Program-made: the position numbers and the translations under genes
The notes under the pieces: generated by a model
Databases searched by the model: none
Told to the model about the DNA's origin: nothing
The model's input: the letters and a program-made list of their open reading frames with translations, nothing else
Shown here: positions 1 through 64,000 of the stretch, piece by piece
How positions within the stretch are numbered: the first letter of the stretch is position 1
Layout of the letters: each line of letters opens with the position of its first letter
From: Squalus acanthias
Lineage: Eukaryota
NCBI GenBank assembly: GCA_030390025.1
Contig: CM059432.1
Span: 11,222,001 to 11,286,000, forward strand
Length of the DNA stretch: 64,000 nt
Reading direction: 5' to 3'

Positions 1-506
1 ATAGAGGGAGTGCAATGAAGGTTCACCAGACTGATTCCTGGGATGGGGCGATTGTCCTATGAGGAGAGATTGAGTAAACTAGGCCTATATTCTCTGGAGT
101 TTAGAAGAATGAGAGGTGATCTCATTGAAACATAGAAAATTCTTACAGGAATTGACAGGGTAGATGCAGGGAGGATGTTTCCCCTGGCTGGGGAGTCTAG
201 AACCAAGGGTCACAGTCTCCGAATAAGGCGTCGGCCATTTAGGACTGAGATGAAGAGAAATTTATTCACTCGGAGGGTGGTGAATCTTTGGAATTCTCTA
301 CCCCAGAGGTCTGTGGAGGCACTGTCGTGGAGTATATTCAAGACAGAGATCGCTAGATTTTTGGATATTAAGGGAATCAAGGGATATGGGGATAGTGCAG
401 GAAAATGGAATTGAAGTAGAAGATCAGCCATGATCTTATTGAATGGCGGAGCAGGCTCAAGGGGCCGAATGGCCTCCTCCTGCTTCTATTTCTTATGTTC
501 TTATGT
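1..506 (+). mobile_element. CR1 LINE 3' end (ORF2 C-terminus plus tail)
   Basis: Encodes ...MFPLAGESRTKGHSLRIRRRPFRTEMKRNLFTRRVVNLWNSLP; ends in the ggagcagg stem-loop and (ttcttatg)n tail shared by the other CR1 copies here. Confidence 0.9.
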
Positions 507-1049
507 TCATTGCATTTCTTGTGCTAAGTTTTTTAAATTTTCAGTCCCAATACTTTGCTGTGAGAGGAATGCCAGACCATGCTGTTTGATTCAACTAAAA
601 TGGGCTGGAATTTGCTGGAAACTTGCCCGGGGAATGTGCGCCATTATTCCATTGTAAAAGTTAAAGGAAATAATGGCATAAATAAGTTATGCCATTATTT
701 ACGCTGCACCACAATTTCCTGGGACTTTTGTGCCGGTCCACCGACGACCTTGCCTGAACTGAGAAAAGTTCATTATCATAGCCCTGTCCACCATTTCAGT
801 CAATGACGAGCACAGATTTCCTACATTTACAACCCCCTTTTTCTCACTAGACTGGAAAATAACAGCACAGGTGACTTAGTATTGACATGATTTATGGCCT
901 TCGTATGACTTTCGGCTTGGCAATCCAACAAAGGGACCATTAAAGCTGTGAAGCCTCACCCCTGCAGTCTGGTAATTGTTTTCAGATTTTGTTATTTTCC
1001 AATTCTCTCAGTTTTAGCAGTCTTTTCTTGCCAGTTTTGCCATGCAGAG

Positions 1050-1322
1050 TCCTGTTAGTGTCTGACTTATTCAGCAGGGGTGGAAAAGGAGGTGGATGGA
1101 TTCTGGAGGGTTGTCTGAAGGCACCATTCCACCTCGCCAACAATGCAGCATAGGAGAGGAACATCCATGCACAGCCGGCGACCTGTCAGGTGGTGCAGAG
1201 GGCCATCTGGGTGCTTAAAGCACACTTCAGGTACCTGGACAGGTCAGTGGTGTCCTATAGTACACCCCTGATAAAGTGCCAAAGATTTCAGTGACCTGCT
1301 CTTATGTATACAATTTTGCCTC
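1050..1322 (+). pseudogene. Degenerate PIF/Harbinger (HARBI1-like) transposase C-terminal fragment
   Basis: Manual translation gives VSDLFSRGGKGGGWILEGCLKAPFHLANNAA*ERNIHAQPATCQVVQRAIWVLKAHFRYLDRS, then after a frameshift GVL*YTPDKVPKISVTCSYVYNFAL. This follows the Harbinger motif order GWLLGD...YNxAH..TR..IERxxGxLKxRFRCLDxS.G.LQYxPxKV..I...C..LHN. A TIR-like gggctggaattt lies upstream at ~602. Confidence 0.75.
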
Positions 1323-1371
1323 GTTCCCCACCCCCCACTCCCCTAACATTACATGAGCCAAATTTTTTTTT

Positions 1372-2866
1372 CCGTTCCTGGGATGTGGGCATCACTGGCA
1401 ATTTATTGCCCATCCCTAATTGCCCTCAAGAAGGTGGTGGTGAGCCGCCGCCTTGAACCGTTGCAGTCTTTGTGGTGAAGGTACTCCCACAGTGCTGTTA
1501 GGGAGGGAGTTCCAGGATTTTGACCCAGTGACGATGAAGGAACGGCGATATATTTCCAAGTCAGGATGGTGTGCAACTTGCAGGTGGTAGTGTTTCCATG
1601 CGCCTGCTGCCCTTGTCCTTCTAGGCGGTAGAGGTCGCGCGTTTGGGAGGTGCTGCCGAAGTAGCCATGGCGAGTTGCCGCAGTGCACCTTGTAGATGGT
1701 ACACACTGCAGCCATGGTATGCCTGTGTTGAAGGTGAGACACTCGCCGCAGAATACCCAGCCTCTGACCTGCTCTTGTAGCCACAGTATTTACGTGGCTG
1801 GTCCAGTTAAGTTTCTGGTCAATGGTGACCCTCAGGATATTGATAGTGGGGGATTCGGCGATGGTGATGCCGTAGAGTGTCAAGGGGTCGTGGTTAGACG
1901 TTCGCTTGTTGGAGATAGTCATTGACTGGCACTTCTGTGGCGCGACTGTTACCTGCCACTTATCAGCCCAAGCCTGAATGTCGTCCAGGTCTTGCTGCAT
2001 GCGGGCATGGACTGCTTCATTATCTGAGGAGTTGCGAATGTCACTGAACACTGTGCAGTCATCAGCGAACATCCCCACTTCTGATCTTATGATGGAGGGA
2101 AGGTCATTGATGAAGCAACTGAAGAGGGTTAGGCCTAGGACACTGCCCTGAGGAACTCCTGCAGCGATGTCCTGGGGCTGTGATGATTGACCTCCAACCA
2201 CCAAACCTTCTTCCTTTGTATTAGGTATGACTCCAGCCAATGGAGAGTTTTCCCCCCTATTCCCATTGACTTTAGTTTTACTAGGGCTCCTTGATGCCAC
2301 ACTCGGTCAAATGCTGCCTTGATGTCATGTGCAGTCGCTCTTACCTCACCTCTGGAATTGAGCTTTTTTGTCTATGTTTGGACCAAGGCTGTAGTGAGGT
2401 CTGGAGCCGAGTGGTCCTGGCAGAACCCAAACTGGGCATCAGTGAGCAGGTTATTGGTGAGCAAGTGCTGCTTGATAGCACTGTTGATGACACCTTCCGT
2501 CACTGCTGATGATTTAGAGTAGACTGATGGGGCAGTAATTAGCCGGATTTGATTTTTCCTGCTTTTTGTGGACAGGACATACCTGGGCAGTTTTCCACAT
2601 GGTTGGATAGATGCCAGTGTTGTAGCTGTATTGGAACAGCGCAGCTAGTTCTGGAGCACAAGTCTTCAGCATGATAGTCGGGATGTTGTCGGGGCCCACA
2701 GCCTTTGCTGTATCCAGTGCGCTCAGGCATTTCTTGATACCACGTGGAGTGAATCGAATTGGCTGAAGACTGGCTTCTGTAGTGGTGGGGACCTCAGGAG
2801 GAGGCCGATATGGATCATCCACTTGGCACTTCTGGCTGAAGATGGTTGCAAACACTTCAGCTTTGT
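1372..2866 (-). mobile_element. CR1-group LINE family A, 5'-truncated and internally deleted
   Basis: RT motifs GVPQGSVLG and FADD in ORF 1416..2300; 3' end matches 25095-25150 (gggcaattagggatgggcaataaat...cccacatcc). Confidence 0.9.
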
Positions 2867-3699
2867 CTGTTGCATGCGTCCCCTACATGTCAGTACCCTC
2901 ACGGTGCGACATGTAGGTGGGAATGTCCGCTCCACTTCTGCTTTTCTCTCTGGGGCAGTCTCCCTCTGTCTGCCGCCCCCCCCCCCCCCTGTTCCTCGTC
3001 CTCCTGCTCAGTCTCTGCCTCTGCACTCTCCCCTGGTGTACTCCAGCCAGTGGTGGACCTGGGGAAGCAAGGATAGAAGGTTACAATGGTGCAACATGTC
3101 CATTCTTCAGATTAGATACTCAACATTACATTCAATCTAGAACATGGAAAACGGCCATCAGACCCAACTGGTCCTTGCATGCCACACGAGCATCCTCCCA
3201 CTCTAATTTCCTCCTACCCTGCACCTACAAGTCAAAACAGTTTCTCCAAATCCAGCCTATCGAACCTCTGCATAATTTTAAGTACCTCTATTGGGCCTCC
3301 TCTTAATCTTATCCTGGGTCAAATTGTTGCTCAGGAGACAAAGCAAGAGACTATAAAACTCAGCTCTGTACAGCACTGACCTCAGCTTGCACCACAGGCG
3401 CAGCACCATGGAATCCCTGCAGCTGCAGAGACCTCTCCTCATGAGCAAGCTGCTTCAAGTAGAGAGTTCCCGTTCCAGTCGTGGTGCGTTATGTGGCAAT
3501 TTGCCCTGTGGTGGGAACACACGAAAAAGGTTAGTTGAGTTGGCGTGCGCAAGTTGCAGATGTCGTTTTACAGTCGTTGTAATGTGTCCTTCAGCAGAGA
3601 CATGAAGTAGCCGAATTCATCAGCAGCCCACTTTGAAAAGGATGTTGTTCCTGCCGACACACTTTATGACTATTAATTTGCTTTGGGTTCTGTCTAGAG

Positions 3700-3890
3700 C
3701 AGGGGTGTCAAACTCAATTTACATGGTGGGCCTAAAGCCGTCTAGCTCGAGCCTTCCTGTTACAGAGACAAGTTTCCCTTATATTCTCTCTCACTTTTAA
3801 TAAGATCTGAAAGCCTTGCCTTGCCCTGGTCAGGCCATTATACTTTTTCCGGCACTGGTCGCTCGAGGGGGGCCTTGGCAATCTCCCTCC
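3700..3890. mobile_element. Possible hAT (Charlie-like) element end
   Basis: CAGGGGTGTCAAACTC immediately after tctagag, typical of hAT termini and their target preference; no matching second terminus found. Confidence 0.35.
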
Positions 3891-3997
3891 ATGCCACTTG
3901 GCTTATCTTGTGGGGAGGCCTTGGTATTCCAAGTAGTCGGTATTGCCTTTGCTCCACCTCATCCAGGAGGGCTCACAGGTCCTTGTTCCTCAAGTTC

Positions 3998-4615
3998 ATA
4001 GAATGATACAGCACAGGAGGAGGCCACTTGGCCCATTGTGCCTGTGCCTGCTTTTTGAAGAGCGATCCAATCATTCCTACTCCTGCTCTTTCTTCATAAC
4101 CCTGCAAATTCTTCCTTTTCAAATATGTATCCAATTCCCTTTGAAAGTTACTATTGAACTTCCACCACCCTTTCAGGCAGTGCATTCCAGATTATCATAA
4201 CCCGCACAAAAAAAAATTCTAATTTCCCAACTGGATGTTTTGCCATTTACCTTAAATTTGTGTCCTCTGGTTACCGACCCTCCTTCCAGTGGAAACAGTT
4301 TTTCCCTATCAAAACCCCTCATAATTTTGAACACCTCTATTAAATCTCTCCTTTAACCTTCTCTGCTCTAAGAACCACAACCCCAGTTTCTCTAGTCTCT
4401 CCATATAACTGAAGTCCCTCATCCCTGGTACCATTCTGGGAAATCCCTTCTGCACCCTCTCCAAGGCCTTGACGTCCTTGGACACAATACTTTAGCTGAG
4501 GCCTAACCAGTGATGTTAAAGGTTTGCCATAACTTCCTTGCTTTTGTACTCTGTGCCTCTATTTATAAAGCCAAGGATCCGTATATTTTTTTAACAGCCG
4601 TATCATCTTTTGCAG
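3998..4615 (-). mobile_element. Degraded CR1 3' fragment
   Basis: Reverse strand shows CR1 ORF2 C-terminal motifs and tail (ORF 3973..4185 ...FQRELDTYLKRKNLQGY). Confidence 0.75.
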
Positions 4616-6169
4616 CCTGATCTACAAAGATAGCAAATTTTGTCTGATTATGCCCCTGTAAGGCCCCTTGGGGCATTTTACTACGTTAAAAGCGCCATGT
4701 AAAAGCAAGATGATCGATTGAAAAGAACATTCATATCTGAGTAGGCAAAGTTACTTAAAAAATATCAATGATTCCTACACAATTTCAAGAAAGCAGTCAA
4801 AATATCACAACAAAATTCTCTTTTGAAGCTATAATTGCAGAGTTTTTGCAGCTGCTGCTGTTAGTTGGACCAAGAGTGACTCTTGCTGACAAACACAGAG
4901 TATGTTGGTTTAGTCAGTTTCATCAGCAGTATGAATATTGGAAACTGATGCTATTTGCTTTATTCAAGGTGTGACTTTCTTAACCTACTTAAAATGCTTA
5001 TTTAAATTGGTTCCTATTAGATTAGGTTTTGAATTGAGAAGGAATCTATATAGTTTCATATCTTCATGAATGACACGTCTGGAAGAGGGGAGTGATATTT
5101 GTGAGATCAATGTGCTAGGTATGAGTAAAGAAGAAAATCGTATGTGGCCAGGAGTGTTTAGGGAGTAAGTTGTCCCGTAGTTTTTGCAACTTACTCTGCT
5201 GCTGTTCTGTTGGTATGAAGATTTTTTTTATTTTGGGTACTTCCTTGAAATTGCCACCATTTACTTTCCATTTTATGTTTTATTCCAATGGGAAGCTGCA
5301 GGGCAGGGATTGGGAACATTTGGGTGGAAGTGGGAGGTGAATTTTGTTGTTGAGGAAAACAGGGAAAGCAAGAGAAAATGGAGCGACCAAGAAGTGAGGA
5401 GCGAAAGTGGTGGGAAGAGGCAGTGTTATAAATTTGGGTCTGCTGTAGATACCTTCTGAGATTCAGTAGTGTCGGCCATTCCCATAAGCAATTTGCGTAT
5501 CTTTTATGCGCGTTGACTGACACTGCCTTTTATATACTTATGTAACGCAGGGTTGTAACAGTCGTATCCCCTTGTGACCTAATTGGGATATTTGTGTGTT
5601 TTACGTGTATGCTGTTTCAATCTCTCCGAAAGCAGACTGAGCAAACACTTGGTGAGATGAGGCCTGATTCAAATCAATAAGCTGCTTTATTTCACAATTA
5701 GGTGAACATGGAGTTTTCCTGTTCTCCATAAATTACTGGGGTGGTGTTTTCATTAAAGTCAGTCTCATACGTACTCTCACCCAACTCTGTCTTCATTTCC
5801 CTTTTCCCCTCTCTGGCTGCAGCAATTGTAAAACTGAGTAAGATAAAGTCCAAACACCCCAAGGCAGCCCACCCACCTTATCTTTTTCTCTCTCTCTCCC
5901 TGGTCTCTTCGTCTTGAGGGAAAATAAAGAGAAACAATTCATCCACTTCTCTCCCTACTTTCCTCTGTCTTTTCTTCATTGTAGATGTTTTGTTCTTTCC
6001 TTCTTTGTTCTTGTATGATTTCTATAAGAAATGCACTGCACACCTTACTCAAGGTAGCTCAAATTGAAATGATTTCAGTTAAAGCGATTTCAGGGATTCA
6101 GATTCAGCAGAATTGGATAAAAAGTCGGTGGGGGGTGGCGGTGTGGTGGGTGTAGTTTTTACTTACTTC

Positions 6170-7840
6170 GGATATACGGCACAGAAACAGGCCATTCGGC
6201 CCAACCAGTCCATGCCGGCGTTTATGCTCCACACGAGCCTCCTCCCGTCTTTCCTCATCTAAATCTATCAGCATAATCCTCTATTCCCTTCTCCCTCATA
6301 TGCTTGTCCAGCCTTCCCTTAAATGCATCTATACTGTTCGCTTCAGCCACTCCCTGTGGTAGCGAGTTCCACATTCTCACCACTCTCTGGGTAAAGAAGT
6401 TTCTTCTGAATTCCCTATTGGATTTCTTGGTGACTATCTTATATTGATGGCCTCTAGTTATGCTCTTCCCCACAAGTGGAAACATTCTCTCTCTATCCAC
6501 TCTATCAAAATGTTTCATAATTTTTAAAGACCTCTATTAGGTCACCCCTCAGCCTTTTTTCAAGAGAAAAGAGACCCAGCCTATTCATCCTTTCCTGATA
6601 TGTATACCCTCACATTTCTGGTATCATCCTTGTAAATCTTCTCTGCACCCTCTCCAGTGCCTCTATATCCTTTTTATAATATGGCAACCAGAACTGTACG
6701 CAGTACTAACCAAGGTTCGATACAGGTTTAGCATAACTTCCCTACTTTTCAATTCTGTGCCTCTAGAAATAAACCCTAGTGCTTGGTTTGCTTTTTTTTA
6801 TGGCCTTGCTAACCTGCATCGCAACTTTTAGTGATTTGTGTATTTGTGCTCCGAGATCCCTTTGTTCCTCTAACCCACCTAGACTCGCACCCTCCAAGTG
6901 ATAAGTGACCTCCCTATTCTTCCTACCAAAATGTAATACCTCACATCTATCTGTGTTGAACTTCACTTGCCAATTATATGCCCATTGTGCAAGTTTATTA
7001 ATGTCCTCCTGTAACTTGTTGCAGTCCGTGCTTGTTGCATCCGGCATGGATTCGATGGGCTGAATGGCCGCCTTCTGTGCCATTATGACTCTATGACTCC
7101 TCCTCAGTATTGACTATCCCCTCCCAATTTGGTGTTACCCACAAATTTAGAAATTGTGTTTTTGATTCCTAAGTCTAAATTGTTGATGTAAATTTTGAAC
7201 AGCAGTGGTCCCAGCACTGATCCTTGTGGAACACCACTCCCCACCTTCTGCCACTGTGAATAGCTACCCTTTACTCCTACTCTCTGCTTTCTGTCCTGAA
7301 GCCAGCCAGCAATCCATTCTGCTACTTATCCCCTGACTCTGCATTCTCTGACCTTATTCATCAGTCTTTTATGGGGTACCTTATCAAGGCCTTTTGAAAA
7401 TCCAGATAAATTACATCTCTGCATTACCATTGTCTACTCTCTCTGTTACCTCATCAAAAAATTCAATAAGGTTGGTCAAGCAAGACTTTCCCTTTTGAAA
7501 TCCATGTTGACTATTCATTGTTATATTTTTGGTTTCCAGATGTTATTCTGTTTTCTCCTTTAGTAGGGATTCCATTATTTTTCCTACCACCAATGTTAAG
7601 CTGACTTGTCTATAATTCCCTGGGCATGTTCTATCGCCCTTCTTAAATATCGGTATTACGTTAGCTATGCGCCAGTCCTCTGGCACTATACTTTTTCTAA
7701 TGAATTATTAAATATGCGTAGTAATGCCTCTGCTATCTCTTCCCTCGATTCTTTTAAAATGCGTGGATGCAATCCATCCGGACCAGGGATTTTATCCTCT
7801 TTGAGTTTGATACATTTATTTAATATATCCCCATTTTGTT
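6170..7840 (-). mobile_element. CR1 LINE, 5'-truncated, with a small + strand CR1 tail nested at ~7028-7097
   Basis: ORFs 6255..6518 and 6763..7083 are CR1 RT C-terminal pieces; the nested tail gatgggctgaatggcc...tatgactctatgac interrupts gcagtcc|tcctcag. Confidence 0.85.
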
Positions 7841-7879
7841 AACGAACATTTAATTGTTCTAGAGAGAGAGAGATTGTCA

Positions 7880-9580
7880 TGTGTGGCACGACCACCGTGC
7901 CAAGTCGGATAGAGTAAGAACAGATCTAGCAGCTCAAAACTGGGCACCGTGATGCGCTATGGACCATCCGCTGCAGCAGAATTGTAGACCACCACACTCT
8001 AACCTCATGGCCTGGCATATTCCTCACTTTTCTATCACCATCAAGCCAGTTGACCAACCCTGATTCAATGAGGCGTGTAGAAGAGCATGCCGGGAGCAGC
8101 ACAAGGCATAACTGAAAATAAGGAGCCAAGCTGGTGAAGCTACAACACAGGACTACATGCATGCTAAACAGTGGAAGTAGCATGCTAGAGACAGAGCTAA
8201 ACGATCCCACAACCAGTGGCTCAGATCAAAGCTCTGCAGTTCTGCCACATCCAGTCGTGAATGGTGGATGACAATTAGCACCTAACGGGAGGAGGAAGCT
8301 CCATGAACATTCGCATCCTCAACGATGACGAAGCCCAGCACTGGAGTGCACAAGACGTTTGTAATTGTAATCAGCCAGAATTGCCAAGTGGATGATCCTT
8401 CTCAGCCTCCTCCTGTGGTCCTTACCATCACAGATGCCAGTTTTCAGCCAATTTGACTCTCACGACGTGACATCAAGAAACAGCTGAGAGCACTGGACAC
8501 AGCAAAGGCTACAGGCCCTGACAAAATCCTGGCTATAGTGCTAAAGACCTGTGCTCCAGAACTAGCTTAGCTGTTCCAGTACAGGTACAACACTGGCATC
8601 TACCTGACTATGATGGTTGTAGGTTGTTGGAGGCCAATCATCTCTACCCCAGGACGTCTCTGCAAGCATTCCTCAGGTCATTGCGTTGGGCTCAACTATC
8701 TTGAGCTGCTTTATCAATAACCTCCCATTCATTATAAAGTCAAAAGTGGGGCTGCTTATTGGTTGCAGTGTTCAGCTCCATTTGAAGTTCCTCAGATAAT
8801 GAAGTAGTCCATGGCTGCATGCAGCAAGACATGGACAACATCCAGGCTTGGGCTGGGGCTGATGTGGCAAGTAACAGTCGTAGCACATGAGTGCCAGGCA
8901 ATGACCATCTTCAACAAGAGAGAGTCTGACCACCTCCCCATGACATTCAATGGCATTCCCATCGCCACATCCCCCCACCATGTACATTTTGGGATCACCA
9001 TTGATCAGAAACAGGTCAGAGGCTGGGTATCCCCTGCAGCATCTCCTGGCTCCCCAAAGCCTCTCCATCACATACAAGGTACGTCAGAAGTTTGATGGAA
9101 TATGCTCCACTTGCCTGGAAGGGTGCAGCTGCAACAACACTCAAGGAGCTCGACACCATCCAGGAGAAAGCGGTCCACTTGATTGGCACCTCGTCCATTG
9201 CCTAAATATCCATCCCCATCACTACCGGCCTACCGTGGCTGCAGTGTGTCCTATCTGTAGGATGCACTGCAGCAACTCACTAAGGCTTCTTTGGTAGCTC
9301 CTCCCAATCCTACGATCTCAACCACCTTGAAGGACAAGGGAAGCAGGTGCATGGGAACACCACCTTCAAGTTCCCTTCCCAGATCACTCACCATCCTGAT
9401 TTGGACATCTATAGTCATTCCTTCATCGCTGGGTCAAAATCGGGGAACTCCCTACCAGGGAGCACTTTCATCACAGAGACTGCAGTGGTTCAAGAAGAAG
9501 GCACACCACCTTAAGGGCAACTGGATGGGCAATAAATGCTGGACTTGCCAGCTATGCCCACATCATAAGTGAATAAAATA
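7880..9580 (+). mobile_element. CR1-group LINE family A, degraded
   Basis: Colinear with 22910-25150 with deletions; ends ...gggcaataaatgctggacttgccagc. Confidence 0.85.
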
Positions 9581-9999
9581 CAAGTAAATCTCATGTATAG
9601 TTGTTTTCTGCTGTTACGAATTTGTTTGCAGTAGACACCTTCTTTGGTTGAATGGCGTCAGTCACTCCTGTAACTGGTCTGAATGCCTTACTTTACTGGG
9701 AATTGATTCACACTGTTCTATATTTGTATGGTAGTGGCATCAGGACTGTAACAATGGAACTTTTATGTGATCGGGAGTGGATCCTCTATGTCTTACACCA
9801 GTGTATTTCTTAAATCATTTCTTCAAAGTTGGAAACTGAGTTAACACCAAGTTCAATTAGTACATTTTTATATTTGTGCAATAATACAAAGTAAAGAACA
9901 CATGATTAGACCCCCACTCCAGAATCATCAACAGCTACCATCTGAAAAAATGAGGGCAGAGGTTATGGTCTGAAATTGTTGACCTTGATTTTGAATGGA

Positions 10000-10213
10000 C
10001 TCTGCTATTCACATTTACACCACTTCTAGACCAATCTCGTTTTTCTTTACTTGTCCCATTACCATCTCCTTTTGCTTTGTACAATCGTACCTTTTGTCAT
10101 TTAATCTCTCCTGCCTTCCACAGACCTTCCCTTTTGTTGTTTCCTCACCTCCCCCTTTTCCCTGCCTCTGCACTTGCTTAAAACCTGCTATATCTCTAAC
10201 TTTTTCCAGTTCC
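10000..10213 (+). repeat. Penelope-like element terminal-region fragment
   Basis: Pyrimidine-rich segment similar to 45340-45485, ending at ccagttc just before where the hammerhead core sits in that copy. Confidence 0.45.
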
Positions 10214-10499
10214 CATGACTGGATGCCGTTACTTGCCCAATACCCTGATGATAGATAATGAGTCCAGGGGTTGCAAAGAGTACTCTTTTTACTATATTCC
10301 AGCATACTACGTATACCACTTACTATCACATGATTTCCTTTACTTTGATAGATGGAAGAATTAACTCTATAGTTAAGACCATAAACTACTGGTAAGATTT
10401 ATTGAGTAGGGGAAAGAGGAGGCACATAAGAATTTGTTGAGTAGGGAACAGGGAGTGACTGAGAAGGGGAAGGAGAAGACCTTGGGAGGGAGAGGAGAG

Positions 10500-13035
10500 G
10501 GCATTAAAAGGGAAATTAGAGAAGCATGCAGTAAGGGCACAGCAGTCATCATGGGTGACTTTAATTTACATATAGATTGGGCTAACCAAATTAGTAAAAA
10601 TACTGTGGAGGAGTAATTCCTAGAATGTTTACGGGATGGTTTTCTGGAACAATATGTCGAGGAACCAACCAGAGATCAGGCCATCTTAGACTGGGTATTA
10701 TGTAACGAGAAAGGATTAATTAGCAATCTTGTTGTATGAGGCCCCTTGGGTCAGAGTGATCATAATATGATAGAATTCTTCATTAGGATGGAGAGTGAAG
10801 TAGTTGAATCAGAGACTAGGGTCCTGAATTTAAATAAAGGAAACTACGATGGTATGAGGCGCGAATTGGGTAGGATTGATTGGGGAATGTCACTCAAGGG
10901 GTTGACGGTGGATAGGCAATGGCAAACATTCAAAGACTGCATGGATGAACTACAGAATTTGCTCATCCCAGTGTGGCATAAGAATAAAACAAGAAGGGTG
11001 ACTCAACCGTGGCTAACAAGGGAAATTAGGGATAGCATAAGATCCAAGGAGAGGGCATATAAATTAGCCAGAAAAAGCGGTAACCCTGAGGATTTGGAGC
11101 AGTTTAGGATTCAACAAAGGAGGACAAAGGGATTAATTAAGAAGGGGAAAATAGAATATGAAAGTAAGCTTGCAGGGAACATAAAAACTGACTAAGAGCT
11201 TTTATAGATATGTGAAGAGAAAAAGATTAGTGAAATCAAGTGTAGGTCCCTTGCAGTCAGAAGCGGGGGAAGTTATAATGGGGAACAAAGAAATGGCAGA
11301 CCAATTAAATGCATATTTTGGTTCTGTCTTCACAAAGGAGGACACAAATAACCTCCCAGAGATGTTGGAGAACATAGGGTCTGATAAAAGGGAGGAACTG
11401 AAAGAAATCAGTATTTGCAGGGAAATGGTGTTAGGGAAATTGATGGGATTGAAGGCCGATAAATCCCCAGGGCCTGATAATCTACATCCTAGGGTACTTA
11501 AGGAAGTGGCCCTAGAAATAGTAGATGCATTGCTGATCATTTTCCAACATTCGATGGAATCTGGAACTGTACTCATGGATTGGAGGGTAGCTAATGTTAC
11601 CCCACTATTCAAAAAGGGTGGTAGAGAGAAAGCGGGGAATTACAGACCGGTAAGCCTGACATCGGTAGTGGGGAAAATGCTAGAGTCCATTATAAAGGAT
11701 GTAATAGCTGAGCACTTGAAAAACAGTGACCGGATCGGACAAAGTCAACATGGATTTACAAAAGGTAAATCGTGCTTGACTAATCTACTGGAATTTTTTG
11801 AGGATGTAACTGGGAAAATAGATAAGGGAGAACCAGTAGATGTGGTGTATTTGGCCTTTCAAAAGGCTTTCGATAAGGTCCCGCATAAGAGATTAGCGTG
11901 TAAAGTTAAGGCACATGGGATTGGGGGCAAGGTATTGACTTGGATAGAGAACTGGTTGGCAGACAGAAAGCAGAGAGTTGGAATTAATGGGTCTTTTTCC
12001 GAGTGGCAGGCAGTGACTAGTGGGGTATCGCAGGGTTCGGTCCTTGGACCCCAGCTATTCACAATATACATTAATGATCTAGATAAGGGAACTAAATGTA
12101 ATATCTCCAAGTTTGCAGATGACACAAAGCTGGGTGGGCGTGTGTGCTCCGAGGAGGATACTGAGAAACTCCAGGATGATTTGGACAGGTTGGGTGAGTG
12201 GGCAGAAGCGTGGCAGATGCAATATAACGTGGATAAATGCGAGGTTATCCACTTTGGTGTCAAAAACAGAAAGGCAGACTATTATCTGAATGGCAATAGA
12301 TTGGGAGAAGGGGAAGTGCAACGAGACCTGGGTGTCCTTGTGCACCAGTCGCTGAAGGTAAGCATGCAGGTGCAGCAGGCGGTGAAGAAGGCAAATGGTA
12401 TGTTGGCCTTCATAGCGAAAGGGTTTGAGTATAGGAACAGGGATGTCCTGCTGCAGTTGTACAGGGCCTTGGTGAGACCACACCTTGAGTACTGTGTGCA
12501 GTTTTGGTCGCCTTATCTGAGGAAGGATGTTCTTGCCATGGAAGGAGTTCAGCGAAGATTCACAAGGCTGATACCTGGGATGGCAGGAATGACATATGAG
12601 GAGAGATTGGGTCGATTGGGCTTATACTCGCTGGAGTATAGAAGAATGAGAGGGGATCTCATCGAAACATATAAAATTCTGACAGGCCTGGACAAACTAG
12701 ATGCAGGAAGAATGTTCCCGATGGTCGGAGAGTCCAGAACCAGGGGTCATAATCTAAGGATAAGGGGTAAGCCATTTAGGACAGAAATGAGGAAGAATTT
12801 CTTCACCCAGAGAGTGGCGAACCTGTGGAATTCTCTACCACAGAAGGTAGTTGAGGCCAAGTCATTAAATATATTCAAGAAGGAGTTCGATATATTTCTT
12901 AAGGCTAAAGGGATATGGGGAGAAAGCAGGGACAGGGTACTGAATTTGGATGATCAGCCATGATCTCATTAAATGGCGGAGCAGGCTCGAGGGGCCGAAT
13001 GGCCTACTCCAGCTCCTATCTTCTATGTTTCTATG
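10500..13035 (+). mobile_element. CR1 LINE, 5'-truncated within the endonuclease
   Basis: APE motifs MGDFN and SDH, RT ORF 11212..12963, tail ctatcttctatgtttctatg; stops and frameshifts upstream of the RT ORF. Confidence 0.95.
11212..12963 (+). CDS. CR1 ORF2 reverse-transcriptase segment (583 aa, TE-derived)
   Basis: Motifs KSPGPD, NYRPVSLTS, QHGF, AFQKAFDKV (normally DFQKAFD; the Asp is lost), QGSVLGP, FADD, LGV. Confidence 0.85.
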   Translation: MKRKRLVKSSVGPLQSEAGEVIMGNKEMADQLNAYFGSVFTKEDTNNLPEMLENIGSDKREELKEISICREMVLGKLMGLKADKSPGPDNLHPRVLKEVALEIVDALLIIFQHSMESGTVLMDWRVANVTPLFKKGGREKAGNYRPVSLTSVVGKMLESIIKDVIAEHLKNSDRIGQSQHGFTKGKSCLTNLLEFFEDVTGKIDKGEPVDVVYLAFQKAFDKVPHKRLACKVKAHGIGGKVLTWIENWLADRKQRVGINGSFSEWQAVTSGVSQGSVLGPQLFTIYINDLDKGTKCNISKFADDTKLGGRVCSEEDTEKLQDDLDRLGEWAEAWQMQYNVDKCEVIHFGVKNRKADYYLNGNRLGEGEVQRDLGVLVHQSLKVSMQVQQAVKKANGMLAFIAKGFEYRNRDVLLQLYRALVRPHLEYCVQFWSPYLRKDVLAMEGVQRRFTRLIPGMAGMTYEERLGRLGLYSLEYRRMRGDLIETYKILTGLDKLDAGRMFPMVGESRTRGHNLRIRGKPFRTEMRKNFFTQRVANLWNSLPQKVVEAKSLNIFKKEFDIFLKAKGIWGESRDRVLNLDDQP

Positions 13036-13313
13036 AAGAGTGCTGAGGAAGGTGAGATCAGCAGATCCAGATCAACGAAGGTACGACAATTAAGGCATAG
13101 AACAGCAGCCATCGGGGAGGAGAAATACAGCGGGTAGGTGGGGTGAGAGGATGGGAAATACATTTGGGGGAGGGGGGGGTTACTCTAAAAGGGAAATGAA
13201 GTGGGGCAGGGGTAGCCTGTGAGGGGCAACTACAGTTAGTGGAGGGGGGGGCGGAATGATTGGCAGCCAGTGGGTGGAGTAGAATGGGAAATCCAGCCAG
13301 CAGGATGAGAAGT

Positions 13314-13575
13314 GGTCAAAGTTTTGCTCAGTGTTGAGAGTTGAGGGCTGAAATTTAGCTCCGGAGTCGTGGGCTGAAGGCCGAAATCTCGTTCGTCGGT
13401 GGAGCGAGGTTGAGGGCTGAAATTTTGCTCAGTAGGTGGGGGAGATGAATGAAAGCTGAAATCTTGCCCAGTGTTGGGTGGGTGGGGGAGTCAAATTCAG
13501 TATCTAGCTCAGTGAGGATGGGTGTGGAAGGCCAAAATCTGGGAGAGAGGGTTACAGCTGAAATCCTACTCAGGA
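13314..13575 (+). repeat. Degenerate minisatellite, about 8 units of 27-41 bp with a GGCTGAAAT(T/C)...GCTC core
   Basis: Cores at about 13314, 13346, 13378, 13413, 13453, 13494, 13529 and 13556. Confidence 0.6.
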
Positions 13576-13875
13576 TGCTAAGAGTAGAAACAATTTATAT
13601 AAAGGTGTGACACCATCTGGACTCCTTTGAAAATCAATTGCACAGATAATTAATCGTCATTCTCTTGATCTCATATTTGTCTTTTTTATATATAAATCCG
13701 TTTAAATAGTAAATGGTAATTTTGGGCATACTAGCTTTATGGAGTCTGACGATATGAGGAAGCTGTATTAAACTGATATGTATGTTAAATCAGCTCCTTC
13801 AGTATCCCACACTCAGTGTTTTTGCAGGGCACTGTTACCAGTATTTACTATTCAAACAATTAAAAAAAAATATCT

Positions 13876-14182
13876 GCTTGGCTCAGTTGTTAGCACTTTC
13901 ACCTGAGTCAGAAATGGTTGGGTTCAAGCCATCCTCCAGGATTCAGGCAAGTAATCGAGAAAGGTGCTTCAATACAGTACTGAGGGGTTGCTGCATTGTC
14001 AGAGGTGATGTCTTTCAGTTGAGGCATTCAACCAAAACCCATTGTGCCTGTTCTGCTGGTCTATGTGGACATAAAAAATACAATGCCTCTATTTGCAGAA
14101 GACCAAGGAGTTCTCCTGGCATCCTGGTCAACATTCCTTTCCCAACCAATGTGACTGAAAAAAGATGAGCTGGTTATTAATC
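13876..14182 (+). mobile_element. DeuSINE (SacSINE1-like) partial copy
   Basis: tRNA-like head (ttggctcagt...ggttcaagcc) followed by the cagtactgaggg...gtctttcag body seen in other copies. Confidence 0.7.
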
Positions 14183-14424
14183 TAATTTCTAGCCCTGGCG
14201 AGCAGAGATGACAGTTACAGTCTCTGAATACAGGGTTCAATTCCAGTAGGGTACTTGTGTTTGATGGGAGTGCAGTGACGACCCCCATCGCATCTAGGCA
14301 GGGAGTTGAGAGCCAGGCTAATGAACTGCCGACGTTAAAAGGGTTTTTCTTCGTAAACAACCCAGAGAACTATCTGCTGGATGTAACAATAGTGGAAGAA
14401 ATGGGTCGCCTCATATGTTTTTTT

Positions 14425-14975
14425 TTTATTCGTTTATAGGATGTGGGCGTCGCTGGCAAGGCCAGCATTTATTGCCCATCCCTAATTGCCCTTGAGAAGG
14501 TGGTGGTGAGCCGCCTTCTTGAACCGCAGCAGTCCGTGTGGTAAATGTTAGGGAGGGAGTTCCAGGATTTTGACCCAGCGATGATGAAAGATTGGCGATA
14601 CATTTCCAAGTCAGGATGGTGTGTGACTTGGAGGTGGTGGTGTTCCCATGTGTCTGCTGCCCTTGTCCTTCAAGGTGGAAGAGGTCACGGGTTTGGGAGG
14701 TGCTGCCGAAGAAGCCTTGGCGAGTTGCTGCAGTGCATCTTATAGATGGTACACACTGCAGCCACGGTATGCCGGTGGTGGAGGGAGTGAATGTTTAAGG
14801 TGGTGGTTGGGGGTGCCAATCAAGCGGGCTGCTTTGTCCTGGATGGTGTCCAGCTTCATGAGTGTTGTTGGAGCTGCACTCATCTAGGCAAGAGGAGAGT
14901 ATTCCATCACACTCCTTACTTGTGCCTTGTAGATGGTGGAAAGGCTTTGGGGAGTCAGGAGGTGAGACACTCCTG
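14425..14975 (-). mobile_element. CR1-group LINE family A 3' fragment
   Basis: Reverse complement of the 24600-25150 region including the gctggccttgccagc terminal hairpin. Confidence 0.9.
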
Positions 14976-15171
14976 ACTCCCCACTCATACTTGGCATGAA
15001 AGAGAAAGAAGAACCTGCTGTCCACATATTGCCTTCTGTGATTACTTATATAATCTGTGGTGTAGCGGGGACTGTTGGTAAACCAGGGCCCTTAAGTATA
15101 TCATTTAACTGTAGTGCAATTGGTGGGATTGATTTGTTTTAATTTAATTTGAATTAATGAAAGGGTAAGTC

Positions 15172-16095
15172 ATGGCAGGAGAGCTCGGCCCCGTGGTATG
15201 CTCCTCCTGTGCTATGTGGGAAATCAGGGACCCTTCCGGTGTCCTTGACAACCATGTGTGCGGGAAGTGTATCCAGCTACAGCTACTGGCAGACCGCATT
15301 ACGGCGCTGGAGCTGCGATTGGATGCGTATTGGAGCATTCGCGATGCTGAGAACCTCGTGGATAGCACGTTTAGCGAGTTGGTCACACCGCAGGCAAAGG
15401 GTGTGCAGGCAGGAAGTAAATGGGTGACCACCAGGCAGAGTAAGAGGTGCAGGCAAGTAGTGCAGGGGTCCCCTGTGGACATCCCCCTCTCAAACAGATA
15501 TACCATTTTGGATACTGTTGGGGATGACTTATCAGGGGAAGGCAGCAGCAGCCAACTTCCTGGCACCATGGGTGGCTCTGCTGCACAGGCTGGGAGGAAA
15601 AAGAGTGGAAGAGCTATAGTGGTAGGGGACTCAATTGTAAGGGGAATAGATAGGCGTTTCTGCGGCCGCAACCGAGACTCCAGGATGGTGTGTTGCCTCC
15701 CTGGTGCAAGGGTCAAGGACGTCTCGGAGCGGCTACAGAACATTTTGGAGGGGGTGGGCGAACAGCCAGCTGTCGTGGTGCACATAGGCACCAACGATAT
15801 AGGTAAAAAAGGGGATGAGGTCCTAAAAGCAGAATATAGGGAGTTAGGAGGTAAATTAAAAAATAGGACCTCAAAGGTAGTAATCTCAGGATTGCTACCA
15901 GTGCCACGTGCTAGTCAGAGTAGAAATAGGAGGATATTTCAAATGAATACGTGGCTAGAGGAATGGTGCAAGGGGGAGGGATTCAAATTCCTGGGACATT
16001 GGAACCAGTTCTGGGGGAGGTGGGACCAGTACAAACCGGACGGTCTGCACCTGGGCAGGGCCGGGACCGCTGTCCTAGTGGGAAGTGTTTGCTAG
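15172..16095 (+). CDS. CR1 ORF1p: zinc finger/leucine zipper plus SGNH esterase domain
   Basis: CxxC...CxxC followed by a Leu heptad; SGNH blocks GDS (IVVGDSIVRG), CCLPGA, HIGTND and DGLHL, the established CR1 ORF1 architecture. Confidence 0.9.
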   Translation: MAGELGPVVCSSCAMWEIRDPSGVLDNHVCGKCIQLQLLADRITALELRLDAYWSIRDAENLVDSTFSELVTPQAKGVQAGSKWVTTRQSKRCRQVVQGSPVDIPLSNRYTILDTVGDDLSGEGSSSQLPGTMGGSAAQAGRKKSGRAIVVGDSIVRGIDRRFCGRNRDSRMVCCLPGARVKDVSERLQNILEGVGEQPAVVVHIGTNDIGKKGDEVLKAEYRELGGKLKNRTSKVVISGLLPVPRASQSRNRRIFQMNTWLEEWCKGEGFKFLGHWNQFWGRWDQYKPDGLHLGRAGTAVLVGSVC

Positions 16096-16164
16096 TGCTG
16101 TTGGGGAGGGTTTAAACTGAAGTGGCAGGGGGTTGGGCACCTGAGCAGGGAGACAGAGGAAAGC

Positions 16165-19062
16165 GTGTCAGGAAGGGACAGAATGTATGGAGTAAAAGGG
16201 AAAGTGTTAAAAAAGGAAAAAGCAGGAACTAAGTGTCACAAAACATATTTGAAAGTTCTTTATCTGAATGCACGTAGCATTCGTAACAAAATGGACAAGT
16301 TAACGGCACAAATAACTACGTATGGGTATGATCTTGTGGCCATTACAGAAACATGACTGCAGGGTGACAACGACTGGGAATTAAATATGCCAGGGTATTT
16401 AACAATCAGGAAGGACAGGCAGGAAGGAAGGGGAGGTGGGGTGGCTATGTTAATAAAGGAAGGAATCACTGTAATACAGAGAAATGATATTGGGTCAAAG
16501 GATCAGAATAATGAAACAGTTTGGGTGGAGATGAGGAATAATAAGGGGGAAAAAACACTAGTGGGAGTAGTGTATAGGCCTCCTAATAGTTGCAACTCTG
16601 CTGGAAGAAGTATTAATCAGGAAATAGTTGGGGCATATAATAAGGGAACAGCTATAATTATGGGGGATTTTAACTATCATATTAACTGGACAAATCAAAT
16701 TGGGCAGGGCAGCCTTGAGGAAGAGTTTATTGAGTGTATTAGGGATGGATTTCTTGAGCAGTATGTAACTGATCCTACAAGGGGGCAAGCAACCTTGGAC
16801 CTGGTCCTGTGTAATGAGTCAGGATTCATTAATAATGTCCTAGTTAAGGATCCCCTTGGAATGAGTGACCATAACATGGTTGAATTCCATATCCAATTAG
16901 AGGGTGAGAAGGTTGGTTCTCAAACAAGCGTACTGAGCTTGAATAAAGGAGACTATGATGGTATGAGAGCGGAATTGATTAAAGTGGACTGGGAAAATAG
17001 ATTAAAGGGTAAGACGGTACATGAGCAGTGGTGTTCATTTAAGGAGCTATTTTACAACTTTCAAAAAATATATATTCCACTGAGGAAAAAAGGGTGGAAA
17101 AGAAATGACAGCCATCCGTGGCTAAGTAAAGAAATTAAGGATAGTATCCGACTAAAAACAAGGACATATAAGGTAGCCAAACTTAGTGGGAGGATAGAAG
17201 ATTGGGAAGTCTTCAAAAGACAGCAAAAAGTAACTGAAGGATTGATTAAGAAAGGGAAGATAGATTATGAAAATAAATTAGCAAAAAATATAAAAACAGA
17301 TAGCAAGAGTTTCTATAGTTATATAAAAAGAAAAAGGGCGGCTGAGGCAAACGTAGGTCCCTTAGAGGATGAGACCGGGAAATTAATGGTGGGAAACATG
17401 GAGATGGCAAAAATGCTGAACAAATATTTTGTTTCAGTCTTTACGGTAGAGGACACTAAGAATATCCCAACACTGGACAAACAGGGGGCTCTGGGGGGGG
17501 GGGGGAGGAGCTAAATATGATTAAAATCACTGAGGAATTAGTACTCAGTAAAATAATGGGACTCAAGGCGGATAAATCCCCTGGACCTGATGGCTTACAT
17601 CCTAGGGTCTTGAGGGAAGTGGCAGTAGGGATTGTGGATGCTTTGGTAATAATTTTCCAAAATTCCCTGGACTCGGCAAAGGTCCCGGCAGATTAGAAAA
17701 CTGCTAATGTAACACCCTTATTTAAAAAGGGTAGTAGGCAGAAGGCTGGAAATTATAGACCAGTTAGCCTAACATCTGTGGTGGGTAAAATTTTGGAGTC
17801 TATTATTAAGGAGACAGTAACGGAACATTTAGATAAACATAATTTAATAGGACAAAGTCAGCATGGCTTTATGAAGGGGAAGTCATGTCTGACAAATTTG
17901 CTTGAGTTCTTTGAGGACATAACGTACAGGGTGGATAAAGGGGAACCAGTGGACGTAGTGTATTTAGACTTCCAGAAGGCATTCGACAAGGTGCCACATA
18001 AAAGATTATTGCTCAAGATAAAAAATCACTGGATTGGGGGGAATATTCTGGCATGGGTGGAGGATTGGTTATCTAACAGGAAGCAGAGAGTTGGGATAAA
18101 TGGTTCATTCTCGGACTGGCAACCAGTAGCCAGTGGTGTTCCGCAGGGGTCGGTGCTGGGTCCCCAACTCTTTACAATCTATATTAACGATTTGGAGGAG
18201 GGGACCGAGTGTAACATATCAAAGTTTGCAGATGATACAAAGATGGGAGGGAAAGTAGAGAGTGAGGAGGACATAAAAAACCTACAAGGGGATATAGACA
18301 GGCTGGGTGAGTGGGCGAAGATTTGGCAGATGCAATACAATATTGGAAAATGTGAGGTTATGCACTTTGGCAGGAAAAATCAGAGAGCAAGTTATTATCT
18401 TAATGGCGAGAAACTGGGAAGTACTGCAGTACAAAGGGATCTGGGGGTCCTAGTGCAAGAAAATCAAACAGTTAGTATGCAGGTGCAGCAGGTGATCAAG
18501 AAGGCCAACGGAATGTTGGCTTTTATTGCTAGGGGGATAGATTATAAAAACAGGGAGGTATTGCTGCAGTTATATAAGGTATTGGTGAGACCGCACCTGG
18601 AATACTGCATACAGTTTTGGTGTCCATACTTAAGAAAAGACATACTTGCTCTCGAGGCAGTACAAAGAAGGTTCACTCGGTTAATCCCGGGGATGAGGGG
18701 GTGGACATATGAGGAGAGGTTGAGTAGATTGGGACTCTGCTCATTGGAGTTCAGAAAAATGAGAGGCGATCTTATTGAAACATAAGATTGTGAAGGGGCT
18801 TGATCGGGTGGATGCGGTAAGGATGTTCCCAAGGATGGGTGAAACTAGAACTAGGGGGCATAATCTTAGAATAAGGGGCTGCTCTTTCAAAACTGAGATG
18901 AGGAGAAACTTCTTCACTCAGAGGGTAGTAGGTCTGTGGAATTTACTGCCCCAGGAAGCTGTGGAAGCTACATCATTAAATAAATTTAAAACAGAAATAG
19001 ACAGTTTCCTAGAAGTAAAGGGAATTAGGGGTTACGGGGAGTGGGCAGGAAATTGGACATGA
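16165..19062 (+). pseudogene. CR1 ORF2 (APE endonuclease plus RT), inactivated
   Basis: YLNARS, ITET*, YRPP, GDFN, SDH, QGSVLGP, FADD; premature stops at ~16354 and ~17694; frameshifts at the poly-G (~17495) and ~18783. Confidence 0.9.
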
Positions 19063-19538
19063 GGCTGAGTTCGGATCGGTCAAGGCCCTGTGGGTGGCGG
19101 AGCGGGCCCAGGGGCTGAGTGGCCGGGTCCTGCTCCTACTTCTTGTGTTCTTTAGATTTGAGGTTAGGATCAGATCAGCCATGATCTTATTGAATGGCGG
19201 AGCAGGCTCGAGGGGCCGATTGGCCTACTCCTGCTCCTATTTCTTATGTTCTTATAACAGTAACTGCAATTCAAATGAACAAAACAGAAGGATATCAACT
19301 AGCTGTAACTGATTGTTGAAAAGGTCATTTAGTAACTTGCAATTTTACCTATTTTATAGTATTTCACTGCAAAACATTCAAAGTTGCAAATATTTATAAA
19401 TACTTTTTGGAAATCAAAATAGACATTTCTATAATCCTTTATTTAGCAAGTTCTTTTTAATGGTGACTGTTGAGAATTGAGGATGAAATACTTTAATGGA
19501 TGATGCATGACAGTAAATAATAACATGCTCTTTTACAG

Positions 19539-19679
19539 AGTGCAAATTCCACTGCACCAATGGCAACTGTTTGAAATTTGGAAACCTGATTTGCAACCAA
19601 CTAAATGACTGTGGAGATAACAGTGATGAAGAAAACTGCCCGCTAGTAACTGAGCACCCACCTCCAACAATCTTTAACT
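19539..19679 (+). CDS. LDLRAD4: LDLRAD4 (C18orf1) internal exon encoding the LDL-receptor class A domain
   Basis: Acceptor ctcttttacag| and donor |gtaagt; 141 nt, phase 1-1. Translation (E)[46 protein letters not shown](S) matches the human LDLRAD4 segment as I recall it ([48 protein letters not shown]). Not in the ORF track because it is under 60 aa. Confidence 0.93.
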
Positions 19680-21227
19680 GTAAGTGTTGAACTTAGCTCC
19701 TATTATGCATTACTGTCATTGGACAGTTGGAGATCTAAGATTGTATTTTGTTTTTTTGTCACTGACTTTACTTTGCTCGAAGATGAGTTATGCAGCTTAC
19801 AATATTATTTGAGGCTTTTCATGAATTTGTTTTTGCATGTGTGGTCTCTGCTGTTTTGGGACCTGTATATTTACTCTATTGGCAGGTATTGTACCATGTG
19901 GAAGCTTTGAATCAAGTCAAGTGTTTTTGAAATGTTGGAAATAGCAGTTAACCTTGAATTGTCATTTGGTCAGACAACCTAGTACATTTAGCCCTGGTCT
20001 TGACATAGTGGCAAATTGCATTTGTTACAGATGGAACTATGAATCATCTTTAATCGTTTATTCTTGGGGCTCACATTGAACCTGTACTTTGCTCTTGATA
20101 TCGAAGTTGACTTTGTTTTGGTTACAACAATTTAGCTAGTTAAAATACAAGAGAATTGATAACTTTAAAAAACAATGTAACCTAGACCACGAATGTACTT
20201 AAAGCAGCATTCCTGACTTAAAGTGGAACCATCTTTATGAAGGTTTTCAGAAAATCTTTTTTAACATGTAAACACGCGGCATGATGATGAAAATAGTTTA
20301 AAAGTTTTATAGCGACACTTGCATATGGTGGCATCAAGATACTTTTCATCCTCCAAATGTTTGCATATTTTTCATGAATAGCATCCCATCAAAAATGATC
20401 AGGAGAGGTGTTGAAGTTCATGGTTTTAAAAAAAAAAAAGTGACTATCACTGTTTTCAATCTTGTAAATTCTTTAAGTATCTTGATAAGTTAATTTTTAT
20501 ATCAATGGCATGGAAGAGCTTTTATGATGTCACATGCAGCATTATTATCAACACTGTTGAATTCAGTCTTTGCTCCAGCATTACCCCAAGAATTGAATGT
20601 TTATAAATACTTTTTGGAATTAAAAATAGAGATCTCTATGGTAAATGTTTATTTAGTAAGTTCTTTTAGAAGAACTGTTCCTGAAAATGTGCCATCCCTT
20701 TACTATAGTGCCAAAGGCCGAAATAAAGTTAGGCCCACTCCACCAAGTCAGATTTGCTAATTCTTCCTTGGCAGGACTAGTTGTGGGTGGGATGGTGAGG
20801 AATGGTGTCCCCTCTGGCTCCTGCTCCCCAAAAGAGCTTTGATAAGTTGAAGATCACAGTGCTCAAAGGCAACAATTTATCTTGCACCCTGAAGGTGGTG
20901 TGCAACAGATATGTGTCTTATTTATTATAATACACAGAAGTAGGCTATACAGCCCAACAAGTGTGCGCTAGTCTTTTGCTCCATGAGCCGAGTTCTCTCA
21001 CTCTCCTGCTTGCTCCACGAGCATTAAATATTCCACTTTTCAAGCAAGTACCTAAATCCACAACATTTGTGGGTTCTGTTTCAGCAATTGTTTGTTAGAG
21101 AATTTCACAGTCTGAGCACTCTCTCCTGTAAAGACTTTATTTTCTCACCTCCCCTTTAATTCTTTTTGTAAGTATCTTGTACTTGTGCCCTCTTGTTCCT
21201 GTCTTGTCAACCAAATGGAAGCAATCT

Positions 21228-24200
21228 GTTGGATTGTCGTAAAAACCCATCTGGTTCACGAATGTCCTTTAGGGAAGGAAATCTGCCGTCCTTACCTGGT
21301 CTGGCCTATATGTGACTCCAGACCCACAGCAATGTGGTTGACTCTTAACTGCTCTCTGAAATGGCCTATCAAGCCACTCAGTTGCAGCACATCGCTACGA
21401 AACATAATAAGAATGAAACCGGATAGACCACCTGGCATCGACCTCGGCACCTGCTACGGACACGGCAATGGCACACCCAGCCCAGTCGACCCTGCAAAGT
21501 CCTCCTCACCAACATCTGGGGACTTGTGCCAAAATTGGGAGAACTGTCCCACAGACTAATCAATCAACAGCCTGACATAGTCATACTCACAGAATCATAC
21601 CTTTTAGCCAGTGTCCCAAACTCCTCCATCACCATCCCTGGGTACGTCCTGTCTCACCGGCGGGACAAACCCACCAGGGGTGGCGGCACAGTGGTATACA
21701 CTCGGGAAGGAGTGGGCCTGGGAGTCCTCAACATTGACTCCGGACCCCATGAAGTCTCATGGCTTCAGGTCAAGCATGGGCAAGGAAACCTCCTGCTGAT
21801 TACCACCTACTGCCCTCCCTCAGCTGATGAATCAGTGCTCTTCCATGTTGAACACCACTTGGAAGAAGCACTGAGAGTAGCAAGGGCACAGAATGTACCC
21901 TGGGTAGGAGACTTCAATGTCCATCACCAAGAGTGGCTCGGTAGCATGACTACTGACCGAGCTGGCCGAGTCCTGAAGGACATAGCTGCCAGTCTGGGCC
22001 TGCGACAGGAGGTGAGAGAATCAACACAAGGAAAAAACCTACTGGACCTCGTCCTCACCAATCTACCTGTCGCAGATGCATCTGTCCATGACATAAGAAC
22101 ATAAGAAATAGGAGCAGGAATAGGCCACTTGGCCCCTCGAGCCTGCTCCGCCATTCAATAAGATCACGGCTGATCTTGGGCTCAAAGCCACTTCCCTGTC
22201 CGCTCCCCATTCCCCTTCACTCCCTTATCTTGCAAAAATCTGTCTATCTCCACCTTAAATGTATTTAATGACCCAGCCTCCACGGCTCTCTGGGGCAGAG
22301 AATTCCACAGATTTACGACCCTCTGAGAGAAGAAATTCCTCCTCATCTCAGTTCTAAAAGGGCGACCCTTTATTCTGAAACTATGTCCCCGAGTTCTAGA
22401 TTTCCCCACGAGGGGAGACATCCTCTCTGCATCTACCTTGTCGAGCCCCCTCAGTATGTTTCAATAAGATCACCTCTCATTCTTCTAAATTCCAATGAGT
22501 ATGGGCCCAACTTGCTCAACCTTTCTTCATAAGTCAACCCCCTCATCTCTGGAATTAACCTAGTGAATCGTCTCTGAACTGCCTCCAATGCAAGTATATC
22601 CTTCCTTAAATCAGGAGACCAAAACGGTACGCAGTACTCAAGGTGTGGTCTCACCAATACCCTGTACAGTTGTAGCAGGACTTCCCTGCTTTTATACTCC
22701 AACCCCCTTGCAATAAAGGCCAACATTCCATTTGCCTTCCTAATTACTTGCTGCACCTGCATGCTAACTTTTTGTGTTTCATGCACAAGGACCCTCAGGT
22801 CCCTCTGAACTGTAGCATTTTGTAATCTCCATTTAAATAATAATTTGCTTTTTTATTTTTCCTGCCAAAGTGGATAACCTCGCACTTTCCCACACAGTAT
22901 TGGTAGCAGTGACCACCGCACAGTCATTGTGGAGACGAAGTCCCATCTTCACACTGAGGACACACTCCATCGTGTTGTGTGGCACTACCACCGTGCTAAA
23001 TGGGATAGATTCAGAACAGATCTGGCAGCTCAAAACTGGGCATCCATGAGGCACTGTGGGCCATCAGCAGTAGCAGAATTGTATTCCACCACAATCTTTA
23101 ACCTCATGGCCCGGCATATCCCTCACTCTACCATTACCATCAAGCCAGGGGACCAACCCTGGTTCAATAAGGAGTGTAGAAGAGCATGCCAGGAGCAGCA
23201 CCAGGCGTACCTAAAAATGAGGTGCCAACCTGGGGAAGCTGCAACACAGGACTACATGCATGCTAAAAAGCGGATGCAGCATGCTATAGATAGGACTAAG
23301 CGATCCCACAATCAATGGATCAGATCATAGCTCTGCAGTCCTGCCACATCCAGTCGTGAATGATGGTGGACCATTAAACAACTAACGGGAGGAGGAGGCT
23401 CCATGAATAACCCCATCCTCAATGATGGTAGGGCTTAGCACGTAAGTGCAAAAGACAAAGCTGAAGCGTTTGCAACCATCTTCAGCCAGAAGTGCCGAGT
23501 GGATGATCCATATCGGCCTCCTCCTGAGGTCCCCACCATCACAGGAGCCAGTCTTCAGCCAATTCGATTCACTCCACGTGATATCAAGAAACGGCTGAGC
23601 GCACTGGATACAGCAAAGGCTATGGGCCCCAACAACATCCCAGCTGTCGTGCTGAAGACGTGCTCCAGAACTAGCTGCGCCACTAGCCAAGCTGTTCCAG
23701 TACAGCTACAACACTGGCATCTATCCGACAATTTAAAAGACTGCCCAGGTATGTCCTGTCCACAAAAAGCAGGACAAATTCAATCCGGCCAATTACCGCC
23801 CCATCAGTCTACTCTCAATCATCAGCAAAGTGATGGAAGGTGTCATCGACAGTGCTATCAAGTAGCACTTAGTCACCAATAACCTGCTCACTGATGCCTA
23901 GTTTGGGTTCCGCCAAGACCACTCGGCTCCCGATCTCATTACAGCCTTGGTCCATACGTGGACAAAGGAGCTGAATTCCAGAGGTGAGGTGAGAGTGACT
24001 GCCCTTGACATCAAGGCAGCATTTGACCGAGTGTGGCATCAAGGAGCCCTAATAAAACTGAAGTCAATGGGAATCGGGGGGAAAACTCTCAACTGGCTGG
24101 AGTCATGCCTAGCACAAAGGAAGATGGCTGTGGTGGTTGAAGGTCAATCATCACAGCCCCAGGACATTGCTGCAGGAGTTCCTCAGGGCAGTGTCCAAGG

Positions 24201-25150
24201 CCCAACCATCTTCAGCTGCTTCATCAATGATCTTCCCTCCAACATAAGGTCAGAAATGGGGATGTTCGCTGATGACTGCACAGTGTTCAGCACCATTCAC
24301 AACTCCTCAGATAATGAAGCAGTCCATGCCCGCATGCAACAAGACCTGGACGACGTTCAGGCTTGGGCTGATAAGTGGCAGGTAACATTTGCGCCACAGA
24401 AGTGCCAGTCAATGACTATCTCCAACAAGCGAGAGTCTAACCACCGCCCCTTGACATTCAACAGCATTACCATCGCCGAATCCCCCACCATTAACATCCT
24501 GGGGGTCACCATTGACCAGAAACTTAACTGGACCAGCCACATAAATACTGCGGCAACAAGAGCAGGTCAGAGGCTCGGTATTCTGTGGCAAATGTCTCAC
24601 CTCCTGACTCCCCAAAGCCTTTCCACCATCTACAAGGCACAAGTAAGGAGTGTGATGGAATACTCTCCACTTGCCTGGATGAGTGCAGCTCCAACAACAC
24701 TCAAGAAGCTTGACACCATCCTGGACAAAGCAGCCCGCTTGATTGGCACCCCATCCACCACCTTAAACATTCACTCCCTGCACCACCGGCGTACTGTGGC
24801 TGCAGTGTGTACCATCTACAAGATGCACTGCAGCAACTCGCCAAAGCTTCTTCGGCAGCACCTCCCAAACCCACGATCTCTTCCACCTAGAAGGACAAGG
24901 GCAGCAGGCGCATGGGAACACCACCACCTCCAAGTTCCCCTCCAAGTCACACACCATCCTGACTTGGAAATATATTCTTCATCGTCGCTGGGTCAAAATC
25001 CTGGAACTCCCTACCTAACAGCACTGTGGGAGTACCTTCACCACACAGACTGCAGCGGTTCAAGAAGACGGCTCACCACCACCTTCTCAAGGGCAATTAG
25101 GGATGGGCAATAAATGCTGGCCTTGCCAGCGACGCCCAGATCCCATAAAA
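21228..25150 (+). mobile_element. CR1-group LINE family A, near full-length single ORF (APE plus RT), interrupted by a CR1
   Basis: Leader of about 280 nt, then NIWGL...ILTES, GDFN, SDH, DIKAAFDRVWH, GVPQGS, FADD, YKAQVRS; several stops; 3' end aataaatgctggccttgccagcgacgccc. Confidence 0.92.
22094..22893 (-). mobile_element. CR1 3' fragment nested in the family A LINE
   Basis: Interrupts gtccatgaca|gtattggtagc (VHDSIGSSDH) with aca on both sides; ORFs 22182..22421 and 22451..22786. Confidence 0.92.
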
Positions 25151-26231
25151 CAAATTTTTAAAATCTGTCACTGTTAACTCCATCATGACCCTTAATAATG
25201 TTAAAGACCATTATCAGGTAACTTCTCCACTCCAGTGGAAAAAGATCCCCATCTCCAGTCTCTCTCTAACTGCAACTCCTCAAACCTTGTAACATACTAG
25301 TGACAATGAAATGATGGGACTGGAATATACTGGTGTTCCACTACTTTAAGCAGACAGAATAACAGTAATCCTACTATATATATCGTGTATGCTGTACTTA
25401 ACATTTGTGGAAGACTATTATATTTTTGTAGGGGGTATTAACCAAATTCAGCTGATAAAATTTGCCAAACTGCGTTGAAAAGAATGCAAAAATTAGCATT
25501 CCTACTTTAAAAAAAAAATGATTTCAGTCAAACATTTATTGTGGTTTGTAGTTCAGTGAAAATCCAGCTGGGATGAATTTTATGTCACTTCCTGCTTTGC
25601 AGTTCTAGCCTGCAAGTAGAGCATGAAGAAATTATTTGTGACTTGGTTATATAATAAGTTAACTTGCTTTAAATTAAAAAATTGGCAGCATTAAATGGAG
25701 TCAGTCTGCACTTAAATGTTCACAATACTTTCTAAAGAAAAATAATGATTACGTTGTGAGCTGCTGCATCATTTTTTTAGGATAGCTGACAATTGACTGG
25801 TGTGTATCGAGGTTGTACAGTGTACTCTTGCTCGATCAATTTTATTTATTCTCAGAAAATCTGCTTTATGTAGTATGAACTATGAATTTAATTGAACAAA
25901 GCATGGATTTGTGCATCTGATATTGAACACATATTGTCTTTAAACATGTGTGTGTAGTCCAAGGATTAAGCTAGGGCTTTGGGAAAACAGGGCACATAGT
26001 CTTGCCTAGATCAGAGATCTGGATCTTGCAGCCTTAAAATTAGTGCTATTTTTATCGAAACTTGTACTTGCATAATAAGATGATAATCCCTCTTCCTCCT
26101 CCCCAGAATTCCATCTGGCAAAATACATGACTTTCTTACAAGACGAGGGATAACTTGAACAAACTTCTATCACCAGAAATTATAAGTTACTGTCTGCTGC
26201 TATCCACAATTACAGATTTTCTTGTAACTTG

Positions 26232-27228
26232 TGAGGTGCCACAGGGGTCAGTGCTGGGACCTCAGCTGTTTACAATCTATATTAATGACTTGGATGAAGG
26301 GACCGAGTGTAATGTACAAAGATAGGTGGGAAAGCAAGTTGTGAGGAGGACACAAAGAATCTGCAAAGGGATATAGATCGGTTAAGTGAGTGGGCAAAAA
26401 TTTGGCAGATGGAGTATAATGTGGGAAAATGTGAGGTTATCCACTTTGGTCGAAAAAATAAATAATAAAATTATTTAAATGGAGAGAGACTACAAAATGC
26501 TGCGGTACAGAGGGATCTGGGGGTCCTTGTACACGAAACACAAAAAGTTAGCATGCAGGTACAGCAAGTAATTAGGGAGGCAAATGGAATGTTGGCCTTT
26601 ATTGCAAGGGGGATGGAGTATAAAAGTAGGGAAGTCCTGCTACAACTGAACATGGTGTTGGTGAGACCACACCTGGAGTACTGCGTACAGTTTTGGTCTC
26701 CTTAAAGAGGGATATACTTGCATTGGAGGCAGTTCAGAGAAGGTTCACTAGGTTGATTCCTGAGATGAAAGGGTTGTCTTATGAAGAAAGGTTGAGCAGG
26801 TTGGGCCTATACTCATTGGAGTTTAGAAGAATGAGAGGTGATCTTATTGAAATGTATAAGATTCTGAGGGGGCTTGACAGGGTAGATGCAGAGAGGATGT
26901 TTCCCCTCGTGGGGGAATCTAGAACTAGGGGGCATAGTTTCAGAATAAGGGGTCGCCAATTTAAAACGGAGATGAGGAGGAATTTCTTATCTGAGGGTCG
27001 TGAATCTTTGGAATTCTCTACCCCAGAGAGCTGTGGATGCTGGGTCATTGAATATATTTAAGGTGGAGATAGACAGATTTTTGAATGATAAGGGAGTCAA
27101 CTGTTATGGGGAGCGGGCAGGAAAGTGGAGTTGAGGCCAAGAACAGATCAGCCATGATCTTATTGAATGGCGGAGCAGGCTCGTGGGGTCAAATGGCCTA
27201 CTCCTGCTACTTCCATGTTCTTATGTTA
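26232..27228 (+). mobile_element. CR1 3' fragment
   Basis: Runs from [10 protein letters not shown] to the CR1 tail. Confidence 0.9.
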
Positions 27229-27294
27229 TGTTCTTTTTCATTTCAATCATTTTTAAATGGTGACTCTCCTGACAATTTTATGCCTCCTGTCCCT

Positions 27295-27450
27295 GGTGCA
27301 AAAATTCTTCTTGTCACTGTGAGCAGCGACATTGTGTGTGGTTTGGAGAATCTTTTCTCGCTCTCCGCTATTCCTAGCAATGTCATAAGCACATTCTAAA
27401 GGAACGTGTTTACTATTTCACTAGAAATAACGATCAGAGGAATTTTTCAT
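27295..27450. mobile_element. Possible small MITE
   Basis: Imperfect terminal inverted repeats tgcaaaattcttct / agaggaatttttca. Confidence 0.35.
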
Positions 27451-28146
27451 TAACTGTGACGATGTTGCTACATGTAGCAACCAGATGAATTCTTACTATT
27501 GTGTGTCTATCCTGCTGGACAGTCCTTGATTTTTAATTCGGCAGTAGGAGCTTGAACTGATGATGGGAGAATAAAACAATTTAAATATTACAGGGCTGGA
27601 GGACAAGAGCAGCAGCTCATAAGAATGTGTTAATAAGATGCTGCCACTGGATCCACTGTTTTTGCAGAAATTGTTCTATGAAGAGACAAACCTGAGGGAG
27701 GAAAAGGCATTACCACAAGAAGATGACTCCTTACTTTTAATGACAAATTTCTATTTTTTAATGTTAGCATTCACAATTACTGTGTATATTATGATTTGGT
27801 GTTATTTTGGCATTCAGAATTAAAATCTTTCAAAGTTGCAGTAACCACTCTGTTTTTAGCATTGATTTTTTTTTGTATGAAACAATGTCTTCCCCCCCCC
27901 CCCCCCCCACTCCCACAACTATGCTTTAATTTGAAATATGAAATGGTATTTTTATTTAATGCTTAGAATTTGTACCCCATTTCCAATTAAAGTGGTTCTA
28001 CAATATGGCCTGGTTCCTTGAGTACCAAGTTTGCTGCATTTAAACTGAAGGATGAATTTGGCAACACCGGGACAACTGCACATTAATGCCCTTTTCTGTC
28101 GCCTCTTTTCATGTGACAGATACAGCTCATCACGTTTAGCAACATA

Positions 28147-28615
28147 GGTGTCGGCCTTGGATCAATGATGGTACTCTCGCCTCCAAGCCAGAAGCTTGTG
28201 GGTTCAAGTCCTACTCCTGAGCCTTGAGCACATAATCTAGACTGACACATCAATGCAGTACTGAGGGAGTGCTGCACCGTTGGAGTTGCTGTCTTTCAGA
28301 TTAGATGTTAAACTAAGGCTCTGTATGCCCTTTAAGGTGAACGTAAAAGATCTAATGGTACTTTTGAAGAAGAGCTGGGGAATTTTCCTGGTGTCCTGGC
28401 CAACATTTATCCCTCAACCAACATTACTGAAACAGTTTATCTGGTCATTACTTCATTGCTGTTTGTGGGACCTTGCTGTGTGCAAAATTGGCTGACATGT
28501 TTCCATTCATTAAAACAGTGACCATACTTCAAAAGTATCTTTATTGGCTGTGAAGCATTTCTGAAGATTCCGTGGTTATAAGCTGCTATATAAATGCTAG
28601 TTTGTTCTTTATTTG
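28147..28615 (+). mobile_element. DeuSINE (SacSINE1-like), full-length
   Basis: Box A/B-like head (ttggatcaatg...ggttcaagtcc), conserved body and L2-type tail gctatataaatgc. Confidence 0.8.
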
Positions 28616-28714
28616 TTTTAGGCATGAGTCAATGTCTCTTACGGTGGCTCCCTCTTTTTAAATCAGTTTGCTATGTGAGGCGTTCCTGGATATTTGAGAA
28701 TCACCTGCAATGGC

Positions 28715-29735
28715 TTCTCTTCCCGCTCCCGCACCTTTACCTCTACCTCTGGTGTCCCCCAAGGATCTATCCTTGGCCCCCTCCTATTTCTCATCTACAT
28801 GCTGCCCCTCGGCGACATAATCTGAAAACAGGTCAGTTTCCACACGTACGCTGCCAACACCCAGCTCTACCGCCCCACCACCTCTCTCGACCTTTCTACT
28901 GACTTTAAATTGTCAGACTGCTTATCTGACCTCCAGTACTGGATGAGCAGAAAATTCCTCCAACTAAATATTGGGCCCGCTGCAAACTCCGTTCCCCAGC
29001 CACCAACTCCATCCCTCTCCCTGGCAATTGCCTGAGGCTGAACCAGGCTGTTGGCAACCTTAGTATCATATTTGACCCCGAGATGAGCTTCCGACTACAT
29101 ATCCGCGCCATCACTAAGATCGCTTATTTCCACCTCTGCAACATTGCCTGACTCCACCCCTGCCTCATCTCATTTGCTGCTGAAACCCTCATCCATGCCT
29201 TTGTTACCTCTAGACTTGACTATTCCAATGCACTCCTGGCTGGCTTCCCACGTTCTACCCTACGTAAACTCTGCTGCCCGTGTCCTAACTCCCACCAAGT
29301 ATCGTTCACCCATCACACCTGTGCTCGCTGACCTCTAAGTGGCTCCCGGTTAAGCAACGCCTCAATTTAAAAAATCTCATCCTTGTTTTCAGTTTCCTCT
29401 ATGGCCTTGCTCCACCCTATCTCTGTAATCTCCTCCAGCCCCACAACCCTCTGATCTATGCGCTTTTCCAAATCTGGCCTCTTGAGCATCCCCGATTTTA
29501 ATCGCTCTACCATTGGCGGCCGTGTCTTTAGCTGCCAAGGCCCATAGCTCTGGAATTCCCTCCCTAAACACCTCTGTCTTGCTACCTCTCTTTCCTCCTT
29601 TAAGACGCTCCTTAAAACCTACCTCTTTCTGCCCTAATATCTCCTTATGTGGCTCGATGTCAAATTTTGTTTGATAACGCTCCTGTGAAGTGTCTTGGGA
29701 CATTTTACTATGTTCAAGATGCGATATAAATTGTA
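28715..29735 (+). mobile_element. L2 LINE 3' fragment
   Basis: [25 protein letters not shown]-like and PITPVLADL motifs; tail gatataaattgtagttgt. Confidence 0.85.
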
Positions 29736-30377
29736 GTTGTCGTAGTAGTTGCAGCAGTAGTTGGTATAGTAGTTGTAGTATATGTCTTTGCATACCCAGC
29801 TTCCAAGTAGCACCTTCCAGGAGCCATTGTTCCAGCCTTCAGAGTTTCTTGCCATATGACTGACCTCTGACTTCATGAAGCATTGTCAAAGGACCAATGC
29901 AGAATTTCTAGTGATAATGCAAGCCACTTCGATGATCTAGATGCCAAACTGTATCTAAATTTTCTGGGCTCCGTTAAGTTTGATGAGTGTGTCTCCTCCA
30001 TAACAGACAAGAGGAAACTCATGGATCTCTCTAGTTCAGCTTGAGTACTCTTATGCTGCAATTATTCTGCCACTTTCATAGTGGTACCAAGTAGTTTGGA
30101 AGTGGGACACTATGAAAGAGGCAGTATAACTAGGGCACCAGACTGTACACTAAAACCAAGTGTTGAGACTCCACCATGAGGCATTTTCACACTGGCTTGA
30201 ATTTGCACTGGCTGCAGTTATAACTCCAGCCTCGAGCATAGTGACTTTTCTGTGTATGTCAGACATCCAACTGACCACAAAATGGCAAATGTACAACAGA
30301 TTTTATCAGTTGTGCTGGGTAAGAATTCTTCTATAGTATGATTTATCTTTTAAAATAAATAAAAGGTTTAGAAACTA

Positions 30378-30800
30378 GGCCATAGTGGTAGCACTCTCGC
30401 CTCTGAGTCAGAAGGTTGTGGATTCAAGCCCCACTCCAACTACTTGAGCATATAATTGAGTGCAGTATTGAGGGAGTGTTGCACTGTTGGAGGTGCGGTC
30501 TTTCGGATGAGATGTTAACCCGAGGCCCCCTCTGCCCCCTCAGGTGGACATAAAAGATCTCGTGGCACTTTTCAAAGAAGAGCTGGGGAGTTCTCCCCGG
30601 TGTCCTGGCCAATATTTATCCCTCAATCACCATAACTAAAAACTAGTCATTATCACATTGCTGTTTGTGGGATCTTGCTGTTTGACAATTGGCTGCTGTT
30701 TCCTACATTACAACAGTGACTACACTTCAAAAGTACTTCACTGGCAGTGAAGCGCTTTGGGATGTCTTGATGTTGTGAAAGGCGCAATATAAATGCAATT
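30378..30800 (+). mobile_element. DeuSINE (SacSINE1-like)
   Basis: Same head, body and tail as 28147-28615. Confidence 0.85.
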
Positions 30801-31509
30801 TTTTTGTTCATATGGTATTAAAGAAAACCAAAAGAAGTTAATATTTTCTCAATTGCTTATTCCTTCCAACACCAGGGTCTGATTGGTTTTGAAAAATGAA
30901 AGCGAGCCAGCTGAATAAGTTTGGTTGGATTCTGCTTTAACATGCGGTAGCTTCAGTGGAGGTGAAATTTATCAAGTTCATTAAATATTTAGTAGTCTGG
31001 TGCAGATGTTAATGAAATGGATGATGCTATTTTAAGAGCTTTAACAATGGTAGTAATTTTCAGAGTGGGATTTCTGACTTGCACACTGAAAGTCTTTGAA
31101 TTCTAATAGTGTTTGTCATCATCCTGGCTGTGCGAGACAGATGGATCATGAATACTGTCTAGACAGACTGTGCCCGAGTGAAGCTGTGGTCTCTGAGGAC
31201 ATACACTGAGATGCTGGCTTAGGTAATTGGAAAAGTAAGGACATTTTCTCCTCTAATCAAATACCAATCAATGCCGATATTGGTTTAGAGTCTAGAAAAA
31301 GTCCTCTGTTTCATATAACAAGTCAATAGTTATCACAGTTTGAAGTTCTGTATTATTTAGCTCTGGGGAAAAGAAAGTATGTATGATAACATTATTGACT
31401 TTGACTCTAATTTGTGTAGTCTGCAGATTGATCAGATTTGGGCTGGTAACACTGATTCTGAATGTTCAGGCATGCAGCTACCTGCTTCCTTTTATGACTA
31501 AAAATTAAA

Positions 31510-31890
31510 GGGTCAATTTTAACCCTGCCCGCCTGATGGGAATGAGCTGGTTAAAATGGTCGCACGCTTTCCTCTCTGTTCAGACGCGCTCCTGCAGGCA
31601 GGCAGGAACCTCATTATTATTTAAATGTTGGATTCCTTTGACTCAATTAGGACCCCAATGTGATTTTAACTGCTGATTGTGGCAGTCACACACAGTACTG
31701 GACCTGCCAGTGGAATCTGGCAGCGAGCAGGCGAGGTTCCAGAAGAGGTCCTGAACAGTAAGGTTTTTTTTTTGGTTTCCTTATGGGCTGAGAGCAGCAG
31801 GAGTATTTTTCTGGGCCCCACAAGGAAACCTTGGGCCTTTCCCTCCAAGTTTCACCTCTTTGATGTGGCATGTATGTGTCCTCAGCTTGG
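31510..31890. mobile_element. Possible degraded non-autonomous DNA transposon
   Basis: Begins gggtcaattttaacc, has a nearby ggttaaaatgg inverted motif and a ggtttcctt...aaggaaacc hairpin. Confidence 0.35.
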
Positions 31891-32231
31891 TGATTCCCTT
31901 GATTGCTCAGCTGAGACCAGAAACTTAAGTTATGGAGATCCTGCAGACATTATCCCATCAATACTGAATAATTATATACTGTTTGGGGAGAGCGATTGCA
32001 CTGTTTCTATAAATGGTAGTAAATACATTCAGCGAGTATAATTATATCATTAATCCACTTTGAGGAGAGAAAGCCTATTAAAATTTAATATGTAAACGAA
32101 ATATGAAAATGTTTATAAGGGAGGAGTATCATTTCAAGATAATAAAAGTAATAGTTTCAGGCCAATGTTCCCCCTAATTTTTTTTCCTGCGCGGGCCCTT
32201 TAAATTTGCTGCATGGCCGTGCATGTGCGGT

Positions 32232-32586
32232 ATTCTCATCCTTGTTTTCAAATCCCTCCATGGCCTCGCCCTTCCCTATCTCTGTAACCTCTTTCAGCCC
32301 CACAACCGCCCAAGATATCTGCGCTCGTCAAATTCTGCCCTCTTCAGCATCCCTGACTATAATCGCTCAACCATCAGTTGCCGTGCCTTCAACTGCCTCG
32401 GCCCTAAGCTCTGGAACTCCCTCCCTAAACCTCTCTGCCTCTCTTTCCTCCTTTAAGACGGTCCTTAAAACCTACCTCTTCTGCCCTAATTTCTTCCTAT
32501 GTGGCTCGGTGCCAAATCTTTGTCTTATAACACTCCTGTGAAGCGCCTTAAAGGTGCTATATAAATACAAGTTGTTGTTGTTGTTG
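32232..32586 (+). mobile_element. L2 3' tail, apparently inserted in a small TIR element (about 32163-32643)
   Basis: ILILVFKSLHGLALPYL...RAF...GPKLWNSLP followed by (gtt)n; flanks caatgttccccctaa / ttagggggatgtt. Confidence 0.8.
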
Positions 32587-32686
32587 TATCTCTTCCAGCA
32601 GCTGGTGCGTGGTCGCTCGTCTATGCACCTTAGGGGGATGTTCCAGGGTACTGGACACTTGGGTTTTGTTCTATTTGTTTTTTAAT

Positions 32687-33444
32687 GGCCCTGAAATTCG
32701 CCTCTCCGGCTTGCCGCGGGGGTAAGGATCGCGTGCGCACTTACCTACCGCGCCTGCCGTTGACCTCTGGGCCCACGGGAACTTCAGCTCCTGGACCTGC
32801 TCCAAGTGCCGGCGCGCAGTGCTTGCGTGTCCCAGGGGCGTAGTTAGTGCGATGCGTCCCCTGGGATCACGTGGGCCATGGCGAGCCAATGGCAGCAGAC
32901 CATCTTTCATTCATAGATTTGACAGGAAGACCTGTCAAATCTATGAATTGAAATCGGCCCCAAAAGAACAGCTAAACTGCAAATAAATTTTTTTTAAAAC
33001 CGTCACATTTATAAAATAACTATGTTAAATAAATTAACTACTTTAAACAAAAATTTAAATTTTTGAAAAAATTAAAATACTTTTTAACAGTGCTAAAAAT
33101 AAACTTACCTTTCTTTAAAGTATCTAAAAAAGATAAACCTGTTGAAAATTTTTTTAAATTATAATTAATTAACCACTTACCTTGTTGAAAACGGTCCTGC
33201 GCCTCCTTAAGCGTAGGTTCTTCAATACTTACCCTCCCGGAGAAACCTGAAAAAAACCCTAAGTTTGCTGCGTGCGCGCAGCCTCTTCCGCGCATGCGGT
33301 TCACCTCTGAACCGCTCCCTTCACGAGACCGGAAGTTCCGGTTTCCCGCGCATACACAGTGCATGCAGGAAACCGGCACTTCAGGAGGCCTTGCGGGTGA
33401 GTACACAGTGCGTACTCACCTGGCAAGTGCCGAAGTTTTGGCCC
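32687..33444. mobile_element. Harbinger-type MITE, copy A
   Basis: Imperfect TIRs ggccctgaaattcg / cgaagttttggccc; GC-rich arms with an AT-rich core; homologous in inverted orientation to 56877-57620. Confidence 0.75.
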
Positions 33445-34199
33445 ATTGTATCCTCTTACACATAGTTGTCTCTGCTGATTCATTGAGAGCAGTGTTCTGA
33501 TTTATAATTGTATAACTGCATAAGACACTGCTGCATTATCGGTAGAATTTGTTCAGTACTGTATCCAATTGCCTGGTTTGATTTTTGTATTTGATTTGTG
33601 CTGGGGCCAGCTGGTGGCCAAGATAACTGTAAAAGCTAGTAAAAATATAGGAATTCTTTTTAATGCTGTCAGTAACTTCAGGGATCTGCAAAGTTCTATG
33701 TTGTTCCAGTGACAACATTGTAGCTTGGTGTGGCAAGCTGCAGAGAAAACACGGCTCTTAATCTTAATCCTAGACTCAGTGGAGTCTAAACATATGCTCT
33801 CGTGGACTTGAGGATCCATGCCTTTTCTCCAACATTGAACAGATGTGACTTGGAGAGTCATTTCTCTCCAAGACTTGTTAATCCAGATATTCATGTTTAT
33901 AAAGGAACACAACAGCTGATGTGCCTTTGCTTCAACATTGTACAAAGAATATCAGTGGTGAAACTTTCCACATTGCCTGTTCTGCCGATAGAATTTTCTT
34001 CTCGGCAGTGAAGTTGCTTGAAAAACTCGCCCCTTGTACTTAGAAGTTTAGAAGCAAGTAAGTGTTGTTGGAACATATGCTAAACCTTTGAAAATCCATT
34101 GACAATTTCTCCAAGCTTTTCTGCCTCTAACTACCAGGGTTAGTTTTGTAAAACCTCTGTCTTTGTGACGGTTATCTTCATCTGCCCCATATCACTAGA

Positions 34200-35210
34200 T
34201 AATTATGGATGAGAAAAGCAATCCATCCGGAAAGATCTTAAAGTTCCTTTATTACAGCATCCAATTGTTTCTTAAATGCTCCTGGGTATTTTGCCTTCAC
34301 CATTTGATACATTCATCACTCTTTATGTGAAGAAGAATTTCCTACTCAGTTCCAATTTTACCATTTGCTTGTTTGAACCCATGTTCCCTTGTTGTACTCT
34401 GGCAATTTAGTTTCAACGAATATTCTGGATTTACCTTTTCCATTCTGCTAATTATTTTGCATACCTCTATATGATCATCTCTCAGACACCTCCTTTTCAG
34501 GCAGAAAAGTCCAAGTTTCTCCTACCTTTACTCATAACTCAGACCTTTGGACACTAGGGATTAGCCTCCTAGCTCTTATCTGCATTGCCCCCCTCCCAGT
34601 GTTTGAATGTCTCCCTTGTGTCTTGTCAACCAAACACAGTTCTCAAGGTGTGGTCTAACCAGAGCAACGTACAGTTTGATCATAACTTCCTCTTTCTTGT
34701 CTTCTGCTGTCTTCGCTCTGTAATTCAACATTCTGTTGGCTTTGTTGATTGCTACTTTGCATTGGTTGAACATGTTGAATATTGAGTCTACTAAGACTCC
34801 AAGGTTTCTTTTAATTTCATCCTTGAGTATTTTAACACTAATCATGATGGAGTATTTGTGTATGATGGAGTATTTGAGTATTTCCTATTTCTGCACTAAA
34901 TTTCATCTGCCATTGTTCCGGTCCACATTTTGTCCAACTCTCTCTTCCAATTCCAGTGCCCCATCTAGCTTGATATCATCTGCAAATTTGCATTGGGTTT
35001 CTGAATCCAAGTCCCAACACTAAGTTATGGGGCACCACATCAGTCCCTTTAGCCCACACCCTTACCCCAACAATTCCTCTCGAGTACTCATTGCTTCCTA
35101 CCTTTAAGACAGTTTTTCAAATCTATTCCCAGAATATATTCTGAATTCCCACAGATAGGAGGTTAACTTTATAGACTTGTGTGGAATTTTGTCAATCTTT
35201 TGGAAGTCTA
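34200..35210 (-). mobile_element. Old degraded CR1 fragment
   Basis: ORF 34576..34845 contains LGVLVD...KANRML...LVRPHLENC. Confidence 0.75.
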
Positions 35211-36309
35211 CTGTCATTGTTTTGTTTGTTACAATTTGTGCTGTCCAATATACCTTGTATTATCCAGTTTCAAAACTTGCAACTGTCATAAATTATAACG
35301 TGATCATTGTTACTTACTGTGTTTGCACAGTTTGGTCATGACTGCTATAGAGAGGGAAACCTGCTTGGTCACAGTTGATTTCTAAACAGATTCCAAGGAG
35401 TGATCTCCAGTTTTCCTCTGCTGTAGTGTCCTTGATGATCTGTGAATTCCTTGTTGAAAATATTGATACTGCAAAGTCCATTAAAATCTAAAAATTGATG
35501 GCTTTGCTCTCCTTCGTTTCATTCAACATTTGGTTCATGGTGGCCACTCTTAAGCCATATAAAGACGCTATTTAGTTTTAGGCAGTGCAGAAAAGAATTG
35601 AGACAGGAAAATGTTGCCGTGCAACAGAGTAGCTTCTGTTCATTACTAAATACATTACAATCTGACCAAAGAGATATTAACATTGCTGCGTCCAAATAAT
35701 TTCTGGCCTGTGCCATCTTGTTACTTTCTCATCAATTTTTATGCTAGTGCTGCAATGTTTACTTAGTTATTCAGATTTGTATAAACCGATTAAATTATTG
35801 AAAAGAGTTGACATTATATTAATTTCTAGTCATCTAAATGAGAATCTTCATGATTTACCATTATTCGACAGCTGAACAAAACAAAGTCCTATACTAATCA
35901 GTTATGTCTGATGTTTCTGTGTAGCTCTATCTCTGTCTCTTTTCTGCTTCTGCCTGTCTCTTTCTCTGTTGCTTCTTTCCCCTTAACTGACCACTTCTGC
36001 TTTTCTTAATTTTTCTCCCGTTTTGGTGAGTGGTATTGTGTGGTGCGGTGGGGAAAAGAGCCACCAGGCAGCATTTGGGCTGGGGTTGTGGGGAAAATGT
36101 AATCCTTAGTAGCTCCCTTCCCAGCCCTACCCCAATCACTTGTACTTCCATCATGTCTCCTGCTTCTTAACCTTCTCACTACCCATTCCCCTTCCCACCG
36201 CTCCATCACTCCCACCATAACCCGTACCCCTTTGATCTACCCATTGAGGTTCCCTTTCCATTATTCCCTTGATCCACTGTCACACACCTCATCCTAACCC
36301 TCCATCAAC

Positions 36310-37051
36310 GGCAATAGATTGGGAAAAGGGGAAGTGCAACGAGATCTGGGAGTCCTTGTGCACCAGTCGCTGAAGGTAAGCATGCAGGTGCAGCAGGCGG
36401 TTAAGAAGGCAAATGGTATGTTGGCCTTCATAGCGAGAGGATTCGAGTACAGGAGCAAGGATGTCTTGCTGCAGTTGTACAAGGCCTTGGTGAGACCACA
36501 CCTTGAGTATTGTGTGCAGTTTTGATCGCCTTATCTGAGGAAGGATATTCTTGCCATGGAGGGAGTGCAGTGAAGATTTACCAGACTGATACCTGGGATG
36601 GCAGGAATGACGTATGAAGAGAGATTGGGTCGATTAGGCTTATATTCACTAGAGTTTAGAAGAATGAGAGGGGATCTCATTGAAACTTATAAAATTCTAA
36701 CAGGACTAGACAGACTAGATGCAGGAAGGATGTTTCCGATGGCGGGGGAGTCCAGAACCAAAGGTCACAGTCTAAGGATAAGGGGTAAGCCATTTAGGAC
36801 TGAGGTGAGGAGGAATTTCTTCACCCAGAGAGTGGTGAACCTGTGGAATTCTCTACCACACAAGGCAGTTGAGGCCAATTCATTAAATATATTCAAGAAG
36901 GAGATAGATATATTTCTTAAGGCTAAAGGGATCAAGGGATATGGAGAGAAAGCAGGGACAGGGTACTGAATTTGGATGATCAGCCATGATCTCATTAAAT
37001 GGCGGAGCAGGCTCAGAGGGGCCAAATGGCCTACTCCTGCTCCTATCTTCT
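36310..37051 (+). mobile_element. CR1 3' fragment with 6-bp TSD ATCAAC
   Basis: atcaac at 36304-36309 and 37052-37057; same subfamily as 10500-13035. Confidence 0.9.
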
Positions 37052-38599
37052 ATCAACTGTTTACCCCCACTCACTTTTCCTAAAGATGAGTGTATAGTTT
37101 CCCTCAACTCTCCCTTGTCCCTGCAACCCCATCCTCCTGTTCCTCCGCTTGCCGTCTTCCTACCCCTCCTTTCATCTCGTGCTCGCCCTACCCCTCCTTT
37201 CCCCTTGAGCTCGCCCCTTCTTGCACGTGTTATGACTGCACAATCCAAATTCAACTCAGTCACAGCTCTGGGTAAAAATACCAAGTCCAAGCCCAGCATT
37301 TTGGGAGAGGTTTTGGGTGGATTTTAATACCTTCAACTAAACACTTAAATGAAGGCATTAAAAGACACAAACAGTAGTTACATTAATAAATGTAAATGTC
37401 ACTGAAGTATTAACTTTCTGAATATTAAATTTTGTTTAAACCCTTTGGACTTATAAATTTCAGTTATTGAGGGGAAAAATGAATGGAAAACAATTCAGAA
37501 AGCATTTTGAGTGATTTGTGGGAACCCAGTGTTTAGATTGCACAATTACACAGTCCTATGCTCTCACTATTAAGCAACTGCTATTGTGTGTGTATATGCA
37601 GGGCTTTCATTCACTGTTAACACCAATAATCAGGCCAGACCTTAAATTTGATCGTAACATTTGACTAAAGGAGACAACTGGTAGAGCTGGTGCAGACTGC
37701 CAAGATTACTCATTTGTTATTTGTTTGCTTTTTTTGTCTAGATATAGGAGGAGTTGAAGATGATAGCAAGATGACTATTAATGCAGCTGTAGGGGAGTTT
37801 GCCAAATGTAGATAAAGGCATTCAGATCTGCTGAGCTTGGAGCTTGTATAACCATTGTTGCAGGAAAGAAGAATGTATTTCTTGAATGCAATGTAATGCA
37901 ACAAAAACTGCTACAGCATAATATTTTGTTCAGATAATATGAAGGTGGTTTGAACTGTCTTTAGTTGTGCATAGTACCTTGGGTGGTTGTTCTTCAGAGC
38001 GCTGATAGCCTCACTGTTATTCCTACCGCAAAATCCGGGCCAATGTGTTTTAAATGTTGCAATATATTTCCTACTTACTTGGCTGTTCAAAAGACCATAG
38101 ATGTGATCTACACGAGTTTTCTTCAATTTTTGTGCCACAATATTTAGCCTAGCACACCTTCGTATGTAAATCTATCATTTTGCTAGTTCTCACACCTCCA
38201 GTCCAAATTTTAGGAGTGTTTTCAAAATACACAAAGTGATTATACAAAATTGTGTTATTTACTTCCAAATTGCAAAAATACTGTTAATTTAAAAAAAATT
38301 CTGTCTAGAAGTATATAGATGACCTTTTCATAGACTGTTAGAAATGTGTTACATCTTCAAATCTGTAAGCTATTAGATTTTAGTTAGAATTTACTGTAGA
38401 GACATCGCATTTGTAACATTTAGTCTTTCCATTCTGCAGTCTGGAAAATAAAAGTTTTTAGTTAGATTTTTGTTGCTAGTGATATTTTTCTTAAAGTTTT
38501 ATATTTTTCACTCAACAAACTTTGTTCTGTAAGAGCATAGAGAGGAATGAAAGTAATTCAAAAAGTTATCTTTTAATTAGGGTCGTCCCAAATTCTTTA

Positions 38600-38905
38600 T
38601 AGAAGCGTAGAATGCGTTCAGCACTGTTTTTAAGGCCGTTTAGTCCCTCGAGCCTGTTCTGCCATTCAATCAGATCATGGCTGATCTGTACTTCAACTCC
38701 ATTTACCCTCCTTTGTTACATATCCCTTGATGCCCTTACCTAACACAAATTTATCGATCTCAATTTCAATTGACCCAGCATTCACAGCCTTTTAGGGAGC
38801 GACTTCCAGATTCTTTTCTGTGTGGAAAAAGCGTCTTCTGATTTCACTTCTAAATGGCCTAGATCTAATTTTAAGATTATGCTCTCTTGTTCTGAATTCC
38901 CTCAT
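38600..38905 (-). mobile_element. CR1 tail fragment
   Basis: Reverse complement of the CR1 C-terminus and stem-loop tail. Confidence 0.75.
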
Positions 38906-39519
38906 TGATTTGATTGATTTAATAACATTCCTTTTTCTAAATGGCGGCTTTGGAGAAAAATTTACCAACTTGGTTACATTTGACTCCAAAAATGGAGTCT
39001 AGATTCAAAGCTTCTAATTTTATAGATACAAATAAAAACCATTAAATGGGATAATGGGATTTCAAGTTCCTAATTCACCAGGGTTGAATGGTCTGCACTC
39101 CACAATGCTGAGGAAGATTAGCGATGAAATATTCTTGGAAATAGGAAATGAGTCAGGTAGAAGAGCTTTTTCCATGCTCGGGGTTGTTTAAATATTAATT
39201 ACTTTACAAGTGGCTATCAACGCTGGATCAATCACACTTGAAGAAAAATATTGGAGTACTAGTAAGGATTAAAGTAGACAGCTCTGATGTAGAATTAGCA
39301 TTAGTACAATCATGATGGGCTGAATGGCTGTCTTCTGTACTGGAATTTCTGTGAAATTCCACAGCTAAATTTTGTCAAGGCTATTGACTCGCATAACAAT
39401 AGTAACTACACAATTCAAGAACATTAGGGGCTTTCTTAAAAAAAAAATGATTTGCCGCTATTAATGCAAGATCTTTTATTGAGAGAGTGCCGAATTTAAT
39501 TACATAAATATTCATCATC

Positions 39520-40310
39520 ATCAACAACTTGCATTTATATAGCGTCTAACGTAGTAAACTGTCCCAATGTCACAGGAGTGTTATCAAACAAAATTTGACA
39601 CCAAGCCACATGAGATATTAGGACAGGTGGAGGTAGATTTTACGGAGCATTTTAAAGGAGGAGAGGTTTAAGGAGGGAATTCCAGAGCTTTGGGCCTAGG
39701 CAGCTGAAGGCATGGCCGCCAATGGTGGTGCTGTGGCGATCGCCACCTAAACGGGCGCAATTCACTTTTCCGTCCGTGGACAATAAATCGGGCACCTTGC
39801 CTTTAAGGCAGGAGAAAAGGAGTGGGCGGGGCCTCTGGGTTTTTGGGAGAGAAATGTGGCTGCAGCCATTTTGACCAGAGTTGTGATTAAAAGCTATGTG
39901 TTTCACATGTTGACTCGGCCTCCATTCGTGCTCCGCGGCAGCCACAACAGTGCGATGAAAATTGGGGCTGCTCAAGAGGCCAGAATTGGAGAAGCGTAGA
40001 GATTTCGGAGGGTTGTAGGGCTGGAGGAGTTTAGAGACAGGGAGGGGTGAGGCAAGAGAGGGATTTGAAAATGAGGATAATTTTAAAATCGAGGCGTTGC
40101 CAGACTGGGAACCAATGCAGATTGGTGAGCACAGGGTTGATGAGTGAATGAGACTTGGGGCGAGTTAGGATACGGGCAGCAGAGTTTTGGATGAGCTCAA
40201 GTTTACGGAGGGTGCCAGGTGGGAGGCCGGCCAGTGAGCATTGAAAGAGTCGAGTCCAGAGGTAACGAAGGCATGGATAAAGGTTTCAGCAGCAGATGAG
40301 CTGATTCAGT
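39520..40310 (-). mobile_element. L2 3' fragment interrupted by a small solo LTR
   Basis: Reverse complement of the L2 at 29150-29735; resumes at gtgcgatgaaaattggggctgctcaagagg after the insert. Confidence 0.8.
39732..39949 (+). mobile_element. 218-bp solo LTR (Gypsy- or ERV-type)
   Basis: TG...CA termini (TGTGGC / GCCACAACA); 4-bp TSD GTGC at 39728-39731 and 39950-39953; GC box at ~39824; ATTAAA at 39886; cleanly interrupts an L2. Confidence 0.8.
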
Positions 40311-41030
40311 AAAGAATACTGTGGAGGGAAGATGTATTGTCTGTAACATGTCTTTTAACCAGAAAATTTAACATGCCAAACATAATCACCATAAAATGAG
40401 ATTTCTGACCAATTGGGCAACATAAGAAATGTTGCAGATGTGATCATTATCTCCCCTATAATATCTAATGAAAATCTTGATTGACCACTACCTCCTGCTT
40501 GGTCAAAGTTGTGTGATTTCCCTGCATAGTGTGTGCAGGCCTTAATTGTTGCTTTACCTTTGATACACTTGGTGCTCTCCAGATGTTACTCTTTCTTAAC
40601 TCATTAATTTTTTGTTAGTGGAATTTAAACATCATACGGAATTATTCTTGGAAATCTCAAAAGGTATTCAATAGGTATTACCTTGGTGACTTGCACCAAC
40701 AGATCAATGACTTGCAATATCTGAAGTAAATTACAGTCCTTAATCATGTCCCTTGATAGAGAACTTATTTTATTAGATGTAACCCCTGTAGTGCAAGATT
40801 TCTAATCAGTCAGAATCCAGGATAGGCGAGCAACTCAGACAATTTTTTTGCAATTACATCTATCAGTAGGTTTTTTTGTATCGGGAATTGGCAATGCACT
40901 ACAGAATACTTGAAGTAATTCACAGGGCTATTTTGACTTTTTTCCAAGTATGTATTGGTATAGACCTAGTATTTTTAAAATCTTGTAGCACAAGTAAATT
41001 CATTCTTCTTCTTTTGTTTCACCCTATATA

Positions 41031-42657
41031 AGGTGTCGGCCTTGGCTCAACGGTAGCACTCTCACCTCGGAGTCGGAAGGTTGTGGATTCAATTCTCACT
41101 CCAGAGACTTGAGCACATAATCTAGGCTGAAACTTAAGTGGAGAACTAAGGGAGATGTCGTCTGAAGTGTCATTTATCAGATGAGATGTTTAACCGAGGC
41201 CCCTTCTGCCCTCTCAGGTGGACGTAAAAACCCCATGGCACTATTCAAAGAAGAGCTGGGGAATTCGTTCCCGCAATTCTACGTTTGAATGCCTCCAATC
41301 CGGTTTCGGCCCTGCCACAGTACTGAAACAGCCCTTATTAAAATCGCAAATGATATCCTATGTGACTGTGACCGTGGTAAATTATCCCTCCTCCCCCTTC
41401 TCGACCTGTCTGCAGCCTTTGACACGGTTGACCACACCATCCTTCTCCAACGCCTCTCCTTCGTCGTCCAGCTGGGTGGTACTGCCGTTGCCTGGTTCCA
41501 TTCTTATCTATCGATTCATAGGGAGAGAATCACCTGCAATCTCCCATACCGTTGCCGATGGAGTCACCCAAGGATCTATCCTTGGGCCCCTCCCATTTCT
41601 CATCTACATGCTGGCTCTTGGCGACATAATCTGAAATCATGATGTCAGGTTCCAAGTGTACACTGATAACATCCAGCTCTACCTCACCGCCACCTCTCTC
41701 GACCCCTTCACTGTCTCTGATTTGTGTCACTGTTTGTCCGACATCCAATACTGGATGAGCAGAAATTCCCTCCAACTAAATATTGGGAAGAGCGAAACCA
41801 TTGTCTTCGGTCCCTGCCACAAACTCTGTTCCCTAGCCACCGATTCCATCCCTCTCGCTGGCAGCTGTCTGAGGCTGAACCAGACCGTTCGCAACCTTGG
41901 TGTCGTATTTGATTCCGAGATAAGCTGCCTTCCTGGCTGGCCTCCCATCTTCCACCCTACATAAACTTGAGCTCATCCAAAACCCTGATGCCTGTATCCG
42001 AACTCTCACCAAGTCCTGTTCACCCATCCTGTGCTCACTGACCTACATTGGCTCCTGGACTGGCAACGCCTCAATTTTGAAATTCTCATCCTTGTTTTCA
42101 AATCTCTCCATTGCCTCACCCCTCCCTATCTCTGTAGCCTCCTCCAGCTCTACAAGCCTTCACGATCTCTGCGCTCCTCTAATTCTGACCTCTTGTGCAT
42201 CCGCAATTTTAATTGCTCCACCATTGGTGGCCGTGCCTTCAGCTGTCTAGGCCCAAAGCTCTGGACTACACTCCTGAAACCTCTCCGCCATTATACCTCT
42301 CTCTCTCTCCTCCTTTTAAGGTGCTCCTTAAAACCTACCTCTTTAATCAAGCTTTTGGTCATTGTGGCTTGGTGTCCGATTTTGTTTGCTCCTGTGAAGC
42401 GCCTTGGGACGTTTTACTACGTTAAATGCGCCATATAAATGCAAGTTGTTCTCCTGGCCAATATTTATCCCTCAACCGCCATCACCAAAACCGATTATCA
42501 GGCCATTATCACATTGCTGTTTGGGGGACTTTGCTATATGCAAATTCACTGCCACATTTGCCTACATCATAAGTGAGTACAGTTCAAAGTTCATTTGCTG
42601 TGAAGCACTTTGGGATGTCCTGAGGATGTGAAAGGTGCTATATAAATGCAAGTTCTT
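41031..42657 (+). mobile_element. DeuSINE (41031-41264 and 42449-42657) split by an L2 insertion (about 41265-42448)
   Basis: The SINE halves rejoin at gggaatt|..ctcctggccaatattt; the insert has L2 RT motifs [20 protein letters not shown] and QGSILGP. Confidence 0.85.
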
Positions 42658-44167
42658 ATCGTTTCAGGTGTATATAATGAGGATCCAGAATATGCATATC
42701 ATTTGCCATCTATCATTTCCAGTTGTAGACAACATGACACATCGTTTAAGCTGCTTTCCTATTGGAGGTTATCAAGCCCAAGAAGTTTGGGAAAACTGGT
42801 TTAATTAATGCCATAAATAAAATAAAAAAATCTTTAGACTCTGCTTCAGTTCTGTCTTCAGCTCCCGTTTGGGACCTGACAAAAGAATTCCCATGTTTTA
42901 TTTCACATTTAGATTGGATAATTCTTGGACCTCCATGAAGTTTTAAATCTAAAAAGAAAAATCTTATTTCTCTCAATTTTTGACACCACTGTAGGTACTC
43001 TTTGAACATTCCTTCCTATGTATGTAGAAGATTGAAAATGAAAAAGAAAGTTAGATTGCCCATCCTTTCATTTCAACTTCCTCACTTTATATTCCATATA
43101 CAGTACCACACCCCCATCTTCTTTCCCTACTGTTCAAAATTCAGTTTGGGCATTGTCATTTTGATAAATTCTTTAATTTGCTATGTAACTATAGTGTACC
43201 ATGAAGAAGTAAAGGCTATGCTTGGATCGTCCCTGGCACCTCTTGTTGGCTGTCTATATGAAGTGCTGGCAGTGAAGGAACATTGTTCCTCAGCTGCAGT
43301 TATCAGAGTAAATCGATAACATTAAAAAAAATCATGAAACCTACCCCAATAATTCCTATAAAAATAGAGTTAAAAAAATCTTTGTGATTTGTAGGGTTTT
43401 TCCTTACTTACTGCCGGCGTAGTGTAAGCCTGATTGTGCGCACTATCTGTGGGCCATATGTGGTCCAAGAGCCTTGGTAATCCAGTCTACAAACTCCTTT
43501 TTTTATTTGCAGTTTTTCTTATTTTATTATTTTTCCAATTTGAGTTTCATGGACTTGTTCTTAAACTGTTGCCTAATTGGTCTGTGTGCTAGTACCATGC
43601 CAAGTGCTGTATTTATTATTAAGAAAGCTCCTAATAAAGATTAAATTCTCAAATATTACAAATACTACAACGATATTGACTATTGCTGACCTAAGCTGCA
43701 TTATTGCTCCCAGTTCTGAGGTGCTGATTTTGGGCGTGAAATACATTGGTTTCATGGCATCTTCTTTCAGATTGGGAAATCCTGTCAGTGATTCTCTTTG
43801 TCAACAGACTGTCTTCCAGGCTTATGGGAGATTCTCATTATTGAAGCCCCACAGATGTTCATAGACATCCATAGTTTTTGATCTGGTTTTTTGCCCATCC
43901 CATGAGACTATATGACATGTAGGGGGTAAGAAATCTCTTGACGTGATGCATAAGGCATTACAATTGTATGGAACAGGCTAGATGGACCAGCTGGTCTTTT
44001 CCTGCTCAACGCATTCGTATGTTCGTATAAGCAGAGAACATGTTTTATGTAGCAAATACTCTGGGGAATTTTTTTTTTGCATCTCTAGGTCTCACTTGAA
44101 GCTTAAATTGAAATTTGAGAGGGTGCAGTATATCATGCCAGCCCTTGGGAACCTAATTTATGAGATG

Positions 44168-44335
44168 AGAACATAAGAAATAGGAGCAGGAGCAGGAGTA
44201 GGCCATTTGGCCCTTCGAGCCTGCTCCGCCATTCAATAAGATCTTCTACCTCAACTCCACTTTCCTGAACTATCCCCATATCCCTTGATTCCCTGAATAT
44301 TCAAAAATCTATCGATCTCTGTCTTGAATATACTA
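44168..44335 (-). mobile_element. CR1 tail fragment
   Basis: aacataagaaataggagcagg...ccattcaataagatc. Confidence 0.8.
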
Positions 44336-44865
44336 GGAAAGATTAAGAAAGTTGGGCCTGATCTTATTGATTGTGATTTTGAAGTGGCCGAATGGAAGTT
44401 TTCAAAAAATTTTAAGAGCGCTAATAAAGGTGATCCAAACTGTTCACATTACTAAAGGGTTGGAAAACAAGGGGAATTTTTTTTTAACAAAAAAGTAACA
44501 TACAGGTAATTGAGGCAGAGCTATTCAACACAAAGGTTGAGTGAAATATAAAATATATCAAACAAAGCGATGATATAAATGGATTCAAGGGATGCCTGGA
44601 TATGTTTCTGGAGAAAGAGAGGATCTAGTGGGAATATGGTGCTGAGATCAAGTAAAATACCCAGGCAAAATTTTTCTTGGTAATGTTTCCTGTATAACGT
44701 GGGAAAGTGAATTCTCAAGGTTATGATTTAGCAATCTGTGTTTCTGTCTTTTTTGGAGGGCTTAACTAATCCTGTTGTAAGTAGAGCATGATATCCTTCA
44801 AAAAGGGAGCAAGCACTTACCTCTAGTAGGTAGTTTAATTTCCACTAAATAGTAGTGGAAATTAA

Positions 44866-45150
44866 ATCTGCCCTCTCAGGTGGATGTAAAAGATCCCATG
44901 GCACTACTGCGAAGAAGAGTAGGGGAGTTATCCCCGGTGTCCTGGCCAATATTTAACTCTTAACCAACATAACAAAAACAGGTTATCTGGTCATTATCAC
45001 ATTGCTGTTTGTGGGAGCTTGCTGTGTGCAAATTGGCTGCTGCGTTTCCCACATTTCAACAGTGACTCCACTTCAAAAGTACTTCATTGGCTATAAAGCG
45101 CTTTGAGATGTCCGGTGGTCGTCAAAGGCGCTATATAAATGCAAGTCTGT
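44866..45150 (+). mobile_element. DeuSINE, 5'-truncated
   Basis: Body and L2-type tail match the other copies. Confidence 0.85.
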
Positions 45151-45339
45151 CTTTTTCTTTAGTTCATTTTGTTTGTATCTGTGCGTTCTACAGTGTGTAT
45201 TATGCGGACAAAAAATTAGGTGAAAATAAATGGAATTGGAGAGCAGAATACTACAAAATTGTTATTTCCGATAGCTTTTTGCTACAATTTAAGCATTTTA
45301 TTCTGCCAGTGGATTTCACACTTCATTCAGCCTTAATCT

Positions 45340-45578
45340 GTCACATTAACACCACCTCTAGCCTTGCATATCTCTTAATGTCTCTTAATGTCTCTTCATC
45401 TCCCCCTTTGTTCCTTTATCCCCTCCCCCTTTTCCCAGCTTTACCCTGGCCTTAAATCTATTTGATTTCCGGCTCTTCCCAGTTCTGATGAAAGGTCATC
45501 GACCTGAAACGTTAACTCTCTTTCTCTCTCCACGGATGCTGCCTGGCCTGCTGAGTTTTTCCAGCGTTTTCTGTTGTT
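45340..45578 (+). mobile_element. Penelope-like element terminal fragment
   Basis: Contains a minimal hammerhead followed by gatgctgcctggcctgctgag...ccagc. Confidence 0.65.
45481..45517 (+). ncRNA. Minimal type I hammerhead ribozyme
   Basis: agtt-CTGATGA-a-aggtc-atc-gacct-GAAAC-GTTA-act: intact core, 5-bp stem II, palindromic AACGTT stem III, short stem I. Confidence 0.75.
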
Positions 45579-48048
45579 ATTAAGCATTTTATTTCCCGAG
45601 TACTATATCCTCATATTTCAATACTGATTTACTATTCCAAAATTGTTGGAATTCCTGCAACGACTTAGTCATTTGGAAAAACACTCCTTTCCTTTCCTGA
45701 AGGTATTGATTCTGCGAGGGTACAACGCCATGGCTTACCCAAGTGAGCATTTTTCACGTGAGATTTGACAGTGAGTATCCGCAGGCTATTTGGACACAGG
45801 AGGCATCACAGACAAACCCAATCCTGTCCTCATTCAGAATCCATACGTATACCCTTCCGGCAGAAGCAGCTGGACAGCACTTAGGAGTGGGAACTTTGGT
45901 CAGTTTTCCTCTCTTAGACAGGAGCACCAAGGGTAATTTCAGTGATCTTGCTGCTGCTCTGCCTGAGATCATTTAACTTCAAACTTCTTCTTGCTCTTTA
46001 GTGTAAATTTTCCGCAGAAGCTGATCAACTCTGGTCTTCCTTCTACAGTTCCTGATCATGTAGATATGGCATTGAGGCAAGTTAGATTTCATGGATCTAT
46101 CAATGCGACAGCTAGTAGTGCAACAGCATGAGGAAATATGATGCACTCAGAAGGCATGAAATGCAGCTACATGAAAAGGTCTTTTACTTAGATAGATCTT
46201 ACATGCTCAAGAACAAGAGGCTACTAGATTTCTGTTGGTGATTCCAAGACTTTATAGTTGGCTAATCTTCTGGTAGCTGAAGTATCTGTCCACTTCTCCT
46301 CCATCCTTCCAAATTCCCCTCTCGGCTCAAGATTCAGGCAAAGGTAACAACAGTAATTCTTATGTTTTTGTATCTCCTCTTCTTCCTTTTGGCTAAGGGC
46401 ATCCTCATGCAGTGATTTTCTGGCTCTTATTTTTGACCAGTCCATCAAAATAATGTGCAGCATTGACTTAGAGACCCAGATGAATGGTCAAATGTGGCAT
46501 TGTGATCCTGGAGGTTCCAAATGAAGGCATTGCTCTTGACTAGGCAGGACTAAAGGAGGGAAGTTTTCTACTGTTTATGATGACCCTGCTAGGTCCCAGG
46601 AAGAAACTAACTTGAAGGCATGCAATGTTAAATGGTAAGTCCTGTAGCACAGCCACCAGGTGGCTGGGTGTGACGTGGTGACAATTTTATTGGATTCTCA
46701 GATGTTTCTAGATGAGTACTCTTTCAAGCTTTCTCAGAGTCCACACTGCTCCTGTTTTTTTAATAATCATACTCGGGATATGGGCATCACCAGCAAGGCC
46801 AGCATTTATTGCTCATCCCTAGTTGCCTTTGAGAAGGTGGTGGTGAGCTGCCGCCTTGAATCACTGCAGTCCATTTGATGAAGGTACTCCTACGGTGCTG
46901 TTAGGTAGCGAGTTCCAGGATTTTGACCAGCAACGATAAGGGAACGGCGATATAATTCCAAGTCAGGATGGTGTGTGACTTGGACGGGATCTTGGAGGTG
47001 GTGGTCCCATGCATCTGCTGCATTTGTCCTTTCTAGGTGCTGGAAGTCGCGGGTTTTGGAGGTGCTGTTGAAGAAGCCTTGGCGAGTTGCTGCAGCGCAT
47101 CTTGTAGCTAATACATACTGCAGCCACGATGTGTCGGTGGTGGAGGGAGTGAATGTTTAAGGTGGTGGATGAGCTGCCCATCAAGCAAACTGCTTTGTCC
47201 TAGATGGTGTTGAGCTTCTTGTGTTATTACAGCTGCACACATCCAGATGAGTGGAGAGTATTCCATCACACTCCTAACTAGTACTTTTTAGGTGGTGGAG
47301 AGGCTTTGGGGAGTTGGGCGGTGAGTCACTTTGCACAGAATACCAAGCATCTGACTGGTTCTAGTTGCCATAGCATTTTTATGGCTAGTCTAGTTGAGTT
47401 TGTAAAAGCTTCTATAGGTATGTGAAAAGGAAAAGACTGGTGAAGGTAAATGTAGGTCCTTTACAGTCATAAGAACATAAGAAATAGGAGCAGGAGTAGG
47501 CCAATCGGCCCCTCGAGCCTGCTCCGCCATTCAATAAGATCATGGCTGATCTGATCCTAACCTCAAATCTAAAGAACACAAGAAGTAGGAGCAGGACCCG
47601 GCCACTCAGCCCCTGGGCCCGCTCCGCCACCCACAGGGCCTTGACCGATCCGAACTCAGCCTCATGTCCAATTTCCTGCCCACTCCCCGTAACCCCTAAT
47701 TCCCTTTACTTCTAGGAAACTGTCTATTTCTGTTTTAAATTTATTTAATGATGTAGCTTCCACAGCTTCCTGGGGCAGTAAATTCCACAGACCTACTACC
47801 CTCTGAGTGAAGAAGTTTCTCCTCATCTCAGTTTTGAAAGAGCAGCCCCTTATTCTAAGATTATGCCCCCTAGTTCTAGTTTCACCCATCCTTGGGAACA
47901 TCCTTACCGCATCCACCCGATCAAGCCCCTTCACAATCTTATGTTTCAATAAGATCGCCTCTCATTTTTCTGAACTCCAATGAGCAGAGTCCCAATCTAC
48001 TCAACCTCTCCTCATATGTCCACCCCCTCATCCCCGGAATTAACCGAG

Positions 48049-48389
48049 TTCGAATCTGGCCTCGGGTGACTGTCTGTGTGGAGTTTGCACATTCTCCCCG
48101 TGTCTGCGTGGGTTTCCTCCGGGTGCTCCGGTTTCCTCCCACAGTCCAAAAATGTGCGGGTTAGGTTGATTTGGCTATGATAAATTGACCCTTAGTGTTA
48201 GGGGGGGATTAAATATGTGGGGTTACGGGGATAGGATGGGATATGTGTCGGTGCAGGTCGATGGGGATTCTGTGTGAGGGGGCAGGGACAGGGTGCTGGA
48301 TTTGGATGATCAGCCATGATCGTATTGAATGGTGGAGCAGGCTTGACGGGCCGAATGGCCTACTCCTGCTCCTAGTTTCTATGTTTCTA
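48049..48389 (+). mobile_element. HE1-like V-SINE, 5'-truncated, with CR1 tail
   Basis: B box gttcgaatc; V-domain ctgtctgtgtggagtttgcacattctccccgtgtctgcgtgggtttcctcc; CR1-type stem-loop and (tttctatg)n tail; inserted at ccgagt|gaacc with no TSD. Confidence 0.85.
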
Positions 48390-50070
48390 TGAACCTTCTT
48401 TGTACTGCCTCGAGAGCAAGTATGTCTTTTCTTAAGTATGGACACCAAAACTGTATGCAGTATTCCAGGTGCGGTCTCACCAATACCTTATATAACTGCA
48501 GCAATACCTCCCTGTTTTTATAATCTATCCCCCTAGCAATAAAAGCCAACATTCCGTTGGCCTTCTTGATCACCTGCTGCACCTGCATACTAACTGTTTG
48601 ATTTTCTTGCACTAGGACCCCCAGATCCCTTTGTACTGCAGTACTTCCAGTTTCTCGCCATTAAGATAATAACTTGCTCTCTGATTTTTCCTGCCAAAGT
48701 GCATAACCTCACATTTTCCAATATTGTATTGCATCTGCCAAATCTTCGCCCACTCACCCAGCCTGTCTATATCCCCTTGTAGGTTTTTTATGTCCTCCTC
48801 ACTTTCTACTTTCCCTCCCATCTTTGTATCATCTGCAAACTTTGATATGTTACACTCGGTCCCCTCCTCCAAATCGTTAATATAGATTGTAAAGAGTTGG
48901 GGACCCAGCACCGACCCCTGCGGAACACCACTGGCTACTGGTTGCCAGTCCGAGAATGAACCATTTATCCCAACTCTCTGCTTCCTGTTAGATAACCAAT
49001 CCTCCACCCATGCCAGAATATTCCCCCCAATCCAGTGATTTTTTATCTTGAGCAATAATCTTTTATGTGGCACCTTGTCGAATGCCTTCTGGAAGTCTAA
49101 ATACACTACGTCCACTGGTTCCCCTTTATCCACCCTGTACGTTATGTCCTCAAAGAACTCAAGCAAATTTGTCAGACATGACTTCCCCTTCATAAAGCCA
49201 TGCTGACTTTGTCCTATTAAATTATGTTTATCTAAATGTTCCGTTACTGTCTCCTTAATAATAGACTCCAAAATTTTACCCACCACAGATGTTAGGCTAA
49301 CTGGTCTATAATTTCCAGCCTTCTGCCTACTACCCTTTTTAAATAAGGGTGTTACATTAGCAGTTTTCTAATCTGCCGGGACCTTTGCCGAGTCCAGGGA
49401 ATTTTGGAAAATTATTACCAAAGCATCCACAATCCCTACTGCCACTTCCCTCAAGACCCTAGGATGTAAGCCATCAGGTCCAGGGGATTTATCCGCCTTG
49501 AGTCCCATTATTTTACTGAGTACTAATTCCTCAGTGATTTTAATCATATTTAGCTCCTCCCCCCCCCCCCCCAGAGCCCCCTGTTTGTCCAGTGTTGGAT
49601 ATTCTTAGTGTCCTCTACCGTAAAGACTGAAACAAAATATTTGTTCAGCATTTTTGCCATCTCCATGTTTCCCACCATTAATTTCCCGGTCTCATCCTCT
49701 AAGGGACCTACGTTTGCCTCAGCCGCCCTTTTTCTTTTTATATAACTATAGAAACTCTTGCTATCTGTTTTTATATTTTTTGCTAATTTATTTTCATAAT
49801 CTATCTTCCCTTTCTTAATCAATCCTTCAGTTACTTTTTGCTGTCTTTTGAAGACTTCCCAATCTTCTATCCTCCCACTAAGTTTGGCTACCTTATATGT
49901 CCTTGTTTTTAGTCGGATACTATCCTTAATTTCTTTACTTAGCCACGGATGGCTGTCATTTCTTTTCCACCCTTTTTTCCTCAGTGGAATATATATTTTT
50001 TGAAAGTTGTAAAATAACTCCTTAAATGAACACCACTGCTCATGTACCGTCTTACCCTTTAATCTATTTT

Positions 50071-50170
50071 AGAAACATAGAAAATAGGTACAGGAGTAGA
50101 CCATTCGGTCCTTCGAGCCTGCACCGCCATTCAATGCGTTCATGGCTGAACATGCTACCTCAGTACCCCA
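50071..50170 (-). mobile_element. 100-bp CR1 tail insertion inside CR1 copy 2
   Basis: Absent from copy 1 (empty site aatctattttcccagtcc); tt duplicated. Confidence 0.85.
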
Positions 50171-53100
50171 TTCCCAGTCCACTTTAATCAATTCCGCTCT
50201 CATACCATCATAGTTTCCTTTATTCAAGCTCATTACGCTTGTTTGAGAACCAACCTTCTCACCCTCTAATTGGATATGGAATTCAACCATGTTATGGTCA
50301 CTCATTCCAAGGGGATCCTTAACTAGGACATTATTAATGAATCCTGACTCATTACACAGGACCAGGTCCAAGGTTGCTTGCCCCCTTGTAGGATCAGTTA
50401 CATACTGCTCAAGAAATCCATCCCTAATACACTCAATAAACTCTTCCTCAAGGCTGCCCTGCCCAATTTGATTTGTCCAGTTAATATGATAGTTAAAATC
50501 CCCCATAATTATAGCTGTTCCCTTATTACATGCCCCAACTATTTCCTGATTAATACTTCTTCCAGCAGAGTTGCAACTATTAGGAGGCCTATATACTACT
50601 CCCACTAGTGTTTTTTTTCCCCTTATTATTCCTTATCTCCACCCAAACTGTTTCATTATCCTGATCCTTTGACCCAATATCATTTCTCTGTATTACAGTG
50701 ATTCCTTCCTTTATTAACATAGCCACCCCACCTCCCCTTCCTTCCTGCCTGTCCTTCCTGATTGTTAAATACCCTGGCATATTTAATTCCCAGTCGTTGT
50801 CACCCTGCAGTCATGTTTCTGTAATGGCCACAAGATCATACCCATACGTAGTTATTTGTGCCGTTAACTTGTCCATTTTGTTACGAATGCTACGTGCATT
50901 CAGATAAAGAACTTTCAAATATGTTTTGTGACACTTAGTTCCTGCTTTTTCCTTTTTTAACACTTTCCCTTTTACTCCATACATTCTGTCCCTTCCTGAC
51001 ACGCTTTCCTCTGTCTCCCTGCTCAGGTGCCCATTCTTCCAGCAGAGTTGCAACTATTAGGAGGCCTATATACTACTCCCACTAGTGTTTTTTCAGAGAC
51101 GGGAGAATTTATAATGTGGAATGAGGAAATGGCGGAGAAATTAAATAAATACTTTATTTCTGTCTTCACGGAGAAAGACACAAAAAACCTCCCAGAAATA
51201 CGAGAAAACCAAGGGTGTGGTGAGAATGAGGAACTTAAAGAAATTACTATTAGTAATAAAACAGTACTAGCAAAATTAATGGGTCTAAAAGTCGATAAAT
51301 CCCAATGACCATCGGATGACCTACATCCTAGGGTTTTGAAAGAGGTGGCCATTGGGATAGTGGGAACATTGGTTGTCATCTTCCAAAATTCTATAGATTC
51401 TGGAACGGTTCCTGCAGAAATGTAACCCCGCTATTTAAGAAAGGAGGGAGAGAGAAAACGGTGAACTACAGACCTGTTAGCCTCACATCAGTAGTTGGGA
51501 AAATGCTGGAATCTATTATGAAGGATGCAATAACTGGGCACTTAGAAACTAATAGTAAGATTGGGCAGAGTCGACATGGTTTTATGAAAGGGAAATCCTG
51601 TTTAACAAACCTATTGGAGTTCTTTGAGGATGTAACTAGTGGAGTAGACAAAGGGGAACCGGTAGATGTGTTGTATTTGGATTTTCAGAAGGCCTTCGAT
51701 AAGGTCCCACACAAGAGGTTGGTGAACAAAATTAGGGCACATGGAATTGGGGGTAATATGCTAGCATGGATTGAGAATTGGTTAACAGACAGAAAACAAA
51801 GAGTAGGGATAAATGGGTCTTTTTCAGGTTGGCAGGCTGTGACTAGTGGGGTACCGCAAGGATCAGTGCTTGGGCCCCAGCTATTCACAATCTATATCAA
51901 TGATTTGGATGAGGGGACTAAATGTAACATTTCCAAATTTGCTGATGATACAAAGCTAGGTGGCAGTGTCAGTTGTGAAGAGGATGTGAAGAGGCTTCAA
52001 GGGGATCTCAACAGGCTCAGTGAGTGGGCGAGAACATGGCAGATGGAGTATAATGTGGATAAATGTGAAGTTATTCACTTTGGTCGAAAAAACAGAAAGG
52101 CAGAGTATTTCCTAAATGGTGAAAGATTGGGGAATGCAGATGCTCAAAGGGACCTGGGCGTCCTTGTACATGAGTCACAAAGTGAATGTGCAGGTGCAGC
52201 AAGCCATGAGGAAGGCAAATGGTATGCTGGCCTTCATTACAAGAGGATTTGAGTACAGGAGTAAAGATGTCTTACTCCAATTATATAGGGCCTTGGTGAG
52301 ACCACACCTGGAGTACTGTGTACAATTTTGGTCTCCTTACCTAAGGAAGGATATACTTGCCATAGAGGGAGTTTAACGAAGGTTCACGAGATTGATTCCT
52401 GGGATGGCGGGACTGTCGTATGAGAAGAGATTGAGTAAACTAGGCCTGTATTCTCTTGAATTCAGAAGAATGAGAGGGGATCTCATTGAAGCATACAAAA
52501 TTATTACAGGGCTTTATAGGGTGGATGCTGGGAGAATGTTTCCATTGGCTGGGGAGTCGAGAACCAGGGGCCACAGCCTCAGGATAAAGGGTAGGCCATT
52601 CAGGACTGAGATGAGAAGACATTTCTTCACACAGAGGGTGGTGAATCTTTGGAATTCTCTACCCGAGAGGGCTGTGGAGGCTCAGTCATTGGGTATATTC
52701 AAAACAGAAGTCGATAGATTTCTGACTTGTAAGGGCATCAAGGGATATGGCGATAGGGCTGGTGAATGGAGTTGAGGCAGAAGATCAGCCATGATCTCAT
52801 TGAATGGCGGAGCAGACTCGAAGGGCCGAATGGCCTACTCCTGCTCCTATTTCTTATGTTCTTCTGTTTCTGGTGAATTGCGACCCCATGGATGTTAATG
52901 TTGGGGGATTGATGGTAATGCCATTTAATGTCAAGGGGTGGTCTGCTTAATTATCTGGGGCAATGTGAATGGAACTGAACACTCTTCAAGCATCAGCGAA
53001 CAGCCCTACTTCTGACTTTATGATGGAGGGAAGGTCTTTGAAGCAGCTGAAGATAGTTGGGCCTAGGATGCTGCCCTGAGGAACTGCTGCAGTGATGTCC

Positions 53101-54534
53101 TGCGGCGGAGATGATTGGCCTGCAAAAGCCACAACCATCATCCTTTTGTGCTAGGTCACTGGAGAGGTTTTCCCCCTGATTCCCATTGACTTCAGTTTTA
53201 CTAGGGCTCCTTGATGCCACACTCGGTCGAATGTTGCCTTGATATCAAGGACAGTCACTGTCGTCTCATCTCTGGAATTGAGTTCTTTAGTCCATGTTTG
53301 GACCAAGGCTGTAATGAGGTCTGGAGCCGAGTGGTCCTGGCGGAACCCAAACTGAGCATCAGTGAGCAGGTTATTGGTGAGTAAGTGATTCTTGCTTGCA
53401 CTGTTGACGACTCCTTGCATCACTTTGCTGATGATTGAGAGTAGGCTGATAGGATGGTAATTGGCCAGGTTGGATTTGTCCTGCTTTTGTGGACAGGTCA
53501 TACCTGGGCAATTTCCCAATTTGTCGGGTAGATGCCAGTGTTATAGCTGTGCTGTAACAGCTTGGCTAGAGGTGCAGCTAGCTCTGGAGCACAGGTCTTC
53601 AGTACTACAGCCGAGATGTTGTTGGGACCCGTAGCCTTTGCTGTGCCCAGTACAATCAGCCGTTTTTCATATTATGTGGAGTGAATCGAATTGGCTGAAG
53701 ACTGGCATCTGTGATGGTGGGGACCTCCGGAGGTGACCGAGAAGGGTCATCCACTCGGCACTTATGGTAGAAGGAGATTGTGAACATTTCAGCCATGTCT
53801 TTTGCACTTGTGTGCCGAGTTATGCTATCTTTGAGGATGGGGATTTTCATGGAGCCTCCTCCTCCCGTTACTTTCTTAATTATCCAACACCATTCACGAC
53901 TGGATGTGGCAGGACTGCAAAGCTTTGACCTGATCCGTTGATTGTCGGATCGCTTAGCTCTGTCTATAGCATGCTGCCTCTGCTGTTTGGCATTCATGTG
54001 TAGCTTCACCAGGTTGGCACCTCATTTTCAGGTACGCCAGATGCTGCTCCTGGCATGCTCTTCTACACCACTCATTGAATCAGGGTTGATCATCTGGCTT
54101 GATGGTGATCGTGGAGTGAGGGATATGATTTTGTCAGTATGACTGTCCGAATGTTGCTTGGCTAGTCTGTGGGACAGCTCTCCCAACTTTAGTACCCGTC
54201 CATATCTGTTAGTGCGGAGGACTTTGCAGGGTCTAATGGGCTGGATGTGCCTTTGTCATGTCCGAATTCAATGCCAAGGTCAGAGCCGAGTGGTGTGTCT
54301 TTTTTGTAGTGGTTTGATACAACTGAGAGACTTGCAAGGCCATTTCAGAGGGCAGTTAAGAGTTAACCACATTGGTGTGGGTCTAGAGTAACGTATAGAC
54401 CAGATCAGGTAAGAACGGCAGGTTTTCTTCCCTAAGGAACATTAGTGAAGTAGTTGGATTTCTATGACAATCCGACAGCTTCATGATCACTTTTATTTAG
54501 TTTTTGTTTTTAAAATTAATTCAAATTCACAAAC

Positions 54535-54622
54535 TGCCATGGTGGGATTTGAACTTGCGTTCTCTGGATTATTAGTGCAGGCCCCTGGATTACTCGTCCA
54601 GTAACATAACTACTATGCTACC
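54535..54622 (-). promoter_or_regulatory. tRNA-derived Pol III promoter-like head
   Basis: On the minus strand, box A-like TAGCATAGTAG (54620-54610) and box B GTTCAAATCC (54554-54545). Confidence 0.65.
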
Positions 54623-54762
54623 ATAAGAACATAAGAAGAAGGAATAGGCCATTTGGCCCTTAGAGCCTGCTCCACCATTCAGTTAGATCATGGCTGATCT
54701 TTGACCTCAACTCCATTTCCCGCACCATCCCCATATCCCTTGATTCCCTTAATATCCAAAAT
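54623..54762 (-). mobile_element. CR1 tail fragment
   Basis: ataagaacataagaag...gcctgctccaccattc. Confidence 0.8.
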
Positions 54763-54790
54763 TTTTTTTAAAAGTACCTGCAACCACTTC

Positions 54791-56546
54791 TGCCGTCAGC
54801 TTCCTGTGCCATCGATACCATTGGGGGAACAATAATGTCTGTTTATGAAAGTAAATTGGAGGGTGAGGACTTTTGTTGCTCGTATTGTTCACAAGAGACT
54901 TGAATTTGGTTCTGAGGAAACTAACATCAGAGCCTTTCTAACTTCTGTAGAGTTTCGCAATTATCGCGATTCAAATAATATGAGAGAAGCAGGTTCAATT
55001 GAACATTTTTATTGAACGGAATGCTGTCTTGATAATAAAGGGTACAGAAGCCTGTAAAATGGCCGCCACGCATCGTGGCAGAAGCTTCCAGAGACACAGT
55101 GGGTAGACAAGATGGCGTCGAGTATACATTCAGTATGAGATCATACCTGGTACAAATTGAAAAGGCAGGATGCAACCCGTTTGCATCCTGGACAATAGCA
55201 ATGATATAAGTGCTTGAATCGTTTCATACGCACAGTAAGAATCATTGAACTGGGCCAGCGAAAGCCCATCCAGACACATCAATACACAAATACCCCCCCG
55301 GCTCAACAATGAGAGAGACATTGGCGGGTGATTAAGCCAGTATTCAGGGGGTCCCAAAACCAGTTGAGGAGACGATTCATACACATCCTGGCTGGCTCAA
55401 CAATGAAGAAGGCATTAACGGATAGTTGGCCAGTTTCAGGTGATACCGAAACCCGTTAAGAAGATAATCGCCCCATGCTGGGAGTTTTGGGCGCCAAAAT
55501 CACACAAAGGACAACATTTAGATTTGAGCGGGAGATAAGGCCGACAAAACAGTATAACTATAGGGGACAGATGTCCATCGGTCTCTTGGCTCTTGACTCT
55601 TCGCTCTTTTTTTCTCTTGCGCTGGTTCCTTCGGCGGGGCTGTGCTAGTCGGTTATTCGAGTGTTGGGTGGAGTTCAATCGGAACGAGCTGCCTCGACAC
55701 GGCAGGCAGCAGGGTACACCATCCCGATCGTCGGTAAACGGTGTCCGGACCCAGAGGCCCGAGTGACGAGAAGAAAGACGAAAAGAAATTTCACGTGCCG
55801 CCACGGTCAGTAAACCCCGACCGCGCCCGAAGATAAAACGACAGAGTCCACCGGTTTTGAATTCTACAGACTACTTCATGATCCGGTCTGAATCCTACAG
55901 ACTACTTCATGACATCAGGGAGTCTGGCTTACCCTCCGGCTCTTTGAGCGGATAGCCTGAGCCATCCGCGACGAACTTTACCGGGGCCGTCTCAAGTGGA
56001 CCCATTCGCGGCAGCGAGAGTAAACAAGTCGGGTGCAGAAACCCTTACAGCCACGTGACAGTCAGGCGCTGCAGCGAAACGAGCCGAGAGCCTCATTTTA
56101 AATTTCCGAAGTGAGCCGAGTGGTGAGCATGTTTCCCGATCCTACAAATCCAGACGTAGTTTAGGTATATTAAAGGAGGGTGGTTTATAAGGTTAAGGTA
56201 TAATGTGTTCCCCCTTTTTCGATGTGTCGTGTGTTCCCCATTTCCATAGACCAAGTTTTATGAACGTGTGTATACTGGTACTCTCTTTGATCTGCGTCTA
56301 TGACATGTATTTCATGATTTTCGACGCCATGCAATAAAGACATTCATTTCGTGCTATTCAACCAGGTCTATTTGAGTCTTTTCTCTGCATTACTGCTCCT
56401 TGCATCTAAGTCCAGGTGTCAGAACCGTAAGGGCGAGTGGGTCGAACCACTCACAGGTGCTTATTGCAAAAGTCTGGCCGGAGACCAGAGCAAGCAATAG
56501 TATAGGCAACGAAAGCCTCACCTCGCACCAGTCCGTGACCCTTACA
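54791..56546 (+). mobile_element. 1,756-bp solo LTR of an endogenous retrovirus (spuma/foamy-like proportions)
   Basis: TG...CA termini; CTTC TSD at 54787-54790 and 56547-56550; TATA-like motifs at ~56165-56205; AATAAA at 56333; 31-bp tandem repeat at 55851-55912; visibly more CpG-rich than the flanks. Confidence 0.8.
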
Positions 56547-56876
56547 CTTCAGCGAAGTCTTTTTTGCCCACCTTGAGTTACTTCCGTTGAAAAATTATCT
56601 CTTAATTAATGTGCATGTGGCGCAGGACTTTTATGTAGGTAAAAATAGAAGTTGCATTTATACAGCACTTTATCATGTTCTCAGGATGTCCTAGCATTTT
56701 GCACTTGTTAAAGTGTAATCATTGGTGTTATGTTGTCAAAGACTAGGACGAAGTTAGTTTTCTTTGGTATAATTCACTGTGGTCTGTATTTGGAGAATTT
56801 TTACAGTATGAGATTTCTTGTAAGAAGGATCATTATAAGTAGGTGTCTTAATCCTGCTGGGTATTTTCCAGGTATT

Positions 56877-57620
56877 GGGCCGAAAATTGATCCCGGGACG
56901 CGAGAGTACGCACTGCATACTCTCGCGTATTCCCACTCCAATTGCCGGTTTTCTGCATGCCCTGCGCATGCGCTGAAAACCGGCAATTGCTCTTCCGAAA
57001 AGGGGGCGGGGCCTGGCTGCATCGCGTGCGCGCTACAGGCTGCGCGCACGCTGTGCACTTCATGCTTTGGACGCGCAGGTAAGTAGGGAAGATTTTGGAA
57101 ATGTAAAAAGGAGGAGTAAGACCCGCTTTTAAGAAGGTAAGTAGTGAATTAAGTATTTTTTTGAATTTTTTTTTACAGGTATATCTTTTTTAGAGACTTT
57201 AAAGACAGGTAAGTTTATTTTTATAACTTTTTAAAAGATTTTAAATTTTTTCAAAAATTTAATTTTTTATTTAAAATGGTTAATTTAATTAACTATACTT
57301 ATTTTATTAATGTGATGGTTTTTTTTTTAAATTTAATTGAGGTTTAGCTGTTATTTTGGGGGGGTGTAAGATTCATAAGTCTCACAGCCATGCTGTGAGA
57401 CTTATGAATGGAAGATGGTGTGCTGCCATTGGCTCTAACTGAGTCACGTGATCCCACAGCTCGCACGAATTAACTACGCCGCTGGGATACGCAAGCCCAG
57501 CACAGCTGATGTCTGGAACATCAATTTCGTGCGAGCTGGATCAGAAAAAGCATAAGCGAGGTGAGACATCGCGGGGAAGGCTTACCCCCGCGGGAACAGA
57601 GCGAGATCAATTTCTGGGCC
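56877..57620. mobile_element. Harbinger-type MITE, copy B
   Basis: TIRs gggccgaaaattgatc / gatcaatttctgggcc with ATT on both flanks (3-bp TSD); inverted homolog of 32687-33444. Confidence 0.8.
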
Positions 57621-58949
57621 ATTATTATTTGAAAGCAGGTCACTACTAACGGGCAAAGTTCACCGATTCTAAAGGATATAATTAAAAAGTTTTCAAGTAT
57701 ATTCTGTAGATGAAAACAAGTGGTTTAGTTTGTGCAATAATCAGTAATCGATTTAAAGTTGAAGAGAAAAGGATTTTAGCAGTGACTAAGCTTTACTGTG
57801 TCATTGTATGAACAATTTACAGCCCGCAGGTCACCATAAGGGAATTGCTGAGTGTCTAGTCTACATGATCTATGGCTCTTAGTGATCAACTGCTTGTATT
57901 ATACAATCTCCCAAAGAGTGCAGCAATCATTAGCCCTTGGTTATTGACTACCACCGCCTCCTCTTGTGAAACTGTCTCTGAAAATGTTGTATGGAGCATT
58001 CTGTACATCAATCATCAACATTGCAAGGCCTCTGTTGAATTGCTGCAAAGTTAGTTATATTTTTTAGGTGAATGATGATTTAAAACAGCTGTACATCTTG
58101 TGAGCATGCTACTATGGTATATTTTCATCAGACTTAATATTTTCCCTTTGTCTTATAAACTGAGTAGTGCCCTCTGGTAGTAAAATGAATGAGTTTCTCT
58201 AGAAAAGCAAGATACTTGATGCAAAAGTACAAAAATAATTTTTCAACGTTGCAATTTTTTTTGTTGAAATTGTGTTTCAATTATTAAACCAGTTCTGGAG
58301 CATCAGAAGATTGGACTATAGATGTTGCATGTATCATGCAGAAACAATTCTGGGTTTTCTGCTCCTCCTCCTTGATATCTCATGATCATTAATGTATTTG
58401 ATGAGAAGCCAAAATGCTTTGGACATTTATTTAAAAAGCAGCGATGATGGTGTGAGTCAGCATACTAGTAAGAAGAAGAGTGATTGTTTATTATACAGGG
58501 ACAGTGCCGTGACACATGGCACCAGAATTTCCTCGCTAAAATGTAAGATTCTTTACAATACAAAAAAAAATGACTCTGTAATAGATCAGGCATTTCCATG
58601 CTAACCACACATCTATTTCTCTCCTTTTGCAAAATTTACGTATTGTAAAATAACAAATAACATCTTTAGTTTAAAAAAAACTACAATAAATCTATAGCTG
58701 ATTTAATGACCGAAATAGATCCAAAAAGAAATTAAAATAGAAAAAACATTGTACTTGTGCCTTTGAATCAAGTACCTTCTTTTCCTGAGAATACTATTCA
58801 TTTTATTAGAAGCACATTATTCATTTTTCTTCAAAATTTGATCATCATGAAAAAGGCTTTACTTAAGTGTCATCTTTACAAGCCATATAAAGAGTGTTTA
58901 TTTAAACTTGTAGTTGGGATAAATAGAAGTTCACTCATATTTCTTTGTG

Positions 58950-59107
58950 TCATTCAAGGGGAGACTGGATAGGCACTTGAGGGAAATAAACTTGCAGGGC
59001 TACGGGGATAGAGCGGGGGAATGGGACTGACTGGATTGCTCTACAGAGAGCCGGCATGGACTCGATGGGCCGAATGGCCTCCTGTGCCGTTATGACTCTA
59101 TGATTCT
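58950..59107 (+). mobile_element. CR1 tail fragment
   Basis: ...gatgggccgaatggcctcctgtgccgttatgactctatgattct. Confidence 0.75.
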
Positions 59108-60079
59108 TAAGGCTATTATTTTGGGCTGCTTCATGTTCCTTCATATATATGGTCCTATGTGGTTCCTTCATGTTCTCTTTCTGCCACATATTTTCGGTGC
59201 AGTTTTTACATGTCCACGATGAGGAATATCATCACTGTAGGAGGTTTTAAATCTCACTTTGTTGCACTTTTGGGTGAACTGAAGAGTTGCTGACCCCCCA
59301 ATTATTTTCCATCTAGGTATGGAATGACATCTATACAGTGGAAAAATTTTCAATGTCAGAAAGGAATCGAGAAAAACAGATGCTGAGGGGAAGACATTGT
59401 ATGCACTGGGCACTTTGCAGATGCAGACCATGTCTTATAATAACAATAACTTGGATTGTCTCTGCTTCCCAGAGGCATGATCAGACACAAATGGGCGCCA
59501 ATATAAACAAGGGGATGTTAGGAGGGATGATCAAAAGCTCAGCTTCCTCCAAGTGATCAGCAATGAGTAGTATTGATTTGTTATATGGTCACATTGATTC
59601 ATCTGAAGTGAGGGATAGCTTGTGGAAATTTATGAAGAGCACCTGGATTATACCTGGTATCGCTTAATGCATATGCACAGAGGTTTTGTTTTCAGGCAGG
59701 TAGATTCAGAAGTTAATGTTAATCTATTCAATTATCTGTTTCCAATGTGGGAAAAGCCTTGGATAATTCCCCACTAAATAGAAGTTCATGAATTTAGTGT
59801 GGTCTATTACATATTAGCCATAGGGAAAGTCAAAAGCCACTCTACTTGTGCAGTGGGCCCCACGTAGAAACATTTCAATGTAGAAGCCTGGAGAAGTTTG
59901 CAGATTGCATTGAAGGATTGGTTCTTGATCTGACCGCTTAGGATGATAAATACTTCAGCTTTTTGTTCTTTAGAGTCTCGCCACCCATTCTCGTACTCCT
60001 TGGGTATTGAGAGTGCACAAGTGAGTAAGGGTATTCAATTTCTCACTAAGTGTGGTCTTTCCTGATTGGGAACATTCAC

Positions 60080-60412
60080 ATACAGAGCAAATAGGGAGAA
60101 ACTATTTCCTCTGGCAAGTGAGTTGGTAACCAGAGGTAATACATTTAAAATAATTGACAAAAGAACTAGAGGGCAAATGAGAAATTTTCTCACCGAGGGT
60201 TGTTAAAATCTGGAACGCACTGCATGAAAGGGTGGTGGATTCAGATTCCATCGGAACTTTCAAAAGGCAATTGGACATGTGCTTGAAGATTAATTTGCAA
60301 GGTTATGGGGAAAAGCTGGGATGTGGGACTAAATTGGATAGCTCCTTCAAAGAGCTGGCACAGGCACGACTGGCCAACTGGCCTCCTTCTGGGCTGTAAA
60401 ATTTTTTGATTC
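60080..60412 (+). mobile_element. CR1 3' fragment, degraded
   Basis: LFPLA...TRG...RVVKIWNAL motifs and tail. Confidence 0.75.
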
Positions 60413-61429
60413 TAAAGCTCCTTGCCATCTTGTTCCTTACCGCTCTCTCACTCACCTGGCACAAATTAAGGCGTCGCTTTGCCCGTATTATTTTCAGGGT
60501 CTCGCTGCTACTACTTTATGTACGAGGAAGTGAAGGAGTGATTCAGAATGAGGCCTTGGTTACAAAAGAGTGGGGAAAGATCACCTGAATAAAATGACAA
60601 ATGTGTGGCATGAGTAGCTTGAATGGACAGTTTTCCTGCATTCACTCCCACAGGTTAATAGTAATATCCTATTTGTATATGGAGGTTGAATTTATCTATT
60701 AAAGAAGGAGGGATATCGTTGTTTAATTTTTGGGCACCAAAAATATGGCTGGTTACATTTTTCAAATGATGGTTTACTAACCAAGACATTTTAGGTGGGA
60801 GCAGTTGGTCATTGTTTGAGAAATGAAGCTTCACAATTTGGCAACTATTGTATAAGCAGGGTTTCTATCATTGGCAATATACACATGCAGTACAAAGTGT
60901 ATGTAAACAAGCATTTGAGCTACCAGGAAAAGCTGGTATTCGCAATTATTTTGTGGCTCCTGTTTTGAATATTTCTGGGTATGTACTTACTGTGAATTTG
61001 AGAAATACATATTTGCTAATGAATTCTGTGTAATGCTGAATTTGTTTTTGTGAGATTCTGGTTACCTCAAACACAATCAGTCATGAACAGCATAGATCAA
61101 AAATGTAATAAGTAAATGGGTTACTTTTGAGCAAATAAAATTTCCTGTCGTCTGATCTGAAATTTGGATAGAAGTATGTAGCTAAAACTTGGTTCTATCA
61201 TTTAAATACTGTACAACAATTTCCCAAAGCTGCTTTGTGAAGTATGTTCATGTAATACTTTTTCCTGAAATTAAATGTAATCACTCATTTGTTCAAACTC
61301 TCATACAATTAGGATTTGGTATTATCCATCGGGGAAGAGCAGAAAATAATTTTGGGAGAACTGTCGTTTTAGGAAACTTAAACCTCTTCCCTGCAATTTT
61401 GGTCCGATGATCTTGCTCCATTCCATGTA

Positions 61430-61765
61430 CAGGAAACTTTTGTTTATCCGGCACCCAAATATCCGGAATTCTCGCTTAACCGGCAAAAATCATCCTCCGA
61501 AAACTCCTCTCAAATAACCGGCAATGTTGCCGATCCCGAGTCCAAGTCCGAGTCCGCGAACGCCGATTTAGTCAGTAGGGGTAGTTTTCAAAAGTGCCAC
61601 TACTCGGCCTCCTGGTGCTGTCGGAAGTATACTGCACATTTCTTGATTTATTTATTTTTCTTTGTTAAAAATAGCCTCGGTAGATATAACTCTCCGTTAT
61701 CCGGTACTTTCGATAAACCAGCACCACGCCGGTCCCGTCGGTGCCGGTTAATAAAGAGTTTCCTG
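61430..61765. mobile_element. 336-bp Tc1/mariner (pogo/Tigger-like) MITE
   Basis: TA on both flanks; 25-bp imperfect TIRs caggaaacttttgtttatccggcac / gtgccggttaataaagagtttcctg. Confidence 0.85.
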
Positions 61766-62531
61766 TAATAAGACCTTCTTCTGAACCACAGCTGTACTAC
61801 GTTTCCATTGTTGGCGACAGTCTTGACAGAAGACAAAGTGTACTTCAAAATTGTTTTGTTCTTTTCTACTTAAAAGCAATATGGTATTTTCTTCCAAGTC
61901 CCCTGGGAATTTTGTGAAACTTTAGAATAATTTTATTGAGTTCTTGATAATTTTTTGTTTTAGCATTAACACCATCCTCTGGCCAATATTTTTCACGCCC
62001 AAATATCAACCCACTGAGACATAACTCAGACAGATCAGTTTGTTCACTTTATCTTCAACTCCTGGTCAAGGCCAGTTTCACGTTCAGACCTAAGTTGAGT
62101 GTTGTGGAGCATTCCCACTGTCTAAACCATAAAATCTAGTTGTTTTCGTGTATGAAGTAAAAAAAAAAACCCAGTTTGCTTCAAACTCTGCAAAAGGGCT
62201 GTTTTGTGGTTAAGCCTTCTCACTGAATACTTGGGGTTTAGAACATTTCAGTGGATGCTATCCAACACAAGTCTCATCTTTAACAAATTAGGTTATTCAG
62301 AGAGCGTAGAAGACTACCATCTACTGATTAGTAGAAGGCATCAGTGAGATTCTGTATCGGGAGTCAAGGCTGAAGCTCTTGACAGTTTGTTGATTCCCTG
62401 GACTAAATGGTTCCTCTGTATTTTCCTTCAATTCTTTCTTGTTCACAGGTTCAGTCACAAGGTTCAAGCTGAGCAAACCACAGTGATGTTAAGAATTCTG
62501 ATCCATCATAATTTTCAGTTGCATTCTTTAC

Positions 62532-64000
62532 ATAACATAAGAAATAGGAGCAGGAGTAGGCCATTTGGTCCCTCGAGCCTGCTCCGCCATTCAATAATAT
62601 CATGGCTGATCTGATCTTGGCCTCAACTCCCACTTTCCTGCCCGCTCCCCATAACCCTTGACTCCCCTATAGTTCAAAAATCTGTCTATCTCCACCTTAA
62701 ATATATTCAATGACCCAGCCTCCACAGCTCTCTGGGGTAGAGAATTCCAAAGATTCACAACCCTCTGAGAGAAGAAATTCCTCCTTATCTCCGTTTTTAT
62801 GGGCGATCCCTTATTCTGAAACTATGCCCTCTAGTTTTAGATTCCCCCACGAGGGGAAACACCCTCTCTGCATCTACCCTGTCAAGCCCCCTCAAAATCT
62901 TGTATGTTTCAACAAAATCACCTCTCATTTTTCTAAACTCCAATGAGTATAGGCTCAACCTTTCTTCATAAGACAACCCTTTCATCTCAGGAATCAACCT
63001 CGTGAACCTTCTCTGAACTACCTCCAATGCAAGTATATCCCTCCTTAAATAAGGAGACCAAAACTGTACGCGGTACTCCAGGTGTGGTCTCACCAACGCC
63101 TTGTACAGTTGTAGCAAGACTTCCCTACTTTTATACTCCATCTCCCTTGCAATAAAGGCCAACATTCCATTTGCCTTCCTAATTACTTGCTGTACCTGCA
63201 TGCTAACTTTTTGTGTTTCGTGTACAAGGACCCCCAGATCCCTCTGTACTGCAGCATTTTGTAGTCTCTCTCCATTTAAATAATTTTCTTTTTTATTCTT
63301 CCTACCAAAGTGGATAACCTCACATTTTCCCACATTATACTCCATCTGCCAAATTTTTGCCCACTCAATTAACCTATCTATATCCCTTTGCAGATTCTTT
63401 GTGTCTTCCTCACAACTTGCTTTCCCACCTATCTTTGTATCATCAGCAAATTTGGCTACATTACACTTGGTCCCTTCATTCAAGTCATGAATATAGATTG
63501 TAAATAGTTGAGGCCCAGCACTGATCCCTGTGGCACCCCACTAGTTACAGTTTGCCAACCTGAAAATGACCCATTTATCCTGACTCTCTGTTTTCTGTTA
63601 ATTAGCCAATCCTCTATCCATGCTAATATATTACCCCCAACCATGTGAGCTCTTATCTTGTGCAGTAACCTTTTATGTGGCAGCTTATCGAATGCCTTCT
63701 GGAAATCCAAATACACTACATCTACTGGTTCCCCTTTATCCACCCTGGTTGTTATATCATCAAAGAACTCTAGCAAATTTGTCAAACATGATTTCCCTTT
63801 CATAAAACAATGCTGACTCTGCTTGATTGTATTATGATTTTCTAAATGTTCTGCTACTGCTTCCTTAATAATGGACTCCAGCATTTTCCCAATGACAGAT
63901 GTTAGGCTAACTGATCTATTGTTTCCTGCTTTCTGTCTCCTTCCTTTCTTGAATAGGGGTGTTATGTTTGCGATTTTCCAATCCGCTGGGACCCCCTCCA
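62532..64000 (-). mobile_element. CR1 LINE 3' portion, runs off the window
   Basis: ORFs 62797..63483 and 63480..63884 carry RT motifs; tail at 62532. Confidence 0.95.

Follow-up and report, generated by a model that had tools for sequence, protein, structure and literature searches.

A 1,601-bp repeat at 54946-56546 of the window (the whole 64-kb stretch of DNA analysed), with TGTA...TACA ends between two copies of CTTC, is likely a solo LTR that is probably inert within an intron of LDLRAD4, a reading to which we assign a probability of about 80%. The initial annotation had described a solo LTR, 1,756 bp long and starting at 54791. Its LTR call stands, and membership in a multi-copy family is supported, once the left end is moved to 54946, where contig depth and joints place the start of the repeat; the element is therefore 1,601 bp and not 1,756 bp in length. 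The depth data come from contigs of four public runs (X1, X9, X6 and X7; organism A twice, B and C), which were placed on 54735-56890 at 80% likeness. Part of the stretch is contained in 20 runs from eight studies (organisms coded A-G plus one without a label), from which these four were taken, and six runs with a small share (organisms C, F and G) were left out of the depth analysis. The features discussed below are listed in Table 1.

Table 1. Coordinates of the LTR, its flanks, its internal features and the host exon in the window
Feature	Positions	Strand	Basis or remark
Single-copy host flank	54791..54945		X1 depth 5.94, other runs 0; CpG o/e 0.45
Left target-site duplication, CTTC	54942..54945	+	Sequence; depth step and joints at 54946
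Likely solo LTR, 1,601 bp, TGTA...TACA	54946..56546	+	Depth, joints and sequence; no Pfam family in four frames tested
YY1-like sites (55056, 55108)	55056..55117	+	Two seen, 0.06 expected
Degenerate direct repeat, period 94 bp	55300..55464	+	About 76% over 74 columns
Candidate promoter 1, TATA-like (non-canonical), LTR position 608	55553..55619	+	Putative start site
Two CACGTG E-boxes	55792..56057		Marginal excess, P ~0.04, uncorrected
Two-copy 31-bp duplication, 90%	55851..55912	+	Lies where the family has most indels
Candidate promoter 2, canonical TATA in some other copies	56254..56290	+	X7 loose end before 56278
AATAAA poly(A) signal, then T-rich tract	56333..56338	+	Sequence
Presumed U5, about 190 bp	56356..56546	+	Position of AATAAA
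Right target-site duplication, CTTC	56547..56550	+	Sequence; X1 record 8 spans the junction
LDLRAD4 LDLa-domain exon, 141 nt	19539..19679	+	PF00057, E 1.1e-7; AG before, GTAAGT after

The left end is marked by an abrupt change in depth. Over 54807-54878 the X1 depth was that of the right flank (5.94 against 5.67 and 4.5), and X9, X6 and X7 gave 0, while the bin that follows implies that depth rises from 5.94 to about 73,000 over the first five bases of the repeat (54946-54950). Entry exactly at 54946 from foreign flanks was seen in two X1 joints and in X7 record 17, in which 92 foreign letters precede the repeat. The terminal inverted match comprises four bases when counted from 54946 (TGTA/TACA) versus two from 54791. 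A start at 54791, giving the 1,756-bp element first reported, has a negligible chance of being right: CTTC followed by TG is present at 54787-54792, but the segment behind it has single-copy depth, the other copies begin at 54946, and about 0.7 such sites are expected by chance within the 3 kb from the right end, where there are two (54791 and 54946). The CTTC duplication itself was correctly recognized, with its left copy formed by the last four bases of the flank and not by those before 54791.

At the other side, the CA at 56546 followed by CTTC is present in the sequence as annotated. X1 record 8 (56518-56876, depth 5.67, no differences) runs across this junction, and the repetition of the right part extends to at least about 56534 in dispersed copies, which share the sharp left end. 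Depth over the last 12 bases was about 1,400 in X1 but almost nil in X9, X6 and X7; the evidence for the right end thus consists of the duplication, the inverted termini and record 8. Single-copy contigs from X1, records 1 and 8, span both junctions, indicating that sample S1 carries the insertion. As X1 may be the source sample of the window, its junction contigs are not independent of it.

The remaining properties are those of a solo LTR, whose conserved landmarks include TG-CA ends, AATAAA and a T-rich tract, according to the excerpted text of PMC2664473. The element has TG...CA ends, which form a short inverted match, a duplication within the 4-6 bp range, a poly(A) signal with a T-rich tract near its 3′ end, and no sign of interior genes in the frames tested. 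The four frames examined inside it, of 75-143 aa, matched no Pfam family, and six Rfam matches were all weak and far below the gathering level. No empty site occurred among the 15 joints listed, with the flanks uncovered in three of the four runs, and the 24 listed of 465 loose ends included none at an LTR terminus and no two-LTR copy, primer-binding site (PBS) or polypurine tract (PPT). The structure could have arisen in two steps, the insertion by an integrase of a two-LTR element, staggered by 4 bases, and the loss of its interior through recombination between the LTRs; the U3-R-U5 left behind would since have gathered differences from the bulk of its family amounting to at least 1.25%.

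The family is large. In X1, 4,368 contigs were placed out of 21.7 million records, and they fell into likeness classes of 1201, 1511, 1251 and 405 contigs from more than 99% down to less than 90% alike; X9, X6 and X7 contributed 394, 897 and 760 contigs, respectively. The LTR family is accordingly present in at least three organisms. Summed contig depth, which is not a copy number, was 875-71,359 times the single-copy depth across all 22 interior bins. This excess, together with the presence in at least three organisms, suggests copies in the thousands, as an order of magnitude only, and the 64-kb window holds no second one. Exact searches with a 19-mer from the LTR 3′ end gave no match in metagenome and viral contigs, and an 18-mer from U5 gave none in viral contigs and 22 metagenome loci, all of them chance matches of 18-23 bases. 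No description of the family was found in the literature searched, Repbase and Dfam lying outside that search. The LTR is an ordinary kind of repeat, belonging to an elasmobranch family that is abundant and probably uncatalogued.

Variation among the copies is unevenly distributed. The most variable part of the family is 55837-56005, and other copies in several runs skip 45-51 bases at the 31-bp duplication (joints from 55837) and 71-74 bases at 55930-56005. Two bins, 55023-55094 and 56391-56462, reached summed X1 depths of 200,000 and 414,000, far above the rest of the LTR, and are possibly segments common to further subfamilies.

The copy had also been called relatively young. This holds against the CR1 and L2 debris around it, because its CpGs are kept (o/e 0.92 in the element, compared with 0.37 in the rest of the window, in agreement with the retained CpGs of the annotation), but a recent insertion is not demonstrated. 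In 20 of the 40 listed rows of differences (285 in total), at least 80% of the X1 depth differs from this copy, which gives a divergence from the bulk of that depth of at least 1.25% (at least 20 sites). CpG decay accounts for only 3 of these 20 near-fixed differences. The shares of words found in organisms A, B and C were 0.55, 0.36 and 0.29, and would correspond to 2-4%. With assumed rates of 0.5e-9 and 2.2e-10, taken from excerpts of PMC10699275 and PMC4422223, respectively, 1.25% would equal about 25-57 million years if the differences postdate the insertion, a figure that subfamily structure could inflate.

Most of the internal motifs listed by the initial annotation were found where it had placed them. 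The YY1-like CAAGATGGCG at 55108 is accompanied by a second YY1-like site at 55056, and none of 500 dinucleotide shuffles reached two. Both CACGTG motifs, at 55792 and 56052, are present against 0.33 expected. The two copies of the 31-bp tandem repeat are likewise there, although Tandem Repeats Finder did not report the pair at a score of 50. The 94-bp-period repeat has a weaker third unit upstream and, judged by its position, may be enhancer-like. The AATAAA is present at 56333 as annotated and would direct cleavage near 56350-56355; the RNA fold of 56280-56546 was not unusual (z -0.66). The ratio of X9 to X1 depth, 0.012-0.045, falls to 0.002-0.005 past 56319 and is just as low upstream of 55095. 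That X9 is RNA is a guess, and contig depth cannot rank parts of the LTR, so that no inference was drawn from this ratio.

The promoter layout probably differs from the one first proposed, in which TATA-like motifs lay about 1.4 kb into the element. Those motifs are non-canonical and not enriched: the element contains no TATAWAW match and three looser ones, versus 1.3 expected (P 0.14). Moreover, position 56169, inside the motif at 56166, carries another letter in 18%, 100%, 86% and 42% of the depth in X1, X9, X6 and X7, respectively. Two other candidates emerged. The TATA-like motif at 55553 comes after the two YY1-like sites and the 94-bp-period repeat, has five CTCTT units 30 nt downstream, and stands at the beginning of a CpG-rich stretch (o/e 1.1 over 55553-56355); if used, it would give a U3 of about 635 nt and a CpG-rich R of about 770 nt reaching to about 56355. 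The second candidate is a canonical TATA missing from this copy, known from an X7 loose end before 56278 that comprises three contigs, with the motif resting on the longest; its matching place here is 56254-56277, and it would give a U3 of about 1.33 kb and an R of about 70 nt. From the arrangement of motifs, we consider the early motif with a long R the likelier promoter in this copy. No strong splice donor precedes the AATAAA, the best sites (56123 and 56266) scoring 7.5 of 11 on a crude U1-match scale, which is the background level of 1.5 per kb in the window.

As to the parent element, a foamy-like retrovirus (clade Tu) is the tentative first choice among single classes, followed by snakehead-/loki-like and epsilon-like retroviruses on equal terms and then by Gypsy, with a slim chance for any other class. 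The annotation rightly warned that length and duplication cannot settle the class. Retroviruses of cartilaginous fishes are scattered over the retroviral phylogeny (PMC6001957), and spuma-, epsilon- and snakehead-like lineages all occur among chondrichthyan ERVs (PMC4422223, PMC10699275), as far as the excerpts of these reports go. Short LTR motifs, four and then two, were absent as exact text from the portions at hand of the supplements of published chondrichthyan ERVs.

Taken together, the retroviruses outside the foamy-like group, namely epsilon-like (ERV1, clade Mu), snakehead-like (clade Huo) or loki/BHIKHARI-like, come close to even odds. Class I and II LTRs typically have YY1 sites and direct repeats in their U3, and both lie in the presumed U3 of this element. 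In epsilon-like ERV1 elements a canonical TATA goes with an R of less than about 100 nt, and the canonical TATA that some copies carry about 75 nt before the AATAAA would give a short R, although this late TATA rests on few contigs from one run. A 4-nt duplication is described for gamma- and epsilon-like viruses in the excerpts of PMC5210030 and PMC4255032, as with the AGAT of an epsilon-like coelacanth ERV1 (PMC4255032), and the elephant-shark ERVs partly described in PMC4422223 are epsilon- and snakehead-like. Length fits less well: the coelacanth LTRs reported in that excerpt are shorter (444-551 nt), CoeERV1-1 being also a TG...CA solo repeat with a 4-bp duplication but only 462 nt long (PMC4255032), and the LTR on CmiERV scaffold 2 measures about 830 nt by eye (PMC4422223). 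In contrast, the solo LTRs of the zebrafish lokiretrovirus BHIKHARI-1 also exceed 1 kb and combine TG...CA ends, a short duplication and no interior, but with 196 insertions, 119 of them solo, in the published account as excerpted (PMC12067270), that family is far less abundant than the one here.

A foamy-like parent is possible, at well below even odds. The presumed U5 is similar in size to that of prototype and simian foamy viruses. The length range and the 4-nt duplication are also alike in the excerpted description of these viruses (PMC3694450), but the 4-nt duplication, which foamy viruses and gammaretroviruses generate (PMC5210030, in part) and is expected of foamy-like ERVs, does not single out this class because it is common to gamma- and epsilon-like retroviruses. 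The foamy-like architecture claimed for the element was not established when the simian layout was tested. According to the same description (PMC3694450), the R of PFV measures 193 nt and contains the major donor, with AATAAA at +168; neither a conserved TATA about 200 nt before the AATAAA nor a strong donor was found in our element, in which TATAWAW is lacking, the 56166 motif varies and donors stay at background. Further marks of foamy viruses and foamy-like ERVs, a PBS for tRNA-Lys (or Asn, Thr) and GGG+TG at the PPT junction, are given in the excerpt of PMC5210030.

The foamy-like reading takes the teleost form, a 1.5-1.6 kb LTR with an early TATA and a long R-U5. The LTRs of AciFLERV and AliFLERV measure 1,498 and 1,634 nt, and the AciFLERV duplications are listed as 4 bp, in the available part of PMC5512871. 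By eye, TATAAAA lies at about 662 (also 449) in AciFLERV and about 618 in AliFLERV, compared with LTR position 608 here, and the AciFLERV motif at about 662 is followed by a CT-rich tract much as in our element. The likeness in LTR length (1.5-1.63 kb), 4-nt duplication and TATA some 620-660 nt in is by description only (PMC5512871, PMC5210030), the motif at 608 is non-canonical, and a TATA with a CT tract is generic. The poly(A) signal is placed differently, since in AciFLERV some 490 nt separate the AATAAA from the end, versus 214 in our element, and the two teleost families comprise 9 and 23 elements. The foamy-like reading is also opposed by the lack of a strong donor ahead of the AATAAA and by the shorter LTRs of the catshark spuma ERV (866-869 nt; PMC10699275) and of the newt (960-974 nt; PMC5512871), as stated in excerpts. 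Within the same host class, the LTRs of CmiERV and ERV-Spuma.0-Sca are both shorter than this one, at about 830-870 nt (PMC4422223, PMC10699275, each in part).

A Ty3/Gypsy retrotransposon with long LTRs is an unlikely parent. Ends of the TGT...ACA type, 4-bp duplications and very high copy numbers occur in animal Gypsy clades, and no result here sets this class apart from the others, but the LTRs of most zebrafish LTR elements are close to 500 bp in the excerpted survey of PMC8672886.

The host gene was identified by its LDLa-domain exon, which is 94-96% identical to ray and shark LDLRAD4. A tblastn search with four full-length proteins returned only this exon as a strong match, and the window contains no other LDLRAD4 coding exon. 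The sense orientation in an LDLRAD4 intron given by the annotation agrees with these data: since the exon is on the + strand and the LTR is 3′ of it, the LTR lies in sense 35 kb into the following intron, provided that the gene extends past the window as it does in relatives. The suggested role as an internal promoter or a premature poly(A) site is unsupported. Between the LDLa exon and the LTR there are 24 other + strand AATAAA motifs (0.72 per kb), so one more is unremarkable, and LDLa-less isoforms have a first exon of their own. A conserved alternative first coding exon leading to LDLa-less LDLRAD4 was found in 8 of the 23 elasmobranch N-termini examined, from rays and sharks (P0048, P0051, P0060, P0062-P0064, P0066 and P0071), all isoforms being database gene models, and it is absent from the LTR and from the window. 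These results indicate that the LDLa-less isoform predates the insertion and does not need it.

It is very unlikely that the copy has been co-opted or is disruptive, starting an LDLa-less LDLRAD4 transcript or ending transcripts early. Its sense orientation, CpG-rich middle, intact AATAAA with T-rich tract and donor-like site at 56457 (8.5 of 11) are compatible with such a role, and an unmethylated, active copy could likewise explain why CpGs are retained (o/e 1.1 in the middle). In contrast, the host first exon for LDLa-less isoforms is conserved in rays and sharks, the intron offers the other AATAAA motifs upstream, the copy has no canonical TATA, and the LTR is remote from exons, 35 kb downstream of the one for LDLa and separated by more than 7 kb from any that follows. 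LDLRAD4 is a TGF-beta regulator; if the copy drove one of its isoforms, this would be a rare LTR co-option in such a shark gene, and nothing supports it now.

Two other repeats were observed in the window. A CpG- and hairpin-rich repeat of about 750 bp occurs in two copies, at 56873-57624 and at about 32700-33445 (- strand), which are 74-79% identical over their aligned parts and have terminal inverted repeats of 23 nt (78%). Their hairpins at 57371-57409 and 32909-32948 are both paired at 18 of 18 positions while the arms differ at about 5 of 18; these differences are compensated changes. The AT-rich middle contains several donor-like AG+GTAAG motifs. The repeat may be MITE-like, and selection on structure and palindrome repair may both fit the hairpins. 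Near-identical CR1-like ORF2 pieces lie in opposite orientations in the same intron (16357-18785 and 48612-50632), which suggests a recent LINE subfamily or a local duplication.

Returning to the solo LTR, its sequence can serve well as a probe in the search for its parent. If that parent is foamy-like, thousands of copies in several cartilaginous fishes would inform both early foamy-virus LTR design and host co-divergence. It is rather unlikely that the LTR marks an undescribed foamy-like retrovirus with thousands of copies in several shark or ray species and a 1.6-kb LTR of the teleost type, having an early TATA and a CpG-rich R of about 770 nt; if it does, the 'long U3, short R' of simian viruses would be shown not to be the ancestral design of the foamy LTR.
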